A DNA stretch of 64,000 nt from Minisyncoccota bacterium (GTDB lineage: Bacteria > Patescibacteriota > Minisyncoccia > Phycocordibacterales > UBA1006). How positions within the stretch are numbered: position 1 is the first letter of the stretch; every line of letters starts with the position of its first letter. Below the pieces are notes generated by a model. The model searched no databases, was not told the origin of the DNA, and worked only from the letters and a program-made list of their open reading frames with translations. Positions 1 to 64,000 of this stretch are shown one piece after another. Where the stretch lies: NCBI GenBank assembly GCA_036405175.1, contig DASWYC010000002.1, positions 603,373-667,372 of the forward strand. Direction: 5' to 3'. The translations under genes and the position numbers were made by a program.

Positions 1-1
1 A

Positions 2-1510
2 GTTGAGAGTCAAATTATTGAACGCCGCGAGAAAGGCTTAGTGCGCGATCCGATGCTTGATGTTGCGTATCAAGATCTTGAGCGTTTGCGTGATGAGCTT
101 CAGCAGTCAACAGAGCGCATGTTTAGTGTTGGGCTCTATATAACGCTCTATGCAGATACAGAAGCTGAACTGCAAAAAGCTGAAGATGAAATTAAATCAA
201 TGTTTGAAGAAAAGCTTATTTATATTAAGCCGGCAATTTTCCAACATGAATTTGGATTTAAGACCACTATTCCGCTTGGAATGGATACATTAAACGTGAC
301 CACCAATCTTAATACGGGTCCACTTTCCTCATTGTTTCCATTTATTTCAAGTGATTTGACTCAAAATAAAGGCATTTTGTATGGAATTAACCGTCACAAT
401 AACTCAATGATTTTGTTTGATCGCTTTACACAGCCAAACTATAATTCAGTAATTTTTGCAACGGCAGGAGCCGGAAAATCATTTGCTACCAAGCTTGAAG
501 TATTGCGTTCGCTTATTTTTGATACTGAGGTAATGATTATTGACCCAGAGCGTGAATATGAATTTCTTGCGAATGCAGTTGGTGGACGCTATATAAACAT
601 TTCTCTCTCTTCAGAGCACCACTTGAATCCATTTGATTTGCCAAAACCTCAGGAAGATGAAAATCCATCGGATGTGTTTCGTTCACATGTTATTAGTTTG
701 GTGGGACTATTTCGTATTTTACTTGGTGGATTAACGCCAGAAGAAGATTCTTTGGTTGATCGTGCACTTACCGAGACCTATGCGCTTCGTGATATTACCC
801 CAACAACTGACTTTATTAACAAAACACCACCACTTATTTCTGACTTTGAAATGGTGCTCGATAGTATGGAGGGAACCGAGTCGTTGTTGCGTCGTTTGAA
901 TAAATATACGCAGGGAACATGGTCAGGATTTTTAAATCAACCAACCAATGTGGCGCTTGATAATAAATTGGTAGTGTTTTCAATTCGTGATATGGAAGAA
1001 GAACTTAAACCAGCGGCAATGTATATTATTACGCATTTTATCTGGAATGCAGTTCGTCGCGAAATTAAAAAGCGCCTTTTGGTGGTAGACGAGGCATGGT
1101 GGATGATGAAGTCCGAAGATACAGCGTCATTCTTGTTTGGTATTGCAAAGCGTTGCCGTAAATATTATTTGGGACTTGCAACGATTACGCAAGACGTTGA
1201 AGATTTTCTTAAGTCTCCGTACGGAAAACCAATTATTTCCAACTCATCGATTCAGTTGTTGATGAAACAAGCACCAGCATCTATTGAATTGCTTCAACAA
1301 ACATTTAATCTTACGGATGAAGAGAAATTCTTGTTACTTGAATGTGGAAAAGGAGAGGGAATTTTCTTTGCAGGTAATCAGCATGCGGCAATTTCTGTTG
1401 TTGCATCGTATACTGAGGAGCAAATTGTTACTTCAGATCCATCACAGATTTTACGTATTAAAAACGAGCAACTACGCGCACGTTCATTGGAGCAAGAGAG
1501 GGTTTTTTAG
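2..1510 (+). CDS. virB4: VirB4/TrbE/CagE-family type IV secretion ATPase, C-terminal two-thirds (5' end lies outside window)
   Basis: Frame is open from base 2 (VESQIIERREKGL...). Walker A GAGKS, DEAWWMM Walker-B-like box, and conserved VirB4 C-terminal motifs are present. Stop at 1510. Confidence 0.8.
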   Translation, partial: VESQIIERREKGLVRDPMLDVAYQDLERLRDELQQSTERMFSVGLYITLYADTEAELQKAEDEIKSMFEEKLIYIKPAIFQHEFGFKTTIPLGMDTLNVTTNLNTGPLSSLFPFISSDLTQNKGILYGINRHNNSMILFDRFTQPNYNSVIFATAGAGKSFATKLEVLRSLIFDTEVMIIDPEREYEFLANAVGGRYINISLSSEHHLNPFDLPKPQEDENPSDVFRSHVISLVGLFRILLGGLTPEEDSLVDRALTETYALRDITPTTDFINKTPPLISDFEMVLDSMEGTESLLRRLNKYTQGTWSGFLNQPTNVALDNKLVVFSIRDMEEELKPAAMYIITHFIWNAVRREIKKRLLVVDEAWWMMKSEDTASFLFGIAKRCRKYYLGLATITQDVEDFLKSPYGKPIISNSSIQLLMKQAPASIELLQQTFNLTDEEKFLLLECGKGEGIFFAGNQHAAISVVASYTEEQIVTSDPSQILRIKNEQLRARSLEQERVF

Positions 1511-1513
1511 ATT

Positions 1514-1617
1514 GATTTATAAAAGACAGCGGGCTCTATCGGCCCTACGCTCGCGGTCTGATATATTCGCACGTACGTGCTCATTATCAGCCACTGCGCG
1601 ACTGTCTTTTATAAATC
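1514..1617. repeat. Long nested inverted repeat. Outer stem is 16 bp (gatttataaaagacag / ctgtcttttataaatc). Inner palindromes ctgata/tatcag and gcacgtacgtgc.
   Basis: Read directly in the sequence. Begins 4 nt after the virB4 stop. The track ORF 1284..1655 spans it and is probably spurious. Confidence 0.6.
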
Positions 1618-1701
1618 AAACTGAAGTTTCTTTAATTAAAACTTCACACTCTTAGAAAAAAAATCAGGTTTACAAAGATTACATACTATATAATAAAAAG
1701 A

Positions 1702-2127
1702 ATGAAACATGAAGTGCCACAATTTATTGATGTGAAAGATAAAGTAATCGGACCATTTACGTTTGATCAATTTCTGTATTTGTTAGGAGGTGGAGCACTC
1801 GCATATTTGAGTTTTCGTTTTATTATGCAGCCATTTGGATTTTTAGTTGCTGCTGCATTGGTTGGTCTTGCCGCAATGTTGGCGTTTTATAAAGTAAATA
1901 ATCGTCCATTTATTGATTTTCTTGCATCACTCGTCTCATATTACACGCGCGATCGATCATACTCATGGAAAAAACAAGAACAAAAAGCTGATCAAAAGAA
2001 AGTTGAAGTATCCACACCAGTATCTTTAGAACCTCAAACACGGTATGATATTACTACAGTAGCTCAAGGACTCGACGTTCTTGATCGAAGTCACGAATAT
2101 GAGCATCGCAACACAACAGTTTATTGA
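1702..2127 (+). CDS. Small 2-TM membrane protein, T4SS-associated by position (VirB3/PrgI-like role possible)
   Basis: 141 aa with two hydrophobic helices (LYLLGGGALAYLSF..., FLVAAALVGLAAMLAF). It sits between two VirB4-related ORFs. Confidence 0.5.
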   Translation: MKHEVPQFIDVKDKVIGPFTFDQFLYLLGGGALAYLSFRFIMQPFGFLVAAALVGLAAMLAFYKVNNRPFIDFLASLVSYYTRDRSYSWKKQEQKADQKKVEVSTPVSLEPQTRYDITTVAQGLDVLDRSHEYEHRNTTVY

Positions 2128-2731
2128 TATCAAAGAAATTCGCGATGGAGTAGTTATCTTACGCGATGGTTCTATGAAGTCAGTAATCATGACGAGCTCA
2201 ACCAACTTGGCGCTTAAATCTGCTGATGAGCAGCGTGCAACATTAATGAACTTTCAATCATTCCTTAATTCGCTTGAATATTCAACAGAAATTTTGGTGC
2301 AATCACGCAAGCTTGATATTTCTCCATATCTTGAAACGCTACAAGAACAAACTCGTAAAATTACCAATGATCTTTTGCGCATCCAATCACGAGAATACAT
2401 CGATTTTATTCAACTTTTAGGTGAGCGCATGAACCTAGTTACTAAATATTTTTACGTAACAATCTCATATTTTCCTTCATTTTTAACGCAAAATAAGAAG
2501 GGGGTGATTAATAATATTACAAGTGCGCTTACGGGGCCGGGGGATCAGCAGATGTCATACGAGGCATTTCAGGTAGAAAAAGCGCAATTAGACCAAAGAA
2601 CAGCCGTAATCGTGGGTGGTTTGGAGCGTATGGGACTTACTTCAAAGGCCTTAAATACCGAAGAACTCATTGTTTTATATCAAAATGTCTATAATCCTGG
2701 ACAGACCCAAAAAGCAATTTCTCAAAAATAG
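2081..2731 (+). CDS. Standalone VirB4 N-terminal-domain-like protein (216 aa), possibly a remnant or split copy
   Basis: The N-terminus QQFIDIKEIRDGVVILRDGSMKSVIMTSSTNLALKSADEQRATLMNFQSFL matches the characteristic start of Gram-positive-type VirB4/TcpF/Orf16 ATPases. No ATPase domain follows. Overlaps the previous ORF by 47 nt. Confidence 0.5.
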   Translation: MIEVTNMSIATQQFIDIKEIRDGVVILRDGSMKSVIMTSSTNLALKSADEQRATLMNFQSFLNSLEYSTEILVQSRKLDISPYLETLQEQTRKITNDLLRIQSREYIDFIQLLGERMNLVTKYFYVTISYFPSFLTQNKKGVINNITSALTGPGDQQMSYEAFQVEKAQLDQRTAVIVGGLERMGLTSKALNTEELIVLYQNVYNPGQTQKAISQK

Positions 2732-2767
2732 CCTTTAAAATAAGGCTACTTTTAGTACTCTTGACAC

Positions 2768-2796
2768 TTGACTTTAATATTGGATTATGATATAAT
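2768..2796 (+). promoter_or_regulatory. Sigma70-type promoter TTGACT-N17-TATAAT with extended TG
   Basis: ttgact at 2768..2773, tataat at 2791..2796, tg two nt upstream of the -10. It lies 80 nt upstream of the 2878 ORF. Confidence 0.6.
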
Positions 2797-2877
2797 ATAT
2801 ACAAATTTTTTACAAACAGTGTTCTTGATCCACACAACGGACAATAAGAACTCAAAAAACCTTAAATATATCAAATC

Positions 2878-4515
2878 ATGTTAAGAAAATTCTTTTTGTT
2901 GCTTCTCCCTCTAATGGGGTTGATGGAGCTAATCGCTGTTAAAAGTCTTTTTGCGCAAGCCCCGCTCGGTATAACAAAAAAAGACGGAAAAGATAGATAT
3001 TTGTATGTTGATAGCCCAAAATTCGACAAAGTTGTCGAAGTTGACGGGTTCTACAGCCAAAATGAAATTACCCCCGGAACTTCGCCACAAGACGTAGTTA
3101 AGGGAAATAGCGCTTTGGCTATAGGTAGCGTCCAAGGTCTCATGTGGACATTTCCTGATGGCAAAAAGTTTCCGGTAAACCAAATCCCGTTTAAAAACGA
3201 GATTTCGGCAGGAAGTAGGCCGATGACTCGCACAGTTCTTTTGTTAGATAAGGCCAAAGTTATTTATGTGAAGGAGACAGGTCAACCGCTCTATATAGCT
3301 GACTGCAATCGTTGCACTGCAAATTGTGATGATGAAGCTAAGGCAGTATGGAAAAACAGACCAAACCGTCTTCGCATGGTAGACAATGAAGCCTATTGGC
3401 GAGAGTTTATTGGTTTGGTGACCAGTCAAACACAAGGAGGTCCGTCTGGTGTTGTTACTGATGAAGGTCAGGGTAAGGTTGTTGTTATTCAAAATAATAC
3501 AACACCCCCGCCTACCAATAATCCTACAACCCAACAAACAGGACTGATTACTCAAGCGTCTGGCATGGGTTTGGTTGACTACTTTGCAGCTCTTGAATTG
3601 GCGCGCATTGAGGATGTTAAAAGACTCATGCATGAAAATATCGTCATTGATATGAATGGAAAGAATGCTGGACTTGCAGCACAATATCGTGCACAGGTAC
3701 GTGTCTTTGATGGGGTTGGACAGGCACCACAACAAGGTTCCATGATTACAACTTCTGTTTATGCTCAGCAACAAGGTCAGGGAAGAATGTATAGTGCTGA
3801 AGAAGTACAAAATATTCTTGCTCAACAAAACCAGCAGGCACAGAGAGACGATTATTGGAGGCAGCTTGAGTTTCAAGAAAATAAGAAGGCTCGCAACTGG
3901 GCTATCGGGACATCGATAGTTGGAACTCTTGGGCAACTTTTTATAGGAGGGATGGGTCTTTATCAGACAAATCAATTCTATAAAGCCATGGCTGGAGGAG
4001 TCGGATACAGTGGCTCTTCATCTGGTTATGGGCAAACACCTGCTATCAATATTTACAATAACAATAGTAATAAAAATAGCAACAATAACCCATTTAACTG
4101 GACACCTGCGCCTCCTTCGCAACCAAATACAGGAGGTAAGCCAAACAATCCTACAAGACCTCCATGGGTGAATCAGCATGAAAATTGGATGCCAAATGTA
4201 GGTGGACCTCTTTGGCAAGGAGATCCCTCATACAGACGTCCATGGACAAAATCCTCAGATGGACTTTGGGTTACTCCGGCCAATAACGGTCGAATCGGAT
4301 ACAACGATTTAGGTGAACCAGTAAAAGTAAATTATACGGATCCCGCTGCATATACGTGGCAAAACCCATATAATTCAACAGGTGTTACTCCAATTGGAAG
4401 TAATACCCAGGTTAAATGGGGTCAACCTGATAGCAACGGAAGCTTTTTTATTCCGCCAGTTACTACAACTGGAAATGGTAACTATATTCCACCCAAATCC
4501 AATTGGGGGAATTAA
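2878..4515 (+). CDS. Secreted low-complexity protein, Q/N/P/G/T-rich (545 aa)
   Basis: N-terminal signal peptide MLRKFFLLLLPLMGLMELIAVKSLFAQA. Long prion-like N/Q/P/G stretches follow (NNTTPPPTNNPTTQQTG; NNNSNKNSNNNPFNWTPAPPSQPNTGGKPNNPTRPP). Confidence 0.65.
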   Translation: MLRKFFLLLLPLMGLMELIAVKSLFAQAPLGITKKDGKDRYLYVDSPKFDKVVEVDGFYSQNEITPGTSPQDVVKGNSALAIGSVQGLMWTFPDGKKFPVNQIPFKNEISAGSRPMTRTVLLLDKAKVIYVKETGQPLYIADCNRCTANCDDEAKAVWKNRPNRLRMVDNEAYWREFIGLVTSQTQGGPSGVVTDEGQGKVVVIQNNTTPPPTNNPTTQQTGLITQASGMGLVDYFAALELARIEDVKRLMHENIVIDMNGKNAGLAAQYRAQVRVFDGVGQAPQQGSMITTSVYAQQQGQGRMYSAEEVQNILAQQNQQAQRDDYWRQLEFQENKKARNWAIGTSIVGTLGQLFIGGMGLYQTNQFYKAMAGGVGYSGSSSGYGQTPAINIYNNNSNKNSNNNPFNWTPAPPSQPNTGGKPNNPTRPPWVNQHENWMPNVGGPLWQGDPSYRRPWTKSSDGLWVTPANNGRIGYNDLGEPVKVNYTDPAAYTWQNPYNSTGVTPIGSNTQVKWGQPDSNGSFFIPPVTTTGNGNYIPPKSNWGN

Positions 4516-4545
4516 AAATTAAATTTAGTGTTTTACCATAAAAGG

Positions 4546-4576
4546 GCCATCTCATAGGAGATGGCTTATTTTTTTG
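4546..4576 (+). terminator. Rho-independent terminator
   Basis: gccatctc-atag-gagatggc followed by a T run, 30 nt after the stop at 4515. Confidence 0.7.
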
Positions 4577-4737
4577 TCTAAAAGTAGGGGGTACGCAGCC
4601 TTAGATATAAATATATGTAGCTGAGGCATGTTAAAATCTAACAAGAGACCAGTCGCTTTCCAAAAGTTGAGCGGAAACACCTCAGAAATGGCCAGTAAAA
4701 TAAGTCAAAACTAAACATGAAAACATAATTAAATCAT

Positions 4738-4766
4738 TTGACAAAATTGTCAATATATGATATATT
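4738..4766 (+). promoter_or_regulatory. Promoter TTGACA-N17-TATATT (TG-extended); the -35 lies inside the perfect palindrome ttgacaaaattgtcaa
   Basis: ttgaca 4738..4743, tg 4758..4759, tatatt 4761..4766. The palindrome 4738..4753 is a 7-2-7 inverted repeat overlapping the -35. Confidence 0.55.
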
Positions 4767-4827
4767 TCACCTAGTCATGAAAGTGACTGCTAAATCACAC
4801 AGTTTTATCAACTATAATGAATAATGT

Positions 4828-7800
4828 ATGAAAAAATTTATCTTAGGTTTGGTGTTCGTGGGAATTACCTTTTTGGGAGCCCAACATGCCAACGCACAAG
4901 TTTTTAATACCTATCCTGGAGATTGTCCAACAATCGGAGTAACTACGCTTGCTAATGCAAGTAATGGTTGTCGAGACTCTTCTATTGATGGTGTAAATCC
5001 TGGAGATATCCTTATTGTAGGGGTATATTTTCACAATACTTCACCAATCGATACAAGCGCAATCGTAAGAATGTCAGACCTCCAAGGAGGATCTGGTAAG
5101 TCTGTTCCTATATACGGAACCATTCAGCCAGCAGATGGTGCAGGGGCTGGTGGGCAAGGAATGGTGCATTTTAGTCAGACATCACGTCTTGAATATATGT
5201 ACACTAAAGTGTACTGGAATGGTCGTGATTTTGGTGGCGGTGGTGTTGAAACCGACCGTACCGGACGCGTATTTACCAGTGGAGAACCTCTCTATCTTGT
5301 TCCTGGAATGTGTTCAAATTGTGCCGATAAATTCATCGATCAGGGTGTTGTAAAAGCATATTATCGTGTTATTGGTCTTGATGCTGCCCCAATTGAGGAG
5401 GCTCCACAGTGGAATACTAACGGATATCCGCGTGTTGTATGTGCTGGAAACAACAATGGAACCGTTACGGTAAAAGCTTTTGGAAATGGAAAGCAAGTTC
5501 AATTTAAGAACTACTTTAATGATAATTGGGTAAATGAATCAGGAAATAACGAATATACTTGGTATAACGTTCCAAACGGAACATATAACACCGCAGTTCG
5601 CTTTGCGGGTTCAGGTAATTCACGTGGAGGTTCATTCCAAGTAAATTGTAATGTTAATAATCCAAACCCTGATCCAGATCCAGGAAATCCACCAAGCGGA
5701 AATTTTGAAAACTTTAAGGTAAAAAATAATACAACCTCTGATGGAATTGTGATTCGTTACACCAGCCCAAGCGGAGATAAGACTTTTGGTCTTAGTGGAA
5801 GTTCTGCTGGCGATGGAAGTCATATTAGTCCATGTATTACTGGTATCAAATCATCAGTAGTAAAAATCAGTGGAGTATCTTGGGCTTCATTTAGTATTAT
5901 TTCGTGTGATGGCGGTCCTTCAAATCCTAATCCAGATCCAGAGCCTCAACAAGGAACTCCTGAGTGGAATACCAATGGGTATCCTCGTGTAATTTGTAAT
6001 AACAATGGAACTGCAAACGTTACTATCAAAGCATATGGAAACGGAAAGCAGGTTCAGTTTAAGCATTACAGCAACGGTTCTTGGGTAACCGAGACAGGAA
6101 ATAATGAATATACATTCTATAATGTTCCTTCTAAATCGGGAGTATATACCACAGGAGTTCGTTTTGTTGGTTCAACTAATGAACGTCAAGGATTCTTTGC
6201 AGTAAGCTGTAACGATCAAGGGCCTACTAATCCCGAGCAAGCTCCTGACTGGAATGTAAATGGATATCCACGTGTGGTATGTAATACTAACGGAACTGCA
6301 ACAGTAACCGTTAAGGCATATGGAAATGGAAAACAAGTACAATTCCGTAACTACAACAACAATAACTGGGTAACTGAAACCGGAAACAACGAATATACCT
6401 GGTATAACGTTCCTTCTCGATCACAGGCATACGCAACTGCTGTTCGCTTTGTTGGTCAAACTGCTGAGCGCGCGGGATACTTTGCCGTAAATTGTAATGA
6501 TGAAGGTCCAACCAATCCAACTAACCAGTGTGCTATTTCTGATGCAAACTGGGATACTGCCGGTTATCCTCGCGTAGAATTCCTTTCTGCTACTTCAAAT
6601 GATGTAAGTGTAATTGTAAAAGCAAAGAATACTGGCGGAAAAACCGTTGAATTCTTTAACGCAGCAACACAGCGCTATGAAGTTGCTAACATGAGTGATA
6701 ATCGTATTATCTGGTCAAATATTATTGCTACCTGGCCAATCGCTGGGCAAAATGGAAACAAGAAATTGTACAGCACCTGGTTGCGATTCCAAGGATGTAC
6801 TGAGCGTGTACAAGGATGGTTTGAGGTAACTCCTCGCGAAGTTAGTGATAACACCACTAAACCAAGCGTAGAGACCCGTAGCCCAGAAGATGTATCACGT
6901 AACTCAGCAACTATTGTTGGAAACTTGCTTTCAAAGGGAGGTCTTTCAACTCAAACATACTTGTATTGGGGACGTCGTCAGGGAAGCACCTGTACCGCAT
7001 CGGATCTTATTTATAAGACTCCAGAAACCACCAACGCTAATACTGGAACCTTTAGTCGCTACATCTCAGGACTCTCAGCTGATACCTGGTATTGTTACCA
7101 AGCCGCAGCATCAAATAATAAGGGAGAAGTGAAGGGTGACATTCGTTCATTCAAAACAACTACTGATTACACACCAAGTGATGTAATTCGTATTGAAACT
7201 ACGTCAGCAACTAACATCTCTTCAGAATACGCAACACTTCGTGGAGAAGTAGTTGATACTGGAGATGCTAATACTGTTCGTACATGGTTTGAATTTGGAA
7301 ACAGCTCTAGTACCGTATCAAACGGAAATGGAACTCGCTACTCTGTATCAGGGGACTTCTATCGTGGAAATTCAATTTCACGTAGCGTAAGTGGACTTCA
7401 GCGAGGAACTCGCTACTACTTCCGTGCGTGTGGAGAAAACACTGTAGGTCAACAAGACTGTGGAGATGTTCTCAGCTTTGTTACTGAAGGAAATAACTCA
7501 ACTATTCAAGTTGATACCGAACAAGAATCAGATGTAAGCTATACTGCTGCTCGTATGCATGGACGTGTACGCGAAACTGGACGAAGCACTCGTCTTCGTA
7601 CTTGGTTTGAGTACAGCACCTCAGAAAACAATGTATACAACGGAAATGGATCACGTATCTATCTTGATAACAACTATGGATACTCACAAGGTCAGTCATT
7701 CTCACAAATGGTAACCGGTTTGCAAAGTAATACTCGTTACTTCTACCGCGCTTGTGGAGATAATACCGAAGGGGAGCGTGACTGTGGTGATGTTGAATCA

Positions 7801-8934
7801 TTTGTAACGCTTTCAAATAACTACAATCCAGTTCAACCAGAACGCCTTGGAACATTGGTTACTACACTTGCTGCAAGTTCAGTACGTCAGTACAATGCTC
7901 GCTTGAATGGATCATTCAATGCTCGTGATTGTTCTTCTGAATTGTGGTTTGAATACGGACGCACCAGCTCTCTTGGAGAAGTGGTAAATATTGGAACTCG
8001 TTCAGCATATGATCGTGGAGTGGTTTCTGCTGATATCTCAGGATTGAAGCCAAACACCACCTACTACTTCCGCATTGTTGGAAGTGGCTGTGGATCAATT
8101 GTTCGTGGAGCTACCAAGACCTTTAAGACTCCAAAAACTACCACAACCGTAGTAAATCCTCCTGTCAAACAAAAACCAGTAGTAAAAGTTATTCAAGTTA
8201 AGGAAGACGTAAATGTTGCTGCAGAAAGCATCTGTTCTCCTGATCTTGATCTTAAGATTGATAACAATCGTGATACTATTGGAAACCGTGAAGAATTTGA
8301 TTACGTAATTACCTATCAAAATCTTACGCAAACATACGTGCTCCGCGATATTGAAATGCAGGTAGAAATTCCTCCACAGCTTGAATTTGTAAGCTCATCA
8401 CGAGGAACCTACAACAAGGCATCTCACTCTCTCTTTATTTCACGCATGGATCTTAATCCATCACAGCGTGAGACATTCACCGTAACGGTGCGTGCTAAGA
8501 AGGGATTGGTAGAAGGTGATCTTATTGTTGCATCAGCAACTGCATCATTCATCAGTCCAACTACCGGAATCAACGATAGTTCAACCGACTTTGATTCTGA
8601 TGAATACTTGAATTCTCGTAATTCTAATGGATCATCAGACAATAGTAGTGATCGTTCACTATTTGGAAGTTCAGATAATGGTGGAAATGGATTCCTTCCA
8701 TCAAGTCTTGTTGGATGGTTGTCACTTATCTTCTTGGTATTCCTCTTCATTGCAGCACTTCGCTGGCTCTGGTTTGGAAAGAAGGGAAATGAATACAACT
8801 ATGCCTACGGACCATACGGAGTTCCTCCAACCAACAATGTGTATGGCGCACCGGTACAACCTGTAGCACCCGTTGCTCCGGTTCAACCAGTTCAGCCAAT
8901 CTACGTTCCATTTAATCCAAATCAACCAAGATAA
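4828..8934 (+). CDS. Giant cell-surface protein (1368 aa): signal peptide, 3-4 tandem ~95-aa modules, ~5 Fn3-like modules, DUF11-like repeat domain, C-terminal TM anchor and Pro-rich tail
   Basis: Signal peptide MKKFILGLVFVGITFLGAQHANA. WNTNGYPRV...GNGKQVQF...GNNEYT.YNVP...VRF.G...CN is repeated three times with PNPDPDP linkers. Repeated W(F/Y)E(F/Y)G...YY(F)R..G.N..G..DCGDV.SF.T modules follow. TM helix GWLSLIFLVFLFIAAL, then an APVQPVAPVAPVQPVQP tail. Confidence 0.8.
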   Translation: MKKFILGLVFVGITFLGAQHANAQVFNTYPGDCPTIGVTTLANASNGCRDSSIDGVNPGDILIVGVYFHNTSPIDTSAIVRMSDLQGGSGKSVPIYGTIQPADGAGAGGQGMVHFSQTSRLEYMYTKVYWNGRDFGGGGVETDRTGRVFTSGEPLYLVPGMCSNCADKFIDQGVVKAYYRVIGLDAAPIEEAPQWNTNGYPRVVCAGNNNGTVTVKAFGNGKQVQFKNYFNDNWVNESGNNEYTWYNVPNGTYNTAVRFAGSGNSRGGSFQVNCNVNNPNPDPDPGNPPSGNFENFKVKNNTTSDGIVIRYTSPSGDKTFGLSGSSAGDGSHISPCITGIKSSVVKISGVSWASFSIISCDGGPSNPNPDPEPQQGTPEWNTNGYPRVICNNNGTANVTIKAYGNGKQVQFKHYSNGSWVTETGNNEYTFYNVPSKSGVYTTGVRFVGSTNERQGFFAVSCNDQGPTNPEQAPDWNVNGYPRVVCNTNGTATVTVKAYGNGKQVQFRNYNNNNWVTETGNNEYTWYNVPSRSQAYATAVRFVGQTAERAGYFAVNCNDEGPTNPTNQCAISDANWDTAGYPRVEFLSATSNDVSVIVKAKNTGGKTVEFFNAATQRYEVANMSDNRIIWSNIIATWPIAGQNGNKKLYSTWLRFQGCTERVQGWFEVTPREVSDNTTKPSVETRSPEDVSRNSATIVGNLLSKGGLSTQTYLYWGRRQGSTCTASDLIYKTPETTNANTGTFSRYISGLSADTWYCYQAAASNNKGEVKGDIRSFKTTTDYTPSDVIRIETTSATNISSEYATLRGEVVDTGDANTVRTWFEFGNSSSTVSNGNGTRYSVSGDFYRGNSISRSVSGLQRGTRYYFRACGENTVGQQDCGDVLSFVTEGNNSTIQVDTEQESDVSYTAARMHGRVRETGRSTRLRTWFEYSTSENNVYNGNGSRIYLDNNYGYSQGQSFSQMVTGLQSNTRYFYRACGDNTEGERDCGDVESFVTLSNNYNPVQPERLGTLVTTLAASSVRQYNARLNGSFNARDCSSELWFEYGRTSSLGEVVNIGTRSAYDRGVVSADISGLKPNTTYYFRIVGSGCGSIVRGATKTFKTPKTTTTVVNPPVKQKPVVKVIQVKEDVNVAAESICSPDLDLKIDNNRDTIGNREEFDYVITYQNLTQTYVLRDIEMQVEIPPQLEFVSSSRGTYNKASHSLFISRMDLNPSQRETFTVTVRAKKGLVEGDLIVASATASFISPTTGINDSSTDFDSDEYLNSRNSNGSSDNSSDRSLFGSSDNGGNGFLPSSLVGWLSLIFLVFLFIAALRWLWFGKKGNEYNYAYGPYGVPPTNNVYGAPVQPVAPVAPVQPVQPIYVPFNPNQPR
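5401..6528 (+). repeat. Intragenic tandem DNA repeats (~285 nt, approximate copies at 5401..5690, 5955..6240, 6241..6528)
   Basis: The near-identical protein modules imply a nucleotide repeat. Copies 2 and 3 are directly adjacent. Confidence 0.6.
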
Positions 8935-8959
8935 TTAAATAGAACTAAATAAGAGAAAA

Positions 8960-8990
8960 GAGGCGCGACCTTCGGTCGCGCCTCTTTTCA
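8960..8990 (+). terminator. Rho-independent terminator
   Basis: gaggcgcgacc-ttcg-ggtcgcgcctc followed by ttttca. Confidence 0.8.
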
Positions 8991-9153
8991 TGTCCATTCA
9001 AAACCATGTTGCAAAATTAAAAAGTACCTGGCACAATATGAATGACCTCGATAAGTGAAGAAAAGGTTATACATTAAAAAACGACAACAAGGCTGATGCG
9101 CGTATTGCATCGGTCTTTTTGTTTATCTTAACAAAGTTTGGTATTCTAAAAAC

Positions 9154-9597
9154 ATGTTAACGATTACTACTAACAATTCTGGTGAAGCAGCGAAGTATTT
9201 TTTTGACACTATTCAGCATCAAGTTGAAACTGATGGGAAAGTAATTATTGCTTTAAAGGGTGATTTGGGGGCAGGAAAAACCACATTGGTGCAGGAGTTT
9301 TGCAAAATGTGTGGCGTACAAGATGTAGTAACGAGTCCAACCTTTCCCATCATGAATGTGTATGAAGGAGAAATTAATGAACAGAAAACAGTGATTCATC
9401 ACTTTGACTGGTATCGCTTGGATTCTATGGCTGATCTAGGAGTGATTAATTTGCCGATGATTTTATCTCAATTAGGAATATTTTTTATCGAATGGCCAGA
9501 AAAACTACCGGAAGTATTAGGCGATTACGAACACTATGTACTTTCAATAGATATTGAAGGAGAGAGTAGAATTTATAATCTTGAGAAACACAATTAA
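9154..9597 (+). CDS. tsaE: tRNA threonylcarbamoyladenosine biosynthesis protein TsaE (YjeE)
   Basis: P-loop GDLGAGKTTLVQ, then SPTFPIMNVYEG and HHFDWYRL, all typical of TsaE. Confidence 0.8.
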   Translation: MLTITTNNSGEAAKYFFDTIQHQVETDGKVIIALKGDLGAGKTTLVQEFCKMCGVQDVVTSPTFPIMNVYEGEINEQKTVIHHFDWYRLDSMADLGVINLPMILSQLGIFFIEWPEKLPEVLGDYEHYVLSIDIEGESRIYNLEKHN

Positions 9598-9600
9598 AAC

Positions 9601-9721
9601 AAATTTAAATTCCTCCAAAGCAGCGCCTCAAGGGCTAGCGCTCGACGATTATTATAGTCGGGTCCAAAGCCCACCCTCCTTAATAATCGTCTGCGCGACT
9701 GCTTTTTTGGAATTTAAATTT
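9601..9721 (+). ncRNA. Candidate structured RNA element, copy 1 of a two-copy family (second copy 56229..56343)
   Basis: Perfect 13-bp outer stem aaatttaaattcc/ggaatttaaattt. Inner 11-bp stem gacgattatta/taataatcgtc. The blocks agcgcctcaa, gattattatag and ctccttaata.tcgtctg are shared with copy 2. Confidence 0.4.
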
Positions 9722-9758
9722 GTTTTAGAGATTCCCTATTTTCATATATACTAAACCC

Positions 9759-12110
9759 ATGAAACCAGCCCCTATTGTACTTATTGATGCCTACGCGTTG
9801 CTTCATCGCGGATATCACGCATTTCCTCATCTTTCTACGCCAGAAGGCTTTCCAACGGGAGCACTCTATGGATTTACGGCCATGATCGTGCGGATCATTG
9901 AAAAATACGATCCAAAAGACGTTTTGGTGTGTTTTGATATGCCGGAGGAGACGTTTCGCCATGTTGCGTATGAGCAGTATAAGGCGGGCCGTCTAGAGAC
10001 CGATGAGTCTCTTAAGGTTCAGCTTCAAGAAGCACATAATCTTGCGCGTGCGTTCGGTTTTTTAGTCTACGAGAGCCCTTCTTTTGAAGCGGACGATTTA
10101 CTTGGAACACTCGCTGAGCAGCTCAAAAAATCGTATGACGGACAGATTATTATTGCCACCGGTGATAAAGATGCTCTTCAATTAATTGATGGCGAAAAGG
10201 TGGTGGTGTACACCTACAAGAAAACCACCAAAGATACTATTTTATATACCGAAGACGAAGTGCTCAAGGACTTTGGCTATACACCGACACAAGTTCCCGA
10301 TTATAAAGGTCTTGCAGGAGATTCATCAGATAATATTCCCGGCATCAAGGGAATTGGTGAAAAAACTGCCTGCAAGTTGTTGCAAAAATTTGGGAGCATT
10401 GAGCACATGTATGAAGTGCTTGAATCAGGCGATGAGGAAGCATTTACCAGTATTGGGGTAAAGGGTGTTTCTCTTCAAAAGGTAAAAGAAGGTAAAGAAG
10501 ATGCGCTCTTTTCAAAAGTAATTGCAACCATTCGCAGAGATGCACCGGTGAGTTACTCGGAAACGGTAACGTGGAAAGAGCGTGCAAAACCTCAGGAAGT
10601 ATTTAGCTATCTTGGAAAATACTACTTTAAATCAATGCTTAATCAATTTAGAACCTATTTTGGCGAACAGTCTGCTGCAGCAGAAAGTTACGATATTGAT
10701 CCGCTGCTCTTTAAAAAAGCTCAGGTTGCTTATTGGCTTTTGGATTCTCAGCAAACCAATCCAAATATTTTAGACATGCAGTTTTTGACCCACAAGCAAA
10801 CTGTCGAAGAAATTCTTGAAGTGCTTGAACAAAAATTAAAAGATCAAAATTTGTTTGAAGTCTACATAGAAATTGAAGTGCCACTTATTCCAATTTTGGC
10901 AGCGATGAAAGAGCGAGGAATCATGATTGATAGAAAACATTTTGAAGATCTTAAAGTTGAATTTGAAACCAAGATTGCAGAATTAGAGCAGAAAATTCAA
11001 AGTTATGCCGAAGGAAAGATTATCAACATTCGTTCACCAAAACAGGTAGGGGAATTGTTGTTTGATATTCTCAAATTACCTGCTAAATATGTTAAAAAAA
11101 CAGCCACCGGTGAGCGTTCAACGAATGAAAAGGAGCTTTTAAAGATGAAAGACGTGCATCCGGTAATTGATTTATTGCTCGAGTATCGCTTTGCGGAAAA
11201 AATGCGCTCAACGTATATTGAAACGTTGCCGCAAACTGCTGATGAAAACGCCGTGATTCATAGTGATCTTATCCAAACAGGAGCATCAACAGGGCGTTTT
11301 GCATCGGCAAACCCAAATCTTCAAAATATCCCAATTCGTAATGACTCGGCAAAACTTATCCGTGGTGGATTTATTGCACGTCCTGGCTATACGTTTTTAG
11401 CAGCAGACTATTCTCAGATTGAGTTGCGCATTGCGGCTATTTTGTCGGGTGATTCTAACTTAATTGAAATCTTTAAACGCGGAGAAGATGTTCATGCGGG
11501 AGTTGCATCGCGTGTGTTTAATAAGCCGCTTAATGAAGTGACCCTTGATGAGCGTCGCAAAGCAAAGGTGATTAACTTTGGAATTGTATATGGAATGGGT
11601 GTAAGTGCGCTGATGGAAAATCTTAAAACTACTCGTGCGGAGGCTCAGCTTTTCTATGATCAATATAAAAGTACGTTTCCGGTTTTGATGAGTTTTATGG
11701 AGGGAACCAAAAGAAGTGCCGAGGAAACAGGGTATACACTTACATTCTTTGGACGCCGCTGCAACTTTAAAGATCTTAAATCAAAAATGCCGTATGTAAA
11801 AGCAATGGCGGAGCGCATGGCGGCTAACGCACCAATTCAAGGAACGGCAACCGCTGATCTTATTAAATTGGCGCTTAGATTTGTATGGGAAGAAATCACT
11901 CAAAAGTATGGGGAAGATATTTGTATGCCACTTCTGCAGATTCATGATGAATTGTTGTTTGAGGTACAGCTTGGCAAAGAAGATGAGATTGGAAAGAAGA
12001 TCAAGGAAGTGATGGAAAGTGTTTTTGAAAAGTCGTATAAAAAGTACAAGTCTGTGGTGCCAATTTTGGTTGATGTACATACGGGAACCTCGTGGGATAA
12101 GCTTAAATAA
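9759..12110 (+). CDS. polA: DNA polymerase I (short form, 783 aa)
   Basis: 5'-3' exonuclease N-terminus (LIDAYALLHRGYHAF...). Pol A motifs RRKAKVINFGIVYGMG and QIHDELLFE. The length implies a reduced or absent 3'-5' exonuclease domain. Confidence 0.85.
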   Translation: MKPAPIVLIDAYALLHRGYHAFPHLSTPEGFPTGALYGFTAMIVRIIEKYDPKDVLVCFDMPEETFRHVAYEQYKAGRLETDESLKVQLQEAHNLARAFGFLVYESPSFEADDLLGTLAEQLKKSYDGQIIIATGDKDALQLIDGEKVVVYTYKKTTKDTILYTEDEVLKDFGYTPTQVPDYKGLAGDSSDNIPGIKGIGEKTACKLLQKFGSIEHMYEVLESGDEEAFTSIGVKGVSLQKVKEGKEDALFSKVIATIRRDAPVSYSETVTWKERAKPQEVFSYLGKYYFKSMLNQFRTYFGEQSAAAESYDIDPLLFKKAQVAYWLLDSQQTNPNILDMQFLTHKQTVEEILEVLEQKLKDQNLFEVYIEIEVPLIPILAAMKERGIMIDRKHFEDLKVEFETKIAELEQKIQSYAEGKIINIRSPKQVGELLFDILKLPAKYVKKTATGERSTNEKELLKMKDVHPVIDLLLEYRFAEKMRSTYIETLPQTADENAVIHSDLIQTGASTGRFASANPNLQNIPIRNDSAKLIRGGFIARPGYTFLAADYSQIELRIAAILSGDSNLIEIFKRGEDVHAGVASRVFNKPLNEVTLDERRKAKVINFGIVYGMGVSALMENLKTTRAEAQLFYDQYKSTFPVLMSFMEGTKRSAEETGYTLTFFGRRCNFKDLKSKMPYVKAMAERMAANAPIQGTATADLIKLALRFVWEEITQKYGEDICMPLLQIHDELLFEVQLGKEDEIGKKIKEVMESVFEKSYKKYKSVVPILVDVHTGTSWDKLK

Positions 12111-12113
12111 TAT

Positions 12114-12731
12114 ATGGTGTTTTATAAAGATCGCGCATTATTAGCAGGGAAGTATGGTGTTGCCTTTGGTGCTCGTGTAATGAGTGAAGATGTGAGCGTG
12201 CAAGATATTGTTCATGCACTTCAAGAACAAGATATGTTTGGAGAACAGCTTTCTTTTGATATTGAAAAAGATTTTGTTGAATGTACTGATAATGAGATGT
12301 TGATGGATATTTTGAAAAGTACTTCGCACGCCATTTGGTGGTACTCATCAAAAAAGCCAAATATTGCAGGAATAACGTGGCTTGAAGCAGCTCAGCAAAA
12401 GCCGTCATTTAATATTTTTGATTTTGTAGATTTGGTGGTAGCTCGTAATAAAAAAGATGCATGGTTGTATTATCAGCATCATTTAATCCATCAAGAATTA
12501 GCAGAAGTAATTCCAAGTGTATTATGGGGATTTAAATCACTTTTTAACGTAATAATCGGCGAGGCGGAGGGAATGAGTCCATTTGTGATAAATAAAATGA
12601 AAAAACAAAGTATAAAATGGACCCCAGAAGAAGTGGTAAAAAAACAAGCTGAAATGATTGAAATATATGAAGGAGAAATTGAGGGTAAAAATAGTGCTCG
12701 CATGTTTGAGCAGTTTCTGCTTACTTTATAG
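12114..12731 (+). CDS. Hypothetical protein (205 aa)
   Basis: ORF begins 4 nt after the polA stop. No recognisable motifs. Confidence 0.5.
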   Translation: MVFYKDRALLAGKYGVAFGARVMSEDVSVQDIVHALQEQDMFGEQLSFDIEKDFVECTDNEMLMDILKSTSHAIWWYSSKKPNIAGITWLEAAQQKPSFNIFDFVDLVVARNKKDAWLYYQHHLIHQELAEVIPSVLWGFKSLFNVIIGEAEGMSPFVINKMKKQSIKWTPEEVVKKQAEMIEIYEGEIEGKNSARMFEQFLLTL

Positions 12732-13102
12732 GCATCATAACGTATTCTCACTCAGGTAAAATCCATAATGAGTGAGAATAATATGCATGATGCGTCCAAC
12801 ATCATGAGGCTCAAAATTTTGAGGCAAAAAAAATCCTCGATATTTAGCTAAAATAGTTGAGGAAGTTTTTTATAACAAAAAATAAATACTAGAGCTCAAG
12901 GAGTTCCTAAAATCATGTTGATATCAGGAGGTCGTCACATGTTGGGCTTTAAGTCACCTTATTAATTTGTATAAAGAACTTCACTAAATAACTAAAACCG
13001 TTGTAAGAATTAATTTATATGGCCAAAAACGATGGCGTCGTTATTCTCACTGAAGCTTTGCTTCCTTAAGAGTATAGCAAATAAAACTTGGAGTGTAAGA
13101 TG

Positions 13103-13135
13103 TGGAAAAAGAAAATCACCAGCTTACTGGTGATT
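13103..13135. terminator. Bidirectional hairpin terminator
   Basis: aaaatcaccag-cttac-ctggtgatttt flanked by T and A runs. It lies immediately 3' of the minus-strand small ORF that ends at 13142. Confidence 0.55.
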
Positions 13136-13141
13136 TTCTTT

Positions 13142-13315
13142 TTAATATCCTAAGTGGAAGTATTCTTTTAATGTTTTTTCCCAAGTTGGATGGAGAGTAA
13201 CCATAATAGCCATTGCGGGTACTACCAAAATAGAAAGAATCACAAACACAATAAGTTTCCACGCAAAGGTAAGTGCTTCAATAATAGGATTTTGAGGATC
13301 TTTTGCATCTGCCAT
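13142..13315 (-). CDS. Small single-TM membrane protein (57 aa), below the ORF-track size cutoff
   Basis: Reverse-strand ATG at 13315 with GAGG 9 nt upstream. Translation MADAKDPQNPIIEALTFAWKLIVFVILSILVVPAMAIMVTLHPTWEKTLKEYFHLGY. Starts 10 nt after the SpoU-family gene stop and is followed by a hairpin. Confidence 0.4.
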   Translation of the reverse strand: MADAKDPQNPIIEALTFAWKLIVFVILSILVVPAMAIMVTLHPTWEKTLKEYFHLGY

Positions 13316-13324
13316 ACCGCCTCA

Positions 13325-13807
13325 TTATATATCAAATAAGCGATAGAGCACAATTGCGCCCGCAACCGAGACATTGAGCGACTCCTTTTCTCCTCGTTGA
13401 GGGAGTTCAAGAATAGTTGTTGAAGCTTGAAGAAACTCTTGTGAGACACCTTCAACCTCTGCACCCAACACAAGAGCTATATTCTCTGAAGGCGCATAAG
13501 ACTTATAATCAATTGAGCGATCAGACTGCTCAATGCTCACAACCTCATAACCGTGGGCGCGAAGAGCCTTAAGTAATTCCTGAGCAGTTTCAAAATAATG
13601 AGTCTGTACGGTATTTTCTGCGCCAAGTGAAATCTTAATAAAGTCTTTCCGAGGGCGACCATATCTGTCATAAGGAGGAGGGGTTGTGCCAACAAGGCAC
13701 GCTGTAAAGATACCCAAGCAATCCATGGTGCGGTACAGCGATGCCACATTTTGTACACTGCGAAGGTTGTCAAAGACCACAATCGGTCCTTTTGGGTTGA
13801 AATTCAT
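13325..13807 (-). CDS. SpoU/TrmH-family RNA 2'-O-methyltransferase
   Basis: SPOUT motifs: IVVFDNLRSVQNVASLYRTMDCLG, LVLGAEVEGVS, ELPQRGEKESLNVSVAGAIVLYRL. Confidence 0.7.
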   Translation of the reverse strand: MNFNPKGPIVVFDNLRSVQNVASLYRTMDCLGIFTACLVGTTPPPYDRYGRPRKDFIKISLGAENTVQTHYFETAQELLKALRAHGYEVVSIEQSDRSIDYKSYAPSENIALVLGAEVEGVSQEFLQASTTILELPQRGEKESLNVSVAGAIVLYRLFDI

Positions 13808-13845
13808 GCCCTTTTGTTGTATAGTAAACAGCGACTCACGTCAAT

Positions 13846-13918
13846 GTCCCTATAGCTCAGCTGGTAGAGCAGCGGCCTTTTAAGCCGACGGTCGAAGGTT
13901 CGATCCCTTCTGGGGACA
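13846..13918 (+). tRNA. tRNA-Lys (anticodon TTT)
   Basis: Cloverleaf parsed by hand: acceptor gtcccta/tggggac, D-arm gctcagctggtagagc, anticodon loop cttttaa, T-arm gaagg-ttcgatc-ccttc. No encoded CCA. Confidence 0.8.
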
Positions 13919-13938
13919 CACTGTATATACAGTAGAAT

Positions 13939-14604
13939 ATGGAAAACAGCATCAACGATTTTGCTTCTAAAGAAAAACCAATAAAAGTATTCACTCAAAG
14001 AAACAGTAATACCAAAATTACCTGTGAGTTTTTTGATAAGTACTTTATTTATCAATTTAAGGAGGATTATGGCGAAGAAAAGACGCTCAAGATTTTTTAC
14101 GCAAGTGTTGATATTCTCACGGGCCCTACTACTCAAACACAAGTGAATAATGCTGCAACGTTGGTGACGCTTGTGTTATTTATGACCGTTATTACGGTTT
14201 CACTCTTAGATCCGTTGGAGCGCCTCGCTGAGGGAAGAGGACTCTATTTTATGATTAAGATTGCCATTTTATTGTGGTTTTTGTTACGTTGGATTACGCG
14301 AACGAGTTCGTATCACTTAAGCTATGGAGAAGGAGGAGGAATTGTCTTTTTTAGAAATGGTGATATTTTTAGACGCAAAAAGTATAAAGAACAAGCACGT
14401 GACGCAGTGAGTTTTATCATAGATAAGGCAAAAGAAATTACCAAATCAGATCTTTTGGAGACCTATCGAGATCAGGATGATCAAAATGCCAAAAAGCATA
14501 TTCTTAAAATAATGAAGAATAATGAGTTGATTACCGAAGAAGAGGTGGCGACTTTGGAGGCAGAGAATAAAGATATTAAAATTTCGGGATTTTCACAAGA
14601 ATAA
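13939..14604 (+). CDS. Hypothetical membrane protein (221 aa, 2 TM)
   Basis: ORF with a central hydrophobic pair of helices. A perfect 12-nt palindrome ctgtatatacag lies between the tRNA-Lys 3' end and the ATG. Confidence 0.5.
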   Translation: MENSINDFASKEKPIKVFTQRNSNTKITCEFFDKYFIYQFKEDYGEEKTLKIFYASVDILTGPTTQTQVNNAATLVTLVLFMTVITVSLLDPLERLAEGRGLYFMIKIAILLWFLLRWITRTSSYHLSYGEGGGIVFFRNGDIFRRKKYKEQARDAVSFIIDKAKEITKSDLLETYRDQDDQNAKKHILKIMKNNELITEEEVATLEAENKDIKISGFSQE

Positions 14605-14614
14605 AGATGGAGAA

Positions 14615-14643
14615 TTGACAAAAGGAATGAAGGATTTTATAGT
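14615..14643 (+). promoter_or_regulatory. Promoter TTGACA-N17-TATAGT
   Basis: ttgaca 14615..14620, tatagt 14638..14643. It lies 54 nt upstream of the 14697 ORF. Confidence 0.55.
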
Positions 14644-14696
14644 ATCTAAAAATTCTTTAAAATAAATCATTCACCCTTAAAACTTTTTGCTTATTC

Positions 14697-15320
14697 ATGA
14701 AAGATAGAAGCCCTAGTAGATCGGTAAAGAAAAAGTACTTTCCACCCTTTGTTGCTGCCGTAGAAAAACTTCAAAATATGCCAGAATTTTGGCAAGCACT
14801 GGATAAGGGACTTTATAAGAAGGAAATAGTTAATGATTTGAATCTCTTTTACTTGTTTACAGAATATTCTGAAAAAGGCATTTTATTTCTTATTGGCGCT
14901 GCCTTGCAAGGAAACAGTGATCCTCAAAAAGGTATTTGCTTTGAAGGTATCTCTAAAGATAAACAGGAATCCTATAGAAGCTTGGTGGCTAAGAGGGTTT
15001 CAGGCACACAATCATTTATCAACAACATCAAAAATCCTGGTTTTAAAAAGGGTGCACCAGCAACTTTTCAAGCATCATATTCTGGGGTTAGGGCTCGGCA
15101 AGGGTATCGGCTATTTCGAGGAATAGAAAATAAGTTTCTATTGGATTGTTTAAGTAATCCACTATATAGAAATCCTCGAGGTCTGTTATCTATTAAGAAG
15201 ATAACTAACGAATTAAATAAAAGATACAACAGCACCATGCCGCGGATTAAAAAAAGCATTGATTCGAAGCTGACCAGAATAAGAAAGAAAATAAAAACAC
15301 AAAAAGCGAATGCTGCCTGA
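14697..15320 (+). CDS. Hypothetical basic protein (207 aa)
   Basis: ORF with its own promoter. Lys/Arg-rich C-terminus. No recognisable domain. Confidence 0.5.
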   Translation: MKDRSPSRSVKKKYFPPFVAAVEKLQNMPEFWQALDKGLYKKEIVNDLNLFYLFTEYSEKGILFLIGAALQGNSDPQKGICFEGISKDKQESYRSLVAKRVSGTQSFINNIKNPGFKKGAPATFQASYSGVRARQGYRLFRGIENKFLLDCLSNPLYRNPRGLLSIKKITNELNKRYNSTMPRIKKSIDSKLTRIRKKIKTQKANAA

Positions 15321-15397
15321 TTTGTTAGAAAATAGCCACGACACGACGGTGGTTATTTTTTTGTGCCGTAACTATATCCGTTAAAGAAGGGGCACTG

Positions 15398-15424
15398 TTG
15401 ACATGTACATATATATGTGATAAT
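15398..15424 (+). promoter_or_regulatory. Promoter TTGACA-N15-TGtGATAAT (extended -10)
   Basis: ttgaca 15398..15403, then tgtgataat. Upstream of the 15536 ORF. Confidence 0.45.
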
Positions 15425-15535
15425 ATATTTTTAATCTTGTTTCATGACGACAAGTAAAAGATGTGGTGTGTGCCATATCCGCATGTGATTAAAAGCATAC
15501 GAAAGTCTAATCTAAATTAAAAATTCAATTTAAAA

Positions 15536-16765
15536 ATGGAAAACAAAACTTTTCTTGAAAAACTAGGCTTCTTTTTGTGGCCTATCGCTGCCAATCTGGG
15601 TGTATTTATGTATCTCCAAAAGACAAGTCTTATCCCAGCTGTTCAATTCATTGTAAGTGGGGTAATAGGTATTCTTTTGGTATTAATTTCAATTCGTCGT
15701 AGAAATGATGAGTTGAATGAAAGTATAGAGTCAAGTCGAGCGGTTACTATCGCTGTTTTTGCCACCATGCTTTTATGCATTCTGGGGAGGCAATTTGTAG
15801 CCTATAAACCCATTAACTTATTAGGCGAGCTTGCTTTTCTGGGAGTTATCCTAATAGGCATTTGTTTCATTTTTGTCGCCTCAGACGAATCTGTCGAAAA
15901 AGACTATGGGATATCTCATTACCTCAGTAAATCTGCAGCAATATTTGCTGTTGTGGGACTAATTCACGAAGCATATTGCTACTTCGGAACTCAATTTATA
16001 TGGGTGCCATTGATTTGTTTTTTCTGTTGCATGGTTCTTTTAAAGGGAGATGAAATCATCAATGATATTCTTAGCGACCATGCTCCAAAAATGATGACAA
16101 TGCTAATTGCTATTGGTGTAGTTAGTACACTCTATCAGTTTTGGTTTACCAGGCTATTCTCAGGTCCAATGTTATGGGAGGCTTTACTTGGTATGGCCAC
16201 CTCTATCATAATAGTTGGCATATTTCTGTTCATTGCTCGAAACATTCGAAGAAATGAGGAGAAAAAAAGAAAAGATAGTCTAAATACTCGTAAGCAGGAA
16301 GAAGATGAAAAGGATAGAGGGTTAAAGGAAAAAAAGAAGCAGGAAGATGTCGCTAAGTACTATGCTGAACTAAAAGAGGAATCTCCGAGTTGGGACAGTA
16401 TTCTATTTATTGCAGCCAATGTTCAGTGGAGAAGTGACAGTGATGCATACCAGGTTCTGGTTGAAGCAATTAGGAAAAAGAGTTTATCTGTTTTAATTAC
16501 TTCATCACAAGTAAAAGAACAAATGTTCTGGAAGGGTAATTCATTGGAAGATGCCCTGAAATTCGTTAATGATCTTTTTGACTTTTCATCTGATGATGAG
16601 ACTCTAAAGATGCTCATAGAAAAGTATAAAGAATTTAATTCTTTTATTGAAAGTCACAAGGACCTGAAAGGCTATGAAGCCTTACAGAAAAACTCAGGCA
16701 ATCTTTGCTCGTCAATTGTGAGTATCGCCAAGAAAGATGTTAAAAAAGAAGTTGTTGAAGTTTAA
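15536..16765 (+). CDS. Hypothetical polytopic membrane protein with a K/E-rich cytoplasmic C-terminal domain (409 aa)
   Basis: About six hydrophobic helices in the N-terminal 230 aa, then a highly charged RRNEEKKRKD...KEKKKQED linker and a soluble domain. Confidence 0.55.
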   Translation: MENKTFLEKLGFFLWPIAANLGVFMYLQKTSLIPAVQFIVSGVIGILLVLISIRRRNDELNESIESSRAVTIAVFATMLLCILGRQFVAYKPINLLGELAFLGVILIGICFIFVASDESVEKDYGISHYLSKSAAIFAVVGLIHEAYCYFGTQFIWVPLICFFCCMVLLKGDEIINDILSDHAPKMMTMLIAIGVVSTLYQFWFTRLFSGPMLWEALLGMATSIIIVGIFLFIARNIRRNEEKKRKDSLNTRKQEEDEKDRGLKEKKKQEDVAKYYAELKEESPSWDSILFIAANVQWRSDSDAYQVLVEAIRKKSLSVLITSSQVKEQMFWKGNSLEDALKFVNDLFDFSSDDETLKMLIEKYKEFNSFIESHKDLKGYEALQKNSGNLCSSIVSIAKKDVKKEVVEV

Positions 16766-16786
16766 TGTGAATTTATATTATTTGGA

Positions 16787-16817
16787 ATAAGAGAAGCTAT
16801 ACTTCTCTTATTTTTTG
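16787..16817 (+). terminator. Rho-independent terminator abutting a tRNA
   Basis: ataagagaag-ctatac-cttctcttat followed by tttttt. The next base begins the minus-strand tRNA-Arg. Confidence 0.7.
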
Positions 16818-16889
16818 TGCCCACGGGCGGAATTGAACCACCAATAACTCCTTAGGACGGAGCAGTTATATCCGTTTAACTACAGGGGC
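16818..16889 (-). tRNA. tRNA-Arg (anticodon CCT)
   Basis: Reverse complement folds as acceptor gcccctg/cgtgggc (one C-U mismatch), D-arm gtta-aacggata-taac, anticodon stem gctcc/ggagt with loop gtcctaa, T-arm ggtgg-ttcaatt-ccgcc. Confidence 0.7.
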
Positions 16890-16984
16890 AGTAAAGTGAG
16901 TATAGCAGAAACATCTCTGGCATCAACACGGTTTTTCACTGTACGCAAGAGAGGTGAATTTACTATGAACGTATCCATAAAGAA

Positions 16985-17575
16985 TCACCTCATGTTTTTA
17001 GCAAGGTTCTTCATTCCTTCACGCATAACCAACGAAAGCGTCATTGAATCATCAATAGACATATTGGTGAGCACTTCTTTAACCAAAGCTTCTTCATACC
17101 CAAGTGACACCAATGCTTCAAACGCCTCATGATAAAGCGGATTAGTAACGGTGTTGGTGATAGCTTCTTGGTGATCTTCGGCAAATGAGTAGAGCTCAAT
17201 AATTGTTTTTTCTGCAGTCTTCTTACCGATGCCAGGTGTCTTGGCGAGCATGGCTGCATCTTTACCAATAAGTGCGCGCAGTAATCCTGAAACTCCCAAG
17301 TTAGACAAGATTGAAAGTGCGGATTTGGGTCCAAGACCAGAAACACTCATGAGTTTTTTAAAAACAGTTCGCTCAAAGCCATCAATAAATCCATAGAGTT
17401 CATGAGCATCATCTTTTATAACAAGGTGGGTATATAAATATATGTTTGAGGGAATAGTCGAAAGAGCGGTTTCTTTGGTGCAGAATACGCCGTAGGTAAG
17501 GCCTGATGGGGTCTCAATGGATATTTTCGAGGTAAAATCGGTATCAATAGCGATTCCAGCAATGCGTTCTATCAT
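16985..17575 (-). CDS. ruvA: Holliday junction DNA helicase RuvA
   Basis: MIERIAGI... N-terminus. Two HhH motifs (LMSVSGLGPKSALSIL; LAKTPGIGKKTAEKTIIEL). Confidence 0.85.
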   Translation of the reverse strand: MIERIAGIAIDTDFTSKISIETPSGLTYGVFCTKETALSTIPSNIYLYTHLVIKDDAHELYGFIDGFERTVFKKLMSVSGLGPKSALSILSNLGVSGLLRALIGKDAAMLAKTPGIGKKTAEKTIIELYSFAEDHQEAITNTVTNPLYHEAFEALVSLGYEEALVKEVLTNMSIDDSMTLSLVMREGMKNLAKNMR

Positions 17576-17778
17576 GGAATAAGTGTAGCAAAAAAGCGGC
17601 GGAGGTGCATTTGGAATGGCGGCTCATTCTTCTAAAATCGCAGTAAATAGAAGAATGAGCCGCCTGATATTTACAAATCACACAAAATACGGTACTCTAG
17701 TACTGTTCGCCAATGGTATAGGTGGCTTGTCTCAGCACCTATGCGTTACTAGGTAAACTAATATATTGAACCAATAGT

Positions 17779-18039
17779 ATGCCAATTCTAGCATCAGGAA
17801 AAAAACGAAATCGCCAAAGCATTAAGCGTCGCGAGTCAAATGACAAGCGCCGTCGTGCAATGCGTGAAGCAGTTAAAGAGGTAAAAGATCTTACCAAATC
17901 AGCTGCATCAACCGCGGTTGAAAAACTTCCAAAAGCATTCAAGACTATCGACAAGGCTGCAAAGCAGGGAATCATCAACAAGAAAGCAGCAGCCCGCAAA
18001 AAGTCACGTCTTGCTAAAAAACTCGCAACAACTAAATAA
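17779..18039 (+). CDS. rpsT: 30S ribosomal protein S20
   Basis: 86 aa, very basic. KKRNRQSIKRRESNDKRRRAMREAVKE and AAKQGIINKKAAARKKSRLAKKL are typical of S20. Confidence 0.85.
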   Translation: MPILASGKKRNRQSIKRRESNDKRRRAMREAVKEVKDLTKSAASTAVEKLPKAFKTIDKAAKQGIINKKAAARKKSRLAKKLATTK

Positions 18040-18055
18040 GTTGCTGAGAATAGAA

Positions 18056-18088
18056 AAGAGTCGCACCGCCAGGTGCGACTCTTTTTAA
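18056..18088 (+). terminator. Rho-independent terminator
   Basis: agagtcgcacc-gcca-ggtgcgactct followed by ttttaatt. Confidence 0.8.
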
Positions 18089-18121
18089 TTTCTCACCATT
18101 GACTTAGTCCATGGCTGTATT

Positions 18122-18685
18122 ATGATGCAATTAATAAACCTTAAAATGATGATACAGACACTACTCTTTGTTACTTTAGTAATTTTATTATTGGCGTTTA
18201 TTTACTGGTATCTTATTGTAGAAATCAAAAAATATTTTATTCGCCAACAAGTAAATCTACTCGAAGCTCAAGATTCATTTATTGGGCTTACTCCTGAATA
18301 TATTAACCACTTAAGATTCCAAGAAGATAAAGCATTGGGTATCTTGGTTAATAAAAAGAAGATGTTACTTTTATTAATCTTTATTGCGGTTGTATTGCTA
18401 TCTCTTGCGGCATTCATAGCATTACCGTTAGTGGTAGATGATGCATTCAAGGTGATTAATCTCATTTCCAAATCTATTTACTGGAGTATTTGCGCAAGCA
18501 ACATACTAGCCTTTAGTGCTATTTATGATTATCATATTCGCAACTTTCCTCGCTATATGAAAGAAGGTGAGGTGAAGTATAACGAAATGCTTGAAAAAGC
18601 GGAGCAAGCCAAAAAACAAGTAAGTATGGAGTCGCTGTTTGGAAAGCCTTCCAAAAATGAAGATGAGGATCTGGCAGAGTTTTGA
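18122..18685 (+). CDS. Hypothetical membrane protein (187 aa)
   Basis: Three or four hydrophobic helices and an acidic C-terminus. Confidence 0.5.
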   Translation: MMQLINLKMMIQTLLFVTLVILLLAFIYWYLIVEIKKYFIRQQVNLLEAQDSFIGLTPEYINHLRFQEDKALGILVNKKKMLLLLIFIAVVLLSLAAFIALPLVVDDAFKVINLISKSIYWSICASNILAFSAIYDYHIRNFPRYMKEGEVKYNEMLEKAEQAKKQVSMESLFGKPSKNEDEDLAEF

Positions 18686-18765
18686 TAGGGTGCATTGTAA
18701 GATGTGCCTTTTATCTTGCTCATTTTTTCATAAGTATGCTACGCTTACTTCATACTTATATAACG

Positions 18766-19452
18766 ATGAAATCTATGAATTCAGGAACTAAAGCAACCCT
18801 TATTACCGTGCTTGTACTTGCAGTATTGGTAGGGCTCTATTTTTATCTTACCCGTCCGGTGGCCACCTCGGATACACCCGTAACACCATCAGAAAATCTT
18901 GACACTACGAGCGCTACACAAAAGAAGCTCAATATTGTATCTGCAGAATCAAGCGCGCAATTTACCTTAAACGAAGATCTTCGCGGCAAAAAAACTAAAG
19001 TAATTGGAACTACCAATCAAATTGCCGGAGAAATTATTGTTGATACCAAAAATCCTGCAGAAATTACCATTGGAGAAATTAAAGTTGATGCTCGTACGCT
19101 TAAAACAGATAATGAGCAGCGCAATGGGGCTCTTGCCCGTTTTATCTTAAAGACCGAGGAGACTGGTAATGAATATATTACCTTTAAGTCAACTGCGGTG
19201 ACCGATGTGCCTGCAGTAATTACTCCAAATACTCCATTTAATTTTAGTGTTGTTGGATATTTGACCGTGCGCGGCTCAACCAAATTGGTAACCTTTGAGG
19301 CAACGGGTGTTTGGAAGGATGACAATTCATTTAGTGCAACGGCAAGTACTACCGTTGCATACGCTGATTTTGGATTGAGTATCCCTGATCTTCCATTCTT
19401 GGCAAACGTTGATAAAAATACCACCCTTACTGTTTCTGTGGTGGCACGATAA
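18766..19452 (+). CDS. YceI-family periplasmic protein, membrane-anchored
   Basis: Likely start is MKSMNSG at 18766; the track ORF starts upstream at 18682. N-terminal TM helix. YceI-like beta-rich domain (SAQFTLNEDLRG...TVRGSTKLVTFEATG...). Confidence 0.65.
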   Translation: MKSMNSGTKATLITVLVLAVLVGLYFYLTRPVATSDTPVTPSENLDTTSATQKKLNIVSAESSAQFTLNEDLRGKKTKVIGTTNQIAGEIIVDTKNPAEITIGEIKVDARTLKTDNEQRNGALARFILKTEETGNEYITFKSTAVTDVPAVITPNTPFNFSVVGYLTVRGSTKLVTFEATGVWKDDNSFSATASTTVAYADFGLSIPDLPFLANVDKNTTLTVSVVAR

Positions 19453-19471
19453 GTGTACGTTTTTAGAGAGA

Positions 19472-19510
19472 AAATGCCGGGCGCCCCAAAAGGGCGCCCG
19501 GCATTTTCCA
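19472..19510 (+). terminator. Rho-independent terminator
   Basis: aaatgccgggcgccc-caaaa-gggcgcccggcattt followed by tcc. A second small hairpin ccttc-cacgac-gaagg follows it. Confidence 0.8.
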
Positions 19511-19705
19511 TTCAATACAAGCAAAAAACCTTCCACGACGAAGGCCTTTTGGGCAGCCATCTTCATATGTCCCATATGTCGATGGCTCGGACTAGTATAA
19601 AGAGGAGCTCCTCAAGAATTTCTCAAGATGCCACCAAGGGAAAAATAACCAATTTGTTTGACACCCCTAGCGATATAAAAAACATGCGTGATATACTGAC
19701 CGCAT

Positions 19706-20449
19706 ATGACCACCGCCTATACTTTTGCTAGCCATGACATGCTGTTGGATGAAATTCCATTTGGCATCAATAAAACGTATACATTTAAAATTAAGGATAT
19801 GCCTGACGAGGATAAACCTCGTGAAAAAATGATTCGCAGCGGAGCAGGCGCACTTTCTGCTGCAGAGCTTGTTGCCGTGCTCCTTAATACGGGAACCAAA
19901 AAAGAAGATGTGATGAGTATGGCGTCGCGCATTGTTAAAGAATATGGTGAACGAACATTGGTGGGACACACTAATCCAACCAAGTTAGCAGAAGATTTGG
20001 ATATTCCATTAGCAAAAGCCTTTCAGGTTGTGGCATCGGCTGAACTTGGTCGTCGCTTTTATGCACAACGTGAACATGGGTTGATAACTATTCGCACTGC
20101 TAAAGATGTATTTGAATATCTTCATGGCATGAGAGCTCTTCCTAAAGAACATGTTCGCGGACTCTATCTTAATACGCATCATCAAATCATTCATGATGAG
20201 GTAATCTCTATTGGAACTATTAACAGCAATCTTATTCATCCACGAGAGGTGTTTAAACCTGCTATTGAGTACGCGGCAGTTGCGGTAATTTTGGCACACA
20301 ATCATCCGTCAGGAATTGTGACACCAAGCAAGGCTGATATTGAAATTACCCAGCATTTGGTAGCAGCAGGTAAGATGATCGGAGTACCTCTGGTGGATCA
20401 TGTGGTCGTTACTAAAGATAACTTTATGAGTATTGATGTTGATTATTAA
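19706..20449 (+). CDS. radC: RadC-like JAB-domain protein (UPF0758)
   Basis: HNHPSG JAMM motif, PREKM and ELVAVLLNTG N-terminal motifs, and VPLVDHVVV C-terminus. Confidence 0.8.
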   Translation: MTTAYTFASHDMLLDEIPFGINKTYTFKIKDMPDEDKPREKMIRSGAGALSAAELVAVLLNTGTKKEDVMSMASRIVKEYGERTLVGHTNPTKLAEDLDIPLAKAFQVVASAELGRRFYAQREHGLITIRTAKDVFEYLHGMRALPKEHVRGLYLNTHHQIIHDEVISIGTINSNLIHPREVFKPAIEYAAVAVILAHNHPSGIVTPSKADIEITQHLVAAGKMIGVPLVDHVVVTKDNFMSIDVDY

Positions 20450-20450
20450 T

Positions 20451-20747
20451 ATGAATACAATTCCAAAAGTATATAACCTGTCTGCATATATTGGATTTAT
20501 TAGCACCGATGGTGTTCCTCAACCGGTGTCGCCCATGGCATCATTTATGCTCCGCGATGCAGCTTCAGAAAAGACCCTTCAATTGGTAGATCATTATCAC
20601 GATCTGTACCAGCTCTTTTTACGAGAGTTTGCAGAACTTGGATACGATACGATTTCAAGTGCTGAACGTGAGACACGTCTCCAAAAGATTCTTGAACAGA
20701 TCTTTGAAGTACGCAGAATGCTTGAGGCTGAATCAATTCAAGCGTAA
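20451..20747 (+). CDS. Hypothetical small protein (98 aa)
   Basis: ATG 2 nt after the radC stop. The track ORF begins at 20433, overlapping radC. Confidence 0.45.
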   Translation: MNTIPKVYNLSAYIGFISTDGVPQPVSPMASFMLRDAASEKTLQLVDHYHDLYQLFLREFAELGYDTISSAERETRLQKILEQIFEVRRMLEAESIQA

Positions 20748-20809
20748 TTCCAACAGAAAAGCCACAGTAGTTTGTGGCTTTTCTGTTGTTTGAGGGGGTA
20801 AGGAAAATA

Positions 20810-20839
20810 TTGACATGGTATATAAATTATGATATAATA
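20810..20839 (+). promoter_or_regulatory. Promoter TTGACA-N18-TATAAT with an extended conserved block shared with the promoter at 2768
   Basis: ttgaca 20810..20815, tataat 20834..20839. The sequence attatgatataatatata...aaattttt is shared with 2783..2810. Confidence 0.55.
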
Positions 20840-20886
20840 TATAAGAAATTTTTAATAAAACAACTAAACACCCGTAGGGTACTACA

Positions 20887-21954
20887 ATGTTAAAACTCAA
20901 AACAATTTGCACAGTCATAATTGCTGTGATTATTTTTTCTTGTAAAAATAATAAATCTCAAGAGCCGGAAGAATCAAAAACACTCTCTCTGAATGAAATT
21001 TATTATGAGTTGGTCGAAAGTGAAGGAATGGGCGAACGCAAATACCTAAGCTTATACGATACACTTGCTTTGTTGAAAAAAGATTCTGCTAAGATAATTT
21101 TAACAGAAAAACTTATTGCCTCCCATTATGACTTTGCTAATATAAGTATCTTTTGGACGCATGTAAATCTTACATATCTAAAAAGTCGTCCAGACTTTAT
21201 GGTGTGCTTTAAAGATGGATTAAGCAAAATGCCACTCGAAAAGAGTCGCGAATTTCTTGAGTTTTGCACTAACGAAAAAGACTTTTTGGAAAGAGTAAAA
21301 TATCCTGAAAAACTTCTTAATGGAGCCAACTTTTATCTTGATTTATTGCAACAAAGAGGAGACGCTGAGTTGCGACAAATGTATGTAGGTGTATTTCTTG
21401 AAAGCGTCTCCGATCGAGATATTGTTAAGGAGTATAAGAATGATGGGTATGAAACAACAGGCAATATGGGCCTTCTTGTTGAGTCGGGAAATAGCCTAAG
21501 GATGAAGAGAGTTTTTAGTAAGTTGTCGGGCAATGAATTAATGAAGCTATTCTACGCACAAACCGATTCGACGACTCAAGGTGTTTGTATGGACATTGTA
21601 AGGAAATATCCTATTACCTCAATCAACCCCTCTTACATTCTTGAAACAGCAGCTCTCAAAAAGAATCTTTCTTTTAAGAGAATCCGTTCTTTGGTTGCAA
21701 ATTATGGAGCCTATAATGTAGATGACATAATCACAGTTATCGGTTATGATCCGGGCGATGAACCAAATGATCCTCGAGAAAATAAGGATCGCATACTGGA
21801 CGATGGCTTCATAAAGTCTTTAAAGAAAAAACTTATTTCTACTGTAAAGACTGTTGAGGATTATGAAACAGTTAGGCATTACTTTGTAGAAAATGAGGAA
21901 AACTTCTACCTTGACCTTCTAAGGGAAGAGAAGGCAAAAATGAGTTTAAAGTAG
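20887..21954 (+). CDS. Putative lipoprotein (355 aa)
   Basis: Signal peptide with lipobox-like IIFSC followed by KNNKSQEPEE. The rest is a soluble domain without recognisable motifs. Confidence 0.6.
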   Translation: MLKLKTICTVIIAVIIFSCKNNKSQEPEESKTLSLNEIYYELVESEGMGERKYLSLYDTLALLKKDSAKIILTEKLIASHYDFANISIFWTHVNLTYLKSRPDFMVCFKDGLSKMPLEKSREFLEFCTNEKDFLERVKYPEKLLNGANFYLDLLQQRGDAELRQMYVGVFLESVSDRDIVKEYKNDGYETTGNMGLLVESGNSLRMKRVFSKLSGNELMKLFYAQTDSTTQGVCMDIVRKYPITSINPSYILETAALKKNLSFKRIRSLVANYGAYNVDDIITVIGYDPGDEPNDPRENKDRILDDGFIKSLKKKLISTVKTVEDYETVRHYFVENEENFYLDLLREEKAKMSLK

Positions 21955-21976
21955 GTTCTTTAGTTTTTAATTAATA

Positions 21977-22005
21977 AAAGCTGTATCGGGTGATACAGCT
22001 TTTAT
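21977..22005 (+). terminator. Rho-independent terminator
   Basis: aaagctgtatc-gggt-gatacagcttt followed by tatcg. Confidence 0.7.
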
Positions 22006-22030
22006 CGTGTGCTCTCGCTAGGAATCGAAC

Positions 22031-22102
22031 CTAGATCACGGGTACCGCAAACCCGCGTTCTATCCATTGAACTACGAAAGCAGTAGTGAAATAATACCAT
22101 AT
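22031..22102 (-). tRNA. tRNA-Arg (anticodon reads GCG by hand parse)
   Basis: Reverse complement: acceptor gctttcg/cgagagc, D-arm gttc-aatggata-gaac, anticodon stem cgggt/acccg with loop ttgcggt, T-arm ctagg-ttcgatt-cctag. Confidence 0.65.
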
Positions 22103-22158
22103 TTAACCATTCTTTCAAGTTTAGCTCATGCAAAAACAGCCCTTCCGACTGTTTTGTT

Positions 22159-22677
22159 TTAGTACCCCAATCGCTCCAAAAAGATCGTAATTGCTGACTC
22201 TTTAATTTCTTCCATTGGAATATATTCAGCAAGAATATGAGCGATTTCTTCCGGGTCTACCTCTGGTGCAATGGGGACAATAGCAATTCCATCAAATTCA
22301 AGCGGGGTTTTTAGGAGAAGGTGATGAATACCTGCATTAGTGGTAATCATCCAAAAATGATCAATCTTTTCATATGGAAAGGCTTCGTGCCCACAGCGAA
22401 CACCTTTATCTGAAATACTAATGGTTATCACCCCCGGCTTCTTTTGTGAAAAGTATGCAAAAAGTCCACCCACCAACACACAAATAATTGCAAAAAGAGG
22501 ATTATCCAAAACAAGCGACAAAACCACTCCGGCTACGGTTACGGCTCCAATTCCAATAAACCATTCCTTGGGGCTTTCTACGTAAGTGAACTCTTCGGCT
22601 TGATAGGTGAGGAGGATGTCTTCATGTTGCATAAGCGTCAAACTTTGATATAGTGTATCATGTAATTTGTACATCAA
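22159..22677 (-). CDS. Hypothetical membrane protein (172 aa)
   Basis: Two central hydrophobic helices. Lies between two tRNA genes. Confidence 0.5.
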   Translation of the reverse strand: MMYKLHDTLYQSLTLMQHEDILLTYQAEEFTYVESPKEWFIGIGAVTVAGVVLSLVLDNPLFAIICVLVGGLFAYFSQKKPGVITISISDKGVRCGHEAFPYEKIDHFWMITTNAGIHHLLLKTPLEFDGIAIVPIAPEVDPEEIAHILAEYIPMEEIKESAITIFLERLGY

Positions 22678-22731
22678 TCGAGGGAATTACCGGAATTTAG
22701 CCGCTAGACTAAACGAGAATCAAATACATTT

Positions 22732-22818
22732 GGAGGAGTGGCAGAGTGGTCGATTGCACCTGTCTTGAAAACAGGAGACCGGGGAACCGGTCCGTGAGTT
22801 CGAATCTCACCTCCTCCG
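22732..22818 (+). tRNA. tRNA-Ser (anticodon TGA), type II with long variable arm
   Basis: Acceptor ggaggag/ctcctcc, anticodon stem cctgt/acagg with loop cttgaaa, variable arm agaccggggaaccggtcc, T-arm gtgag-ttcgaat-ctcac. Confidence 0.85.
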
Positions 22819-22846
22819 CACTAAAGAGATGCTATAAAATATTTAT

Positions 22847-23188
22847 ATGAGAAATCAATACATTGGTAAATGGAAGGAATGTGGTTGGCAAGAAATCAAT
22901 TTAGATTTTAATGTTGAAAACTTAAAGCTTTTATTAAAAGAAGGCTTGATTGTTTCAGGAGAATATACACATCAAGATATTGCTCAGTGGTGTAATCAGT
23001 ACACGATGTATTTTATAGAAAGAGAAATTCGTGAAGAGGGGTGTGGTGTCGCAGAAGACGTGAGTATGCAATGGGATTTATTTTTAACAAACAAGTATTC
23101 TCTTGAAGAACTACAAAGTTTAGACTTTTCAAAAGTAAGATTACCATCTGAATGGTTTGAAGAATGGATCAAAGAGCTTGAAAAATAA
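22847..23188 (+). CDS. Hypothetical small cytoplasmic protein (113 aa)
   Basis: ORF 28 nt after tRNA-Ser. W/E-rich. No recognisable domain. Confidence 0.45.
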   Translation: MRNQYIGKWKECGWQEINLDFNVENLKLLLKEGLIVSGEYTHQDIAQWCNQYTMYFIEREIREEGCGVAEDVSMQWDLFLTNKYSLEELQSLDFSKVRLPSEWFEEWIKELEK

Positions 23189-23202
23189 ATTATTATTAAA
23201 CT

Positions 23203-23592
23203 ATGAAAAAAGTATATCTAGCTGGTCAGCCAAATAAATATGAGAAGGATTGGAAAGAGGGATTTAAGAAACTTTCTGGTTTTGAATTTTATGACTGGGA
23301 ATTTGATTCAGATCAAACATCACCGGATACATTCTTTCCAGATGATTTACATGCTGTTAATAATGCTGATATTTTAATTGCAAATCCTGGTATCGCGCCA
23401 TCAGAATCAACATGGGTTGAGGTTGGGGCTTTTTATATGAAGAATACTCAACCTGGTAAATTTTGTGATCGGATAATAATTATTTGGCAAGAAGATCGTA
23501 GGCCAAAGTGGTCAATAGAATTTGTTAAAAAGGTAGGCAAGGTTGTTGGTTCGATTGAAGAGGCAATCAAAGAGCTTGCTTTACTCAAGTAA
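23203..23592 (+). CDS. Nucleoside 2-deoxyribosyltransferase-like small Rossmann protein (129 aa)
   Basis: MKKVYLAG N-terminus and STWVEVGAFY, resembling the Ntd/YtoQ fold with a catalytic Glu in an E.G.a motif. Confidence 0.4.
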   Translation: MKKVYLAGQPNKYEKDWKEGFKKLSGFEFYDWEFDSDQTSPDTFFPDDLHAVNNADILIANPGIAPSESTWVEVGAFYMKNTQPGKFCDRIIIIWQEDRRPKWSIEFVKKVGKVVGSIEEAIKELALLK

Positions 23593-23610
23593 GGCAATCA
23601 GATTAATTAT

Positions 23611-24099
23611 ATGAAGCTTGATATTGAAAAAATTGAAGACATTCTCTATCCTAGAAAGTTTAAGTTTTTTAGTGTAAGTACTCAAATTGTTGCAGTTGTT
23701 TTAATTTTTATTAGCTACACTATTCTTGCTTACTTGGATTATGAAAAGACGGGAACTATATTCGGACTTCCATTTAGAGCAGGAATTCTTTTTGTTCCTA
23801 TATTTGAAGAATTAATTTTTCGAGGTTGTATCTTGGTGGGACTTACTCGATACTATTCTGTTAAAAAATCAATCGTCATCTCGTCCCTTTTGTTTGGATT
23901 ATGGCATTTTAAAAACATTTTTGTTATGCCTATCGATGATGTTGTCTCTCAAATGCTATATGCGGGCTTAATCTTTGGTCCAATTGTTGCATATTTAACC
24001 CTTAGATTAAAAAGTATTTGGCCAGGAGTTATTCTTCATTATTTAAATAATATCTTAGCTCCACTTTTACCAATGATATGGCTTTTACTCCAAAAGTAA
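23611..24099 (+). CDS. CPBP-family (CAAX/Abi) intramembrane metalloprotease
   Basis: Motifs FEELIFRG, FGLWHF and HYLNN across four or five TM helices. Confidence 0.75.
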   Translation: MKLDIEKIEDILYPRKFKFFSVSTQIVAVVLIFISYTILAYLDYEKTGTIFGLPFRAGILFVPIFEELIFRGCILVGLTRYYSVKKSIVISSLLFGLWHFKNIFVMPIDDVVSQMLYAGLIFGPIVAYLTLRLKSIWPGVILHYLNNILAPLLPMIWLLLQK

Positions 24100-24621
24100 C
24101 GAATTTAATTTTCTCACAGTGTTTATATTTCTAATTGTTATCTGCTTGTAAACTTTACCCAAAATAACTTTTGGAACTTTGCTTTTTCCGTAATGCTTAC
24201 GTTCAATATTCCATACGAGTGCACCATTAGTGTAGATGAGCGTTTCAATATCTGGATTAATAGGAAACTCCTTGAGAATCTTTTTGCTATCAATTTCTGG
24301 CCACAAAAAAATTACATCCGTCTTTATTTCGGTGTTATTGATCCAATCTTCAGGGGTGGCCCTAGAAATTGCTTGAATATTTTTTGCACTGCGCACGAGT
24401 GCGGGGATTGACAGCTGGAAGTCTTTTGCAATTTCGGCTTCGATGGTTTTTGCCAATGTGTCTTCTGAGGATGCTTTGGTCTCAAAGATAACATTTCCAG
24501 AATTAATATAGGTACGTACATTTTCAAATCTAAGTGACTCAAACGTTTGTTTGAGTTTTTTCATGTCTACCTTATTTCCACCACCAACATTGATGCCTCT
24601 CAAAAGGGCTATATATATCAT
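24085..24621 (-). CDS. DUF1697-family protein
   Basis: MIYIALLRGINVGGGNKVDMKKLKQTFESLRFENVRTYINSGNVIFE matches the conserved N-terminus of this family. Confidence 0.65.
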   Translation of the reverse strand: MIYIALLRGINVGGGNKVDMKKLKQTFESLRFENVRTYINSGNVIFETKASSEDTLAKTIEAEIAKDFQLSIPALVRSAKNIQAISRATPEDWINNTEIKTDVIFLWPEIDSKKILKEFPINPDIETLIYTNGALVWNIERKHYGKSKVPKVILGKVYKQITIRNINTVRKLNSLLLE

Positions 24622-24716
24622 GAGAGCATTTTAACACCATAAAGAAGTTGGGCAAAACAAAACCCATCTTAATTAAAAATTAAGATGGGGTATGAGTAAT
24701 CGGAATTCAGATTTGT

Positions 24717-25211
24717 TTATTTCACAAGATTTTGAGATGCCCAGAGTAGAAAACTGAATTTTGAGCAATTTACTATGATTGGTAGCGATAGTGCTATTAT
24801 GAACCCAACCATTTTAGTTAAGGAGAACTTTTCTTCAAGGCTTTTTTTGAATAGCCAGGCAGCTGTATAAAAGATAAGTACAAACACAAGATTTAGAGTT
24901 TCTCCTTCTGTTAATGGAAACTTTCTATCTCCATAACGATCGGTGCTGTAATCATATATTGTCGTTTCATTGTAATAACTATGCCAAAACTCGTACACAA
25001 CTCCAGAGGGTGGGTTTTGAAGTTTTAGGATAGTTGTCTCGTAAGAGATGTTGTCTTCGTATGAAGAGGACTTTTTGCTTAGATGGAATGCGAACGAGGC
25101 AATAAATACTGCCGATGCAAACCAAACAAGCATTGTCCAATATAAGATATTCTCAAGTAATGTTAGACTTTTTTCTTCAGACGACGGAAGTGTTTCTACT
25201 AATGTTTCCAT
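24717..25211 (-). CDS. Hypothetical membrane protein (164 aa)
   Basis: Three or four hydrophobic helices. Divergent from rarA. Confidence 0.45.
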   Translation of the reverse strand: METLVETLPSSEEKSLTLLENILYWTMLVWFASAVFIASFAFHLSKKSSSYEDNISYETTILKLQNPPSGVVYEFWHSYYNETTIYDYSTDRYGDRKFPLTEGETLNLVFVLIFYTAAWLFKKSLEEKFSLTKMVGFIIALSLPIIVNCSKFSFLLWASQNLVK

Positions 25212-25242
25212 TTTGATTACAAATTATTAAAAGTGAATGATA

Positions 25243-25290
25243 AGTTTCTTTGAATCACCAAAAGGGAACTCAAAGAAACTTACAATTCTC
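25243..25290. repeat. Perfect 13-bp inverted repeat (taagtttctttga / tcaaagaaactta, 15-nt spacer) between divergent genes
   Basis: Read directly in the sequence. No gene lies upstream on either strand, so it is not a simple terminator. Confidence 0.5.
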
Positions 25291-25393
25291 TTAAAATCTA
25301 TGTTAAATAACGCTTTTCTATAATATTATAGCATATATATGATATATCGTCAATAATCAAGAATCTTATTAAAAATGAGCCTAATTTCCCAAT

Positions 25394-26560
25394 ATGTATA
25401 ATCTGACATACAATCAGCCTATGGAGCCGCTTGCATCGCAAATCCGTCCTCAAAACCTCAAAGAATATATTGGTCAACAGCATTTGGTTGGCATTGGTCA
25501 GCCGCTTGAAGTGGCTATTTCAAAGAAGCATCTCTTCTCATTTATTTTATGGGGCCCACCAGGGGTCGGAAAGACTACCTTGGCAAAGATTTATGCCGAA
25601 GCACTCAACGCGGATTATCATGAACTCTCCGCGGTGTCGGCGAGCAAGGATGATATTAGAAAGATTGTTGAGGCAGAGGCGGGACTCTTTGGTCCAAAGA
25701 TTTTATTCTTGGATGAGATTCATCGCTTTAATAAAGCACAGCAGGATTTTTTATTGCCGTTTGTTGAATCGGGCAAACTTACCCTCATTGGTGCAACAAC
25801 TGAAAATCCAAGCTTTGAAGTGATTCCTGCGCTATTGTCTCGTTGCAGGGTGTTTGTACTCAATGAATTTAATGATGAGGAGATGGCGCGTGTTCTTGAG
25901 CGCACTGGAATAGTGCTGGCTAATGATGCGCGTGATTGGTTGGTTGACATGGCAAATGGTGATGCTCGTCAGGCAATTACGATGATCGAAAACACTCAAC
26001 GGCTGTACGGCGATGTGACTTTGGAAGCGCTCAAAAACACTTTGCAGTCAAAACATCTTCGCTATGATAAAAAGGGTGAAGAGCATTACAATACTATTTC
26101 TGCTTTTATTAAAAGCATGCGTGCGAGTCAGCCAAATGCGGCGCTCTATTATTTGAATCGGATGATTGAAGCAGGGGAGGATGCAAAGTTTATTGCTCGT
26201 CGCATGGTGATTTTTGCATCAGAAGATATTGGTATGGAAGATCCTCATGCATTGGTATTGGCAAATGCAGTATTTAGAGCTGTTGAAACCGTTGGGTATC
26301 CGGAAGCGGGAATTAACTTAGGTCACGGTGTAGTGTATCTTTCAAAGGCACCAAAAAGCAAAGCAGCATATTATGCATACTTGGCGGCAAAAGCTGATGC
26401 TCAGCAGTTTGGTAATGCAAAGATTCCGATGAGTATTAGAAATGCGCCAACTAAATTGATGAAAGATTTGGGGTATGGAGAAGGATATGAAAAGTACACA
26501 GAAGAAGATTTGCTCCCAGATGAGTTAAAAGGAAAACAGTATTGGAAAGAAAGTGATTAA
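25394..26560 (+). CDS. rarA: Replication-associated recombination protein RarA/MgsA (AAA+)
   Basis: Walker A WGPPGVGKTT, Walker B ILFLDEIHRFNK, and the RarA C-terminal domain. Alternative start at 25421 (MEPLASQIRPQNL). TGTATAAT at 25395..25402 could be its -10. Confidence 0.8.
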   Translation: MYNLTYNQPMEPLASQIRPQNLKEYIGQQHLVGIGQPLEVAISKKHLFSFILWGPPGVGKTTLAKIYAEALNADYHELSAVSASKDDIRKIVEAEAGLFGPKILFLDEIHRFNKAQQDFLLPFVESGKLTLIGATTENPSFEVIPALLSRCRVFVLNEFNDEEMARVLERTGIVLANDARDWLVDMANGDARQAITMIENTQRLYGDVTLEALKNTLQSKHLRYDKKGEEHYNTISAFIKSMRASQPNAALYYLNRMIEAGEDAKFIARRMVIFASEDIGMEDPHALVLANAVFRAVETVGYPEAGINLGHGVVYLSKAPKSKAAYYAYLAAKADAQQFGNAKIPMSIRNAPTKLMKDLGYGEGYEKYTEEDLLPDELKGKQYWKESD

Positions 26561-26597
26561 GACGTGTTCACGAAGGCGAAAGATATATACTGATTAT

Positions 26598-26801
26598 ATG
26601 ATAACTATTGATGATATTAAAACATTGAATCCAGAGCTGAATGCTATTCTTAAAGAAATGTGGCGGATTGATAAAAAGATTAATGAACAGGAAGTCCTTT
26701 CTGATGAAGAGCAAGCTTTTTATGATCAACATCTGGAAACTATTGTTCAATACTATATAAAAAGTAGCGAGTACTGGAATTCGCGCAGCAAGCTAGTTTA
26801 A
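26598..26801 (+). CDS. Hypothetical small protein (67 aa from the ATG at 26598; the track ORF starts at 26553)
   Basis: ORF convergent with the AHSA1-like gene. A shared bidirectional terminator follows. Confidence 0.35.
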   Translation: MITIDDIKTLNPELNAILKEMWRIDKKINEQEVLSDEEQAFYDQHLETIVQYYIKSSEYWNSRSKLV

Positions 26802-26807
26802 AACACG

Positions 26808-26832
26808 GGTTCGTCCGTGCTTTAAACTAGAG
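26808..26832. terminator. Bidirectional terminator between convergent genes
   Basis: cacgg-gttcgtc-ccgtg flanked by ttaaaa and ctttaaa. Confidence 0.6.
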
Positions 26833-26839
26833 GTTGTTG

Positions 26840-27268
26840 CTACAAACTTTCCGCATGCTTTTTAAAGTTTTCTAGAATTGCTGACCAGCCGGCGCGCTGA
26901 AGCTCTTCGGTGTTTTGATTTTCCATTGCAAAGGTTTGAATGATTTTTGTTCCGCCTTCAGCTTGGGTAAAGAGAATATCTACAGAACGTCCATCTCCAA
27001 TAACGTATGCAATGTGATGAAGAGGTTCTACCGCGGTGTATGTAGCTTCAAAGGTAAAGTCATGCTGACCATCTGGTGACCCATATCCAATCTTAAGTAT
27101 TCCACCTGTGCGTAGATCATTTTCTGCAAACGGGGTATTCCAGTCGTCGCTAGCATGCGACCATTGCATAATGTGTGCGGGTTGATTCCATGCATCCCAT
27201 ACGATTTCAATCGGTTTGTTGATCGTGGTTTCAATGGTAATATTTTTGAAATTTGATTGAGGTTCCAT
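26840..27268 (-). CDS. SRPBCC-superfamily protein, AHSA1 (activator of Hsp90 ATPase)-like
   Basis: IVWDAWNQPAHIMQW... and the overall ~140-aa pattern typical of AHSA1/START-like proteins. Confidence 0.6.
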   Translation of the reverse strand: MEPQSNFKNITIETTINKPIEIVWDAWNQPAHIMQWSHASDDWNTPFAENDLRTGGILKIGYGSPDGQHDFTFEATYTAVEPLHHIAYVIGDGRSVDILFTQAEGGTKIIQTFAMENQNTEELQRAGWSAILENFKKHAESL

Positions 27269-27342
27269 TTAGAAATTATACACACAATATGAGAAGTTTG
27301 TCAGTATTTTATTATTTATAATCTGCCGTACAATGGTGAAAT

Positions 27343-27957
27343 ATGGAACAAAACTTAGACAGCAAATTAGTAATGAAACCAAAGTTTGATATTGTATACA
27401 AAGGGAAAATGTTTGAAGTGGTACAGTGGGAAGGAAAGCCGGGGAAGATTTTTGAAGCCGCAGTGCGTTCGCCGGGAGTTCGTTTGTTGATTGAATGTGA
27501 AAAAGACGGAACACCTGCACTATTAATGACCAAGGAGATTCGTCGAGAAATGAGTGGTTTTGACTACCGTCTTCCTGGAGGGAAAGTTTTTGATACGTTA
27601 GATGAACTCAACGCCGTACGGGAATCTGGAGAAAGTATTTCAGAAAAAGCTCAAGCAGCGGGGAAGAAAGAGGGAAAGGAGGAGGCTGGAATTGAGGGCG
27701 GTACCTACAGAGAAGTTCTTATTTCAAAGGCAGGTGCTTCTGTGGAATGGGATCTTCATTATTTTACCGTTACGGGAGCTGAAATCGGGATTCAGGAGTC
27801 GGAAGAAGAGCGAGGAGAAATTGAATCTGTTATTAAGCTTACCGCTCAAGAAATTTTTGAAAAGTTAGTTGCTGGAGAAATTCAAGAAGGACGATCAGCG
27901 GATGTATTGTGGCGCTGGCTTGCTCAAAAAGGCTATATTCAATTCATGAAGAATTAG
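27343..27957 (+). CDS. NUDIX hydrolase
   Basis: Nudix-box-like GKKEGKEEAGIEGG (G.5E.7-REU.EE.GU pattern approximately), preceded by LPGGKV. Confidence 0.55.
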   Translation: MEQNLDSKLVMKPKFDIVYKGKMFEVVQWEGKPGKIFEAAVRSPGVRLLIECEKDGTPALLMTKEIRREMSGFDYRLPGGKVFDTLDELNAVRESGESISEKAQAAGKKEGKEEAGIEGGTYREVLISKAGASVEWDLHYFTVTGAEIGIQESEEERGEIESVIKLTAQEIFEKLVAGEIQEGRSADVLWRWLAQKGYIQFMKN

Positions 27958-27976
27958 CATGCTACACTAATTTTAT

Positions 27977-28498
27977 ATGAAAGTAATTATTTTTATTATT
28001 GGTGTTATTGTTGCGCTCTTGGTGGTGGCATATTTTCTTCCTCGCGAAACAACGATTCAAGAAGAAATCATGATCAATAAGCCAGAGGCGCAGGTGTGGA
28101 ATTATGTTAAATATATTAAGAACCAAGAAAATTACAGCGTTTGGGTAATGGCTGATCCAAACAGAAAACTTGAATATATTGGAACGGACGGAACCGTTGG
28201 ATTTATTGCAAAGTGGGATAGTGAAATGAAGAGCGTTGGAAAAGGGGAGCAAGAGATTAAAGATATTATTCCCAACAAACGTATGGATGTAGAGATTCGT
28301 TTTGAAAAGCCGTTCAAGGGAACCAGCCAGGCCTCAACCGAGGTGGCAACGGGTGCTGAAAAGCGTACCAAAGTGGTAACCACATTTAAAAGTACGGCCA
28401 AGTACCCTATGAATCTTATGAGTTTCTTTATGCAAAAGGCATTGAAGGGGCAAATGCAGGAAACGCTTACGAACCTTAAGAATGTTCTTGAAAAATAA
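27977..28498 (+). CDS. Membrane-anchored SRPBCC/polyketide-cyclase-like protein
   Basis: N-terminal TM helix, then a ~150-aa domain with the alternating beta pattern typical of SRPBCC proteins. Confidence 0.5.
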   Translation: MKVIIFIIGVIVALLVVAYFLPRETTIQEEIMINKPEAQVWNYVKYIKNQENYSVWVMADPNRKLEYIGTDGTVGFIAKWDSEMKSVGKGEQEIKDIIPNKRMDVEIRFEKPFKGTSQASTEVATGAEKRTKVVTTFKSTAKYPMNLMSFFMQKALKGQMQETLTNLKNVLEK

Positions 28499-28667
28499 GC
28501 TTAAGAAAAAGAGAAAAGAGGCAAAAAGCTTCTTTTCTTGTAAAATTCTGATAATCATGTAGCATGGGTTTAGTTTTATTTTTTCATTTTCACCAAAACT
28601 CGCTAAGTACGGAGGGCGAGGATAAGCGGAATATGAGAGGTAAACAATTCATCAAACAATTGTATTG

Positions 28668-28697
28668 TAAAATAGCCCAGAATCTGGGCTATTTTCA
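28668..28697. terminator. Bidirectional terminator
   Basis: aaaatagcccag-aat-ctgggctatttt. The minus-strand ABC gene ends at 28698. Confidence 0.7.
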
Positions 28698-30458
28698 TTA
28701 ACTAGTCTTATGTCCGTGCAAGAGCATCGAAACAGCATGATCAAATGAACCTGCACTGGTTATGTGTGTATTATTCACAAAGAAGATCTCATCGGCACTT
28801 TCAATCGTATTAAGGCGATGGGCGATAATAACACGTGTGGTTGAAGCAGGAAGATTCTTGAGAATATCTTCAAGAAGCTGTTCGGTAATGGTATCAATAT
28901 TTGCCGTTGCTTCATCAAGAATAAGAATATCTGGCTTGCGGAGAATCGCGCGCATAAAAGCAATCAACTGCTTTTGTCCAAGGCTCATAGCATCTCCGGT
29001 TAAGCTCACAGCCGTATCAAGTCCTTCTTGGAATCGCTCCAATAACTGCTCAAGTCCGGCATCGTGAATAACGTGCGCGAGCTCGTCAGAGGTATGGTTT
29101 TGATACTCCTCATTTCCATATACAATATTTTCTCTGATAGTTCCTGAAAAAAGGAAAGGCTCTTGTAGGATGAATCCAATATGGCGAGCGCGCTCATCTG
29201 CTGAATACGTGCGAATATCATGACCGTTTAAGAAAACTGTTCCATTGCTTGGATCAAATAAGCGTGCCATTAGTGAAGCCGTAGTTGTTTTTCCTCCTCC
29301 GGTTGGTCCTACCAATGCATAGGTTTTTCCAGCTTCAAGGGTGAGGTTTGCATCTTTCAAAACTTCTTTGCCGCTTGAATAGGTAAAGCTTACCTTTTTA
29401 AATTCAAGACGTGCTTTTGATTGTACTGCATCTGACTTAGGAAGTGTGGCCATATCTGACTCCAAAGCAAGAATATCTGAAATTCTATCCCAGCCTGCCA
29501 TTGCTACCTGGAAGTTTGCCCAGAGTGCTGCAAGTTGGCGAAGAGGGTTATAGAAGTTGGTGGCGTACGAGAGAAAACTAATCAACAAACCAACAGTAAA
29601 CTCTCCTTGAATAATCATAAGAATCCCAAATACAAGTACGCCAAGGTGTGCGATATTTGAGGCAAATCCGTACACCGGCGTAAACAAATTGTTGGCATTT
29701 CCAGCTTTTACTGCAGTGTCATAGTTTTTGTGATTAACCTCATCAAAGCGATCTCTAAAATAATCACGACGATTAAACGCAACCACTACCTTAAAGTTTT
29801 CAAGACTTTCTTGAATCTCGGCACTGAGTGTTCCGGTGCTTGCTGAATTTGCGGCATTGCGCTTTTTAACCCATGGGCTCACTATCTGGTTAAAGAGAAG
29901 AATAAACAGCGCTGGAACTAAAGTGATTAATCCAAGTCGTACGTTAATTGAAAGCAAGAAGATTCCGGCACCAATCATAATAAAGATGCTTCCAAGAAAT
30001 TGCATGAGCGATTGAGAAAAGAATTGATTTACTTTATCGGTATCGTTGTTAAGACGAGAGATAAGATCTCCAGCCTTATTCTGATTAAAGAATGCAATTG
30101 GCAACGACTGAAGTTTATTGAAGAGGGAATTGCGGAGTGCAAAAAGACTGCGCTGTCCAACACCTCCCATCATGCTGGTTTGCAGGTAACTGGCAACAAG
30201 CGCTAATAGATAAAGTCCCAGTAAAAGCCCTGACGAGATGAGTACGCCGTGAAAGTCTTTTGTGGCAATATATTTATCGATCGTTCGCCCAATAACAAGT
30301 GGTGTTGCAAGGTTGAGTACAGAGTTAGCAATGAGTGCAATAAATGCCCATATAAGCACGGTCTTTTCTGGTGCCACTAATGGTCCAAGTTTTTTAACCT
30401 TAGTCCACGTAGAAAGCTCTTTTTTGTTTGAAGTGTGATCATTAAGCGTGTAGTTCAT
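28698..30458 (-). CDS. ABC exporter, fused permease-ATPase (MsbA/MdlB-like), subunit 2
   Basis: Six TM helices, then NBD with Walker A GPTGGGKTT, signature LSLGQKQ and Walker B ILILDEAT. Start moved to the ATG at 30458 (MNYTLNDH...). The track ORF begins at 30542, deep inside the upstream gene. Confidence 0.8.
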   Translation of the reverse strand: MNYTLNDHTSNKKELSTWTKVKKLGPLVAPEKTVLIWAFIALIANSVLNLATPLVIGRTIDKYIATKDFHGVLISSGLLLGLYLLALVASYLQTSMMGGVGQRSLFALRNSLFNKLQSLPIAFFNQNKAGDLISRLNNDTDKVNQFFSQSLMQFLGSIFIMIGAGIFLLSINVRLGLITLVPALFILLFNQIVSPWVKKRNAANSASTGTLSAEIQESLENFKVVVAFNRRDYFRDRFDEVNHKNYDTAVKAGNANNLFTPVYGFASNIAHLGVLVFGILMIIQGEFTVGLLISFLSYATNFYNPLRQLAALWANFQVAMAGWDRISDILALESDMATLPKSDAVQSKARLEFKKVSFTYSSGKEVLKDANLTLEAGKTYALVGPTGGGKTTTASLMARLFDPSNGTVFLNGHDIRTYSADERARHIGFILQEPFLFSGTIRENIVYGNEEYQNHTSDELAHVIHDAGLEQLLERFQEGLDTAVSLTGDAMSLGQKQLIAFMRAILRKPDILILDEATANIDTITEQLLEDILKNLPASTTRVIIAHRLNTIESADEIFFVNNTHITSAGSFDHAVSMLLHGHKTS

Positions 30459-32202
30459 AAGCGTGAGTGCTTTGTTGTGAGTTATAAATCTGAACGTATT
30501 CTGGAGAATGTTCCATAAGATATGCATGGTTTCCGGTAGCAAGAAGTTCTCCTTCCATCAAAAGCATGATCGTATCATAGTGTTCAATTGATGCAATTTT
30601 TTGAGTTACAGAAATGAGGGTAATATGCGGGTAATTGTGCGCGATGTTTTCAAGGATGCGCTGTTCGGTCTGAATATCTACGCGGGCGGTAAAGTCATCA
30701 AGTAACAGAATGCTAGGATTCATGGCAAGTGCACGAGCCAGCATAATACGTTGCTTTTGTCCGCCAGAAAGAGTGGTTCCTCGTTCAGATACTATTGTGT
30801 TAATTCCATCAGGAAGTGTGTTGAGGAAGTCATTGAGCTCTGCTGTTTTAATTGCTTTCTGAAGTGCCTCATCGGTTACATCTTCGGTGAAGGCAATGTT
30901 TTCCTTAACTGACATATTGAATATAATACTGTCCTGGAATACAAATCCAATCTGACCATGGAGTGCCTCTGGTTGGTAGGCGCTGATCGGCTCATCATCA
31001 AGTGTAATGGTTCCACTGCTTGGATGAATGAGGCCCGTTAATAAATAGAGGAGTTGGGTTTTTCCGGCAGCAGTTGGTCCAATGATCGCAGTCTTGGTGT
31101 GAGTTGGAATAGCAAATGAAACATCTTTGAGCGCTTGCTTGTCTCCATATGAAACCGTCACATTATTAAATGCAATAGTTTTGGTAATAGGCTTGGTGAT
31201 TCCTTCAAGAACTTCTGGGGTTTTTCTATAGAGCACATCTTTAATGCGATCAAATGAAGCGGTTGCCTGAGCAATAAAAGTACTCATAAAACCAATCATG
31301 ATAATCGGGTAGAATAGTACGGCAATGTAGGTATAGAATGCACTAAAGTCTCCAAGGCTCATTGAACTATTGATAACAAACTTTCCTCCAAGCAATAAAA
31401 CACCCAAGGTTCCTAACCCGGAAATAAAGGTAATGATTGGAATAAGAGTTGCAAACATTCCAAGGATTTTCATGCCCGTGTCGCGAGCTTCTATGTTGAT
31501 GGCACCAAACTTTGCATGCTCGCGGTTTTGTCCGTTAACAATACGAATCAATGCTGCACCAAGAATACTTTCATTAATAGTTTTGTTAAGTCCGTCAATA
31601 ACTTCACGTGATTTCAAAAAGAGCACTTTTACCTTTGAAAAAATAATACCAAAGGTTATTCCAATAAGAGGAATGATGGTAAGCACCACAAGTGCTAATT
31701 TCCAATTGATAGTTAGGAGGAGAATAGCGGTACCAACAATCATTACGAGTGAGGAAATAATTGAGACGATCGCCTGAGAAACAAACATCTTGATTGAATC
31801 AATGTCGGCAGTAAGATTGGTGAGCAGGGTTGATGGCTGAGCTTTTTGAATAAATGAATACTGCTCGCGAGAAATATTTCCAATCATTTGAGTTCTTAAA
31901 TCCTTGGCAACTCTTTCTGAAGCATATGTTTGGACAACGCTCTGCAGGTAGGTAAAGAGAAAGATCACGAATGAAATAATTCCAAGTTCGACAACAATAT
32001 GTTGTAGGACAAATGATCCAGTCGTGTAGGCATCAATACTTTTTGCAATAACTTTTGGAATCAGTAAGTTGAGCAAGTTAGCAATAAAAGCCAGTCCAAT
32101 GAGCAATGCGATCATGCCACGGTATGGCTTGAGCATGCTAAAGAGGGTGGGGCCCTGTGGCTTAGCAGGTTTTGTTTTAGGCTGCGACGTTTCAGTATTC
32201 AT
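30442..32202 (-). CDS. ABC exporter, fused permease-ATPase, subunit 1
   Basis: Six TM helices, then NBD with GPTAAGKTQ, LSGGQKQR and LLLDDFT. Overlaps the downstream partner by 17 nt. Confidence 0.8.
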   Translation of the reverse strand: MNTETSQPKTKPAKPQGPTLFSMLKPYRGMIALLIGLAFIANLLNLLIPKVIAKSIDAYTTGSFVLQHIVVELGIISFVIFLFTYLQSVVQTYASERVAKDLRTQMIGNISREQYSFIQKAQPSTLLTNLTADIDSIKMFVSQAIVSIISSLVMIVGTAILLLTINWKLALVVLTIIPLIGITFGIIFSKVKVLFLKSREVIDGLNKTINESILGAALIRIVNGQNREHAKFGAINIEARDTGMKILGMFATLIPIITFISGLGTLGVLLLGGKFVINSSMSLGDFSAFYTYIAVLFYPIIMIGFMSTFIAQATASFDRIKDVLYRKTPEVLEGITKPITKTIAFNNVTVSYGDKQALKDVSFAIPTHTKTAIIGPTAAGKTQLLYLLTGLIHPSSGTITLDDEPISAYQPEALHGQIGFVFQDSIIFNMSVKENIAFTEDVTDEALQKAIKTAELNDFLNTLPDGINTIVSERGTTLSGGQKQRIMLARALAMNPSILLLDDFTARVDIQTEQRILENIAHNYPHITLISVTQKIASIEHYDTIMLLMEGELLATGNHAYLMEHSPEYVQIYNSQQSTHAYELHA

Positions 32203-32284
32203 ATATATGTATAGGCTACTGTATCATGATTCATGCTTATTGAATATAGTAGAAATGTGAGTTAGTGGGGTATATACTGGCAGT

Positions 32285-32644
32285 ATGGACGAAGACGATA
32301 ATCCAAACGTAGCAAGTAATAATCAGCAGGAAATTCCAGAACCCACTGAGGAAGAAAAACAACCGGAGTTGGTGGTAAATCCATTTATTTTTGATGGGCC
32401 ACTTGGGTTGTTGACTATTTTTGATACACGGGCAGGGGCACGGATTCCTGAAGGATTTACCGAATCAATTGCAGTGTTTGATATGCAGCATCCGGAGCAA
32501 ATATTGCGAATCCAAAATCTTATGCGAACACTTATTATGCCGCCGTCATCACCGATTGAATATGTTATTGCAGTGAACGGAACCAACTTAGCCGAAATTT
32601 ATCATCGGGCACCCGTGAATCCGCAGCCGCCAGCAACTGTGTAA
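32285..32644 (+). CDS. Hypothetical protein (119 aa)
   Basis: ORF divergent from the ABC operon. Acidic N-terminus. No recognisable domain. Confidence 0.4.
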   Translation: MDEDDNPNVASNNQQEIPEPTEEEKQPELVVNPFIFDGPLGLLTIFDTRAGARIPEGFTESIAVFDMQHPEQILRIQNLMRTLIMPPSSPIEYVIAVNGTNLAEIYHRAPVNPQPPATV

Positions 32645-32860
32645 TTCTCACCAGGTGTTATTTGCGGTTATGTAAAACTTTGCTATAGTGAATCTAGTTC
32701 CGATGATTCGGCTGACACCGATGAGGAGAAGAAAGAACATTTGCATGATATGTGCAAGCTAGTAGAATCTTCCGCTCCTACAGCGCATGTAGTAAAAGAA
32801 CAAACAAGGGTGGTACCGCGTTTCTGACGCCCCTTGATTATCAATAATTCTTTTGCTGAT

Positions 32861-34279
32861 ATGAAAAATATTTTTATACAAGATTTGCAGCAACACCTTG
32901 ATTCAGAAGCGTCGGTTAAAGCATGGGTAGAAACCGTACGCGATCAAGGAAAAGCTGGATTTATTCAACTCCGTGATCGCACCGGAGGGATTCAGTGTGG
33001 AACATTTGGCGCTGGACCATTACTTGATACGGTTAAGACATTACGTAGTGGAGATGTGGTTGAGGTGATCGGGCTCGTTAAAAAGCGCCCAGAACGTTCA
33101 GTTGCACAAGGTGTACTCAATGGTGATATTGAAATTGAAATCTCAGGACTCAGTGTGATTACTAAATCAGAAGTGCTTCCATTTGATATTGAATCAGACA
33201 CCCGTGTGGTTGATGAAGATGTTCGCCTTGAAAAGCGCTACATTGATCTTCGTTCGGCACGCATGCAGAAAAATCTTGAAATGCGTCATAAGATGCAGCT
33301 TGAGATTCGCAACTATTTGAATGATCAGCGGTTTTTTGAAATCGAAACACCGCTCCTTACTAAGTCAACTCCAGAGGGGGCTCGTGACTACATTGTTCCG
33401 TCACGTCTTTCACCGCATAATTTTTATGCACTTCCACAATCGCCTCAACAATACAAGCAATTGTTGATGGTGTCAGGAATGGAGAGATACTTCCAGTTTG
33501 CACGCTGTATGCGTGATGAGGATTTGCGTGGAGATCGTCAACCAGAATTTACGCAGCTCGATATGGAAATGAGCTTTGTTGAGCGTGAAGACGTTATGGA
33601 GCTCAATGAAAAGTTGTTGATCCACTTGGTTCAGAAGTTTTATCCAGAAAAGAAGATTCAGCAAGTTCCATTTCCACGTATTCCATATGCAGAAGCAATG
33701 GAGAAATACGGAAATGATCGTCCGGATATTCGCGAAGACAAGGAAGATCCAAATTTGCTCGCATTCTGCTGGGTGGTAGATTTTCCTCAGTTTGAACGAA
33801 CCGATACGTCTGATGATCCGTTAGCACAAGGGGAGTGGACCTTTACGCATAATCCATTCTCATACTCAATTCCAGAACATCGTGAGCTCTTATTGCAGAA
33901 AAAAGATATTGGCTCAATTATTGCTGCACAATATGATGTGGTTTTGAACGGATATGAAATTGGGGGAGGGTCAATCCGAAATCATGACAAAGATACCCTT
34001 GTATCGGTATTTGAAATTCTTGGTCACTCACGAGAAAAGATTGAAGAAAACTTTGGACACATGCTTGAAGCATTTACCTACGGTGTTCCACCGCATGGAG
34101 GAATTGCGTGGGGGTTTGATCGTTTAATGATGATTTTGCAAAATGAACCAAACATTCGCGAGGTAATTGCATTCCCAAAGACCCGTGGAGGAAATGACCC
34201 TATGATGGGATCACCATCGTTGATTGCCGATGAACGACTCAAAGAAGTTCACATCCAACTAAGAGAATTAAAGAAATAA
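32861..34279 (+). CDS. aspS: Aspartyl-tRNA synthetase (short form)
   Basis: Class II motifs FRDEDLRGDRQPEFTQLDMEMSF, and GGGSIRNHD near the C-terminus. Start taken at MKNIFIQDL (32861) rather than the track start at 32834. Confidence 0.85.
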   Translation: MKNIFIQDLQQHLDSEASVKAWVETVRDQGKAGFIQLRDRTGGIQCGTFGAGPLLDTVKTLRSGDVVEVIGLVKKRPERSVAQGVLNGDIEIEISGLSVITKSEVLPFDIESDTRVVDEDVRLEKRYIDLRSARMQKNLEMRHKMQLEIRNYLNDQRFFEIETPLLTKSTPEGARDYIVPSRLSPHNFYALPQSPQQYKQLLMVSGMERYFQFARCMRDEDLRGDRQPEFTQLDMEMSFVEREDVMELNEKLLIHLVQKFYPEKKIQQVPFPRIPYAEAMEKYGNDRPDIREDKEDPNLLAFCWVVDFPQFERTDTSDDPLAQGEWTFTHNPFSYSIPEHRELLLQKKDIGSIIAAQYDVVLNGYEIGGGSIRNHDKDTLVSVFEILGHSREKIEENFGHMLEAFTYGVPPHGGIAWGFDRLMMILQNEPNIREVIAFPKTRGGNDPMMGSPSLIADERLKEVHIQLRELKK

Positions 34280-34280
34280 T

Positions 34281-34306
34281 AACAACCAGCTTCGGCTGGT
34301 TTTTAT
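34281..34306 (+). terminator. Rho-independent terminator
   Basis: aaccagc-ttcg-gctggtt followed by tttatt. Confidence 0.8.
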
Positions 34307-34334
34307 TATGAACTAAATGTGATATAACGTACCC

Positions 34335-34796
34335 ATGACATTGATTGCGCTCGATATTGGAAAATATAAAACAGGATTTGCGGTAACCGACGAGTCGGAG
34401 ACTATGGCGTTTCCAAAAAATATTGTAGATACCCCCAAGTTGGGTGAGGCACTCAAAAAAATAATTATAGAATATATGCCACGGATGATTGTGCTCGGGC
34501 ATTCAGTATTTGAAGGGGAAGACAATGAGATTATGATGTTGGTATATGAAACGCGGGATTTTATTCGTGAAAATTATCGTGAAATTCCAACAACTCTACA
34601 GGATGAATCATTTACCTCAATGGAATCGCGCAAACTCTTTACCTATGTAGAAGGCATGAAACGTGGCACGGTGGCAACCAAAGGAAAGTCATTTAATGAG
34701 CATATAGATAATACTGCTGCCATGCTCATTCTTGAACGGTATTTAGCTAAAAACAAAAAACCTCAAATTCCTCGCGAAGAGAATGATGAGTCGTGA
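34335..34796 (+). CDS. ruvX: Holliday junction resolvase-like RNase H fold protein YqgF/RuvX
   Basis: LIALDIGKYKTGFAVTD N-terminus, typical of YqgF. Confidence 0.7.
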   Translation: MTLIALDIGKYKTGFAVTDESETMAFPKNIVDTPKLGEALKKIIIEYMPRMIVLGHSVFEGEDNEIMMLVYETRDFIRENYREIPTTLQDESFTSMESRKLFTYVEGMKRGTVATKGKSFNEHIDNTAAMLILERYLAKNKKPQIPREENDES

Positions 34797-36567
34797 TACA
34801 CTAACCATAATGGAACAAAATGAATTACCTAGGAAAAGAATTAGTATATTAAAAATAATTTTAATAGTCTTTGTGGTGGGAATGATCGGTTGGCTTATCT
34901 ATCGACTTCCATTTCATCCAAGGATTGGAATGACAGATTCGGTAACAATGAGCATACGAGATGCACGCTTTTGCAAGAAGGTTGAGCAGTATACCCCTAA
35001 AATAGAGGATTTTAAAACATATTCTGGAACAGTGGAAGAATTTAAACTTCCTAAAAATAAGAAAGGCTATTATGAATTTTATGGGTTTATTAATTTTGAT
35101 TCACAGGGATTTACCGCAAATTACTCAGAGGCAGGTAAATGTAATATGGGATTCACGTTTGAACAATCTAAGACAATAAATGCGTACTATAATTTTGCAA
35201 AAAGTGAATTCATGTTCCTGGATGAACTACCTTTTTATATGGATGATAACTACATCTACGGAACAAACTCTCAAGGAATTACGATGCGCAATCGTAAGAA
35301 TCTCGCAAATGTATATCAGATAGAGAGCAAGGAATGGTCTTCGTCGCAAAGTGCCAGTCCATATGAGAGTATGATGAATACCTATTCTGCAACCTTAACT
35401 GCCAATACGGATGTTCTAAAATTGCAAAATAATGTGGAAGATAATAAAAACGCATATCTTTCAATTTCTCAAAAGTCTTTATTGACAGATGGTTATGGCA
35501 AGATTAGCAATACAAAGGATCTGGGTTTTGGTTATTTCTACAAACCAAGTGAAAAAAGTTATTGGAAAGTTGACTGGGAAAGTAACAAAGTTGAGGAGCT
35601 TGGTAAAATACCATCCGATTACGATGTTAATAGTTCATTCATTCTTGAACATGACAATAAGTTTATCTTTAATGCCGTTAAGTACTTTGACTGGGAAAGA
35701 GATGATGGAACACCGGTGTCATCTTCTGTCGCATTATTTTATTTTTATGATCCTGTTCTTAATAAAGTGTCACAGTTTAATCCAAACAATAAGGGTGAAT
35801 TCTATAGAGTTTTTGGATATGCGCCGTACTTGCCTGAGGACGATCATAAGATCGTTGGGCTTCACAAAGAAAAAAATGGTGATTATAGAATAGACTCTAT
35901 TGTCTACAAAGACGGTAAGATTGTTAATAAAAAAATAGCCTCAGTTTCAAAAGAGATATTTGATAAAGTGTTTATCGGTTGCTCAGATTACGACATCCCA
36001 AAGTCCGCATGTTATGACGAAATAGATACAACGTTGAAATATGTAACAAAAGATTTATTAGCCATTCGTAATATTGAGAAAACAGAAACCACGTATAAGG
36101 CAACCATAACGGTTTTGGATTTTAGTAATAGTAAAATATACACTAAGGTAAAGCAGTACGATATTCCGATTGAAAATGTATATAATACTGATTTGGATAT
36201 AATTATAGGCGAAAGGGCATTTAACTTGCGTGAAGAGATTCTGTATCCAGATCTTGCTTTTAAGGAAAATACTGAGGAAGAAAGTGAAGTTGTTGATGAG
36301 CCAAAAACTTTTATCGAAAAGTTAAAAAGCAAATTATTCCAGCTGATGCCAGGTTTAGCTATATACTATGAGTATGTTTACAACAGGACAGAAGAAGTTG
36401 GAGATTATGAAATTATCGTCAAGGGTGGACATAAAACAAACACTCGCATCCTTGAAAAGCCGGAAGTTAAGCAAAATCCTATTGATACTGCAACAGAAGA
36501 ACAATATCGAGAAATCCTTAACAAAAACTTTGAAGTAAAAGACTTTAAAGGCACAGTAAAACCCTAA
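34783..36567 (+). CDS. Hypothetical membrane-anchored extracytoplasmic protein (594 aa)
   Basis: Single N-terminal TM helix (ILKIILIVFVVGMIGWLIY). Large Y/N/K-rich domain. No known motifs. Confidence 0.55.
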   Translation: MMSRDTLTIMEQNELPRKRISILKIILIVFVVGMIGWLIYRLPFHPRIGMTDSVTMSIRDARFCKKVEQYTPKIEDFKTYSGTVEEFKLPKNKKGYYEFYGFINFDSQGFTANYSEAGKCNMGFTFEQSKTINAYYNFAKSEFMFLDELPFYMDDNYIYGTNSQGITMRNRKNLANVYQIESKEWSSSQSASPYESMMNTYSATLTANTDVLKLQNNVEDNKNAYLSISQKSLLTDGYGKISNTKDLGFGYFYKPSEKSYWKVDWESNKVEELGKIPSDYDVNSSFILEHDNKFIFNAVKYFDWERDDGTPVSSSVALFYFYDPVLNKVSQFNPNNKGEFYRVFGYAPYLPEDDHKIVGLHKEKNGDYRIDSIVYKDGKIVNKKIASVSKEIFDKVFIGCSDYDIPKSACYDEIDTTLKYVTKDLLAIRNIEKTETTYKATITVLDFSNSKIYTKVKQYDIPIENVYNTDLDIIIGERAFNLREEILYPDLAFKENTEEESEVVDEPKTFIEKLKSKLFQLMPGLAIYYEYVYNRTEEVGDYEIIVKGGHKTNTRILEKPEVKQNPIDTATEEQYREILNKNFEVKDFKGTVKP

Positions 36568-36603
36568 CCTTTCTTATTAAAAGAAAATCTGTACAATAGA
36601 ATC

Positions 36604-36942
36604 ATGGAAACCATAAATTATGATGTCTGGAAAAAAGTAGATATTCGTGTGGGAAAAGTTTTGGCAGCAGAAATTGTTGAGAAATCAGACAAGCTCTACA
36701 AGTGCACCATTTCATTTGGAGAACTTGGTGAACGAACGATTGTTTCTGGGATTCGCCCCTATATTTCTGCGGAAGAATTTGTTGGGAAAAAAGTTTTATA
36801 TATTGTTAATTTGGAGCCACGCATGATTATGGGAATTGAATCTCAGGGAATGCTCGTGGCAGTTGGTGGGGGAGATGAGGGAGAGTTTTCACTCCTGGTT
36901 CCAGAAAATAGTAATGTGATTGAGGGTGTTCGTGCTCACTAA
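36604..36942 (+). CDS. tRNA-binding domain protein (CsaA/Trbp111-like)
   Basis: WKKVDIRVGKVLAAEIVEKSDKLYKCTISFGELGERTIVSGI... OB-fold tRNA-binding pattern. Confidence 0.7.
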   Translation: METINYDVWKKVDIRVGKVLAAEIVEKSDKLYKCTISFGELGERTIVSGIRPYISAEEFVGKKVLYIVNLEPRMIMGIESQGMLVAVGGGDEGEFSLLVPENSNVIEGVRAH

Positions 36943-36943
36943 T

Positions 36944-37528
36944 ATGAATATTAAGGCGCACATCGGCCGATGGATAAACTATGTTGCAGAATCTCGCTAT
37001 GCACTTTGGCTAATAGGGGGTATTTCATTCATTGAATCAATTTTCTTTCCCATACCACCAGATGTATTTATTGTTCCGCTGGTGGCACAAAAAAAATATA
37101 CCTGGATTCAGGTAGGGGCTGTTGCAGCAGTTGGTGCAACATTGGGTGCGTTACTTGCCTACGGTATTGGATATTTCTTTTACGATCAATTTGCCGGCGT
37201 GCTTCATTTAAGTGATTCGTCAGGATTGTTGGGGCAGATATCCGGAATTTACGATAAGTATGGATTCTTTGCCGTAGTGCTTGCTGCATTTACACCAGTA
37301 CCAGATAAACTATTTACCTTTGGATCAGGATTTTTAAAGTTTGCATTATTGCCATATTTAATTGCGTACACGATTGGAAAAGGTGCACGGATGTTTCTCT
37401 TTGCGTACATTGGTGAAATGTATGGCCAGGCGGTTGCAGAAAAGTCACTCAAAAAAATAACATTTATTACCATTGGTGTTGGAGTGATTATTGCCATTCT
37501 GATTTTCTTGGGAACACTCTTAAGTTAG
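36944..37528 (+). CDS. DedA/YqaA (VTT-domain) family membrane protein
   Basis: Multiple TM helices with G.Y...F...F..G (GIGYFFYDQFAG). Start taken at ATG 36944, 1 nt after the previous stop. Confidence 0.6.
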   Translation: MNIKAHIGRWINYVAESRYALWLIGGISFIESIFFPIPPDVFIVPLVAQKKYTWIQVGAVAAVGATLGALLAYGIGYFFYDQFAGVLHLSDSSGLLGQISGIYDKYGFFAVVLAAFTPVPDKLFTFGSGFLKFALLPYLIAYTIGKGARMFLFAYIGEMYGQAVAEKSLKKITFITIGVGVIIAILIFLGTLLS

Positions 37529-37581
37529 CGTATACTTAAAGAGTCGTTCAGTGTTTATTTATTGATAATACATTAACGCAT

Positions 37582-37671
37582 ATGTTTAAGTTTTTAGGAT
37601 CATATATTATTGCAAAGTTGCTCGGAGGTGGAATCATCTTGGCCTTGATTATCTATTGGATTTTCTTTTAG
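37582..37671 (+). CDS. Candidate 29-aa hydrophobic micro-protein
   Basis: Translation MFKFLGSYIIAKLLGGGIILALIIYWIFF. A bidirectional terminator follows directly. No clear SD. Confidence 0.3.
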   Translation: MFKFLGSYIIAKLLGGGIILALIIYWIFF

Positions 37672-37682
37672 CGATATATTAA

Positions 37683-37722
37683 AAATAACTTTTTCACGCA
37701 TGAAAAAGTTATTTTTAATTAC
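37683..37722. terminator. Bidirectional terminator
   Basis: aaaataactttttc-acgcatg-aaaaagttatttt between the micro-ORF and the minus-strand gene ending at 37724. Confidence 0.7.
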
Positions 37723-37723
37723 A

Positions 37724-38899
37724 CTATTTTATATTTTTGTCTGCTTCAATATCGTTAATCGTATACATTCTATTGATTGAAAAATGTTTTACGAGCTTGT
37801 CGGCAATATATCCAATAACTCCCAGAATAAGAACATATACTACGCTTTTCCAGCTGAATTCCGGTGGCTGGGAAGTAAAAAGACCAATAATTGTTGCTCC
37901 AACACCCATAGATGTTACAATCGTAAGGTTTCCAACCGATGTTTCCGTACTTTTTGCTTGAATATCAGAGAAAAGCGTAAGGGCTGAAGCCACATAATTT
38001 TTAGTCATTGTCCAAACATGCTTTACATAATCAAGCGTGTCAGAAAGTGTTTCATATTTAAATTGGAGCACATCAACTAATTTTTCGAGCTCTTTATCTT
38101 TCTTCACAATATCTTCGCGAGTAATAATATAGGTGCCCATTTGATTAATACGTGCTTCAATGAGATTGATAGTTTTACTATAGCCTTCAATTTTATCTTT
38201 AAGTTCTCCAATCTGATTTCCTTTAATGACACCTTTTTCTTTTACGTCTGCAATCTTTTCCCAAATAATGCGGTGAAGATTGAGGTAGTGATGAAGCTGG
38301 TTTTTGAATTCACGAATAAAAACTTGCTCTTCAATAAATCGTTGAAGAACAGAATTTGATTCTCCTTGATTGTTGATAATATAAATTTGTTTTCCACGAT
38401 AGATTTCAAATTTAGAACGCTTTACCTCGATGTGGCGCTCTTCTTTGAATGAAGACAACATTGAAGCTATTGTTTTGGAAGTTGCATTTTGAAGGAGGAT
38501 AAAATAAGGATAAATGATTTGAATATTGGCGAGTTCTTTTGGCACAGGAGCGCCAAGGCTAAAAATGTAACCAAGAGCAGGGGAGAGCTTTTTCTCGTAA
38601 TAATAGGTAACTTCTTTAATAAGATCTGCAATATCACCCTTTGCTTTGATATTAATAATGATTAATCCATCTTCAAAAATATTTGTTTCAATGCTACCTT
38701 CACTTAAAAATACAACCTTATCCAAATCTCCGGATACCCATTCTATGGTTTTGATGTCGAGTGACTTTTGAAACTTTTTTAGCTTACTTGATTCAAGAGG
38801 AAGAGAGGAACTTCCATCTTTGCAAAGATCGTAAATTTCAGAGAGGTGTAATGTTGTGCGTTGAAACCATCCACCAATTGATACTTGCTCAATTTTCAT
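37724..38899 (-). CDS. Hypothetical protein with a C-terminal 2-TM anchor (391 aa)
   Basis: Long K/E/I-rich soluble region followed by two hydrophobic helices. Confidence 0.55.
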   Translation of the reverse strand: MKIEQVSIGGWFQRTTLHLSEIYDLCKDGSSSLPLESSKLKKFQKSLDIKTIEWVSGDLDKVVFLSEGSIETNIFEDGLIIINIKAKGDIADLIKEVTYYYEKKLSPALGYIFSLGAPVPKELANIQIIYPYFILLQNATSKTIASMLSSFKEERHIEVKRSKFEIYRGKQIYIINNQGESNSVLQRFIEEQVFIREFKNQLHHYLNLHRIIWEKIADVKEKGVIKGNQIGELKDKIEGYSKTINLIEARINQMGTYIITREDIVKKDKELEKLVDVLQFKYETLSDTLDYVKHVWTMTKNYVASALTLFSDIQAKSTETSVGNLTIVTSMGVGATIIGLFTSQPPEFSWKSVVYVLILGVIGYIADKLVKHFSINRMYTINDIEADKNIK

Positions 38900-38968
38900 A
38901 TTTTTATTATAGCAAGACGTTACGAGCCAAAATTAAAAAACTATGAATACAATTTTATTTTCACTCGG

Positions 38969-39040
38969 TGCTTCCACTAGGAATCGAACCTAGATCAAGG
39001 GCTTAGAAGTCCCCTGTTCTATCCATTGAACTATAGAAGC
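38969..39040 (-). tRNA. tRNA-Arg (anticodon TCT)
   Basis: Reverse complement: acceptor gcttcta/tggaagc, D-arm gttc-aatggata-gaac, anticodon loop cttctaa, T-arm ctagg-ttcgatt-cctag. One non-canonical pair closes the anticodon stem. Confidence 0.7.
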
Positions 39041-39125
39041 GATAGTGCAATAATACAACAGATTTGGGATTTTTCAATGAAATAATACAAAAAAATCTCA
39101 TGCGTGAACATGAGATTTTTTTGCT

Positions 39126-39201
39126 TGGTGGGCGATAGAGGACTCGAACCACTGACCTTCCCGGTGTAAACGGGTTGCTCTACCAACTGAGCTAATCGCC
39201 C
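39126..39201 (-). tRNA. tRNA-Val (anticodon TAC) with encoded CCA
   Basis: Reverse complement gggcgat-ta-gctcagttggtagagc-a-acccg-tttacac-cggga-aggtc-agtgg-ttcgagt-cctct-atcgccc-a-cca. Confidence 0.85.
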
Positions 39202-39315
39202 TAAAAATAAGAAGGCGGTTACTGATGCTGTTATCAATTGAGCTTTAGGGCGCAATTGATATTATCGCTCGACCAATTTCCTTCTTTCCATCCATAATAA
39301 CCCAAGCCAACTTCT

Positions 39316-39343
39316 TTGACAAGAGGTGAAACACCGCTATACT
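39316..39343 (+). promoter_or_regulatory. Promoter TTGACA-N16-TATACT (near-leaderless transcript for the rluA-family gene)
   Basis: ttgaca 39316..39321, tatact 39338..39343, ATG at 39350. Confidence 0.55.
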
Positions 39344-39349
39344 GACTCC

Positions 39350-40123
39350 ATGAATCCTGAGATCCTCTTTGATCATGAACATTTTGTAGTACTCAATAAG
39401 CCAGCAGGAATGCTCGTGCATAGTGATGGACGTAGTACGGAAAAAACCGTGGTAGATTTTTTCTTGCAACAATTTCCTGCATCTAAAGGCGTTGGCGAAG
39501 AGGGAACCGTAGAAGTTTCTGGAGAAACGATTGTTATTGAGCGCAGTGGCGTGGTGCATCGTTTGGACCTTGAAACATCAGGAGTTTTGGTGATGGCAAA
39601 AACTGCACAGGGGTATGAAGTTCTTAAGGACCACTTCCAAAATCACACTATTTCTAAACACTATAAAGCCTTTGTGTACGGTCATCCGAGCAAAGATCGT
39701 GGTTTGATTGATCGCCCTATCGGACGTAGCGCAAGTAACTTTAAAAACTGGTCAGCAACTCGTGGTGCACGTGGACAATTGCGTGAGGCACAAACCAGAT
39801 ATAACGTTCTTAAAAAAGGGTTTGCAAGAAGTTCTTGGGGAACCGAGAAGGTCGCATACCTTACATTACAGCTTCTAACCGGACGAACCCATCAGATCCG
39901 TGTACATATGAAAGCATTAAATCATCCAGTTGTGGGGGATGACCAGTACGCTGGAGCCTTGGCGCACCAAGAAGAAGGGGTTTTTGCGCTGGAATTTAAG
40001 CGTGTTGCACTCCATGCTCATACACTTTCTTTTGAATTTGAAGGGAAAACCTACGATTTTGAAGCACCACTTCCTGCTGATTTTGAACACGCACTTGCCA
40101 ACCTCAAAGCAGAGGCAGAATAG
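39350..40123 (+). CDS. RluA-family pseudouridine synthase
   Basis: [16 protein letters not shown] catalytic Asp motif. Start moved to ATG 39350 (MNPEILFD...) because the track ORF begins inside the promoter. Confidence 0.8.
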
Positions 40124-40175
40124 TCTTCATCTTCTTGCAAAACAAAGGAGTCTGTGGTATAGTCAGGGAACTTTT

Positions 40176-40748
40176 ATGAAGGCAAATACACTCGAAAATC
40201 AACTCGCACACATTGCGCCGGCGTTGCGCGCTCGTCAAAATCTTGATTTGCGATCAGGAGACACTGTTCGTGTGCATGTAAAAATTAAGGAAGGAAAGGA
40301 TAAAGCAGGAAAAGATAAATTCCGCATTCAGATCTTTGAAGGTCTTGTGCTTGCCCGCAAGCATGGACGTGAAGCTGGAGCAACCTTTACGGTTCGCAAA
40401 GTTTCTAACGGATTTGGTGTTGAGCGTGTATTTCCTCTCTATTCTCCTAACCTTGAACTTATTGAAGTAGTACGCCGTTCAAACGCAGGGCGCTCAAAGC
40501 TTTACTACATCCGTACTCGTGTATCACGTGATATTCGTCGCAAGATCCGCAGTTTGGCACAGTTCTTTTCATCATCAAAAGATTTGCAGATTGAAGAAGA
40601 GCCGGTAGTTGCTATGGCTGATGAAACCCCAGTTGCATCAACTGAAAAAGATGTAATTCCAGAAGTAGTAGAAACTCCAGCAGCGGAAGTAACCGAAGTT
40701 GCTGAAGCTTCTACAGAAGAAGCTCCTCAAACTGAAGAAAAAGCTTAA
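40176..40748 (+). CDS. rplS: 50S ribosomal protein L19 with an acidic C-terminal extension
   Basis: [15 protein letters not shown]...[13 protein letters not shown]...[15 protein letters not shown]...[11 protein letters not shown] is a canonical L19 core (~115 aa). It is followed by ~70 aa rich in E/A/T/P/V. The track ORF starting at 39930 is an upstream artefact. Confidence 0.85.
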
Positions 40749-40760
40749 TATATTCTTTAA

Positions 40761-40797
40761 GAAAAGATCGAATCAAGTTCGATCTTTTCTTTTGCAT
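40761..40797 (+). terminator. Rho-independent terminator
   Basis: aaaagatcgaa-tcaag-ttcgatctttt followed by cttttg. Confidence 0.8.
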
Positions 40798-40874
40798 TTT
40801 TTAAGAATTTTTGTATACTAGCTGGACGAGGAGTTCCGCAAGGTAGCCTCGTGATCGCATGTTTACATGCGGTT

Positions 40875-40958
40875 GCCCAGGTGGCGAAACTGGTAGACGC
40901 ACTACCTTGAGGTGGTAGCGCTCGCAAGGGCATGGAGGTTCAAGTCCTCTCTTGGGCA
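40875..40958 (+). tRNA. tRNA-Leu (anticodon GAG), type II
   Basis: gcccagg-tg-gcgaaactggtagacgc-a-ctacc-ttgaggt-ggtag-(long variable arm)-ggagg-ttcaagt-cctct-cttgggc-a. The 5' half is nearly identical to canonical bacterial tRNA-Leu. Confidence 0.8.
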
Positions 40959-40963
40959 CAAAT

Positions 40964-40987
40964 AAAAACCGCGAAAGCGGTTTTTAT
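40964..40987 (+). terminator. Rho-independent terminator after tRNA-Leu
   Basis: aaaaaccgc-gaaa-gcggttttt. Confidence 0.8.
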
Positions 40988-41062
40988 TATTGATAAATAA
41001 GATAAAGGTGATAGTATTAGGTAAAATATTTATCATCATCAAAAACAAAAATAGATTTAATT

Positions 41063-41791
41063 ATGAAATACAAGTTAATAGGAGGTGGCATGGTTCATTC
41101 ATGTCATATAGCAAGACCCTCATCGGATTTCAATGAAAAAGTTAAATATCTTGAAATTAATCAGCAGGGAGTAATTGGGAGTAAGTATATAGGCGATGAA
41201 AGATCCATAGGAATCAGAGAGATGGCATCATTAGGTGCTATGGGTTTATCGAAAAATATGCGTATTAAAAATATGCGGAAGGTAACAGCTATGTTTATGT
41301 CCGATTGGGTAGATATAGCCAAACAGGCGGGAATAGTCAGTAATGGAAATAGAGTTTCTTTTTGTTTGGAAAAAGAAAAAGAAAATCCAGGTTTTGAGAC
41401 CTGTATTCCGATTGACTTTATGGCAGGAGCCTCAGGTGAAAACCTTGTTCTGATGCTGCACGAGAATTACACCTATATGGTTACCAGGGAAAGCTTACTA
41501 ACATCTTTTTCTAATGTTCCGATAGGTACTATTGTTGTTTTTAAAAAAGAGGGAGAAAAAGTTCCAACAGCGAGTTTGGTTGTTACCGCACCCAATACTC
41601 CGTGTCATATACCAAATACTGAAATATATGAAAGGTTTAAGAGAAATACTACTTTAGAAGTTGATAAAAGTAACTTTGATTTCAATAGGTTAGCCCAGGG
41701 TAAAAGGGGTTTGCTTTTTGAGCCTTTTACTTCTGGAACTATTAAGCCTGGACAATCGTTTGAGATATGGATACCAGATACACTGCCTTAA
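41063..41791 (+). CDS. Hypothetical protein (242 aa)
   Basis: ORF with no recognisable motifs. Confidence 0.45.
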   Translation: MKYKLIGGGMVHSCHIARPSSDFNEKVKYLEINQQGVIGSKYIGDERSIGIREMASLGAMGLSKNMRIKNMRKVTAMFMSDWVDIAKQAGIVSNGNRVSFCLEKEKENPGFETCIPIDFMAGASGENLVLMLHENYTYMVTRESLLTSFSNVPIGTIVVFKKEGEKVPTASLVVTAPNTPCHIPNTEIYERFKRNTTLEVDKSNFDFNRLAQGKRGLLFEPFTSGTIKPGQSFEIWIPDTLP

Positions 41792-41815
41792 AAAATAAGG
41801 TGGTGTATTTTTGTT

Positions 41816-42376
41816 TCAAATAATTATAATTTTCGCTCCATGGATATAATGAATCTCTGTATTCACGTGGTGAGTAACTAATGAATCTGAAGTAGGGTAA
41901 GTGTGTCCGTGAAAAAAGTGGCGAGGTCGTTTTTCTTCAAGGTACGTTCGCAGGGCATGGAATCCAATATGTGCAGGATCTTGTTGATCATTAATACCAA
42001 AAGGGGGACAGTGGGCAATAAAAACATCAACTTTTGGAAAGTCTTTCAATAATTGAGACGCTTCCTCTTGTGTATACATAGCTGCATGATTTGAATCTTT
42101 GTATTTCACACATCCTTCAAAGCCTCCGAACGTTAAGCCTTTATAGCTCCAGGTGTGCATATGGAGATTTATAATGCCAAGGGGTTCAAAGTAGGTGCGA
42201 GAGCAGTGATTTCCGTACACACCGATTTTGGGAATACTCGTGACTTCTTCTAAAAAAGAAATATCCGGCTGCTCAAGATCTCCAAGAGTTATCACAAGAT
42301 CAATATCTTGATGAGATGAGAATATTGTTTGCAAAGGCTGTTGAGGGGCAGTATCTGCAAGGGCGAGGACTTTCAT
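41816..42376 (-). CDS. Calcineurin-like metallophosphoesterase
   Basis: Phosphoesterase motifs LALADT (D-x-H-like), ITLGDL (GD), GNHC (GNH[DE]), and FHGHTY near the C-terminal end of the protein. Confidence 0.65.
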   Translation of the reverse strand: MKVLALADTAPQQPLQTIFSSHQDIDLVITLGDLEQPDISFLEEVTSIPKIGVYGNHCSRTYFEPLGIINLHMHTWSYKGLTFGGFEGCVKYKDSNHAAMYTQEEASQLLKDFPKVDVFIAHCPPFGINDQQDPAHIGFHALRTYLEEKRPRHFFHGHTYPTSDSLVTHHVNTEIHYIHGAKIIII

Positions 42377-42439
42377 GTTAAAAGTTTAGCATGGTATGCG
42401 AATTTCTAAGAAGAAATATTCTCGTGTATACTATCTGCA

Positions 42440-43651
42440 ATGGAAGGTGGAATAGATCATAATAAAAACCTTGAAGCAAAGATAGAAAAAGGGCTTAGTG
42501 ATTACGAGAAACAAATAAGTACTTACGGCAAGACAAAGGAGCAAGCCTATGAGTGGGTTACAAGTGGGTGGTTTCAAGATTGGAAAGATGCTTTTGACAA
42601 AGCGCTTAGTGAGAAAGAAAGTGTTGCACAAGAAGAAATCATAGAAGAGCAGGAACCAGAAAAAGCTCGAGAGTCAATCGTAGAAATACCTGCTGAGTTA
42701 ACCGATGAGCAAGTATTGGAAGGCATTAGAATAAATGAACAAAGAGAACAAGAAAGACTTAGGCGTAATAATAAGACAGAAGATGGAATTTCTCCCAACA
42801 TCGAAGTTCCTAAAAAAGAGGTGGTGGGAGCTTATGAAAAAGCTGCACGGGAGCGTGATGAAAAAGCAAAAGCAGAGGAGGCGCAACGAGAGCAGAAGCG
42901 TGCTGAAGATAAGCGAATTCAGGATTTAAGAAATCAATTAACTGGCTCTCAGCAAGAAGAAGAGATTCTTGATGAAGATCAGAAAACAATAAGAAATATT
43001 AAAGGTATTATGGCTCAGCTTGTAAAAGCGGCAGCAAATATTGGAGAGAATGCTAATGAGAAAACTCAAGAGTTAGCTGCAAGGATTCTTGAAAATCCAT
43101 TAGGTAAAGAAAAGATCTTAGAGGGGTATGGTTCAACATTTCGTGGATCTGTAGAAAAATTGCTTGCTGCGGTTGAACAACAAGAGAATGCTCTTAAGGT
43201 TATTCAAGGGTTTGAGCAAATTGATCAACTCTTTAAGATGCTTAATGAAGACTATTATTTTCTTACCCATATCACGCCACCTCAAGATGCGCAGGATATC
43301 TATAACAGTAACTTCTCATATTCTCTTGGAGGAGGATTATCAGGTACTATGACAGCCCTCAGTAAAGATGGGGTGATGCAGCAAATTGGCAAAATCATAG
43401 CAGGCGAGTCGCCTCATCGTGGATACGAAGGGATGTTTATAGTTGCAATTCCTAAGAATATTCTTCCTTCTGATCGGAGATTTGATGCAGAGGCATTCTC
43501 GGACTATCTTACCGATCACGCATTTAATGAAAATGGTACTGTGAACGAGAAGTATATGGACGGCTCAAATATTAAAATCCCATCAGAATTTAATCTTGGA
43601 TATCTTAATAAGGATATATTTACCTACAATCCAACATTTATTAAAAAATAG
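42440..43651 (+). CDS. Hypothetical coiled-coil protein (403 aa)
   Basis: Central ~200 aa are highly E/K/R/Q-rich and predicted helical. The globular C-terminal domain is unknown. Confidence 0.5.
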   Translation: MEGGIDHNKNLEAKIEKGLSDYEKQISTYGKTKEQAYEWVTSGWFQDWKDAFDKALSEKESVAQEEIIEEQEPEKARESIVEIPAELTDEQVLEGIRINEQREQERLRRNNKTEDGISPNIEVPKKEVVGAYEKAARERDEKAKAEEAQREQKRAEDKRIQDLRNQLTGSQQEEEILDEDQKTIRNIKGIMAQLVKAAANIGENANEKTQELAARILENPLGKEKILEGYGSTFRGSVEKLLAAVEQQENALKVIQGFEQIDQLFKMLNEDYYFLTHITPPQDAQDIYNSNFSYSLGGGLSGTMTALSKDGVMQQIGKIIAGESPHRGYEGMFIVAIPKNILPSDRRFDAEAFSDYLTDHAFNENGTVNEKYMDGSNIKIPSEFNLGYLNKDIFTYNPTFIKK

Positions 43652-43717
43652 GGTTGGTGATTTAAAAATCGCGCTAGTTTGATATACTCAATCCATACTG
43701 TTAATTCAGAGTAATAT

Positions 43718-44107
43718 ATGAAAGGATTTTTTGGAAACATCGAAGAACTTACCAAAGAGAATGAGAATTTTAGAAAGGTGCTCTATACAGCGCAGGGAAT
43801 GCAATTGGTACTAATGTCACTCAAGCCAGGTGAAGAAATCGGAGGAGAGACTCACGACATTGATCAATTCATTCGTATTGAACGAGGAGAGGGTGTTGTA
43901 ATCATGGGTGAGGATCAGAGATCAATTGAAAATGAATTTGCTGTTATTATCCCACGCGGCATGTTTCATAACGTGATCAACAAAGGTGACACAGCTATGA
44001 AGCTCTATTCAATCTACGCAACACCGGAACATAAAGATGGAACCATCCATGCAACAAAAGCTGATGCAGAAGTTGAAGAGCACTTTGATGGAAAGACCAC
44101 TGAATAA
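43718..44107 (+). CDS. Cupin-domain protein
   Basis: Two-motif cupin pattern G(E)ETHDIDQFIRIERGEG...PRGMFHNVINKG. Confidence 0.65.
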   Translation: MKGFFGNIEELTKENENFRKVLYTAQGMQLVLMSLKPGEEIGGETHDIDQFIRIERGEGVVIMGEDQRSIENEFAVIIPRGMFHNVINKGDTAMKLYSIYATPEHKDGTIHATKADAEVEEHFDGKTTE

Positions 44108-44112
44108 TCTTA

Positions 44113-44138
44113 AAAAGAAACCCTAGGGTTTCTTTTTA
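44113..44138 (+). terminator. Rho-independent terminator
   Basis: aaagaaaccc-tag-ggtttcttt followed by ttaatt. Confidence 0.8.
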
Positions 44139-44229
44139 ATTTAGATGAAATTTATACACATTTTGTTAACAAGAACTTATGGACAAATTTGCATTTTTTC
44201 AAGATTATTAGTGTATAATAAACAGTAAT

Positions 44230-46818
44230 ATGGTGAGCCAAGATGTTATTGATTTCATAAAAGGACAGCGCGAAGAGGGAACTTCTGATGAAGAAATTTT
44301 CAGAGCGCTTAATGTGATTGGTGGATGGGATAAAGAGGATTTTGACGATGCGGTGCGAGAGATTGAAGCACTTGAACGTGGTGCTGCAACACCTGCGCCA
44401 ACGCCAATGCCAAGCGTAACTGAAACCACAACCGTGCAAACTACGCAAACTATGCCAGTGGCTGCAGCTCCATTTGAGATGCCTGCTGCACCTATGGGGG
44501 TGGTTACTCCCGCGGCGCCCGTACTCACCACAATGACTCATGAGGTAACAACCACTCAAACAACTCCAGCAGCTCCAATTGCATCTACCTGGACTCCTCC
44601 TGCTATGCCAGAAGTTGCTATACCAACTCCGGTTGCTGCTCCCATTGCACCAGTGAGTGAATCACCATTTACTGCAAATGCCGCTGCACCAATTTCAGTA
44701 CCAGCTGTTGATGCTAAGCCAGCAACGCCGTTTGCTGCAAATCTTGATACCAGTCATCCAACATTTGGCATCTCATTAGCTAATATGGCTCAGAAGAGTA
44801 AGGGGGTAACCATGGCACCAGGAAGTGCTGCGCCGGCGGCACCGGCACCAGTCGGTGATCAAACGTTTGCATCAATGTATGGAGCCGCTCCTATGGCTAC
44901 ACCAGCTGGAATGAGTGCGCCACTTGGTGCTCCTCAATCAGCTCCAGAGATATCTTCACCAAGCCCATTTGCTGCACCAGGATCTCCTGCTGCAACCCCC
45001 GCATTTTCATATGTTCCTAAAACAGAAATGGGAGCACCTATGGCTCAAGCTCCTGCACCAGCAGTGTCAGCCTGGCCAACTCAACCAATTGCTCCACAGG
45101 CTCCAGCTGCAGCAACTCCATCAGCTGGTGGCTATGTAAATCCTAACTACGGTGCTGATCTTGCAAGTATGGCTACTCCAGGATTTGGACGTCACCCATC
45201 AGAAAACAGTGGACCAGCGGCAGCAGCAATACCGGGAACTCAGCCACCAACAACTCCTACAGGGCCAAACTACAAAAAGATCATTACGTTTATTTTCCTA
45301 TTAATTGCAATTGGGGTTGCTGGATATTTCTTTGTTAAATCTCAAGAGGGAATGGCAAGCACATTGATGAGCAAGATTTCATTTCTTAATAACAAAGATC
45401 GTGATTTCTTAAAGAGTGTTTCAAATAGCAAGCTTTTTTCTAAATATCCTGCAATGATTGTGAAGACAAACTTTACCGGAGTACTTACCTTGAAGAGCCC
45501 AACCAAAGAGTCATTTGCAGCACTTATGGGAGTTTCTCCTCAGATGATTGATGATCAGCAAAAGATTTCATACACCGCAACGCGCGATCTTGTGCGATTT
45601 GGATCAACCCACCATGAGCATGCAGAAGGGGAGCTCACTATTGGTTCAGTAGTTATTCCATTTGAAATGGTAAAGATTGATCCCGTACTCTATATTCGTC
45701 GTACCGATGAGCCACTTCCAGGGCAAACCCATGGTATTGGAGCATTTCCATCAAATGTATGGTTTATGATTGATCCTCGTCACTTTGATGATCTTCAATT
45801 TGATTCAGTGAAAATTGCATCATTTACTGGCGATGCCTTGCCGGCACTCTTTAAGAAAATGCTCAAGACGCTTGATAAGCAAGGAGATAATGTGAACATT
45901 GCTAAGAGTGATGCAAATCCAAATCGTGTACAGTTTGTATACGATGGCGCATTGGCAACAACCGTTGATAAATTTACGCTCGGTGATTGGATTCAGGAAA
46001 ACTTTGGATCAGCGGTGTCGCCAAGTCTTACCAAAGGACTTACTGATTTGATGATTAATGAAAAAGTTTCAAATATTGAAATGGGTGTAGATGAGTCAAC
46101 CAACGATCCTCTTACGCTTAGCTACAAAACTTCATGGTCAGGAAGTCAGACATTGGGAATGACCATTGATCTTACGGGAACCGTTTCTCATACGATCTCA
46201 TCACGTCTCCAAAGCACTAACTCTATGATCGATCAGCCAGGAGCGCCAACAAACAATGGTGATGAGCGTATCTATCAGTTGTTGCGTGGTGAGGCAATCG
46301 TAAATCCAGTAATTCCTACTGGTCCTCAAAAACCAGGAGATGCACCAGCTGCTCCAATGGGTGATACCGTGATTGATGTAATTGGTGCACTTACACGTAA
46401 TCGTCAGTCTGATTTGGATAATCAAATCCAGAGCAATCTTTCAAAAGTAACAAGCTTGGCAAATGCGTATAAAAAAGAAAAGAAGACCTATGCGGGAATG
46501 TGTCAGGAAAATCAGGCACTTAAGCTCATCATTAATGACACCAAAAATATGAGCGACTCGCTTACCTGTGATGATGGAGAAACGGGGTATCGTGTAACGG
46601 TTGCGTCGGTAAAAAACACTGATCAACTCTACTGTATTTCTGATAAAACCAAGAAGGTGATTGGGATTACATCACCAGAAGAACCGTACACATTTAATTG
46701 TAAAAGTGTAGAGGTTGCAGCTGATACAGCCGCTGAAATAAAACAGGTAACTACAGAAAAGAAAGTATCGCCAACAGAAACAAAGACTATTCCAGAAACT
46801 ACCGTAAAAGCCTCATAA
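44230..46818 (+). CDS. Large bitopic protein (862 aa): ~50-aa N-terminal domain, ~300-aa Pro/Ala/Thr-rich low-complexity region, one TM helix, ~500-aa C-terminal domain with Cys pairs
   Basis: TM helix IITFIFLLIAIGVAGYFFV near aa 345. The P/A-rich region explains the spurious antisense ORFs at 44152..44559. Confidence 0.6.
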   Translation: MVSQDVIDFIKGQREEGTSDEEIFRALNVIGGWDKEDFDDAVREIEALERGAATPAPTPMPSVTETTTVQTTQTMPVAAAPFEMPAAPMGVVTPAAPVLTTMTHEVTTTQTTPAAPIASTWTPPAMPEVAIPTPVAAPIAPVSESPFTANAAAPISVPAVDAKPATPFAANLDTSHPTFGISLANMAQKSKGVTMAPGSAAPAAPAPVGDQTFASMYGAAPMATPAGMSAPLGAPQSAPEISSPSPFAAPGSPAATPAFSYVPKTEMGAPMAQAPAPAVSAWPTQPIAPQAPAAATPSAGGYVNPNYGADLASMATPGFGRHPSENSGPAAAAIPGTQPPTTPTGPNYKKIITFIFLLIAIGVAGYFFVKSQEGMASTLMSKISFLNNKDRDFLKSVSNSKLFSKYPAMIVKTNFTGVLTLKSPTKESFAALMGVSPQMIDDQQKISYTATRDLVRFGSTHHEHAEGELTIGSVVIPFEMVKIDPVLYIRRTDEPLPGQTHGIGAFPSNVWFMIDPRHFDDLQFDSVKIASFTGDALPALFKKMLKTLDKQGDNVNIAKSDANPNRVQFVYDGALATTVDKFTLGDWIQENFGSAVSPSLTKGLTDLMINEKVSNIEMGVDESTNDPLTLSYKTSWSGSQTLGMTIDLTGTVSHTISSRLQSTNSMIDQPGAPTNNGDERIYQLLRGEAIVNPVIPTGPQKPGDAPAAPMGDTVIDVIGALTRNRQSDLDNQIQSNLSKVTSLANAYKKEKKTYAGMCQENQALKLIINDTKNMSDSLTCDDGETGYRVTVASVKNTDQLYCISDKTKKVIGITSPEEPYTFNCKSVEVAADTAAEIKQVTTEKKVSPTETKTIPETTVKAS

Positions 46819-46881
46819 ACGAGGCTTTTTGCATGCAAATGGGATTGAAAAATCGACAGAATATAGTATAGTACATGGGCT

Positions 46882-46954
46882 GGTGTCTATGGTGTAACGG
46901 TTAGCACAGGGGTTTGTGGTGCCCCTAGCGAGGGTTCGATTCCCTCTAGACACC
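46882..46954 (+). tRNA. tRNA-His (anticodon GTG) with genomically encoded G-1
   Basis: g-gtgtcta-tg-gtgtaacggttagcac-a-ggggt-ttgtggt-gcccc-tagc-gaggg-ttcgatt-ccctc-tagacac-c. The extra 5' G pairs with discriminator C. Confidence 0.85.
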
Positions 46955-46958
46955 CATA

Positions 46959-46990
46959 AGAAAATCCCTCTGAAAAGAGGGATTTTCTGT
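46959..46990 (+). terminator. Rho-independent terminator after tRNA-His
   Basis: aaaatccctc-tgaaaa-gagggatttt followed by ctgttg. Confidence 0.8.
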
Positions 46991-47030
46991 TGCGTTTGAA
47001 GGTGGGCATTCAAGGATTATAATTATTTGT

Positions 47031-47381
47031 ATGGCAAAAGTATATGTTGCGAGCAATGAGGTTGATCGAGCAAAAAGTGTAATGGAGAGTCTTATTCGAG
47101 CAGGACATGAAATAATATTTGACTGGACGATTGGAATAGAGGGTGAGCAGGATAAACAGAGCAAAGCTTTGGCGGAACGAGAAGCTGTTAGAAAATGTGA
47201 TATTTTGGTCTACCTTTGGAAAGCTGATCAAGAAAGTGCTCGATTTGAAGCTGGAATGGCAATGGGGCTAAGAAAGAAAATTATTGTGGTTACGGATCAT
47301 CAGGCTTGGTTTTTTACATTACCTGAAGTGATACAAGTTAATTCTGATGATGAAATCGTTTCAGTAATTAATCTGATATAG
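47031..47381 (+). CDS. Nucleoside 2-deoxyribosyltransferase-like small Rossmann protein (116 aa)
   Basis: MAKVYVAS N-terminus and ARFEAGMAMGLRKKIIVV, resembling the Ntd-family motif around the catalytic Glu. Confidence 0.4.
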   Translation: MAKVYVASNEVDRAKSVMESLIRAGHEIIFDWTIGIEGEQDKQSKALAEREAVRKCDILVYLWKADQESARFEAGMAMGLRKKIIVVTDHQAWFFTLPEVIQVNSDDEIVSVINLI

Positions 47382-47388
47382 TTATCAT

Positions 47389-47811
47389 ATGGAGCAAGAC
47401 TTTTCACGTAAAATGTCCATCGCTGTTCGGGAAGATATGGTCTCGTGGCAACTCACTAATACTATTGGGCACATTGCTGCCGTGCTGGGTAATAAGCTAA
47501 AAGATAATTTTGATACTGGAGAGTATTTTTCTTCAAAAGAAGGAATTCAGCTTCGTCGCAATTCTCAGTATGCCATTGTTGCTCTTAAAGCAAGCTCAAG
47601 CGAACTTAAAAATCTTATTCAAAAACTGCAAGAAGGTAATTTTTTATGGGTCGCTTATACGCAAGACATGATGGATCTTATTGATGATAGTGAGCTCGTC
47701 GGTGTAATAGGGGATAAAACCCTCGATGAATTGGATATTCTTGGGGTTGGTATATTTGCAAGCAAAGATGATTTAAAAACACTCACAGGAAAGTTAAGTT
47801 TGTGGAAGTAG
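47389..47811 (+). CDS. Hypothetical protein (140 aa)
   Basis: ORF 8 nt after the previous stop. No confident family assignment. Confidence 0.4.
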   Translation: MEQDFSRKMSIAVREDMVSWQLTNTIGHIAAVLGNKLKDNFDTGEYFSSKEGIQLRRNSQYAIVALKASSSELKNLIQKLQEGNFLWVAYTQDMMDLIDDSELVGVIGDKTLDELDILGVGIFASKDDLKTLTGKLSLWK

Positions 47812-47837
47812 GAAAGTCATAGGAGTATACTTCAGAT

Positions 47838-48353
47838 ATGAAATCGATCATTCTTGGCGGTGGATGTTTCTGGTGTATAGAGGCAGTATTCCAGCAAGTG
47901 TCCGGTGTTACTAATGTGACATCGGGCTATGCTGGCGGATCAATAAAAAATCCCACATACCGAGAAGTGTGTAATGGGTTAACTGGGCATGTTGAAGTGG
48001 TGAAGGTTGAGTACGATGAGTCGCAAGTTTCACTCAAAGAATTGCTAGAAATATTTTTTGAAATACATGATCCAACATCATTTGATCGGCAGGGAGCTGA
48101 TGTGGGAACACAATATCGTTCAATAATTTTCTATACCGATCCAGAAGACAAACATACTATTTGTGAGACAATAACAGAAATCACCAATGATAAGAAGTTT
48201 GCAGATCCTATTGTGACGCTGGTAAAGCCACTTGATGAGTTTTATCCAGCAGAGGATTATCATCAGGATTACTACAATAATAATAAAGATGCGCCATACT
48301 GTGCGTTGGTCATATCACCCAAGCTAGAGAAGCTCAAAAAACTTCAGCACTAA
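47838..48353 (+). CDS. msrA: Peptide methionine sulfoxide reductase MsrA
   Basis: Active-site GGGCFWC. Conserved GYAGG, HVEVVKVEYD, GTQYRSIIF and DYHQDYY. Confidence 0.9.
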   Translation: MKSIILGGGCFWCIEAVFQQVSGVTNVTSGYAGGSIKNPTYREVCNGLTGHVEVVKVEYDESQVSLKELLEIFFEIHDPTSFDRQGADVGTQYRSIIFYTDPEDKHTICETITEITNDKKFADPIVTLVKPLDEFYPAEDYHQDYYNNNKDAPYCALVISPKLEKLKKLQH

Positions 48354-48788
48354 TTATTTATCTGTCAACTTTTGAAGAAGCTCTTTCTGGTCTTCAAGGT
48401 GCTTAAGGATAATTTCAATCTCTTGTTCAGATTTAACATTAACTTCGTAATCAGACTGCGCCCTAATCGCAGTCTGCTTATTTTCCAGAGTTTGCCCAAT
48501 TAAAATAAGAGGAAGGAGAAAAAGTTGAATTACATTTGAAATGAAAAGCCAAAGGACAAAGCTTGGAAAGGTATCAAAACGGAACTCAGCTGGCGCAAAC
48601 GTATTCCACCCAAACCAAAGAATGGTAAAGGTAAGAATAATATTAAAAAATCCAATAGTACCAATTTTGTTGGTTACTGAAAGGGCAAACTTTTCAGAAG
48701 GAGAGAGCTTTTGGCTATATTCCTTAAGGGTATCTCGTACCGGTTTGCGGCGAGAAATGACTTCATTAGTATCCGGAATGTGGTGCAT
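48354..48788 (-). CDS. DUF1003-family membrane protein
   Basis: Two TM helices (IGTIGFFNIILTFTILWF; FVLWLFISNVIQLFLLPLILI) with a charged coiled C-terminus. Confidence 0.5.
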   Translation of the reverse strand: MHHIPDTNEVISRRKPVRDTLKEYSQKLSPSEKFALSVTNKIGTIGFFNIILTFTILWFGWNTFAPAEFRFDTFPSFVLWLFISNVIQLFLLPLILIGQTLENKQTAIRAQSDYEVNVKSEQEIEIILKHLEDQKELLQKLTDK

Positions 48789-48828
48789 ATAGGGTTAGTA
48801 TACCGTAGTTAAATGGTATACTTAAGGC

Positions 48829-49500
48829 ATGTCGTATTACGATTCATTAAAACGGGTAACCATTAATCCTAAGTTTTTCCTCTACTTGGTGCTCGGGAGT
48901 GCATTTGCGGTATTTTTGGCATCACTTACTACGATTACGCCGCATTCTTTAGGGCTTTTACATAAAAATTTGTTGCTCGCATGGATTCCACTCTTTGCGG
49001 CACTCATCGGGCGACTCCTTAAAGAGGTGGATTATATTGGATATCCGCTTTGGTTAATTTCTTTGGTAATTTGGATTTTCTTTTTGCCAAACTCATTCTA
49101 TGTGGTGACCGACTTTATTCATTTAGGTGAAGGACCTGGTGTGCTCTTCTGGCTAAAGAATTTAACACTCTATTTGTCTGCAACTATTTCTTTACTAGCA
49201 GGAGTATACTCAATTGAATTGGTTCGCCCGCAACTCTTCTCATTTCAGCGATTGCATCTATGGTGGTTGTTTAATATTGTAATTTCATTCTTGGTGGGAA
49301 TTGGTGTATATCTTGGACGATTCTCGCGCCTTAATAGTTGGGATGTATTGGAGCCGGCTAAAATTGCTGATTCAATTAAAACATTACTCGACCAGCACCT
49401 GGTGATTTCTGAATGGGGATTTGTGGCTATCTTCTCATTCATTACGTTGATTTTTATTAATATTTTTCACTCACTCATTTCGCGAACAATTGGGGAATAG
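48829..49500 (+). CDS. DUF1361-family polytopic membrane protein
   Basis: Six hydrophobic helices with the conserved YVVTDFIHLGE and SWDVLEP motifs. Confidence 0.55.
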   Translation: MSYYDSLKRVTINPKFFLYLVLGSAFAVFLASLTTITPHSLGLLHKNLLLAWIPLFAALIGRLLKEVDYIGYPLWLISLVIWIFFLPNSFYVVTDFIHLGEGPGVLFWLKNLTLYLSATISLLAGVYSIELVRPQLFSFQRLHLWWLFNIVISFLVGIGVYLGRFSRLNSWDVLEPAKIADSIKTLLDQHLVISEWGFVAIFSFITLIFINIFHSLISRTIGE

Positions 49501-49502
49501 CA

Positions 49503-49527
49503 AAACGCCCTTCAGAAAAGGGCGTTT
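49503..49527 (+). terminator. Rho-independent terminator
   Basis: aaacgccc-ttcagaaaa-gggcgttt followed by caatt. Confidence 0.75.
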
Positions 49528-49553
49528 CAATTAATCTTAAAATCCTGTTAAAT

Positions 49554-50015
49554 TTATACCAGTGAGCTTTTTACCTGATAGAGGAATATGGTGCCTATAA
49601 ATTTAACAAAATCATCCAGCGAATCTTTAAGGGCGTTGAGTTTTGTAGTAAACCAAGTTTTAACATTTTTAAATTCTGACTCACTAATTACTTCGGTAAA
49701 TGCAGTAATGAAACTTTCAAGTGAGGTTTTTGTTTTACCTAACTTCTTAAGAATGGTAGCAGCTAAAGCTTTTAGATATCCAACATCTGCTGCGTTGAAC
49801 CTATAAGATGGTGTAGTTGCTACCAAATTTAATTCAAAAGTTAATTCTGATGGGCTATCGTAGAAAACTTTCTGTAACTTTTCAAAAAAGTTTGCATCCA
49901 CCACATTATCACCTATCATGTAGGAGGTAGTTAATGTCTGATTTGCACTTTTTCCGGCTGCTACATTGGCAATGGAAGATCCAGAAGAATCAAATTGTTT
50001 TTTCATGATACACAA
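49554..50015 (-). CDS. Hypothetical protein (153 aa)
   Basis: ORF with no recognisable motifs. Confidence 0.4.
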   Translation of the reverse strand: MCIMKKQFDSSGSSIANVAAGKSANQTLTTSYMIGDNVVDANFFEKLQKVFYDSPSELTFELNLVATTPSYRFNAADVGYLKALAATILKKLGKTKTSLESFITAFTEVISESEFKNVKTWFTTKLNALKDSLDDFVKFIGTIFLYQVKSSLV

Positions 50016-50227
50016 AAATAAATAAGGTTAAAAATTGATTGAATTTTTTACTCTCTCAAAAATCCTGTCTGCGGGGACAGCGCATGAAGAATTTTTAAGG
50101 ATATTAGATTCCTACTGTACTACGCTTCACATAATTTGGCAATACCTGTCAATCGAGTCTGTTGAAAACCTTGAAAACTCAATACTTGCATGACATCCTC
50201 AACAATATTTGTTACTATTACGAGAGT

Positions 50228-51667
50228 ATGAAGGATAAAAACACACCTATCACACCACGCGCTGAAGATTACAGTCAGTGGTATTTGGACGTTATCAGAG
50301 AAGCTGATTTGTGTGATTATTCTCCCGTAAAAGGATGTATGATCCTGAAGCCTCGCGGATATGCGTTATGGGAACAAGCAGTGTCATTTTTGGATGCAGA
50401 AATTAAAAAGTCTGGAGTACAAAACGCCTATTTTCCATTATTTATTCCTCAGCGCCTCCTTACTAAAGAAAAAGAACACGTAGAAGGATTTGCGCCAGAA
50501 CTTGCAATCGTAACTCATGGGGGCGGTGAAGCATTGGATGAGCCATTGGTTGTGCGTCCAACCTCAGAAACTATTATGTATGAGACCTTTAAAGATTGGG
50601 TTCAATCATATCGTGATTTGCCATTGTTGATTAATCAATGGGCAAACGTAGTACGTTGGGAAAAGAAAACCAAGCCATTCCTCAGAACCACCGAATTTTT
50701 ATGGCAAGAAGGTCACACCGTGCATGCAACATATGAAGAAGCAGAGCAGCGAACGTTGGATATGCTTGATATGTATCGTCGGTATTCAGAAAAAATGTTG
50801 GCACTTCCAGTAATTGTTGGACAAAAGACCGAGCAGGAAAAGTTTGCCGGTGCTCTTAAAACCTACACGTGCGAAGCAATGATGCAGGATGGAAAAGCAC
50901 TTCAGTTTGCAACCTCACATAACCTTGGACAAAACTTTGCTAAAGCATTTGAAATTAATTTCTTAACTGAAAAAAATGAATACGAATTTGGATGGCAAAC
51001 CTCATGGGGGGTAACTACTCGTTCAATTGGGGGAATGATCATGGCGCACTCAGATGATAAAGGATTAGTGATTCCACCAAATATGGCTGCAACAAAGGTT
51101 GTGATTATTCCATTCTTAAAGGGTGGAGAAGATGATGCTAAGGTGCTTGCATACGCAGAACAGCTTGCAAGTGAACTTAAAAATAACTCAATTACCGCAA
51201 CTATTGATGTGACCGATAAACGTCCTGGAGAAAAGCACTATCAGCATGAACGATTTGGTACACCAATTCGTATTGAAGTGGGTGGGCGTGAGCTTGAGAA
51301 TAACTCATTTGTATACATTGCTCGCGATCTTTCAGAAAAACAAACTGCAGAATCTAAAAATCTTGTAGAGACCATTAAGAATGAGCTTACCAATATGCAT
51401 GGACGTCTTTTTGATATCGTGCAAAATCGCCTTGATACTAACATTCAAGATGTTTCAACCTACGAAGAATTTAAACAAGCAATTGAAGATGGAAAGTTTG
51501 TACGCTGTTTCTTTGACGGCACCGCAAAAACTGAAGAACTTATTAAAGAAGAAACTGGTGCATCAACACGGTGTTATCCGCTTTCAGAAGTCGAACAGTC
51601 TGGCATCTGTATTAAGACAGGTGTTCCGGTAACATCTAAGAAAGTTATCTTTGCGCGTGCGTATTAG
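50228..51667 (+). CDS. proS: Prolyl-tRNA synthetase, archaeal/eukaryotic-type short form
   Basis: N-terminus M..ITPRAEDYSQWYLDVI, class II motifs and a C-terminal Zn-like domain, ~480 aa. Start taken at ATG 50228 rather than the track's TTG at 50162. Confidence 0.85.
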   Translation: MKDKNTPITPRAEDYSQWYLDVIREADLCDYSPVKGCMILKPRGYALWEQAVSFLDAEIKKSGVQNAYFPLFIPQRLLTKEKEHVEGFAPELAIVTHGGGEALDEPLVVRPTSETIMYETFKDWVQSYRDLPLLINQWANVVRWEKKTKPFLRTTEFLWQEGHTVHATYEEAEQRTLDMLDMYRRYSEKMLALPVIVGQKTEQEKFAGALKTYTCEAMMQDGKALQFATSHNLGQNFAKAFEINFLTEKNEYEFGWQTSWGVTTRSIGGMIMAHSDDKGLVIPPNMAATKVVIIPFLKGGEDDAKVLAYAEQLASELKNNSITATIDVTDKRPGEKHYQHERFGTPIRIEVGGRELENNSFVYIARDLSEKQTAESKNLVETIKNELTNMHGRLFDIVQNRLDTNIQDVSTYEEFKQAIEDGKFVRCFFDGTAKTEELIKEETGASTRCYPLSEVEQSGICIKTGVPVTSKKVIFARAY

Positions 51668-51670
51668 CTT

Positions 51671-52084
51671 ATGGATTTTGCAGAAATGTTGCTCACACAT
51701 GACCTGCGCCCAACAGAAAAGCGTGTTAAACTCTTTGAATTACTCTATTACACCAATAAGCCAGTAACTATTGAAACGATTCATAAAAAGCTGAAGCGAT
51801 TCATGGATAAAGTGACTATTTATCGCAATCTTGAACAACTCGTTGCTGTTGGATTGGTACAAAAGTCTGACTTTTTGCATGGTGCATCATATTTTGAATA
51901 CAAAGAAGACGGTAAGCAGAATTATCATATTACCTGCAGAATCTGTGGAAGTGTGAGTCACTTTTACGATGAAAAGCTTGAGAAGGTGCTTACATCAATT
52001 CAAAAAATCCGAGGATACAGAGAAGTGACAGGTCATTCATGTGAGTTTTTTGGTGTATGTTCACGTTGTAAGGCAGACAAATAG
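51671..52084 (+). CDS. Fur-family metal-responsive transcriptional regulator
   Basis: Winged-helix N-terminus (RPTEKRVKLFELLYYTNKPVTIETIHKKL). C-terminal metal site HHITCRICG...C..C. Confidence 0.75.
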   Translation: MDFAEMLLTHDLRPTEKRVKLFELLYYTNKPVTIETIHKKLKRFMDKVTIYRNLEQLVAVGLVQKSDFLHGASYFEYKEDGKQNYHITCRICGSVSHFYDEKLEKVLTSIQKIRGYREVTGHSCEFFGVCSRCKADK

Positions 52085-52165
52085 CTGCCACTGTACGCAC
52101 ATAGTGAAAAGTGGCCTAATAGAAAATTCACTCAAGAAAAAGAGCTCAAATGCTATACTTATTCT

Positions 52166-53425
52166 ATGGAAAAGAATAAAAATAAGATGCTCTTTACGAT
52201 CTTTTTGGTGGTATTCCTTGATTTGCTTGGCCTTACTATTGCGATTCCGGTAATTACACCGCTTTTTATTGATCACTCTCTTGGACTTTTTGATGTTGAT
52301 CTTCCATACAAAGCACGCACTTTTTATTTAGGGTGTATTGTGGCACTCTATCCGCTCATGCAGCTTTTTGGTGCACCGCTTATTGGGCGCTGGTCAGATA
52401 AAGTAGGTCGTAAGCGTGCACTGATGGTGTCATTGATTGGAACATTTTTTGGACACATCTTATTTGCATTAGGGGTTATTTTGCGCAATGTGCCGCTGTT
52501 GTATGTATCGCGTGGAATCGATGGGTTTACCGGCGGAAATATTTCTGTAGTGCAATCAATCATTGCAGATGTGAGTGAGCCACAGGAAAAAGCTAAAAAC
52601 TTTGGAATTGTTGGAATGGGGGTAGGGCTTGGGCTTATTCTTGGGCCTGCGCTTGGAGGTGTGCTTTCTGATGCAACAATTTTCCCATGGTTTGGGCCAG
52701 CCTTGCCGTTTATTGTGTCGGGAATCCTAACAGCCATTAATGTGTGGTTTGTTGAGAAATATATTAAAGAAACACTGCATTCTAAAGTTTCAAAAGATGT
52801 CACACCACGTCTTAATATGTGGCAGAGTCTTAAAACGGTGTTTGGTAACAAGACCATCCGTTCACTCTATCTGACAACATTTTTGTTTATGGCAGGGTTT
52901 ACGTTCTTTACTCAGTTCTTCCAAGTATTTGCAATTGATCGTTTTGAGTTATCTCAGCGCAACATTGGATTTATCTTTGCATTGGTAGGAGTATTTGTTG
53001 CACTTACACAAGGGGTGCTGGTGCGTAATCAGCCAAAACATTGGAAGAATTATAATATTCCACTCTCAATGCTTTTAATGCTCGGAACTATTTTTATTCT
53101 CTTGTCTGCATCAACGATGGTCTGGCACGTATTAATTTTAATTCCACCAATTGCTGTTGGGATTGGAATGAGTATGCCAAATGTTAAATCTCTGCTTTCT
53201 AACGCAACCGATGAAAATATGCAGGGAGAGGTGTTGGGAATTGAACAATCGTTAAATGCATTAGCAAACGCTATCCCTCCATTGATTGCGGGGGTGATTG
53301 CAGGAATCCAGCCAAATCTGCCAATGATCGCTGCGGGGGTTGTTGTGTTGTTTGCATGGATAAGTTACACACGCTCACGACAGCTTTATCTTAAGCGCTA
53401 CGTTCATACACAAAAAACCAGCTAA
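52166..53425 (+). CDS. MFS transporter
   Basis: Twelve predicted TM helices. MFS motif A-like GRWSDKVGRKRALM in loop 2-3. Confidence 0.8.
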   Translation: MEKNKNKMLFTIFLVVFLDLLGLTIAIPVITPLFIDHSLGLFDVDLPYKARTFYLGCIVALYPLMQLFGAPLIGRWSDKVGRKRALMVSLIGTFFGHILFALGVILRNVPLLYVSRGIDGFTGGNISVVQSIIADVSEPQEKAKNFGIVGMGVGLGLILGPALGGVLSDATIFPWFGPALPFIVSGILTAINVWFVEKYIKETLHSKVSKDVTPRLNMWQSLKTVFGNKTIRSLYLTTFLFMAGFTFFTQFFQVFAIDRFELSQRNIGFIFALVGVFVALTQGVLVRNQPKHWKNYNIPLSMLLMLGTIFILLSASTMVWHVLILIPPIAVGIGMSMPNVKSLLSNATDENMQGEVLGIEQSLNALANAIPPLIAGVIAGIQPNLPMIAAGVVVLFAWISYTRSRQLYLKRYVHTQKTS

Positions 53426-53440
53426 CGAGCTGGTTTTTAT
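53417..53440 (+). terminator. Rho-independent terminator (overlaps the stop codon)
   Basis: ccagct-aacg-agctgg followed by ttttta. Confidence 0.75.
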
Positions 53441-53456
53441 AATACTTTCAAAATAG

Positions 53457-56204
53457 TTATTCTCGCTTAAATCGTCCAAAGATTTCTGCTTCAACTTCAG
53501 CCCGTATGTGGCCATGTTTAAGTTGAGATAATTCTTTAAGCTTATCAATATTATCCCGATTACCTTGAGGAAGCTCTAGCGTGTGGATATTAAATGCTCG
53601 TTGAGGAACACCGCCAGACAGCATAGAAACATATGCATTTCGGTTCTTCTGTTTAATAATATCTTCCTTGGTAAACACTGGGTCAAGACGCTTTTGTAGC
53701 TGTTCTGCATCGTCAGGGTCAACACGGAAAATTGCCATGGTTCCAACGTTTCCAAATACTGCATTTCTAATACCATCATCAAGCTGGCGCAAATACTGGT
53801 GAGCAACATTCAATGACAATCTATATTTACGAGCTTCAGACAAGATAGATGCAATTGATGGAGTTGTAACATTCTGGAACTCATCTAAGTACAGATAAAA
53901 ATCTTTATGTTGTTGTCCATATGCTGCACCAGCACGCCCGAGTGCTGCCATTTGGATTTTGTTCACGAGCACCAATCCAATCAAACTTGCATTGAGTTCT
54001 CCAAGGCGACCCTTAGAAAGATTTACAATTAAAATCTTTCCTTGATCCATGATCTCGCGAATATTTATTGAAGATTTTTGCTGCAAAATAATGGGGCGCA
54101 AAAATTCATTAGTAATGAATGGGTCAAAGAAGCGGGTAACATAGGGAACAAAGTTTTCGAGTGCTTGATCACCTTTAGCCTTTTTGGCATTCTCAAAGAA
54201 CTGATTAATGATAGGATTTTTACATTTTGCTAATTTTGCTTCCCGGAATGCCTCATCACCCAAAACACGGGTAATTTCAAGCAAAGTGCTTCCAGACTCA
54301 GGATCTTCCATTACGAGCATTGCTGAGTTTTTAAAGTATTGTTCAAATGCAGGACCAGCTGTTGCTTTCATATCAAAGAGCTTGTTAAAAATCACCATAA
54401 GCTCATCAATTACTAACGTCTTTTGTTCGGGGAATAGAGGATCATATTCCAACATGTTAAGCCCCATGGGTCGTTCGGTATTTGCAGGATCAAAGTAAAT
54501 CACATCATCAATACGATGCGGTGGAATCAAAGAAAGAATCGTTTGTGCGTCAGTTCCGTGTGGATCAATATAGCAAACACCTTCGCCGTTATTAATATCC
54601 TGGAGAATCATGGTCAAAAGCGTTCCGGTCTTTCCGGTTCCTGTTTGTCCAATTGCATAAAAGTGGCGCATGCGATCATCCTTTGGATAATGAATTTCAG
54701 TATCTTTACCAGCATTATTATTAATGCCTAAAAGAATTCCTTCTTGAACAAGCTCAAGCGGAGCTGGGGCAGTTTTTGCTTCATTGAATTTAACTTCTGG
54801 GATAAGGTTCTGGCTGAGTTGAGGGAAGTGGAAAATAGTTGCCAACTCTTCTGAGCTTAGAATAAATTTACTGTTGCCTCCAAATTCGCGGAAGATAAAT
54901 TTGGTGATAAAGGTTTCCATGCTTTTATCTGGAACACGGCTCACGACATATGAGTTTCCCGAAGGGTGACGTAAGTGCATGATTGATCCACCAACTTCAG
55001 TAATCAGCGCATCAGACTTTTGCTTGCTTTGGGTACACACTACAATGTTCATTGAAACGCGGAACAAGTGGTGACCAAGTTTTTTCTGAAGGAGACCTTG
55101 GCGCTCAGAGTCATTATGATTAAGTGAATCTTTTTTGTCCTCATCAGATCTACCACTTAAAAAGAGGGAGTTGAGCGCTTTTGAAACAGCATGTTGAGAC
55201 GCTTCTTCTATTGCTTCTTTCATCTTTTTTCCTTTTTGAAGCAACTTATTCACTTCTTCAAGTTCTTTTCGATCTTCTTTCTTTTCAGTTGCTACCGTAA
55301 TTTGAATCGTGGCGCCTTCCGTTTCTTTTTCAAGACGAGACAACATATTAACAATTACCTGAAGCGGATCAGTTTCATAATCGTTATATGAGGGAAGGGT
55401 ATATGATGAATGTTCTTTAAGGTGAACTTCTGCAGCTGCAAGATATCCAGACTCCAAAAACATATTGGTATCATCAAGAAGTTCTTTTACTTGAATGGTT
55501 GGGAAAAATCCAATGATCGATTTCTCAATTGCTGTTTTTGATTCTTTTGGTACGGCAACAAAAAACACAATTTGTCCACGTGAAGGAATGAATGAGATTT
55601 CAAAATTAATACTTTCGTTTTCGCCAAGCATTGAAGATATAGAGGTATACACTTGTTCCATGGTTGCAGCTAATGCTTTGTGAGATGTTCGTTCGCCTTG
55701 ATGATCAGGAGCAATAGTAATTTCAAGAAGTGTCTTGTGAGTTGGTTCAAAAAAACGGGACTCAATCTTAAGTTCTTGCCCATTCATTTTTTGATATGCG
55801 CGAACATACTGGATAAGAAAGCGATGAAAATCATCTTCAATATGAGGATTATGAAGACCTTCAACAAGTGCCAGTGTTTTTGCAATGCCATGCGCTTCTA
55901 AAAATGAAAAGAGCACCTGCATGTTTTGGTCATGAGATTCCGGAGTAAGAAGCTGTTGAACTTCTTGAAAGAGTGGTTGATGCTGTGCAACTTGTTCCTG
56001 GGGAAGCTGAGGAATAGTTTGTTGAACAATCTCTTTTGATTTTACTACTTGTTCCTTAATGGGGAGGTTTTTAAATTGAGGCTGTTTAAATGCTTCATGA
56101 TTACGATAGTATTCAAGCTCCTGTTGAATGTGTGCAGGAATTTTTTCCGGGGTGGGTGCTGATGGTGCGGGTGTAAAATTAGGATTAAGAGGAATCTCAT
56201 TCAT
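53457..56204 (-). CDS. VirD4/TraG/TraD-like type IV coupling protein ATPase with a ~450-aa N-terminal extension
   Basis: Walker A YAIGQTGTGKTGTLLTM, Walker B FYLYLDEFQNV, and conserved C-terminal T4CP region. The N-terminal half is Q/E/K-rich and lacks the usual two-TM anchor. Confidence 0.7.
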   Translation of the reverse strand: MNEIPLNPNFTPAPSAPTPEKIPAHIQQELEYYRNHEAFKQPQFKNLPIKEQVVKSKEIVQQTIPQLPQEQVAQHQPLFQEVQQLLTPESHDQNMQVLFSFLEAHGIAKTLALVEGLHNPHIEDDFHRFLIQYVRAYQKMNGQELKIESRFFEPTHKTLLEITIAPDHQGERTSHKALAATMEQVYTSISSMLGENESINFEISFIPSRGQIVFFVAVPKESKTAIEKSIIGFFPTIQVKELLDDTNMFLESGYLAAAEVHLKEHSSYTLPSYNDYETDPLQVIVNMLSRLEKETEGATIQITVATEKKEDRKELEEVNKLLQKGKKMKEAIEEASQHAVSKALNSLFLSGRSDEDKKDSLNHNDSERQGLLQKKLGHHLFRVSMNIVVCTQSKQKSDALITEVGGSIMHLRHPSGNSYVVSRVPDKSMETFITKFIFREFGGNSKFILSSEELATIFHFPQLSQNLIPEVKFNEAKTAPAPLELVQEGILLGINNNAGKDTEIHYPKDDRMRHFYAIGQTGTGKTGTLLTMILQDINNGEGVCYIDPHGTDAQTILSLIPPHRIDDVIYFDPANTERPMGLNMLEYDPLFPEQKTLVIDELMVIFNKLFDMKATAGPAFEQYFKNSAMLVMEDPESGSTLLEITRVLGDEAFREAKLAKCKNPIINQFFENAKKAKGDQALENFVPYVTRFFDPFITNEFLRPIILQQKSSINIREIMDQGKILIVNLSKGRLGELNASLIGLVLVNKIQMAALGRAGAAYGQQHKDFYLYLDEFQNVTTPSIASILSEARKYRLSLNVAHQYLRQLDDGIRNAVFGNVGTMAIFRVDPDDAEQLQKRLDPVFTKEDIIKQKNRNAYVSMLSGGVPQRAFNIHTLELPQGNRDNIDKLKELSQLKHGHIRAEVEAEIFGRFKRE

Positions 56205-56228
56205 GCGTAAATTATATCATTGTGATTT

Positions 56229-56343
56229 AAAAAACTTTCTTGAAGCCAGCGCCTCAATGTTAACGCTTGATGATTATTATAGTTGCACCCAGAGCTCGTG
56301 CTCCTTAATAGTCGTCTGTGCAACTAGTTTCAAAAAGTTTTTT
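56229..56343 (+). ncRNA. Candidate structured RNA element, copy 2
   Basis: Outer stem aaaaaactttcttgaa/ttcaaaaagtttttt. Inner stem gatgattatta/taatagtcgtc carries two G·U wobbles at positions that are Watson-Crick in copy 1. A third helix agttgcac/gtgcaact is also present. Confidence 0.4.
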
Positions 56344-56357
56344 GTGAGATTTAGTTT

Positions 56358-56386
56358 TTGACGATAAGGCATAAATGTGCATAATG
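56358..56386 (+). promoter_or_regulatory. Promoter TTGACG-N17-ATAATG (TG-extended)
   Basis: ttgacg 56358..56363, tg 56378..56379, cataat/ataatg 56380..56386. Lies 22 nt upstream of the ATG at 56408. Confidence 0.5.
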
Positions 56387-56407
56387 AGAACATTAAACCT
56401 TATTAAG

Positions 56408-56554
56408 ATGGTACACCGAAAACTAAAGAGAGAAGCATCTCAGTTCAGAGCCTCAACTCGCAAAGAGAAAAAAGGAAGATATAGTAAAGCCGAAAAAGAG
56501 GATTCTAAAGACAACAGCTCAGCAGCAATTCAAACCGCTACAGCTGAAAATTAA
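56408..56554 (+). CDS. Unannotated small basic protein (48 aa)
   Basis: Translation MVHRKLKREASQFRASTRKEKKGRYSKAEKEDSKDNSSAAIQTATAEN. Promoter upstream and hairpin terminator 56576..56608 downstream. No SD. Confidence 0.4.
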   Translation: MVHRKLKREASQFRASTRKEKKGRYSKAEKEDSKDNSSAAIQTATAEN

Positions 56555-56575
56555 ATCTTTACAGATTCTTCAGAA

Positions 56576-56608
56576 GAAGCCCATGGATTTTGTCTATGGG
56601 CTTTTGTT
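56576..56608 (+). terminator. Rho-independent terminator
   Basis: agcccat-ggattttgtct-atgggct followed by tttgttg. Confidence 0.65.
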
Positions 56609-56620
56609 GTATAAAAACCT

Positions 56621-56648
56621 AGATAAAAATAAAACCCCGTTAAGGGCT
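56621..56648 (-). terminator. Rho-independent terminator for rpmB (minus strand)
   Basis: Reverse strand reads aaagccc-ttaac-ggggttt followed by tatttttat, starting directly after the rpmB stop. Confidence 0.7.
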
Positions 56649-56900
56649 TTATTTGAAGCTAATAACTCCAGAATCTTTAAGGGCAGCAAGTGCTCCTTTT
56701 TTAGTGATAGTGCGAAGTCCGCGAGCTGATACCAAGAGGGTAACTTCTTCGTTAAGCTCTGGAATCAAGATAGTCTTCTTGTGGAGGTTAGCTTTTTTTC
56801 GGTTGATACCGGTAGGGTTGAATTTAGTAGCACGAGTTCTGTTTGAGTACCCGCCTGCCATAATGCTTGATTTTCCGGTAATTGCGCATTGCTTTGCCAT
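56649..56900 (-). CDS. rpmB: 50S ribosomal protein L28
   Basis: MAKQCAITGKSSIMAGGYSNRTRATKFNPTGINRKKANLHKK... is a canonical L28 N-terminus. Confidence 0.85.
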   Translation of the reverse strand: MAKQCAITGKSSIMAGGYSNRTRATKFNPTGINRKKANLHKKTILIPELNEEVTLLVSARGLRTITKKGALAALKDSGVISFK

Positions 56901-57285
56901 AGTTCTCCTAAAATACCATATATTATATAAATGTGCAACTAAAATAGGTGATAGTTAAAAAAGATCGAAAATCAAGTTTTATAAAGAAAAAGCCTCTTTT
57001 GGAGGCTTTAACATTCAAAGCGGTTTCTTTTGGATTTTCTTGGGGCATCGCGACCTCAATTTTAAGAGAAACTTGGTGCGCAGATCACTTCTTTTAAGAG
57101 AGCCTTTGGGGCCTCTTACTAAATAGCGAACACCTTTGCCAACAGCGGACAAAAGGATGATTGACAAAAAGAGGATTTTCAAAGTTTCCATTACCTAAGT
57201 TGTGTAAAAATTCCTGACTGCTCTCATTCTCGGACATTTCACCAAAAATGTCAATAAAATTCATGAATTTTTCTGTAAGATTTGC

Positions 57286-58110
57286 TTGTCTGATCCGTTA
57301 TACTATACACATATGAATAAGACCGAAACCTACAAACAGTTCCTTATGGTTGCAGGAGGGGTATTCCTTTCAATCGCAACAATTATTATCATTATCGCCG
57401 GAACCGCATTTGCGCGTAGCGCAAGTAATGCGCAGGGTAATAATACTATTACCGTAACCGGAACCGCAGAAGTAAACACTAAACCAGATATTGCTGTAAT
57501 TTCATATACTCTTCGTGGAGAAGGGGCAACCGCAGCAGTGGCTGAAAATCAAATCAAGGCAGATATTGAAGCGCTCACTAAACAGCTTAAAGATGCTGGT
57601 ATTAAAGACGCAGATATTAAGACCGAATCACACTCAGTAAATCCTAAATATGTATATACTCAAGGAATCTGTACCAAATACGGATGTCCTTCAGGGGAAA
57701 GCAAAATTACCGGATACGAGGTATATCACACTGAATCTATCAAAGTACGTGACCTTGATAAGGCTTCAGAATACTACGGAATTGTAACTGCTAAGAAAGT
57801 GTACTCAGTACAAGGACCAGATCTTCGCATTGAAGATCCTATCAAGCAAAAGACTGAAGCTCGCGAGCAAGCAATTGCTAAGGCACGTGAAAGTGCAAAG
57901 AAGCTTGCTAAGTCACTTGATGTTCGCCTTGGAAAGATCGTTTCATTCTATGAAAACGAGAACGGCGGATACCCTGTGCCAATGTACGCAAAGGCTGAAG
58001 TTATGAATCAGGCGTATGACGCAGCCGGCGCAACCCGTGTTGCAGCTCCTATCAATCCAGGATCAGAAACTACTACTTCAAACGTAACCATTGTGTTCCG
58101 TATCAAGTAA
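57286..58110 (+). CDS. SIMPL/DUF541-family secreted protein, membrane-anchored
   Basis: N-terminal TM helix, then ITVTGTAEVNTKPDIAVISYTLRGEG...ITGYEVYHTESIKV, matching SIMPL-domain proteins. Confidence 0.65.
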   Translation: MSDPLYYTHMNKTETYKQFLMVAGGVFLSIATIIIIIAGTAFARSASNAQGNNTITVTGTAEVNTKPDIAVISYTLRGEGATAAVAENQIKADIEALTKQLKDAGIKDADIKTESHSVNPKYVYTQGICTKYGCPSGESKITGYEVYHTESIKVRDLDKASEYYGIVTAKKVYSVQGPDLRIEDPIKQKTEAREQAIAKARESAKKLAKSLDVRLGKIVSFYENENGGYPVPMYAKAEVMNQAYDAAGATRVAAPINPGSETTTSNVTIVFRIK

Positions 58111-58186
58111 CCCTCTTCGAAAAACACCGCTCACAAGGCGGTGTTTTCTTATGGACACTATCAAAATGTGATATACTCATGCGTAT

Positions 58187-58867
58187 ATGAAGACAAAGAT
58201 TATTTTACTCATCGTTGCCGTGATTGTTGTGGGGGGTGTATTGCTCGCACTTCGTCGTGACAAACCAAGTATGGGGGTAGAAACCGTGTCGCCTGAAGAC
58301 ATGACAACATCAACCTCTACACAGCCTGCATCTATTGAAGATGGAAATTACAAAATCACCGACGATCAAACGATTGGTTGGAATGCTAAGAAGCGCGTTG
58401 GTGGTGGACACAATGGAACCATTGATGTCACTAAAGGAGAATTTACTGTAAAAGATAACTCAATTACGAAAGGCTCAATCGATTTCTCACTTGCAAGTTT
58501 GGTAGATCTTGATCTTGAAGACGGAAAAGCCAAGACTCAGCTTGAGAGTGATCTTAAGGGGGAAGGATTCTTTAATACTGAAAAATATCCAAACGGAAGC
58601 TTTTCAGTAACCAAGGCATCTCCAATTGTTGCCGGAAGCGCAACGCTTACCGGAAATCTTACGCTTAAGGGAAAGACCTCAGAGGTAAGCTTCCCGGTTA
58701 TGGTTCAGGCAGATAAGGACATGATCACTCTTACTGGAACTATGACCTTTAACCGCACTAAATTTGGTATTAACTACGCTTCGGCGTCTATTCCTGGGGC
58801 GGTAAAAGACGTAATTATCGAAGATGAAGTGGGGGTAACTATTGCAAGTACCTTTAAGAAGAAATAG
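58187..58867 (+). CDS. YceI-family protein, membrane-anchored (second copy in window)
   Basis: N-terminal TM helix, then a YceI-like domain (ITDDQTIGWNAKKRVGGGHNGTIDVTKGEF...LTGTMTFNRTKFGINY). Confidence 0.65.
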   Translation: MKTKIILLIVAVIVVGGVLLALRRDKPSMGVETVSPEDMTTSTSTQPASIEDGNYKITDDQTIGWNAKKRVGGGHNGTIDVTKGEFTVKDNSITKGSIDFSLASLVDLDLEDGKAKTQLESDLKGEGFFNTEKYPNGSFSVTKASPIVAGSATLTGNLTLKGKTSEVSFPVMVQADKDMITLTGTMTFNRTKFGINYASASIPGAVKDVIIEDEVGVTIASTFKKK

Positions 58868-58898
58868 GCTTGACAAATAAGGGAGATTGTTGATTTAT

Positions 58899-58927
58899 TT
58901 GACTTTTACCCTCAAATATGCTATGCT
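58899..58927 (+). promoter_or_regulatory. Promoter TTGACT-N17-TATGCT
   Basis: ttgact 58899..58904, tatgct 58922..58927. Upstream of the 59039 ORF. Confidence 0.45.
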
Positions 58928-59038
58928 GGAGACGTACTTGAGGAGTAATTCTGAAGTGCGTTTTTTGTAAAATCGTACGATTATATAAGGAACTTTCTAC
59001 CATCACGGATAGTTACGAGGAAGCTCAGATCCTCAAAT

Positions 59039-59626
59039 ATGGAACTTTTAAAAAATAGAGCTCGTCGTTTTGCAGTGGTGATGCTGAATCTTTCTGGAGT
59101 CATGTCTATGGGCCTTCTTCCAGTCTCAGTAAGCGCACAAGTGTTGCAAGCGACTATGGTTGGTGGTGAAGTTGTAGAGTCGGCATTAGGAACCAAGTCT
59201 TCTGAGACTGAAGAGCCTAAAGTTGACCCTCGTGTAGAGAAAATCCGAGCTTTCTTTGAAGCTCGTTCATTGCCTGCAGCAGAGTATGCGGAGGAATTCG
59301 TACACTATGCTGACATGTATGATCTTGACTGGCGGTTGGTACCGTCGATCGCAATGCTTGAGTCTACCGGATTTAAGCACTCATGTAAGAGAGTAACCTA
59401 CAGTGGATTAGGATGGGGTTCTTGTAAAATCAATTTCGATTCATTCGAACATGGAATTGATGTTGTTACAAAAAACCTCGCCGGAAAAAATCCGCGTACG
59501 GAATCTTACTATGCTAACAAGTCAGTTACCGAAATTCTCAACACCTATAACCCACCAAGTATTCGACCGGACTACGTTACGATTGTAACTCGCACCATGC
59601 GGAATATTGAAAATCAACCAGTATAA
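59039..59626 (+). CDS. Secreted protein, possibly a lytic transglycosylase (SLT)-like domain
   Basis: Classic signal peptide MELLKNRARRFAVVMLNLSGVMSMGLLPVSVSA|QV. SIAMLESTGFKH resembles the SLT catalytic E-S motif. Confidence 0.45.
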   Translation: MELLKNRARRFAVVMLNLSGVMSMGLLPVSVSAQVLQATMVGGEVVESALGTKSSETEEPKVDPRVEKIRAFFEARSLPAAEYAEEFVHYADMYDLDWRLVPSIAMLESTGFKHSCKRVTYSGLGWGSCKINFDSFEHGIDVVTKNLAGKNPRTESYYANKSVTEILNTYNPPSIRPDYVTIVTRTMRNIENQPV

Positions 59627-59759
59627 GCTTTCTCTCAACATAGACAATATTGTTAAAAGCAAAAGCACTACCTCTTAGTCCAGGTGGTGTTTTTGTTTGC
59701 CTAAAAACTGAACAGGTTATGTTTTGCATTTTAGTTTCTATTGGTATACTAGGAATGTT

Positions 59760-60455
59760 ATGTCATCAAACAACGTAGGAATTGCACTCATTGTAATTGT
59801 GGCGTTAGCGATTGCTGGCCTTGTATTTACTCATAACAAAAAAACAGCAACGACTACTACCACTCAAACAACTACCACAACAGAAACTCAAACTGATGCA
59901 TTTAGCACAACACAACAAACATCAGATACTACTACTAATACCACTACACCAACAACACCTATGACTACACCTCAAGTAACTAAAGCCGTGTTTACCACTA
60001 ATCTTGGCGCATTCACCGTTGAGCTTTATGGAGCACAAACCCCTAAGACGGTAGAAAACTTTGCCAAGCTTGTTACCAGTGGATTTTATACCGATACTAA
60101 ATTCCATCGTGTTATCAAAGGATTCATGATCCAGGGAGGAGATCCACTTTCTAAGGATGATTCTCAGAAGCAATTGTGGGGAACGGGAGGACCTGGATAC
60201 AAGTTTGAAGATGAATTTGTTAAGGAGCTTTCAAACGTTAAAGGAACACTTTCAATGGCAAATGCCGGACCTGGAACCAACGGAAGTCAGTTCTTTGTTA
60301 ACACTGCAGACAATACCTTCCTTGATGGAAAGCACACTGTGTTTGGAAAAGTTCTTGAAGGAATGGATGTGATTGAGAAAATCTCAAACACTAAGACCGA
60401 TTCGACCGATAAGCCTGTGACAGCTGTAGTTATTAAATCAATTGAGGTTCTTTAA
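59760..60455 (+). CDS. ppiB: Cyclophilin-type peptidyl-prolyl isomerase, membrane-anchored with a Thr-rich linker
   Basis: TM helix, then T/Q-rich linker TTTTTQTTTTTETQT..., then cyclophilin motifs FHRVIKGFMIQGGDP and GTLSMANAGPGTNGSQFF. Start taken at MSSNNVG (59760). Confidence 0.85.
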   Translation: MSSNNVGIALIVIVALAIAGLVFTHNKKTATTTTTQTTTTTETQTDAFSTTQQTSDTTTNTTTPTTPMTTPQVTKAVFTTNLGAFTVELYGAQTPKTVENFAKLVTSGFYTDTKFHRVIKGFMIQGGDPLSKDDSQKQLWGTGGPGYKFEDEFVKELSNVKGTLSMANAGPGTNGSQFFVNTADNTFLDGKHTVFGKVLEGMDVIEKISNTKTDSTDKPVTAVVIKSIEVL

Positions 60456-60566
60456 TTCAAAATTTAAGACTACTAAAAACTCCCGGGAGGGAGTTTTGAT
60501 TTATTAGCAAGAGTGGTGTAGGATTGGGATAAGTAAATATTTATACAAACCTAAAAAACTTGATAC

Positions 60567-61214
60567 ATGGAATACGAAAAAATCTTTCAAATGATTAAGC
60601 TCTCCCTTGGTGACGAGCGGATATATCAAAAAGTTCAAAAACAGCTCGCTAAACTTATTGGGTCGTATGAAGAGACAATAATGTATGAGATGGCAGGTTT
60701 TGCTATGGTCTTTATTCAGGAGCAGAGTACTGAGAAGGCGTTTAGAAAAGAACTTGTTATTGAAGTTGAAGACTGGATGGCAAATAAAACAATCGAGGAT
60801 TCATCCTTTACTGGCTATCTTAATAGCGATGAATTTGCTGAGGCTCTTTATGGAGATATTGAGCAGAAGATTGTGGGTATTGAAAACGAATTTGCTGAAA
60901 TCAAAGAAGCTCTTAAAGATGAAGATGTTACTTCAAGAGTAGGCAATGCGCTTTCGAAGTTATTCCTGAAGCATGGTATGTATGAATCAACCCTAAAAGA
61001 TCTTTTCCTGGAGCAATTTCAGAACTCTTTTTCATGGACTGGATTCAAGGCTTCCTTTATCGAACTTATAGAAAACGGTGGGCTTGATACCAAAAAACGA
61101 GTTCTCGAAAAAATTAAAGAAGGGCTTGGTGATGACGGTGAATTCTTTGCCGTATCGTATGGAGTAATTGAGGAAGAGATGTCTTATCCAAGATTAACCT
61201 TGCAAGAAGCATGA
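60567..61214 (+). CDS. Hypothetical acidic protein (215 aa)
   Basis: ORF with no recognisable motifs. Confidence 0.45.
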   Translation: MEYEKIFQMIKLSLGDERIYQKVQKQLAKLIGSYEETIMYEMAGFAMVFIQEQSTEKAFRKELVIEVEDWMANKTIEDSSFTGYLNSDEFAEALYGDIEQKIVGIENEFAEIKEALKDEDVTSRVGNALSKLFLKHGMYESTLKDLFLEQFQNSFSWTGFKASFIELIENGGLDTKKRVLEKIKEGLGDDGEFFAVSYGVIEEEMSYPRLTLQEA

Positions 61215-61250
61215 TGCAGCGTGGGTCCTATCTAATTTAATATTGGATAG

Positions 61251-63634
<2,384 letters not shown>

Positions 63635-63675
63635 GTCAAGAATCTGTTTATAAAACTTTGTTATGATAAAAGCCT

Positions 63676-63900
63676 ATGTTCTGGCCACAAACATTTTTTG
63701 AATGGATCGTTGTTGCCGCGATCGTGTTTTTTCTCATTCAAGCTTTTCGTATATTTAAAAAAGATCATGAAGAGGAAGACATTTTTGAGCCGTTATGGCA
63801 TGTGAATAAACGAGCTCAAGAGGAAATAAAAAACTCGCCAAATCTTTTGCAGAAAATTATCCGCAGCTGGATTCAGGGGAAAGATAGAAAAAAGAGATAA
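63676..63900 (+). CDS. Hypothetical small membrane protein (74 aa)
   Basis: One N-terminal TM helix (WIVVAAIVFFLIQAF) and a charged tail. Confidence 0.4.
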   Translation: MFWPQTFFEWIVVAAIVFFLIQAFRIFKKDHEEEDIFEPLWHVNKRAQEEIKNSPNLLQKIIRSWIQGKDRKKR

Positions 63901-64000
63901 AGTGTGATACTCTTTGGAAGTTATTGTTAAATAAAAACGCGTATGTCAGTAGAAGAAAAGTTGATTGTAGTTCATGAAGAAGACGGTGAACCAACCGGTG

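Follow-up and report, generated by a model that had tools for sequence, protein, structure and literature searches.

A Patescibacteria T4SS module with permuted gene order whose VirB4 is probably encoded by two genes

How should a short gene be read that begins like a Gram-positive VirB4 ATPase, carries no ATPase domain, and lies directly within a module that already holds a VirB4-type gene? The question is posed by the first few kilobases of a 64-kb stretch of DNA (hereafter the window) from a Candidatus Paceibacterota MAG, a source that bears out an earlier guess of a reduced, episymbiont-type genome. The original prediction placed three ORFs at the start of the window, and these ORFs and their coordinates are correct. 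On the forward strand, the last 1.5 kb of a VirB4-type ATPase gene (1..1510) is followed by a 191-nt structured and conserved intergenic spacer (1511..1701), the gene for a 141-aa PrgI or VirB3-like membrane protein (1702..2127), and the gene for a 210-aa TrsD-like or “TraC-like” protein (2099..2731), whose first 29 nt are shared with the 3' end of PrgI. A consensus scan places a terminator-like hairpin with a T-rich tail at 2729..2757 on the same strand, overlapping the TrsD-like stop codon, and, for the gene that follows, a strong promoter-like site at 2768–2796; the putative hairpin is probably the end of an ATPase-PrgI-TrsD transcription unit. The 545-aa and 1368-aa proteins encoded downstream match no T4SS family among the Pfam and NCBIfam profiles, and no relaxase was found among the 24 window ORFs scanned against Pfam.

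The first gene was expected to be a VirB4-type ATPase cut at its 5' end by the edge of the window, and it is one. The fragment matches PF19044 (P-loop_TraG) in Pfam at 5.7e-25, a Walker A motif (GAGKS) is seen in its translation, and the VirB4 C-terminal domain in PDB entry 4AG5 matches a 92%-identical orthologue (L001) over 360 residues at 3.1e-44. The window ATPase is, moreover, 70 to 73% identical to hundreds of Paceibacteria VirB4s. The assumption that this upstream VirB4 is complete, however, does not hold. Two public full-length proteins are identical to the window ATPase, one of 592 aa (P0123) and one of 608 aa (P0124), and the longer of these scores 386 bits on the CD1110 model (NF045971), above the curated cut-off of 325 (the orthologue L001 scores 377 bits). 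Residues 23 to 566 of P0124 nevertheless correspond only to positions 179 to 730 of the 752 in that profile, and on the Mycoplasma-type VirB4_plasma model the same protein covers positions 283 to 891 of 894. The full-length CD1110 architecture is not found in this single chain, which enters the profile at position 179. By its profile coordinates, the window ATPase is a “short” VirB4 that lacks the first ~170 to 180 positions of full-length models. Its best 120 homologues are likewise 506 to 636 aa long, and PF26593 is present in none of them (0/120).

The assignment of the 141-aa, two-transmembrane ORF to the VirB3/PrgI-like proteins stands. This ORF, which lies between the ATPase gene and the TrsD-like gene, scores 33.3 bits on PF12666 (PrgI) against a cut-off of 27, its translation contains two hydrophobic stretches, and a profile built from 72 neighboring Patescibacteria PrgI proteins matches it at 1.7e-38.

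The third ORF requires a closer look. In its maximal form it opens at a TTG codon at 2081 and encodes 216 aa (2081–2731); an exact look-up recovered the 210-aa version that opens at an ATG but not the 216-aa version, and the true start is probably this ATG, at 2099, as in the public records. PF26593 (TraC-like) was assigned at E <= 1e-5 to the identical 210-aa public protein. The claim that the ORF starts like a Gram-positive VirB4 is upheld by profile matches: weakly to positions 1 to 120 of the NCBIfam CD1110 model (E 0.003) and more firmly to positions 104 to 285 of VirB4_plasma (3.8e-9). The Pfam set without PF26593 returned only noise for the 216-aa ORF (Cyclin_N, Nup54), and phmmer found no match to it among PDB sequences. 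An AF2 model of the ORF (pLDDT 74), compared with the PDB by Foldseek, had as its best 14 matches exclusively TrwK/VirB4 of R388 at probabilities of 0.89 to 1.0, although these matches are modest (E 1e-3 to 4e-2, TM 0.35 to 0.43) and the aligned range on the target is unreported. The name TrsD-like must be used with some care. On the NCBIfam TrsD/TraD model (NF041427) the ORF reaches 15.6 bits (E 0.011), far below the cut-off of 200 that the control, pGO1 TrsD, passes at 227.6 bits, and the family alignment, compared with pGO1 TrsD by hhalign, gives a marginal match (E 0.006, probability 6%). The staphylococcal TrsD is therefore a remote orthologue. The protein is TrsD-like in its working and position, yet it falls outside the narrow NF041427 model.

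The key to the locus is how these two proteins relate to one another. BLASTP finds no similarity between the TrsD-like ORF and the window ATPase, hence no paralogy. As their ranges on the full-length VirB4 profiles complement each other without overlap, the two are complementary pieces rather than paralogues. A single-chain control makes the same point: the fused 942-aa PrgI-VirB4 of Vescimonas pMM35_02 spans positions 11 to 732 of CD1110 and 28 to 893 of VirB4_plasma, and within it the TrsD-like ORF aligns with residues 131 to 255 and the ATPase with residues 337 to 925. Among the options that had been offered for the short ORF, these coordinates support a genuinely split gene. The ORF is also no orphan, because the VirB4 upstream of it is incomplete and is without exactly the segment that the ORF carries.

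We consider it probable, at roughly 80%, that this module forms the core of the T4SS that Patescibacteria (class Paceibacteria) typically carry on the chromosome close to the origin, with VirB4 encoded by two genes. In such a system, the ~210-aa TrsD-like protein would correspond to residues 1 to ~200 of a canonical Gram-positive VirB4, and the ~600-aa ATPase to the remainder, that is, the latter half of the N-terminal domain and the RecA-like ATPase domain. The two chains, together with the VirB3-like PrgI, would assemble at the membrane into a VirB4 complex that is the counterpart of the single-chain or VirB3-fused enzymes and in which the TrsD-like piece may supply the membrane-proximal part that contacts VirB3. 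A rearrangement in a narrow lineage would then have brought the ATPase gene to the front, so that the structured spacer now parts it from the genes for PrgI and the TrsD-like protein.

Conservation of the two-gene arrangement across the phylum is extensive. The TrsD-like ORF has 1,930 homologues, the best 120 of which are all 209 to 247 aa long and all carry PF26593, and a relative is encoded by a separate gene for ~212 aa in at least 592 GTDB Patescibacteria species genomes; the ORF is thus conserved at full length elsewhere, a point that had been left to be checked. Where related Patescibacteria loci hold both genes, the ORF is never fused to a full ATPase: the two remain separate ORFs in 79/79, in different reading frames in 60 of these. 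Synteny is nearly as uniform: the order PrgI, TrsD-like, ATPase on one strand is found in 72/75 loci, and in the reference loci the TrsD-like stop codon usually lies 1 to 10 nt from the ATPase start. Translation of these last two genes is coupled in almost all relatives.

These comparative data also bear on the strongest rival to a two-gene VirB4, in which the TrsD-like protein forms no structural part of the ATPase but acts separately, as a regulator or adaptor. It would then be a paralogue of the N-domain that has diverged and now modulates or gates the T4SS (by competing for PrgI/VirB3, for instance, or by recruiting substrates). Identity across Paceibacteria is 45 to 50% for the TrsD-like protein against 70 to 73% for the ATPase, a sign of much faster evolution, the TrsD-like gene has stayed with PrgI in the window lineage while becoming uncoupled from the ATPase gene, and most TrsD homologues in Gracilibacteria lie away from virB4 (PMC12102498), all of which would suit a subunit of its own. 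Strictly complementary, non-overlapping profile coordinates, however, are to be expected of a fission but not of a paralogue; the fused forms hold the segment once and in the same position; and the close adjacency of the TrsD-like and ATPase genes in nearly all loci speaks against this rival. The original prediction had listed a regulatory N-domain paralogue among its options, and this option is not supported, as the ATPase is without exactly this segment and nothing has been duplicated. We judge an independent regulatory subunit to be quite unlikely.

Far less credible still is the reading of the 216-aa ORF as a decayed duplicate, the remnant or pseudogene of a second VirB4 that lost its ATPase domain. 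It was suggested by the sight of an ORF that resembles the VirB4 N-terminus, has no ATPase domain, and lies 3' of another VirB4-type gene. Against it stand the constancy of ORF length among all those species genomes, 32 invariant columns in the family alignment, and purifying selection on the TrsD-like gene (dN/dS 0.056–0.094), as well as the absence of this very segment from the upstream ATPase. A profile search across the 64-kb window found no second match to VirB4, the TrsD-like protein, or PrgI, no ATPase remnant lies 3' of the ORF, and the terminator-like and new promoter-like sites stand directly 3' of it.

What sets the window apart from its relatives is the order of its genes. The permuted order ATPase, PrgI, TrsD-like is matched by 0/75 complete reference loci but is seen again in a 76%-identical relative, in each of three independent assemblies. 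That the split might be an assembly or sequencing artefact (a frameshift or mis-join of one VirB4) and the odd order the product of a chimeric contig is scarcely believable, for although every Logan contig of the lineage breaks within the spacer between ATPase and PrgI, independent SPAdes contigs (L098 and L099) and the window itself cross that spacer with the same sequence, the relative's assemblies repeat the order, and the split recurs in every related locus that has both genes, with varying reading frames. The rest of the neighborhood is orderly. In the same lineage, dnaN, dnaA, rnpA, yidD, and yidC lie 5 to 10 kb upstream of the ATPase gene, and the ATPase, PrgI, and TrsD-like genes are clustered beside dnaA/dnaN with three upstream accessory genes. 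Profiles of the accessory families from 80 reference loci (F4, F5, F8, F9, F12, and others) detected none of them in the window or its close relatives except F0 and F6, both of which are inverted and upstream of the ATPase in this lineage; the F8-F9-F5-F4 block found upstream in relatives was undetected in the window and in 17 kb of a close relative. Against Pfam, none of the accessory families could be confidently identified, one F0 member having a weak T4SS_pilin match. The permuted lineage has lost the tight coupling of TrsD-like and ATPase genes, which shows that their adjacency in the canonical order is dispensable, and the permutation shows that the VirB4 pieces need not be co-linear.

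The spacer that now follows the ATPase gene contains a perfect 18-bp inverted repeat (1512–1529 and 1602–1619) around 72 nt, and then a small hairpin. Its predicted RNA is strongly folded (MFE −53.3 kcal/mol, z −6.45). Between two lineages that differ widely at synonymous sites (dS 0.4–0.7), the spacer is 98.4% identical, against 88 to 91% for the flanking coding sequences and 68 to 80% for other spacers. The permuted gene order and this unusually conserved 191-nt structured spacer are particular to the window lineage. The Logan contigs all break at 1543/1556 within the spacer, as does every k=31 assembly graph, and the 14-nt overlap, or core, is CCCTACGCTCGCGG. Neither the spacer nor the overlap CCCTACGCTCGCGG has a second copy in the window or in 99 loci compared with it, and the spacer has no match in Rfam or in the JGI metagenomes. 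A simple model of an invertible segment between the 18-bp inverted repeats was rejected, as the end-points of the contigs do not fit it. As a tentative and rather doubtful suggestion, a strongly folded element of ~110 nt may uncouple the ATPase gene, at the transcriptional or post-transcriptional level, from those for PrgI and the TrsD-like protein, either as a new cis-regulatory RNA that sets subunit stoichiometry or as a site-specific recombination or repeat element; if the latter were true, the spacer element would itself have caused the permuted gene order.

Comparison with known systems places the module among described ones. The short ORF probably is the TrsD-like component of the Patescibacteria T4SS that has already been catalogued (Quinonero-Coronel et al. 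2025, PMC12102498), where TrsD is a protein of unassigned function, remotely homologous to the N-terminal portion of VirB4, and the most abundant T4SS component in the phylum, with 2,272 homologues detected by an MPF-FATA CONJScan/MacSyFinder profile, 1,664 of them near virB4, a proximity that the window shows too. The T4SS genes of Patescibacteria cluster near dnaA (PMC12102498; PMC10633639), and Wang et al. (2023, PMC10633639) report TrsD to be essential in Ca. Southlakia epibionticum. The described system comprises VirB4, TrsD, PrgI/VirB3, VirB6, and VirB2-like pilins, and the window shares with it three core genes, a location beside dnaA/dnaN, a remote gene for a putative T4CP, and a separate TrsD-like ORF of ~210 aa. 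It differs in placing the ATPase ahead of PrgI and the TrsD-like gene, with the structured spacer 3' of the ATPase, and in the accessory changes described above. The module is thus an ordinary member of a system of known kind, unusual only in its gene order. The MPF-FATA conjugation genes trsC-trsD-trsE of the pGO1/pSK41 type in Staphylococcus aureus have the same architecture, pGO1 encoding the small VirB3-like membrane protein TrsC (135), TrsD (227), and a short VirB4/DUF87 ATPase (672), but the similarity of pGO1 TrsD to the TrsD-like ORF is, by the scores above, marginal; pGO1 is moreover conjugative and carries a relaxase, with its T4CP next to these genes, whereas the system in the window is chromosomal and its T4CP remote.

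The best plasmid matches to the TrsD-like ORF (26 to 29% identity over 90% of its length) come from Geobacillus subterraneus pGspE55-1 and Clostridium perfringens pJFP838A, which encode PrgI, a 318- or 312-aa protein, and a 636- or 641-aa DUF87 ATPase. The fission point is shared, the 318-aa protein covering positions 2 to 174 of CD1110, and the window-type ATPase aligns end to end with the plasmid ATPases (6.6e-79 for Geobacillus, 2e-72 for C. perfringens). The N-terminal piece of these plasmids has an additional C-terminal tail of ~90 aa and a leader of ~40 aa that the window protein does not, and their loci keep the canonical order on a plasmid, with genes for a sigma factor, TlpA, and an M23 peptidase nearby. 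The single-chain or VirB3-fused VirB4s (the CD1110 family, Vescimonas pMM35_02, and R388 TrwK, PDB 7O41/7O43/8RTB) have the same domains in the same linear order on one polypeptide, whereas the window divides them between two or three, and its gene order is no longer the domain order.

Several consequences would follow from a two-gene VirB4. ORFs of this kind in CPR genomes should be annotated not as orphan fragments or pseudogenes but as one half of a two-gene VirB4. The exact profile complementarity of TrsD and the short Patescibacteria VirB4 suggests a testable role for TrsD, that of a detached N-terminal piece of VirB4 on the VirB3 side. This two-gene VirB4 belongs, moreover, to a T4SS that has been reported as essential for the epibiotic lifestyle in one cultivated model.

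The gene for a distant VirD4-like coupling-protein homologue, which had been predicted, was found on the reverse strand at 53457..56204, 51 kb from the module. Its 914-aa product has a long N-terminal extension and scores 26.1 bits on PF12696 (TraG-D_C) against a cut-off of 22, with a weak TrwB_AAD_bind match. It matches the Walker A regions of the CD1115, SXT_TraD, and TrbC models at 1e-8 to 1e-10, far below the family cut-offs (38 bits on CD1115 against 250), and reaches no NCBIfam T4CP cut-off. The idea that the T4SS genes are unusually dispersed survives only in part: the ATPase, PrgI, TrsD-like, and accessory genes are clustered, and the VirD4-like gene alone is remote, yet such remoteness is the norm for the phylum. 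T4CP genes stand near virB4 in only 148 of 5,713 cases in Patescibacteria, and relaxases occur in only 103 genomes (PMC12102498).

The TrsD-like gene and the ATPase gene with which the window begins code for consecutive, non-overlapping parts of one VirB4. The window opens inside a VirB4-type ATPase ORF of 502 codons (2-1510, plus strand; Pfam P-loop_TraG, 5.7e-25, also AAA_10), which is followed by a 141-aa PrgI (1702-2127; 33.3 bits versus a Pfam cut-off of 27) and a 216-aa TrsD-like ORF (2081-2731), a layout claimed in the original prediction and with which both coordinates and Pfam matches agree. The full-length protein identical to the ATPase fragment, recorded on a 668-kb Paceibacterota contig, is 592 aa in the NCBI call (P0123) or 608 aa in the Logan call (P0124). 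P0124 matches positions 179 to 730 of the 752-position VirB4 model CD1110 (386 bits, cut-off 325) and 283 to 891 of the 894-position Mycoplasma-type VirB4 model; the TrsD-like ORF, taken as 210 aa, matches positions 1 to 120 and 104 to 285 (E 3.8e-9 on the latter model), respectively. Our control, a 942-aa PrgI-VirB4 fusion from Vescimonas, spans 11 to 732 and 28 to 893 of these models, and on it residues 131 to 255 match the TrsD-like ORF and residues 337 to 925 the ATPase. Because the profile coordinates are complementary and both proteins map consecutively onto the fusion, we conclude that one VirB4 is encoded by two genes, which when compared directly have no mutual similarity. The earlier description of a complete VirB4 followed by an orphan ORF thus fails on both counts: the ATPase, only 592 or 608 aa long, begins at CD1110 position 179, and the 216-aa ORF supplies the N-terminal segment missing from its neighbor. 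The option of a genuinely split gene is supported by complementary profile searches, in which VirB4 models match both ORFs, and by their separation in relatives.

The 216-aa ORF has 1,930 homologues in a database search, the best 120 of which are 209 to 247 aa long, belong to Patescibacteria/Parcubacteria throughout, and all carry PF26593 (TraC-like) in precomputed Pfam annotation. The window's ORF had no match in a Pfam copy without that family, and PF26593 occurs in none of the best 120 ATPase homologues (506 to 636 aa). Thirty-two columns are invariant in an alignment of 32 homologues, and homologue alignment indicates ATG 2099 as the true start, giving 210 aa; an identical protein of that length occurs in publicly available assemblies from a Candidatus Paceibacterota MAG, a record in keeping with the earlier guess of a reduced episymbiont-type genome. 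In a genome scan, at least 592 GTDB species genomes carry a relative, and dN/dS against two orthologues is 0.056 and 0.094. The TrsD-like ORF is a conserved, selected, free-standing gene, present at about the same length elsewhere; the suggestion that it is a decaying fragment is ruled out by the constant length, the number of genomes, and the dN/dS values.

The AF2 model of the TrsD-like ORF (pLDDT 74) finds, as its top 14 PDB matches, exclusively TrwK/VirB4 chains of the R388 T4SS, with modest scores. On the narrow NCBIfam TrsD/TraD model (NF041427) it scores 15.6 bits, where the cut-off is 200 and the control, pGO1 TrsD, reaches 227.6 bits, and an hhalign comparison of its family with pGO1 TrsD is marginal. 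The ORF is outside that model, and the label TrsD-like denotes position and role rather than close orthology.

Among 80 Patescibacteria loci, 79 contain the TrsD-like and ATPase genes and 75 contain all three genes. Fusion to a full ATPase, the refuting outcome named in the original prediction, is absent: the two are separate ORFs in 79/79 loci, in different reading frames in 60, and the gap from the TrsD-like stop to the ATPase start is mostly 1 to 10 nt. They share a frame in 19 of the 79 (L009, L011, L021, and L022 among them), several with a single intervening stop codon, mostly TAA, and there a fused VirB4 might conceivably be made now and then by readthrough. Synteny with relatives places the three genes together, in the order PrgI, TrsD-like, ATPase on one strand, in 72/75 loci.

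What is left of interest is small: the permuted order of the genes and a conserved, structured spacer. The window's order (ATPase, PrgI, TrsD-like) occurs in 0/75 reference loci with all three genes and is common only to close relatives, one with a 76% identical TrsD-like protein (three independent assemblies) and a second with 94% identity. In one reference genome (L057:4485-15090) the order is TrsD-like, ATPase, PrgI, and the accessory blocks on either side are both inverted; since this is yet another permutation, the cluster was rearranged more than once. In the window, the PrgI and TrsD-like genes overlap by 29 nt, and consensus scans place a hairpin resembling a terminator (2729-2748), and then a strong promoter-like site (2768-2796), 3' of the latter, which suggests that the transcription unit perhaps ends there.

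A perfect inverted repeat of 18 bp (1512-1529/1602-1619) lies in the 191-nt ATPase-PrgI spacer (1511-1701), whose predicted fold is -53.3 kcal/mol (z -6.45). Two lineages share 98.4% identity in this spacer, against 88 to 91% in the flanking coding DNA (third positions, 71 to 78%; dS 0.37 to 0.69) and 68 to 80% in their remaining spacers. The spacer matches no Rfam family, and no second copy is present in the window or collected loci. All nine Logan k=31 contigs examined from the window's lineage (at least six sequencing runs) end at 1556 or begin at 1543, and SPAdes contigs and the window sequence run through without a break. The Logan breaks therefore point to a repeat or a recombination junction: possibly the 46-nt stretch 1527-1572 is also present elsewhere in the samples, or possibly the 14-nt core CCCTACGCTCGCGG is common to alternative junctions.

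The reference loci contain a conserved ~12-gene cluster adjoining yidC, rnpA, and dnaA, strongly conserved in Paceibacteria as F8-F9-F5-F4-PrgI-TrsD-VirB4-F12-F0-F0-F6, where F denotes accessory families (e.g., L029:2423-14315); Pfam matches are lacking for most of its families, and one F0 member weakly matches T4SS_pilin (E 0.002). Upstream of the ATPase, the window's lineage has dnaN and dnaA (minus), rnpA, yidD, yidC, and jag (plus), and three minus-strand genes. Two of these (517 and 324 aa) have counterparts of 517 and 325 aa (F6 and F0) in a close relative's locus (L001), and the third, 762 aa, weakly matches SLT_2. Profile searches of the window and its close relatives did not detect the F8-F9-F5-F4 block. 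A 243-aa ORF (59724-60455) weakly matches the F6 profile (E 2e-4). The window, which also contains polA, tsaE, ruvA, ligA, eight tRNAs, and two aminoacyl-tRNA synthetase genes (one class II D/K/N type, one proS-like), is chromosomal.

A VirD4-like gene does lie far from the module, as predicted (914 aa, 53457-56204, minus; TraG-D_C, 26.1 bits, cut-off 22). The dispersal is not unusual, however: because the ATPase region adjoins dnaN/dnaA/rnpA/yidC, the T4SS core is clustered near the origin, and only 148/5,713 Patescibacteria T4CP homologues are near virB4 (Quinonero-Coronel et al. 2025, PMC12102498). The system characterized in that study is exactly this one, and the window's module is therefore a member of a known system. 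According to the study, the VirB4s of Patescibacteria group in a clade with kinship to the MPF-FATA class, no component is more abundant than TrsD (2,272 homologues, 1,664 adjoining virB4), PrgI/VirB3 is common, clusters are often near dnaA/dnaN, and few relaxases occur. Epibiotic growth of Ca. Southlakia epibionticum depends on its T4SS genes, which are essential for it (PMC10633639), and the strain's TrsD and PrgI homologues are listed as essential. Neither paper states that Patescibacteria VirB4 is without the TrsD-supplied segment or uses the word "split"; the complementarity is a modest addition to the published picture.

The VirB4 split extends beyond Patescibacteria. Plasmid pGO1 is similarly split (TrsC, 135 aa; TrsD, 227 aa; DUF87 ATPase, 672 aa), and the fission point is as in the window in Geobacillus pGspE55-1 (PrgI, 318-aa protein, 636-aa ATPase) and C. 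perfringens pJFP838A (PrgI, 312-aa protein, 641-aa ATPase). The latter two are large "non-mobilizable" Bacillota plasmids with the split VirB4 near a sigma-70 factor and a TlpA-like disulfide reductase; the Geobacillus locus also has an M23 peptidase and a gene of the type II secretion F family. Both loci may represent a separate T4SS-like system that is non-conjugative. Direct observations here comprise homology, complementarity, conservation, purifying selection, and close TrsD-like/ATPase spacing in relatives. From R388 structures and VirB3-VirB4 biology, summarized in PMC12102498, we infer that the TrsD-like chain, short ATPase, and PrgI would come together at the membrane as a VirB4 complex, the equivalent of the enzyme made as a single chain.

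Elsewhere in the window, 44001-46000 is the only stretch where GC is raised (0.447) and GC skew is negative, coinciding with an 862-aa ORF (44230-46818) with no Pfam match. Directly 3' of the module are two large secreted/surface proteins, both of which have a promoter-like site of their own. The first (2878-4515), without matches in a family search, has a hypervariable length across close relatives (545, 784, 646, and 636 aa); the second (4828-8934; 1368 aa) combines repeated modules of ~100 aa with fn3/PhoD_N-like domains and carries a membrane anchor at its C terminus.

Follow-up and report, generated by a model that had tools for sequence, protein, structure and literature searches.

What does an ultra-small CPR bacterium (Candidatus Paceibacterota) build at its surface from two consecutive genes for exported proteins, one of them a modular giant, lying directly behind type IV secretion system (T4SS) genes? 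We analyzed this locus in a 64-kb stretch of a metagenome-assembled genome, the whole of which we call the window (Table 1). A preliminary description had proposed a secreted, prion-like protein followed by a surface adhesin; its observations were partly confirmed and its interpretation was supported in part. ORF calling recovered both plus-strand genes as described, and both products begin with Sec-type signal-peptide-like stretches, as judged by reading the sequence (MKKFILGLVFVGITFLGAQHANA/Q in the first and MLRKFFLLLLPLMGLMELIAVKSLFAQA/P in the second). An identical 1368-aa protein is held at NCBI (hypothetical protein VGE63_03345, Candidatus Paceibacterota), and orthologues were found at 75% (P0002) and 50% (P0003) identity. 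Promoter-like sites were not in excess across the region as a whole. The hairpin behind the large gene was called on the minus strand; the palindrome also lies 3' of this plus-strand gene.

Table 1. Features of the locus, in window coordinates
Feature	Position (nt)	Strand	Residues (aa)	Remarks
VirB4-like ATPase	..1510, past left window edge	+		context; NF045971, 331.5 bits
PrgI/VirB3-like	1702..2127	+		context; PF12666, 33.3 bits
TrsD/VirB4-N-like	2081..2731	+		context; NF045975/PF26593
Promoter-like site	2768..2796	+		5' of partner gene; TTGACT-17-TATAAT, 11/12 matches, extended -10 TG; consensus match only
Partner gene	2878..4515	+	545 aa	ORF and composition
Partner, signal-peptide-like N-terminus			1-27
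Partner, ectodomain			28-200
Partner, Q-rich segment			200-340	14.5% Q over residues 200-345
Partner, Gly-rich hydrophobic segment	3898-3963		341-362
Partner, N/P/G/W-rich tail			363-545
Terminator-like hairpin	4544..4567	+		3' of partner gene; 10-bp stem, 5 GC pairs, then T-run; consensus match only
Promoter-like site	4738..4766	+		5' of large gene; TTGACA-17-TATATT, 11/12 matches, extended -10 TG; consensus match only
Large surface protein gene	4828..8934	+	1368 aa	ORF
N-terminal tip domain	4897..5397	+	24-190	family-defining, hypervariable
Module A1	5398..5697	+	191-290	Ig/Fn3-like beta-sandwich, Cys pair; alignment A7
Module B	5698..5955	+	291-376	unrelated to A
Modules A2 and A3	5956..6522	+	377-470, 471-565
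Module A4	6523..6867	+	566-680	diverged A-type
Four Fn3-like domains	6859..8130	+	678-778, 785-889, 893-997, 1011-1101
DUF11 domain	8218..8592	+	1131-1255	membrane-proximal
Conserved anchor	8668..8781	+	1281-1318	G-rich lead-in GNGFLPSSLVGWL, TM helix, basic residues
Predicted cytoplasmic Pro/Val/Gln/Tyr-rich tail	8782..8931	+	1319-1368	ends IYVPFNPNQPR; sequence reading
Terminator-like GC-rich hairpin	8955..8989	.		3' of large gene; 16-bp stem, 10 GC pairs

The reading of the large protein as a non-enzymatic, membrane-anchored, multi-domain surface protein was supported. Beta-sandwich modules make up all of its recognisable parts, and no catalytic domain was found; a PDB sequence search returned no relative. 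At its N-terminus we found a distinct tip domain of about 167 aa, overlooked in the preliminary description, that defines the family described below. The AF2 model of the tip is all-beta (pLDDT 88.5, pTM 0.85), and hhalign aligned it to DUF11 with a probability of 54% over 35 columns. Fold searches of the tip against the PDB and viral structures returned nothing at E≤1e-3 and no structural neighbour of known ligand; PDB neighbours of the tip and an A module were generic MG, Ig or Fn3 folds, likewise none at E≤1e-3.

The three A modules that follow had been described as a near-identical tandem series joined by PNPDPDP linkers and prone to copy-number variation. They share 61-73% of their residues (A2/A3 73%, A1/A3 66%, A1/A2 61%) and 71-75% of their DNA, and are not strictly in tandem, with the unrelated 86-aa module B between A1 and A2. 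Only module B has PNPDPDP on either side, encoded by direct repeats of 21 nt (at 5663 and 5921; 90% identical, family D5); GPTNP is the linker in A2-A3 and A3-A4. With repeats this divergent, and any two A modules sharing exact DNA runs of 14 nt at the longest, the data for this allele do not support a tendency towards copy-number variation. Tandem Repeats Finder reported nothing in the large gene, and the module count equals that of the close relative L005. Module B is present in L005 and missing from P0003; it has no Pfam match, and an exhaustive protein search found it nowhere beyond the window's own clade. The fourth, diverged module was recovered as described, A4 being 29-33% identical to A1-A3 and 83% identical to its L005 orthologue. 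A1 gave sub-threshold matches to Big_3_5, Y_Y_Y and Fn3_arc, and the AF2 model of A3 is a seven-stranded beta-sandwich (pLDDT 90.8) that comes closest to Fn3 and Ig domains in the PDB (TM 0.50-0.56, E≥0.03).

Fn3-like domains are indeed present (PF16656, 51.6 bits against a cut-off of 30, over three stretches; PF16655, 41.4 bits, above its cut-off), but number four rather than the five or so first counted, with boundaries taken from iterated HMM searches. This domain type occurs in 14 copies in P0004 and recurs in family members. The predicted DUF11 domain was found once, with PF01345 matching at E 1e-7 (32.7 bits, cut-off 24.6) when aa 1120-1270 were scanned alone and not listed when the whole protein was scanned. 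Hydropathy gave one strong TM segment (aa 1288-1318), and the Pro/Val/Gln-rich tail of 50 aa lies C-terminal of it, both in agreement with the earlier view.

The 545-aa product of the upstream gene, here called the partner, had been regarded as dominated by low complexity. Its residues 1-200 are of ordinary composition, and strong N/P/G enrichment is limited to aa 370-545 (16% N, 14% P, 13% G). Its N-terminal domain, some 170 aa long, is unremarkable, and its putative Gly-rich membrane segment, central and hydrophobic, scores below the TM threshold used. Given this composition and the layout of its counterparts in metagenome loci, the protein is better regarded as a bitopic partner in the membrane whose ectodomain is ordinary than as a secreted Q/N-rich prion-like protein. 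Searches of Pfam, NCBIfam and the PDB with the partner gave no match. The genes at the same position in L003 and L005 encode N-domains 24-26% identical to its own (pairwise E 2e-4 and 2e-3).

By sequence comparison, the large protein is a member of a small Paceibacteria family. An exhaustive HMMER search of 1.84 billion representative proteins yielded 98 matches, nearly all to the tip domain alone; the family therefore spans a subclade, not all Paceibacteria. Full-length members typically run from signal peptide and tip through variable, Ig-like repeats to Fn3, DUF11, the anchor and a short cytoplasmic tail. Member lengths span 469 to 1728 aa, domain numbers differ greatly, and one member is a Candidatus Vogelbacteria DUF11 protein. 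The C-termini of 32 family proteins carry [FL][FWL]Px[TS]L[LIV][GE]W[LI] and, after it, a TM helix with R/K residues; the motif reads FLPxSLxGWL in the window and FFPxTLxGWL in the family, and other members' tails end much as the window's does (for example YRPMPKQ, YRPTPVQ). The position beside tsaE-polA is kept across genomes whose PolA is about 43% identical. Neighbours in the metagenome loci are pilB-like, ruvB, tsaE and polA genes, with TsaE and/or PolA at most three genes downstream in 23 of 25 loci. Wherever the upstream gene could be inspected (22 metagenome loci), a plus-strand gene precedes the family member, and nearly all of these genes encode a signal peptide and an N-domain of some 140 residues, together with a Gly-rich hydrophobic stretch and a tail rich in G and P. 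The partner slot is thus occupied by genes of like layout; they fall into at least five families that could not be linked by sequence, and homology across the slot is unproven.

We found that the locus diverges unevenly between relatives. Compared with L005, the window shows no DNA similarity over 2796-5401, whereas the flanks are 80-90% identical. Protein identity climbs from 30-40% in the tip to 98-100% in the DUF11 domain and anchor. Over aa 1001-1255 dS is 0.21, against 1.07 for PolA and 1.18 for TsaE; the DUF11 domain itself has a dN of 0.003 and a dS of 0.21, and dN is 0.15-0.26 in the ectodomain and 0.06-0.09 in the flanks. Because partner and tip lack DNA similarity while dS at the anchor is 0.21 against about 1.1 in the flanks, the locus is a recombining mosaic. 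Across 17 genomes, the partner had a mean normalised similarity of 0.08, the tip 0.33 and PolA 0.60. Tip and partner similarity correlated only weakly with phylogeny removed (partial r 0.23), which does not establish that the two co-evolve. Fast distal turnover would be consistent with an exposed recognition surface.

We tentatively favor the view that the pair forms a cell-surface module conserved within one subclade of Paceibacteria, a fibril with an exchangeable distal cassette that varies its outer end for contact. After Sec export of the large protein, its C-terminal anchor would keep it in the membrane, with the short Pro-rich tail in the cytoplasm. Its ectodomain would form a rod of about 11 beta-sandwich domains (from the membrane outward: DUF11, four Fn3-like, A4, A3, A2, B, A1 and tip), reaching several tens of nanometres at roughly 4 nm per domain. 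The partner, predicted to be a small bitopic membrane protein in which a Q-rich segment lies between the ectodomain and a Gly-rich TM segment and the tail is of low complexity, would most likely sit at the fibril base or work with the fibril. The distal cassette, partner gene plus tip, would be swapped for divergent alleles between close relatives, and the membrane-proximal part retained, even homogenised by recombination. Such a pattern is typical of structures that contact something variable at their outer end, here most probably the cell surface of the host or partner that these reduced-genome epibionts depend on. On the best reading, the fibril would serve host contact or be exposed to phage; adhesion to a host is plausible, if unproven, from architecture and evolution.

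The same data are also compatible with an S-layer-like or coat role, in which the large protein is the main envelope protein, the partner is its membrane base, and phage predation drives variation of the exposed end, although we judge this reading less likely. The constant position beside tsaE-polA despite divergent PolA suggests a core component, and this housekeeping neighbourhood and the apparent single copy per locus (one family member in the window) suit a core envelope component as well as an adhesin. Near-consensus promoter-like sites and separate terminator-like hairpins for both genes also speak for it. Variable exposed parts on conserved anchors are the pattern of S-layer gene cassettes, such as C. 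difficile slpA. In Sulfolobales, adjacent genes encode SlaA, a large beta-rich outer protein, and SlaB, which is smaller, anchored in the membrane and made up of beta domains, a coiled coil and a TM segment. The window pair is loosely analogous in its two-gene layout, a likeness of architecture alone, and some partner variants have long coiled-coil-like segments by eye, as SlaB has. However, the large protein, unlike SlaA, is anchored by a TM segment of its own, and the partner gene comes first. Pfam and NCBIfam searches found no SLH or other known S-layer domain, the widely differing lengths and domain counts would be awkward for a fixed lattice geometry, and the family's few matches mark it as one of a subclade.

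A T4SS accessory role is improbable, and synteny largely refutes it. Here the large protein would be a mating or contact adhesin like PrgB/PrgC of enterococcal pCF10, and the 545-aa protein a channel or stalk component, for example a VirB8 analogue. Monoderm T4SSs depend on adhesins at the cell surface, a component that has yet to be found in Patescibacteria (PMC12102498). T4SS clusters of the standard Paceibacteria kind include large secreted proteins, some of the same Fn3-like type, and a low-complexity-rich secreted protein. In the window as in L003 and L005, the pair comes immediately after VirB4-PrgI-TrsD and shares their strand; its position in the window is comparable to that of PrgB/PrgC, which are surface proteins encoded beside an MPF_FATA-type VirB4/PrgI cluster. 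Yet no sequence or domain relationship between PrgB/PrgC and the pair was detected, and neither protein of the pair matches Pfam or NCBIfam T4SS families. VirB4, PrgI and TrsD were detected near the family member in none of the 25 metagenome loci; since the pair there lies near tsaE-polA, the adjacency in the window is lineage-specific, and it is confined to the window's clade. Conversely, none of 80 VirB4-centred genome loci outside this clade held a family member (tip, DUF11 or anchor), so that linkage to the T4SS is not conserved in the family. Compared with about 70 other loci, the clade's own T4SS gene order has been rearranged, and both genes of the pair carry promoter-like and terminator-like sites of their own. 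An enzymatic role for the large protein outside the cell, for instance as a phosphatase, might be suggested by above-cut-off matches to PhoD_N and Pur_ac_phosph_N but is scarcely credible, since these models describe non-catalytic, Fn3-like N-terminal domains of enzymes, no segment matched a metallophosphatase, PhoD catalytic or other catalytic family in Pfam or NCBIfam, and every modelled part (tip, A module) is a beta-sandwich.

The favored fibril shares with MSCRAMM-type, sortase-anchored Gram-positive adhesins a monoderm-type envelope, a signal peptide, a distal region, putatively ligand-binding in the window's protein, on a stalk of repeated beta-sandwich domains, and a C-terminal anchoring signal of motif, hydrophobic helix and basic residues. 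It differs in having FLPSSL/FFPxTL then GW in place of LPXTG, in the 20-50 aa cytoplasmic tail of many members, the window's included, and in a tip in which the fold search found no known adhesin fold; no ORF of the window contains the sortase TLxTC motif. As in the C. difficile slpA cassette and Borrelia host-interacting lipoprotein loci (PMC11389397), lineages exchange the exposed part while anchor and flanks are conserved, and mosaic dS along the locus is common to such recombination-maintained surface cassettes and the window, although organism group and protein families are different. In CPR bacteria, large Ig, Fn3 and DUF11 surface proteins have been proposed to mediate host attachment (PMC8080830, PMC10936435), among them the giant proteins of Vampirococcus lugosii (PMC8080830) and secreted Ig-like/PKD proteins that are highly expressed in Paceibacteria (PMC10936435). 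Like the window's protein, these are membrane-associated DUF11/Fn3/Ig-like modular proteins of reduced-genome epibionts that have been suggested to recognise the host and attach to it. The reports give domain lists only, and the likeness to the Vampirococcus proteins is one of domain description; the window family, in contrast, is specified by its tip, its FFPxTLxGWL anchor, its partner gene, its fixed position beside tsaE-polA and its measured mosaic turnover.

The two-gene locus most likely encodes a small membrane partner and a membrane-anchored surface fibril of about eleven β-sandwich domains whose distal end is exchangeable, and the direct evidence covers its architecture, its family and synteny, the lack of catalytic domains and its mosaic turnover. 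Both open reading frames (ORFs) lie on the forward strand exactly where the preliminary description had placed them. The GC content across the locus is unremarkable (~40%), and each of the two genes comes with a near-consensus promoter-like site and a terminator-like hairpin of its own, both recognized as consensus matches only. We found an identical database record for the large protein, a hypothetical protein from a Candidatus Paceibacterota MAG, which identifies the organism as a CPR/Patescibacteria member and bears out the small genome assumed in the preliminary description. The N-terminus of the large protein reads as signal-peptide-like (MKKFILGLVFVGITFLGAQHANA, followed by Q).

Features of the locus and its downstream neighbours, with amino acid identity, dN and dS relative to L005, the locus of a close relative with the same gene order (nucleotide positions are those of the window; aa positions are those of the large protein)
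Feature	Position	Strand	Length	Assignment	Identity to L005	dN	dS
Partner ORF	2878..4515	+	545 aa				
Large-protein ORF	4828..8934	+	1368 aa				
Tip domain	aa 24-190			nothing in Pfam	30-40%		
Module A1	aa 191-290						
Module B	aa 291-376			unrelated to A modules			
Module A2	aa 377-470						
Module A3	aa 471-565						
Module A4	aa 566-680			diverged A-type			
A/B modules together					about 70%		
Four Fn3-like domains	aa 678-1101			iterated HMM	about 80%		
DUF11 domain, one	aa 1131-1255			Pfam PF01345			
Large-protein region	aa 191-1000					0.15-0.26	0.8-1.6
Large-protein region	aa 1001-1255					0.003	0.21
Large-protein region	aa 1000-1368				98-100%		
TsaE	9154..9597			PF02367, 101.7 bits		0.088	1.18
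PolA	9759..12110					0.064	1.07

The large protein had been described as carrying about five Fn3-like modules, a DUF11-like domain and a C-terminal transmembrane (TM) anchor with a Pro/Val/Gln-rich tail. Fn3-like modules are present, with two Pfam models above their cut-offs (PF16656, 51.6 bits vs 30; PF16655, 41.4 bits vs 30) and PF00041 under its own (21.6 bits vs 25), but an iterated HMM search puts their number at four. The DUF11 domain was confirmed by PF01345, which is unlisted in the whole-protein Pfam scan at E ≤ 0.1 and exceeds its gathering score when aa 1120-1270 are scanned alone (32.7 bits, cut-off 24.6, E 1e-7). The anchor and tail also hold, as a single strong hydrophobic helix (aa 1288-1318) gives way to KK and then to a Pro/Val/Gln/Tyr-rich tail of 50 aa. 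No LPXTG motif was found in the large protein; the motif in its place, FLPSSLVGWL, lacks T-G and is followed by the helix and the 50-aa tail, unlike the C-terminal signal of sortase-anchored LPXTG proteins. The NCBIfam scan matched no sorting-signal model, and no ORF within the 64-kb window carries a sortase TLxTC motif.

The preliminary description also had three near-identical modules joined by PNPDPDP linkers and tandem DNA repeats prone to copy-number change. We found that A1-A3 share only 61-73% protein identity with one another (29-33% with A4), and that the A-module copies, interrupted by module B, are 71-75% identical in DNA. Tandem Repeats Finder reported no array in the large-protein gene, the longest exact DNA run common to any two window modules is 14 nt, and the module count in L005 equals that of the window. 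The PNPDPDP linkers are confined to both sides of module B, where the 21-nt direct repeats that encode them are located (5663 and 5921). Given the divergence of the copies and the shortness of their exact runs, near-identical, copy-number-prone tandem modules are therefore an overstatement for the window allele. Module B is missing from the orthologue P0003 of the relative's locus L003, in which A1 and A3 (L003 10601..11458) are 80% identical and have a 132-nt exact DNA run in common, which indicates a recent intragenic gene conversion or duplication. The module content of the large protein shifts over time.

Structure prediction gave β-sandwiches for both domain types that we modelled. The AlphaFold2 model of the tip, built on a 19-sequence alignment, is an all-beta sandwich (pLDDT 88.5, pTM 0.85); the alignment came from a word-indexed search with the tip alignment that returned 16 proteins, mostly fragments. 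Module A3, modelled on 12 sequences, is a seven-stranded sandwich (pLDDT 90.8), and the nearest structures to the A module are ordinary Fn3 and Ig domains (TM 0.50-0.56). For the tip, Foldseek returned nothing from the PDB at E ≤ 1e-3, the best matches being complement C5/C4 macroglobulin domains at a TM of about 0.3, and a BFVD fold search gave nothing significant. To see whether the tip could be a diverged DUF11 domain, its profile was compared with the family DUF11 profile by hhalign, which gave a probability of 54.5% (E 1.2e-4) over 35 columns only, around a PGD...Y.N motif. Neither the partner nor the large protein has sequence relatives in the PDB.

A word-indexed search recovered two orthologues of the large protein, P0002 (75% identity, 1393 aa) and P0003 (50%, 1283 aa). 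When a profile of residues 1-678 was searched exhaustively with HMMER against 1.84 billion representative proteins, only 98 proteins matched at E ≤ 1e-3, almost all of them through the tip alone, and the A and B modules had no detectable relatives beyond the window's own small clade. In full-length members, the signal peptide and the tip are typically followed by Cys-pair Ig-like repeats that vary from member to member, then by one to six Fn3-like domains and DUF11. A conserved C-terminal element comes next; it is close to LGxxxFGxGFFPxTL[LI]GWLLL and leads into a hydrophobic helix, R/K residues and a short tail rich in P and Y. We defined the family by a signal peptide, the tip, at least one Fn3-like domain, DUF11 and, at the C-terminus, an [FL][FWL]Px[TS]L..GW motif accompanied by a TM helix and basic residues; all five elements are found in the window's large protein, and the same five recur in the full-length members, one of which is named in UniRef as a 'DUF11 domain-containing protein' from Candidatus Vogelbacteria.

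Two further observations concern this C-terminal region. The end of the predicted cytoplasmic tail bears a recurring short motif, IYVPFNPNQPR in the window (8899..8931) and EYVAYRPMPKQ, GYRPYRPTPVQ or EYIPYRPTPKV elsewhere (C-termini of the family proteins P0033, P0044, P0045 and P0087 and in the metagenome locus L122), which might serve to dock a partner protein in the cytoplasm. Separately, a 74-aa ORF at 63676..63900 (+), starting MFWPQTFFEWIVVAAIVFFLIQAFRIFKK and without a Pfam match, matches the family C-terminal anchor profile in an iterated HMM search (E 2e-8) and might represent an anchor-like peptide that stands alone, the remnant of a gene or simply a chance similarity.

The partner protein has no family match in Pfam, NCBIfam or the PDB. 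It had been thought to be dominated by N/Q/P/G/T low complexity, but aa 1-200 are of ordinary composition, with three Cys, and the strong N/P/G bias is restricted to the last ~175 residues, which are also rich in Trp (aa 370-545: 16% N, 14% P, 13% G). Between these parts lie a Q-rich stretch (aa 200-345, 14.5% Q) and a Gly-rich, moderately hydrophobic segment (aa 341-362, NWAIGTSIVGTLGQLFIGGMGLY). On the question of a prion-like composition, N and Q together make up 16% of the whole protein, and in relatives the corresponding tails are rich in G/P/S instead of Q/N. The genes in the same slot in L003 and L005 are 24-26% identical to the partner (pairwise BLASTP E 2e-4 and 2e-3), and an iterated HMM from its N-domain had no match in any fetched locus. 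Nearly all of the upstream-slot genes encode an MKK-type signal peptide and a ~140-aa domain, often with a Cys motif, which a linker separates from a hydrophobic Gly-rich segment and the G/P-rich tail, and they fall into at least five sequence groups that iterated HMM searches did not connect.

Comparison with L005 revealed strongly uneven divergence along the locus. The flanking genes are 80-90% identical in DNA, and no DNA similarity to L005 is detectable over 2796-5401, a stretch that takes in all of the partner gene as well as the tip; within the large protein, amino acid identity climbs from the N- to the C-terminus (see table). From this gradient and the regional dN and dS values, the locus reads as a mosaic: in the distal cassette of partner and tip, one allele has given way to another that is very divergent, the stalk evolves faster than housekeeping genes, and for the anchor region a recent sharing by recombination is most likely. 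Among 17 genomes, mean normalised similarity was lowest for the partner (0.08), higher for the tip (0.33) and the DUF11 region (0.34) and highest for PolA (0.60); the turnover pattern is general. After removal of PolA distance, tip and partner similarity were weakly correlated (partial r 0.23), and we therefore do not claim co-evolution of the two. Another cassette-like variation in a Paceibacteria surface gene is seen in two neighbouring surface-2TM-hydrolase genes of the VirB4-centred locus L066 (12535..14283 and 15688..17535), which have a long identical centre and differ in their N-terminal surface and C-terminal hydrolase parts.

Because cultivated Patescibacteria have a documented epibiotic lifestyle, and because of similar proposals for other CPR proteins, we infer that the fibril may serve in contact with a host or partner cell. 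Those proposals concern Ig/Fn3/DUF11 proteins of other CPR bacteria (PMC8080830, PMC10936435). Most of the same facts would also fit a coat of the S-layer type in which phage pressure drives variation of the exposed end, but no known S-layer or SLH domain was found with Pfam or NCBIfam. A bolder version of the contact reading, to which we give little credence, would have the cassette of partner gene and tip set which host cell or phage is engaged and be swapped between lineages by recombination while stalk and anchor are kept; separately, it would make the C-terminal FFPxTLxGWL-TM-basic element an undescribed Patescibacteria sorting or anchoring signal.

We fetched 46 metagenome loci through the tip domain (the closer subgroup of the tip alignment), 25 of which contain a full-length family member. 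The window's order of partner, large gene, TsaE and PolA is the same in most of these 25 loci: TsaE and/or PolA lie within three genes downstream in 23 of them, and a + strand gene precedes the family member in all 22 loci that have an inspectable upstream gene. Therefore, the conserved unit consists of the partner, the surface protein and tsaE-polA. Further upstream in the metagenome loci (L089-L131), genes for a PilB/GspE-type ATPase and for RuvB commonly lie divergent from the partner gene (for example L105 5535..8604, PF00437 388 bits, with an MshEN domain). In the window's clade, this position is held by type IV secretion system (T4SS) genes: the pair is preceded by a VirB4-like ATPase (NF045971, 331.5 bits; truncated by the window edge), a PrgI/VirB3-like gene and a TrsD/VirB4-N-like gene, and the same order of T4SS genes and then the pair is present in both L003 and L005. 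Since the pair follows VirB4-PrgI-TrsD in all three, we considered that it might be a T4SS-associated adhesin, a reading made attractive by a 2025 survey of the T4SS clusters of Patescibacteria, in which adhesins were not found (PMC12102498). As a general explanation, however, a T4SS accessory is largely refuted by synteny from the 46 tip loci and from 80 genome loci fetched through VirB4. No VirB4, PrgI or TrsD was detected near the family member in the 25 loci (up to 10 kb per side), and none of the 80 VirB4-centred loci outside the window's clade holds a tip, DUF11 or anchor family member. Moreover, neither protein has homology to PrgB, PrgC, VirB8 or other T4SS components in Pfam or NCBIfam. 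The T4SS adjacency is instead a rearrangement specific to the window's clade.

Within this clade, the T4SS cluster itself has also undergone rearrangement. The usual Paceibacteria order in VirB4 loci is secreted surface proteins, VirB6-like, PrgI, TrsD and VirB4, then a ~325-aa secreted protein, a surface-TM-hydrolase fusion and a ~450-aa protein. PrgI, TrsD and VirB4 follow one another in about 70 other loci, whereas the order is VirB4, PrgI, TrsD-like in the window (1..2731), L003 and L005, and in L003 the hydrolase and 325-aa secreted genes are inverted and lie upstream of VirB4. The PrgI-like (1702..2127) and TrsD-like (2081..2731) genes of the window overlap by 47 nt in different frames, and the gene calls in L003 and L005 overlap by about 29 nt. 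In the VirB4-centred loci L007-L086, ~1-8.5 kb 5' of PrgI and before the VirB6-like polytopic gene, we observed a secreted protein of 650-1400 aa, in some cases with the large protein's Fn3-like domain type, and in the same stretch a smaller secreted protein (270-540 aa) with a very high content of low-complexity sequence. This secreted pair is a candidate for T4SS surface components, unnamed in the 2025 survey (PMC12102498). Finally, an enzymatic reading based on matches to the PhoD_N and Pur_ac_phosph_N models was rejected, because these models cover only the Fn3-like N-domains of those phosphatases and the domain content speaks against it.

To our knowledge, the hosts and host-recognition mechanisms of most Paceibacteria are unknown. 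What we describe is a two-gene surface module in a fixed chromosomal position, whose distal part has a turnover far more rapid than that of the genome, and which is therefore a concrete, easily located candidate marker of host or phage specificity. The locus can be typed in metagenomes and its alleles correlated with co-occurring hosts, and the ectodomains of tip and partner are small enough for expression and testing. If an envelope coat were the true role, the locus would offer a first entry point, at the molecular level, to the cell surface of CPR bacteria. In a limited literature search, we found no description of the family, the FFPxTLxGWL anchor, the partner and its fixed position or the cassette turnover. 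Large repeat-rich surface proteins are a familiar idea as putative CPR adhesins; what may be new here is a family defined by its tip domain and FFPxTLxGWL anchor, a conserved partner gene with a fixed chromosomal position, and a cassette-like turnover that has been quantified.

Follow-up and report, generated by a model that had tools for sequence, protein, structure and literature searches.

What are the structured sequences that recur between the genes of this reduced genome of the Paceibacterota (CPR)? Descriptions of repeat families or regulatory RNAs from the very small genomes of CPR/Patescibacteria are, to our knowledge, few. The window, by which we mean the whole 64,000-nt stretch of DNA analysed here, contains two such sequences, at positions 9601–9721 (copy 1) and 56229–56343 (copy 2). 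They are homologous, with a core identity of ∼76–80%. A repeat finder returned a 70-nt ungapped stretch with 76% identity between them, and the 18-nt block CTCCTTAATANTCGTCTG has two exact occurrences in the window where 0.10 would be expected by chance. The likeness of copies 1 and 2 is thus genuine and beyond chance. An earlier note on this DNA had described a two-copy element with ordered blocks in common and a single 1-nt indel. The blocks, their positions and the single 1-nt indel within the core were all borne out by MAFFT alignment of copies 1 and 2, while the count of two has to be revised.

A covariance model built from copies 1 and 2 (R1), the search that the earlier note had proposed, was run and yielded both a third copy and its orthologue in a sister species. 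Copy 3 is located at 1509–1621 on the + strand and is diverged from the other two (56.9 bits, E ∼1e-12, against 137.7 bits for copy 1 and 123.8 bits for copy 2 with the same model). Its orthologue is complete at L030 2479–2591 and truncated at L007 1–79 (L numbers are our handles for the sequences compared with the window). Rebuilding the model from four sequences, namely the three paralogues and the sister-species orthologue, gave R2, with which copy 3 scores 95.2 bits. All three copies lie on the + strand and all are intergenic. They fall within ∼81 kb of the genome (the window plus its flanks L033 and L022), the largest contig being 668 kb. A search with R2 of ∼310 kb from this genome, the sister species, two further relatives and chance-match loci, including ∼17 kb of window flanks, ∼52 kb of the sister species and ∼70 kb of the two relatives, returned no additional member. 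With filters off, R2 likewise found no further member in the window, and its weak matches were to ordinary terminators only.

The window begins near the replication origin, as dnaA and dnaN (L033 1320–2705) are located ∼9 kb to the left of its start, and the leading-strand side carries all three copies and the majority of the genes. The window also holds repeats of other kinds. The 1368-aa ORF at 4828–8934, a giant predicted surface protein with Pur_ac_phosph_N/fn3-like domains that is conserved beside type IV secretion-like genes in relatives, carries three to four diverged internal repeats of ∼180–280 nt at 5395–6518. Two tRNA-Arg genes on the minus strand (22009–22097 and 38968–39056, anticodons gcg and tct) are 79% identical over 89 nt, and their likeness runs ∼17 nt past the tRNA into the flank.

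The layout of the three copies is as follows.

9595–9727, + strand: copy 1, the whole palindrome including the extended outer stem, between tsaE (9154–9597) and polA (9759–12110)
9595–9623, + strand: copy 1, 5′ arm of closing stem P1, of which the outer part (9595–9613) is locus-specific
9614–9616, + strand: copy 1, internal loop of P1
9617–9623, + strand: copy 1, inner part of P1, AAAGCAG, homologous between copies
9625–9635, + strand: copy 1, side hairpin Pa, GCCU CAA GGGC, in both the RNA and the DNA minimum-free-energy folds
9638–9696, + strand: copy 1, long arm Pb-P3-P4, with pair counts taken on the four-sequence alignment
9638–9641 with 9693–9696, + strand: copy 1, Pb, GCGC with GCGC
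9644–9654 with 9681–9691, + strand: copy 1, P3, with a 2-bp extension (9656–9657 with 9679–9680)
9660–9663 with 9673–9676, + strand: copy 1, P4, with a 9-nt loop (9664–9672)
9699–9727, + strand: copy 1, 3′ arm of P1, which reads CUGC, then six U (9703–9708), then GGAAUUUAAAUUUGUUUUA
56229–56343, + strand: copy 2, between a divergent traG-like gene (53457–56204, minus strand) and a 56-aa ORF (56384–56554)
56269–56316, + strand: copy 2, span of P3 (56269–56279 with 56306–56316) and P4 (56285–56288 with 56298–56301)
56281–56288 with 56318–56325, + strand: copy 2, competing 8-bp helix, AGUUGCAC with GUGCAACU, the third helix of the earlier note
1509–1621, + strand: copy 3, between a virB4-like gene (stop codon 1508–1510) and a prgI-like gene (1702–2127)
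1512–1529 with 1602–1619, + strand: copy 3, P1, 18 bp and perfect
1531–1545, + strand: copy 3, Pa
1548–1550 with 1598–1600, + strand: copy 3, Pb
1558–1563 with 1585–1590, + strand: copy 3, P3, plus a lower part
1569–1580, + strand: copy 3, P4, GCAC GUAC GUGC

The copies have a conserved secondary structure with compensatory changes. A nested fold is common to the four sequences and consists of the closing stem P1, a small side hairpin and the long arm Pb-P3-P4; copies 1 and 3 also have the same minimum-free-energy architecture, with P1, Pa and then Pb, P3 with its 2-bp extension and P4. In the four-row alignment, which was fitted to the model and includes two near-identical orthologues, so that its support for pairing is strong but descriptive rather than a statistical test, 95.8% of the cells of the nested structure are paired, compared to 32–48% in slid controls in which the 3′ partners were shifted by 1–3 columns. 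Eighteen pairs are changed on both sides in this alignment and four helices are kept by compensatory change. Helix 4 has 9 double-changed pairs among its 17 and is paired in 98.5% of cells, Pb is 100% paired with zero double changes, and P4 covaries (GGGU/ACCC vs GCAC/GUGC). The covarying stems reported earlier, gacgattatta/taataatcgtc in copy 1 and gatgattatta/taatagtcgtc in copy 2, are present as quoted. Certain junction nucleotides are conserved in all copies (CAGCG, CGCUYG, UAUAKUYG and CUGYGCRACU).

P1 is a composite. The copies are homologous in its inner 7–8 bp, AARG(N)CAG/CUG(N)CYUU, while its outer part is unrelated in sequence from one copy to the next and is perfectly paired in copies 1 and 3. 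That the outer stems differ between copies and stay complementary was correctly described before, although the stem of copy 1 is longer than was then thought, at 19 bp (9595–9613 with 9709–9727). It contains the tsaE stop codon TAA (9595–9597), and the 3′ arm of P1 overlaps the predicted polA −35 box (9724–9729). The inverted repeat of copy 1 (I1) has 29-nt arms that are 90% complementary, and 37 of the 37 modelled pairs in this copy are Watson-Crick. Copy 2 is the most degenerate, with three G·U pairs, one C·A mismatch and Pa lost: it is unable to form this hairpin, which has a counterpart in copy 3 (GGGCU..GGCCC at 1531–1545). In its minimum-free-energy fold under DNA parameters, the competing 8-bp helix replaces P3. 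Three further non-Watson-Crick entries for the outer stem of copy 2 are register artefacts of the forced alignment.

The strand argument drawn from the fold is weak. The G·U wobbles of copy 2 had been put forward as an argument for an RNA read from the + strand, but they are offset by two C·A mismatches (copy 2, inner P1; copy 3, P3) that would be G·U on the minus strand. Although the + strand RNA folds better than its shuffles (z of −8.1, −3.6 and −6.95 for copies 1, 2 and 3), the minus strand and DNA parameters give folding that is about as good.

Two further features of the apical region had been singled out, a pseudoknot and a likeness to the 3′ end of 16S rRNA. The third helix behind the pseudoknot proposal, which changes from agtcg/cgact to agttgcac/gtgcaact, does exist, whereas the pseudoknot itself is not established. 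As the 5-bp crossing helix AGUCG/CGACU it is 90% paired across the alignment, with a compensatory change in copy 2 and a disruption in copy 3; at the very column where copy 3 breaks it, the rival nested pair goes from G-C to U-A and is thereby kept. Copy 3 has GUAC as its P4 loop where copies 1 and 2 have loops of 9 nt, so that this loop is not a conserved pseudoknot partner. Moreover, the rpsT terminator of this genome, a plain stem, has the same complementarity, so that of the crossing helix may be inherited. The 16S-like site CCUCCUUAA, said to be carried by each copy, proved not to be conserved, since copy 2 has GCUCCUUAA and copy 3 has GCUCAUUAU. In copy 3 CUCCUU (within CCUCCUU) becomes CUCAUU, and as this C-to-A change is the compensatory partner of the nested pair, the likeness to the 16S 3′ end is incidental.

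A small protein gene running through the core, in the + strand frame LDDYYS..QS..SLI.VCAT.F, has a negligible probability. Copies 1 and 2 do share a frame, in which their codon differences are 6 synonymous and 7 non-synonymous; however, because of the 1-nt indel the block CAGCGCCTCAA does not fall in the same frame in both, copy 1 lacks an ATG, and the substitutions are accounted for by base pairing. Judged by its sequence, copy 3 effectively refutes this reading, having frame-breaking indels (5-nt and 1-nt deletions and a longer hairpin) and an unrelated translation. Promoters inside the element (TATAGT/TATATT on the + strand; TATAAT and AAGGAG on the minus strand) were considered and dropped, as they come without a matching −35 box or a conserved ORF.

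The position of the elements relative to the neighbouring promoters bears on whether they could act as leaders. Both copies had been said to end ∼15–30 nt from a promoter −35 box, yet there is no fixed geometry, the distance from element end to predicted −35 box being ∼3 nt in copy 1, ∼15 nt in copy 2 and ∼47 nt in copy 3 (the last read from the sequence by eye). The predicted promoters of polA and the 56-aa ORF are downstream of copies 1 and 2 respectively, which puts these elements outside the 5′ UTRs of both genes; a riboswitch or 5′ leader would lie between promoter and start codon, and copies 1 and 2 do not. A cis-regulatory leader for polA is unlikely, as polA's own −10 box (TATACT, 9747–9752, 6 nt before the ATG) lies downstream of copy 1. 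Genes that look leaderless, with a −10-like box (GATATACT, GATATAAT or TATAAT) 6–8 nt before the ATG, recur here: such boxes precede the polA, traG-like and prgI-like genes (9747–9761, 56204–56218 on the minus strand, and ∼1687–1704), and polA has this leaderless look in three relatives as well.

The elements also bear comparison with the terminators of this genome. Ordinary terminators in the window are perfect stems of 14–19 bp with 3–6-nt loops, a 5′ A-run and a 3′ T-run, and P1 of each element resembles these hairpins. The best match to R2 from outside the family, with filters off, was one of them (18.7 bits, E ∼0.05):

18049–18090, + strand: rpsT terminator hairpin, AAAAG AGTCGCACC gcca GGTGCGACT CTTTT, not a family member

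It shares with the elements the stem frame AG-AGTCGCAC..GTGCGACT-CTTTT, the matching segments are aligned by MAFFT, and it is possibly a progenitor-type or collapsed form of the elements. The rpsT hairpin is also found near L007 ∼16503–16541, as AAAAGAGTCGCACC gcca GGTGCGACTCTTTT. A simple terminator scan called none of the copies because their ∼75-nt ‘loop’ is far too large for its rules. Copies 1 and 3 have U-tracts directly behind genes, with CUGC and six U after tsaE in the former and CUGUCUUUUAU after virB4 in the latter, where P1 starts 2 nt after the stop codon. Copy 2 has no upstream gene on the + strand and sits between divergent promoters.

The reading that we favour, tentatively and at a little less than an even chance, is a small lineage-restricted family of terminator-derived structured palindromic repeats in 3′ UTRs, similar to SPRITEs and Rickettsia palindromic elements (RPEs). 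Its members would be imperfect palindromes of ∼113–133 bp that have as their base the Rho-independent terminator hairpin typical of this genome, each with a long A-run/T-run closing stem that carries a conserved, apparently Y-shaped apical domain of ∼75 nt in place of the tetraloop. As the stop codons of tsaE and virB4 lie at, or directly before, the starts of copies 1 and 3, the position of these copies suggests that they are transcribed as mRNA 3′ ends, where stem and U-tract most likely terminate transcription and protect the 3′ end. The site of copy 2 would need no terminator, and this copy appears to be decaying. Among the identities listed in the earlier note, the best fit is to a small mobile palindromic element or an element of the 3′ UTR; a novel ncRNA is possible and a leader is unlikely.

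Conserved junction nucleotides and perfectly kept helices would also be in keeping with an RNA selected for its function. A serious rival, which we consider possible though rather unlikely, is a dedicated family of structured ncRNAs. It would comprise a three-way junction, possibly with a pseudoknot, whose apical domain is functional, e.g., protein-binding or catalytic. As a processing stem, P1 would then serve to free the RNA from operon transcripts, perhaps through cleavage by RNase III; stems of 18–26 bp, as in P1, are sufficient for RNase III. The compensatory changes that keep P1, P3 and P4 are in line with this, as are the sequence conservation of the junction and loop-flanking nucleotides and the orientation of all copies with the surrounding genes, but the loop of P4 (9 nt vs GUAC) and Pa (lost in copy 2) are not conserved, and copy 2 is without an upstream + strand gene or a convincing promoter. 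Folding equally well on both strands and with DNA parameters also speaks against it, and four sequences, of which two are nearly identical, are too few for statistically valid covariation. On the other hand, copy 3 is kept at the orthologous site of the sister species, where a base change restores or breaks a P3 pair.

Such an RNA would be new, since no Rfam family matches the elements; the earlier note, too, could place them in no known RNA family. Against Rfam 15, none of the three copies matched a family at gathering score (including twister, hammerhead, pistol, hatchet, HDV-like, 5S, SRP, 6S and tRNA-like families), and permissive E-values of up to 10 gave only chance matches to microRNA and sRNA hairpins, far below threshold. 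Likenesses to hammerhead (CUGAUGA), twister-like (GGUCCAAAGCCC), C/D-box, dif, DnaA-box and IHF-site motifs were rejected, as each occurs in one copy only. In the GTDB representative genomes, the pattern GCGCCTCAA..CCANAGC..CTCCTTAA, which fits copies 1 and 2 only and whose negative result thus does not extend to copy-3-like members, had two matches, both by chance inside unrelated sequence. In the JGI metagenomes, GATTATTATAG..CTCCTTAATANTC had 0 matches, and a family-level pattern that recovers all three window copies had one chance match, rejected by the model. Three pattern scans of IMG/VR, the family-level pattern among them, gave either no match or six chance matches, again rejected by the model; phage and plasmid collections held nothing that blastn could match to copy 1; and the literature on CPR ncRNAs and repeats held nothing on the element. 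The family is therefore new to Rfam and to the collections searched, and its distribution is very narrow. That these large collections yielded no homologue with the patterns tried weighs further against a dedicated ncRNA.

Distribution among close relatives points the same way: the sister species lacks two of the three copies, and the next relative has none of them. Copy 1 is missing at the tsaE-polA site in three relatives whose TsaE proteins are 84%, 65% and 52% identical. Copy 2 is missing in the sister species, where the TraG-like protein is 95% identical, together with the whole ∼395-nt block at 56229–56622 that carries copy 2, a promoter, the 56-aa ORF and a terminator. The promoter of this block is TTGACG-16-CATAAT, and the 56-aa ORF (56384–56554) is very basic and has no Pfam match. 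Copy 3 is common to the sister species (VirB4 99% identical) and missing in the next relative (VirB4 92% identical), in which unrelated long hairpins occupy the virB4-prgI and tsaE-polA sites. These unrelated hairpins of the more distant relative are at L026 11828–11905 (virB4-prgI) and L010 520–590 (tsaE-polA); the loop of the former contains GGGTCCAA, as does P4 of copy 1, which may be coincidence. At the tsaE-polA site of copy 1, the sister species has a 202-aa hydrophobic ORF (L007 8571–9179) with no Pfam match. The tsaE-polA intergenic site is a hotspot at which sequence is gained and lost. Copy 1, found in none of the relatives examined, is pristine, and copy 2 is degenerate.

Presence and absence of this kind would be expected of a MITE, a classical non-autonomous transposon moved in trans by a transposase whose gene lies in another part of the genome. 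MITEs are <500 bp, intergenic and AT-rich, with hairpin transcripts and multiple copies that show insertion polymorphism (PMC10969869). At 113–133 bp, intergenic, non-coding and AT-rich at their ends, the elements fit this description, as do their predicted stable hairpin transcript (fold z −3.6 to −8.1), their three copies and the absence of copies 1 and 2 from orthologous sites of the sister species. Even so, we regard a MITE as very improbable. There is no relation between the outer arms AAATTTAAATTCC, AAAAAACTTTC and TTGATTTAT, what the copies share being limited to the inner AARG(N)CAG/CTG(N)CYTT, and the longest exact flanking repeats are 3–5 nt, a length reached in 30–70% of trials with shuffled flanks, so that none is above chance. 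A gapped candidate target-site duplication at copy 2, TTGTGA(GA)TTT, was rejected as not significant in T-rich flanks. Pairwise divergence among the three copies is 24–40%, which means that no copy is the donor of another and is too much for any of them to have arisen from another by recent transposition; recent spread would require source copies as yet unseen. Scanning ∼50 window ORFs against Pfam gave no transposase, integrase, reverse transcriptase, relaxase or RAYT. The earlier note had held that many copies in both orientations, as in a MITE, would argue against its RNA interpretation: the family is indeed multi-copy and present or absent between close relatives, while its three copies share one orientation.

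Within the favoured reading of terminator-derived repeats, the presence and absence pattern shows that duplication or insertion has spread the family, or turned it over, between close species, in a manner that does not look like classical transposition with terminal inverted repeats and target-site duplications. The perfect, locus-specific outer stem could mean that the core inserts into the loops of pre-existing terminators, or that recombination moves whole blocks. As a counterpoint, the outer stems are unrelated and there is no significant flanking direct repeat, and the empty sites in relatives have no terminator hairpins of the kind needed for insertion of a core into a loop.

Copy 3 is also the site of an assembly anomaly. 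Twelve Logan contig ends, from at least nine sequencing runs and two species, fall at window 1543–1556 (contigs L007 and L019–L021 start there, and L029 and L032–L038 end there), while SPAdes contigs and the window itself run straight through. In a k=31 graph, such breaks are the signature that a second allele would leave if it held additional DNA between 13–14-nt repeats, whether through an insertion, as the core of an attachment site or through tandem duplication. They could also come from further partial copies elsewhere in the genome, or from a sequencing artefact linked to the hairpin or inverted repeat.

Along with the type IV secretion genes nearby, which prompted the idea, these breaks bear on whether the elements are DNA-level sites, that is, hairpins or cruciforms for site-specific recombination or integration, much as tRNA genes act as attB sites, or single-strand DNA structures for replication or transfer. 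All 12 of the 12 Logan contig ends that touch copy 3 fall inside it and overlap only in CCCTACGCTCGCG(G), copies 2 and 3 adjoin traG-like and virB4/prgI-like genes, and as DNA both strands fold equally well. However, the alternative allele was not seen, technical causes or extra near-identical copies would yield the same contig breaks, and there are no breaks at copies 1 and 2, where L003 and L022 run through. As the scan of ∼50 window ORFs gave no integrase or relaxase, and type IV secretion genes are conserved across Paceibacterota while the element is not, a DNA-level site seems to us most unlikely.

An intermediate proposal, which we consider improbable, is that the apical domain (a three-way junction, perhaps with an AGUYG/CRACU pseudoknot on P1) is a new Paceibacterota RNA module and that copy 3 is an attachment site as well. 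The module would ride on terminator stems, e.g., as a protein-binding or processing signal at mRNA 3′ ends. Use of copy 3 as the attachment site of an integrative element, in the manner of a tRNA gene, would explain why all k=31 assemblies of the two species branch at the same 13–14 nt. If the apical domain is functional or copy 3 is an integration site, a phylum that has been poorly explored would gain a new RNA or DNA module. If, instead, the elements are terminator-derived repeats that proliferate, streamlined CPR/Patescibacteria genomes would still be hosts to proliferating non-coding elements, and the family would offer a way to study the insulation of leaderless, tightly packed genes from one another.

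Several known systems resemble these elements in part. Integron attC sites have R′′/R′ core sites at their ends, a cassette array and an integron integrase, features that the elements do not share: the ends of copy 1 are TTAAAAC/GTTTTAG, those of the other copies are off the consensus RYYYAAC ... GTTRRRY, the copies lie 8 and 46 kb apart among core genes, and the window ORFs scanned contain no integrase. REP/BIME sequences are extragenic palindromes with a proposed role in termination and in stabilising mRNA (PMC3733652). Like a REP, P3 has CGTC at its foot in copies 1 and 2; however, REPs are 20–40 bp long with a GTAG/CGTC head, a high copy number and a RAYT transposase, whereas the elements are three to four times too large (113–133 bp), copy 3 has lost the CGTC and the window has no RAYT-like gene. 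Correia, ERIC and QMITE elements are likewise small, AT-rich, intergenic and hairpin-forming. They differ in their conserved terminal inverted repeats and target-site duplications, which were looked for in the elements and not found. Transcripts of bacterial MITEs can be cleaved by RNase III or affect mRNA 3′ ends (PMC10969869).

RPEs are closer in size, being palindromic repeats of ∼100–150 bp in a reduced genome, with diverged copies of which some are common to species and others lineage-specific, and with no known mechanism of mobilisation (PMC10969869). Unlike the elements, which are intergenic and in which copy 3 excludes a conserved reading frame, RPEs are often found in frame inside protein genes and encode a conserved peptide. 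The ordinary Rho-independent (bidirectional) terminators of this genome have an A-run, stem and T-run in common with the elements and stand directly after stop codons, and the inner frame is that of rpsT; in the elements a structured insert of ∼75 nt with its own helices replaces the 3–6-nt loop, and copy 2 lies between divergent promoters. SPRITE terminator-like repeats and structured MITE transcripts have been described (PMC10969869), and the elements are like SPRITEs in being short, intergenic, non-coding and multi-copy within one lineage, with a terminator-like transcript (PMC10969869). The two have no sequence relation, and the elements are set apart by their locus-specific outer stem, their ∼75-nt Y-shaped apical domain, their three copies so far and their host, a member of the Paceibacterota (CPR) with a reduced genome.

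Follow-up and report, generated by a model that had tools for sequence, protein, structure and literature searches.

A putative small transcription unit with an orphan 48-codon reading frame in a strain-variable spacer of a Candidatus Paceibacterota genome

In the window, a stretch of 64,000 nucleotides from a metagenome-assembled genome of Candidatus Paceibacterota (CPR), the spacer between rpmB and a gene for a TraG-like protein contains, on the + strand, a promoter-like site, a short open reading frame (the sORF), and an intrinsic terminator in this order. Our preferred reading, which we hold tentatively and at a little less than an even chance, is that these features form a real, self-contained, and lineage-specific small transcription unit that expresses an orphan basic peptide of 48 aa. 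The transcription unit as such appears well supported by signals that are ordered and consistent in strand, and we infer transcription, translation, and a function of the peptide from the sequence. Translation is suggested by frame-specific codon usage, by the ORF filling most of the unit, and by the unstructured RNA.

According to the preferred reading, the region 56358-56612 would be a + strand unit that comprises a sigma-70-like promoter, an unstructured A-rich RNA of ~185 nt, and an intrinsic terminator. Translation would begin from a short AU-rich leader that lacks a Shine-Dalgarno (SD) sequence, as in operon-internal genes of this genome, and the product would be a lineage-restricted peptide of 48 aa that starts with a basic helix at its N-terminus and is disordered towards its end. 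The product is neither a ribosomal protein nor that of a conserved gene, nor is it a dedicated partner of the structured repeat adjacent to it. In short, this is an orphan small ORF or transcript of the ordinary kind, specific to the strain and located in a variable spacer, and will not surprise a specialist.

The coordinates of the features are collected in Table 1. The proteins encoded on both sides of the spacer have consecutive accessions, and therefore no NCBI protein is annotated between them; PGAP made no call there, in agreement with a first-pass annotation of this DNA, which had described the sORF as unannotated. The third gene near the unit encodes a SIMPL protein (HEY1041786). In eight Logan contigs, a gene caller picked the frame of the sORF as a 56-aa ORF from the ATG at 56384. 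There is no other gene on the + strand within 2.7 kb upstream of the unit, so that a terminator on this strand is meaningful only for a transcript that begins inside the spacer.

Table 1. Features of the sORF locus and related features, in window positions
Feature	Position	Strand	Remarks
Promoter-like site, sigma-70 type	56358..56385	+	TTGACG-16 nt-CATAAT; 10/12 consensus matches
Predicted transcript body	56392..56574	+	A-rich; structure no greater than in shuffles
48-codon ORF (MVHRKLKRE...TATAEN)	56408..56554	+	ATG 56408, TAA 56552-56554; net charge about +6
Intrinsic terminator, hairpin and U-rich tail	56575..56612	+	+ strand-specific through G-U pairs
Spacer around the sORF	56205-56648		444 nt, from the start of the TraG-like gene to the end of rpmB
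Strain-variable block	56229..56624	.	396 bp, element copy 2 and sORF unit; 25 nt in the closest relative
HEY1041784, TraM-recognition/TraG-like protein (TraG/VirD4-like, DUF8128)	53457-56204	minus	915 aa
HEY1041785, bL28 (rpmB, L28)	56649-56900	minus	
Leaderless promoter and start of the TraG/VirD4-like gene	56202..56219	minus	TGATATAAT, 6 nt, ATG; common to the relative; bounds the variable block on its left
rpmB (L28) terminator hairpin with U run	56627..56654	minus	Common to the relative; right edge of the variable block
Element copy 1	9595-9727	+	Resembles copy 2
Element copy 2	56229..56352	+	Covariance-model core 56243-56334; ends 5 nt before the sORF -35
Element copy 3	1514-1617 (outer stem), core 1526-1612	+	Diverged; covariance model, 43 bits, E about 1e-9
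Leaderless examples	56202-56219, 9745-9761, 42424-42442	-, +, +	

The promoter-like site consists of a -35 hexamer (TTGACG, 56358-56363) and a -10 hexamer (CATAAT, 56380-56385), and the 16 nt between the scanner hexamers fall within the 16-18 nt of sigma-70 promoters, a class assignment made here by consensus match alone. The expected transcription start is at ~56392. The first-pass annotation had described an extended -10 promoter, TTGACG-N17-tgcATAAT, which is the same site read in a different way; the site stands, but the extended -10 does not, since the TG is off its canonical position.

At the other end of the unit, the hairpin terminator previously placed at 56576..56608 is recovered at 56575-56605, where a 14-bp stem with a 3-nt loop is followed by the U-rich tail UUUUGUUGU. 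By definition, an intrinsic (Rho-independent) terminator combines a stable, GC-containing hairpin with a U run behind it on the strand that is transcribed, as is the case here. On the + strand, the hairpin folds at -20.6 kcal/mol (z = -4.66), and none of 200 shuffles folds as well, whereas the same DNA on the - strand folds at -12.0 kcal/mol (z -2.56) and has no U run behind it; because of its G-U pairs, the hairpin is a device of the + strand.

The combination of these signals was compared with 3000 dinucleotide shuffles of the 444-nt spacer, in which the promoter had to reach 10/12 matches, the ATG ORF a minimum of 45 codons, and the hairpin a folding energy no weaker than -15 kcal/mol. Such a promoter occurs in 393 of the shuffles and a promoter followed by an ORF in seven, while the three components in order occur in none of them. 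The arrangement is not due to chance, and the promoter-ORF-terminator unit proposed earlier is borne out as a self-contained unit on the + strand.

The body of the predicted RNA is a different matter in terms of structure: region 56392-56540 folds at -17.8 kcal/mol, which corresponds to z = +0.48 relative to shuffles, and an unstructured transcript of this kind looks more like an mRNA than like a structured regulatory RNA. When the Rfam 15 covariance models are run on the window, gathering scores are reached by tRNAs only. At E values of up to 10, both element loci and the unit give noise alone; the top match within 56150-56700 has an E value of 0.18 and 20 bits, compared with a gathering score of 43, and covers the hairpin only.

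The ATG at 56408 and its 48-codon ORF are present as described in the first-pass annotation, and the product is exactly as quoted there. Further in-frame ATGs are located at 56375 (59 aa) and 56384 (56 aa). Of the ~220 nt of the unit, the ORF takes up 147 nt, with 20 nt between its stop codon and the hairpin. With 65 A and 21 T in 144 nt, however, the body of the ORF is A-rich and T-poor, and 9.8% of its dinucleotide shuffles keep the frame open, so that an open frame by itself is weak evidence in this stretch; indeed, a second + frame is open there over 71 codons. The open frame and the basic, Lys/Arg/Glu-rich product derive largely from the A-rich composition, and A-rich spacers of this genome yield open frames and "basic proteins" almost free.

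Codon usage gives modest support for coding. For this analysis, 45 long ORFs of the window served as the training set for a codon log-odds score. The sORF scores 0.22 per codon, compared with 0.35 ± 0.16 for 48-codon windows of real genes and -0.21 ± 0.20 for spurious ORFs inside genes; this places it at the 20th percentile of the real-gene windows and above 99% of the spurious ORFs. The remaining two + frames score -0.15 and -0.95. Among the shuffles that stay open, 1.5% reach the score of the sORF (p about 0.015), a deviation of ~2 sd that is measured over just 47 codons.

When the 48-aa peptide is given to AF2 as a single sequence, one helix (residues 2-24) is predicted and the rest is disordered, with a mean pLDDT of 73, a model that says little about the peptide. 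The peptide is hydrophilic throughout, being rich in K, R, E, S, and A. A type I toxin or small membrane peptide was also considered as a candidate, and is ruled out by the lack of a hydrophobic transmembrane segment. The sole long tryptic peptide of the product is the C-terminal DNSSAAIQTATAEN.

How such an ORF would be started depends on what is usual in this genome. Of the 62 ORFs with 100 aa or more, 16 have an exact TATA[AC]T that ends 6-10 nt upstream of the start codon, where chance would give 0.29, while just three of the 62 have this hexamer at another distance within 60 nt of the start. Leaderless architecture is dominant in this genome, and the TraG-like gene (TGATATAAT, 6 nt, ATG) and polA are examples of it. 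SD motifs are rare; a permissive motif search finds them in 16 of the 62 genes, several of which are doubtful. The first-pass annotation had noted that the sORF has no SD and considered the coding call to be weakened by this. The absence is real, but it carries little weight against coding, because most genes in the window have no SD. The unit is useful here as a calibration case: a missing SD is uninformative in a genome in which leaderless starts are the rule.

The sORF also departs from the leaderless promoter type of this genome, as its -10 ends 22 nt before the ATG at 56408. For this ATG, no alternative -10 or SD is present, and a leaderless start at the ATG of 56375 or 56384 is ruled out, since neither has a suitable -10 6-10 nt upstream. 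Thus, the sORF has neither of the typical start architectures, i.e., TATA[AC]T 6-10 nt before the start or an SD. It would need initiation on a ~16-nt AU-rich leader without SD, which is possible and atypical; operon-internal genes in the window also start behind AU-rich, SD-less sequence. Nothing directly relevant was found in the literature on leaderless translation in Patescibacteria.

To collect homologues, the peptide was compared with 5.8 billion clusters by a word-indexed search and with 1.84 billion representatives by full phmmer, and in both cases the self-match alone was returned; among JGI metagenomes and viral contigs, no relative was found by tblastn-type scans. Pfam contains no family that matches the peptide at E values of up to 1, the best match in NCBIfam has an E value of 0.35 (9.8 bits, compared with a cut-off of 300), and the best match in PHROG has an E value of 0.18. 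Hence, the tblastn and HMM searches that had been suggested as a check find nothing besides the peptide itself, and the resemblance to small ribosome-associated or nucleic-acid-binding proteins that had been noted from composition does not correspond to any family of Pfam, NCBIfam, or PHROG. A ribosomal protein or a member of a known small-protein family is ruled out by the lack of a significant profile HMM match in Pfam and NCBIfam, and a conserved protein-coding gene by the lack of homologues and by the nearest relative, from which the locus is missing.

The eight contigs that carry the unit are 100% identical over the region, with a single gene context and no sequence variants, and the variable block as a whole is identical across all Logan contigs of this population. 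In the closest relative, 25 AT-rich nt replace the 396-nt block, and rpmB and the TraG-like gene are only 73 nt apart. The surrounding region is otherwise closely similar: the TraG-like protein has 95% identity, bL28 differs by one substitution, the flanks are 91-95% identical at the nucleotide level where aligned, and both the rpmB terminator and the leaderless TraG promoter, which lie on either side of the block, are kept. The first-pass annotation had named a reading frame not conserved in related genomes as evidence against its coding call, and this is essentially what is found, as the only close relative is without the whole unit. The unit therefore appears in sequence comparison to be accessory and lineage-restricted, having been either gained here or lost in the sister lineage. 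Neither a target-site duplication nor a clean insertion scar is seen at the ends of the block, where the junctions are AT-rich, of low complexity, and of little diagnostic value.

Beyond the closest relative, the identity of the TraG-like protein drops from 95% to 47%. In the three relatives looked up at 47-48% identity (P0007, P0013, and P0026), the TraG-like gene follows map/adk rather than rpmB, and consequently these relatives say nothing on the rpmB-TraG spacer. The position of this gene after rpmB here and after adk/map in these three relatives indicates a local rearrangement. The TraG/VirD4-like (DUF8128) gene is widespread in Paceibacterota at ~45% identity; loci L011, L012, and L014 were compared with the window, and in L012 SecY is also located upstream of it. 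In the window, PrgI-like and TraC-like genes are found at 1702-2731.

The repeat adjacent to the unit occurs in three copies. Copies 1 and 2 are alike over ~150 nt, with an alignment score of 105 compared with 26 ± 3.7 for shuffles, and this similarity stops at 56357, just ahead of the sORF promoter. A covariance model was built from the cores of these two copies, and then rebuilt and run with filters off; no fourth copy was found in the window by the rebuilt model. The elements are 105-135 nt long and form a long closing stem around a three-way junction (z-scores -7.3, -9.3, and -2.7); according to the folding energies, both strands fold about equally well. In the core, compensatory changes are seen in 10 of 23 pairs, and 98.5% of the cells are paired, compared with 32-47% when the partners are slid by 1-3 columns; note that the pairing alignment was fitted to the model, so that these counts lean towards structure. 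The conserved motifs of the junction are CAGCG, ACGCU, and CUGCGCGACUG. When GTDB species genomes, JGI metagenomes, and viral contigs were searched for the core pattern GATTATTATAGT-N10-30-CTCCTTAATA, only chance matches in unrelated organisms were obtained, the source MAG being evidently absent from the genome collection.

Copies 1 and 3 each start directly at the stop codon of an upstream + strand gene (tsaE and a 489-aa gene, respectively), or no more than 3 nt from it, and end ahead of the next leaderless promoter (that of polA and of a PrgI-like gene, respectively). Copy 2 likewise precedes a promoter, that of the sORF, but is not itself preceded by a + strand gene. The close relative keeps copy 3 with one base change, which repairs a pair, while copies 1 and 2 are missing from the orthologous spacers. 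In the tsaE-polA interval, the close relative has a 202-aa gene of unknown function where there is element copy 1 alone here (window 9598-9758 compared with L016 2234-3000 and L027 8470-9236), and in L018, which is more distantly related, the interval between tsaE and polA contains a long hairpin that is different again. Two independent Logan contigs terminate at one shared position within copy 3.

In several respects, the family is similar to REP/BIME, Correia, and Rickettsia palindromic elements: it is ~105-135 nt long with a long terminal stem, is located at gene ends, is present in several copies per genome, and varies in presence between close genomes. Unlike these elements, however, it has terminal stems that differ by copy with the pairing kept, its internal three-way junction is the conserved part, and no target duplication is seen. 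This pattern suggests selection on structure rather than ends recognised by a transposase. The family is possibly an undescribed structured RNA or DNA element at gene ends ahead of leaderless promoters.

The preferred reading has to be weighed against other explanations of the unit. One of them, which we regard as unlikely though far from negligible, is that the unit is a small non-coding RNA of ~220 nt and that the ORF is a by-product of the A-rich, T-poor composition. Promoter and terminator are indeed the statistically strong parts of the unit, the frame is one that 9.8% of the shuffles would leave open beside a second frame of 71 open codons, the start has no SD and is off the leaderless norm, and the peptide has no homologue. 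Moreover, the genes of trans-acting bacterial sRNAs (promoter, 50-300 nt, intrinsic terminator) are likewise free-standing, and the unit with its ~220 nt and good terminator fits this pattern. Unlike such genes and most regulatory RNAs, however, the unit has a body whose structure is not beyond chance (z +0.48) and no Rfam family even at E values of up to 10; the RNA is no more conserved in the nearest relative than the peptide, a gene-like ORF fills most of it, and codon usage is specific to the frame and exceeds what would be predicted from composition. The unit might also be a functionless relic, left behind when sequence was inserted or rearranged or when a gene decayed down to its end, in which a promoter-like site and a hairpin happen to persist; for this we would allow a similarly small share of the probability. 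In favour of a relic, the relative, with flanks that are 91-95% identical at the nucleotide level where aligned, differs by an indel that comprises all of the 396-bp block. Element copies 1 and 2 are both at loci differing from the relative, so that these spacers are prone to rearrangement, and the ORF is without homologues and encodes a low-complexity product. Against this, no residual gene similarity has come to light: six-frame comparisons of the block, in which a gene remnant was sought in the remainder of the window and in every retrieved locus, including the related ones, gave nothing below an E value of 0.04, and the DNA of the block has no match in phage and plasmid collections. In addition, none of the 3000 shuffles reproduces the ordered promoter-ORF-terminator arrangement, the hairpin has stayed intact and is specific to its strand, and 270 nt of junk are rarely kept in a genome as compact as this one.

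The first-pass annotation had further suggested that the sORF and the neighbouring element are functionally paired, e.g., as an RNA-binding protein and its target. A basic RNA- or DNA-binding peptide that acts on the adjacent element, in a functional pair or a mobile cassette, would account for the distance of 5 nt between element and promoter, for the absence of both together from the relative, and for the predicted basic helix in the N-terminal half of the peptide. Nevertheless, we consider this explanation most improbable. Such an ORF is missing next to two of the three copies, those at 1514-1617 and 9595-9727, which are followed by the PrgI-like gene and polA, respectively. Copy 3 is also retained in the relative, whose rpmB-TraG locus lacks the peptide, and a pairing of protein and target is therefore unsupported. 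Furthermore, the similarity between copies 1 and 2 stops before the promoter, and the peptide is confined to one genomic context with no variant on record. An elaborated form of the idea, which has only a very slight chance of being correct, is that the 396-bp block is a small composite accessory cassette. In it, the three-way-junction repeat, which belongs to a lineage-specific family whose stems covary, would be accompanied by, or recruit, a basic helix peptide that is self-expressed and binds the repeat. As part of such a cassette, and with the same slight chance, the peptide could be, for example, a terminator or anti-terminator factor or a recombination helper. The adjacency is best read as the sORF unit filling the "next gene" slot behind these elements.

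Returning to the preferred reading, a lineage-specific unit that would express an orphan peptide, the closest known parallel is that of the orphan (taxonomically restricted) small ORFs found in variable intergenic regions of bacterial genomes. These are likewise shorter than 50 codons, without homologues, and present or absent between close strains, and they have a low-complexity charged product and their own promoter and terminator. There is no difference in kind between them and the predicted unit, except that its start is unusual for a genome dominated by leaderless genes. The peptide has its size and positive charge in common with bS21, bL34, bL36, and RMF-type factors, and the sORF adjoins rpmB; unlike these proteins, it has no profile match, and it is not a core ribosomal component because it is absent from the closest relative. 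The unit is also convergent with rpmB and would not be co-transcribed with it.

For further work, the repeat family and a conserved small ORF at 57015-57191 are better targets than the sORF unit. This unannotated ORF of 58 aa lies on the - strand, across rpmB from the sORF unit, and its product has a hydrophobic N-terminus and a basic tail. There is a promoter-like site at 57254-57226 and a terminator-like site at 57009-56989. In the relative, its counterpart is an in-frame ORF of 55 aa (L004 3386-3553), the two products being 46% identical in their first 28 aa (pairwise E 7e-6), and blastn detects no similarity to the relative across most of the spacer that contains the 58-aa ORF. It is a better supported small-protein candidate than the 48-aa ORF.

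Other repeated sequences were noted elsewhere in the window. A 1368-aa ORF (4828-8934), which encodes a large surface-type protein, contains internal repeats of ~180-280 nt with 71-75% identity at 5395-6518, and two tRNA-Arg genes (22009-22097 and 38968-39056, with anticodons gcg and tct) have 79% identity, the similarity extending ~16 nt into the flank.
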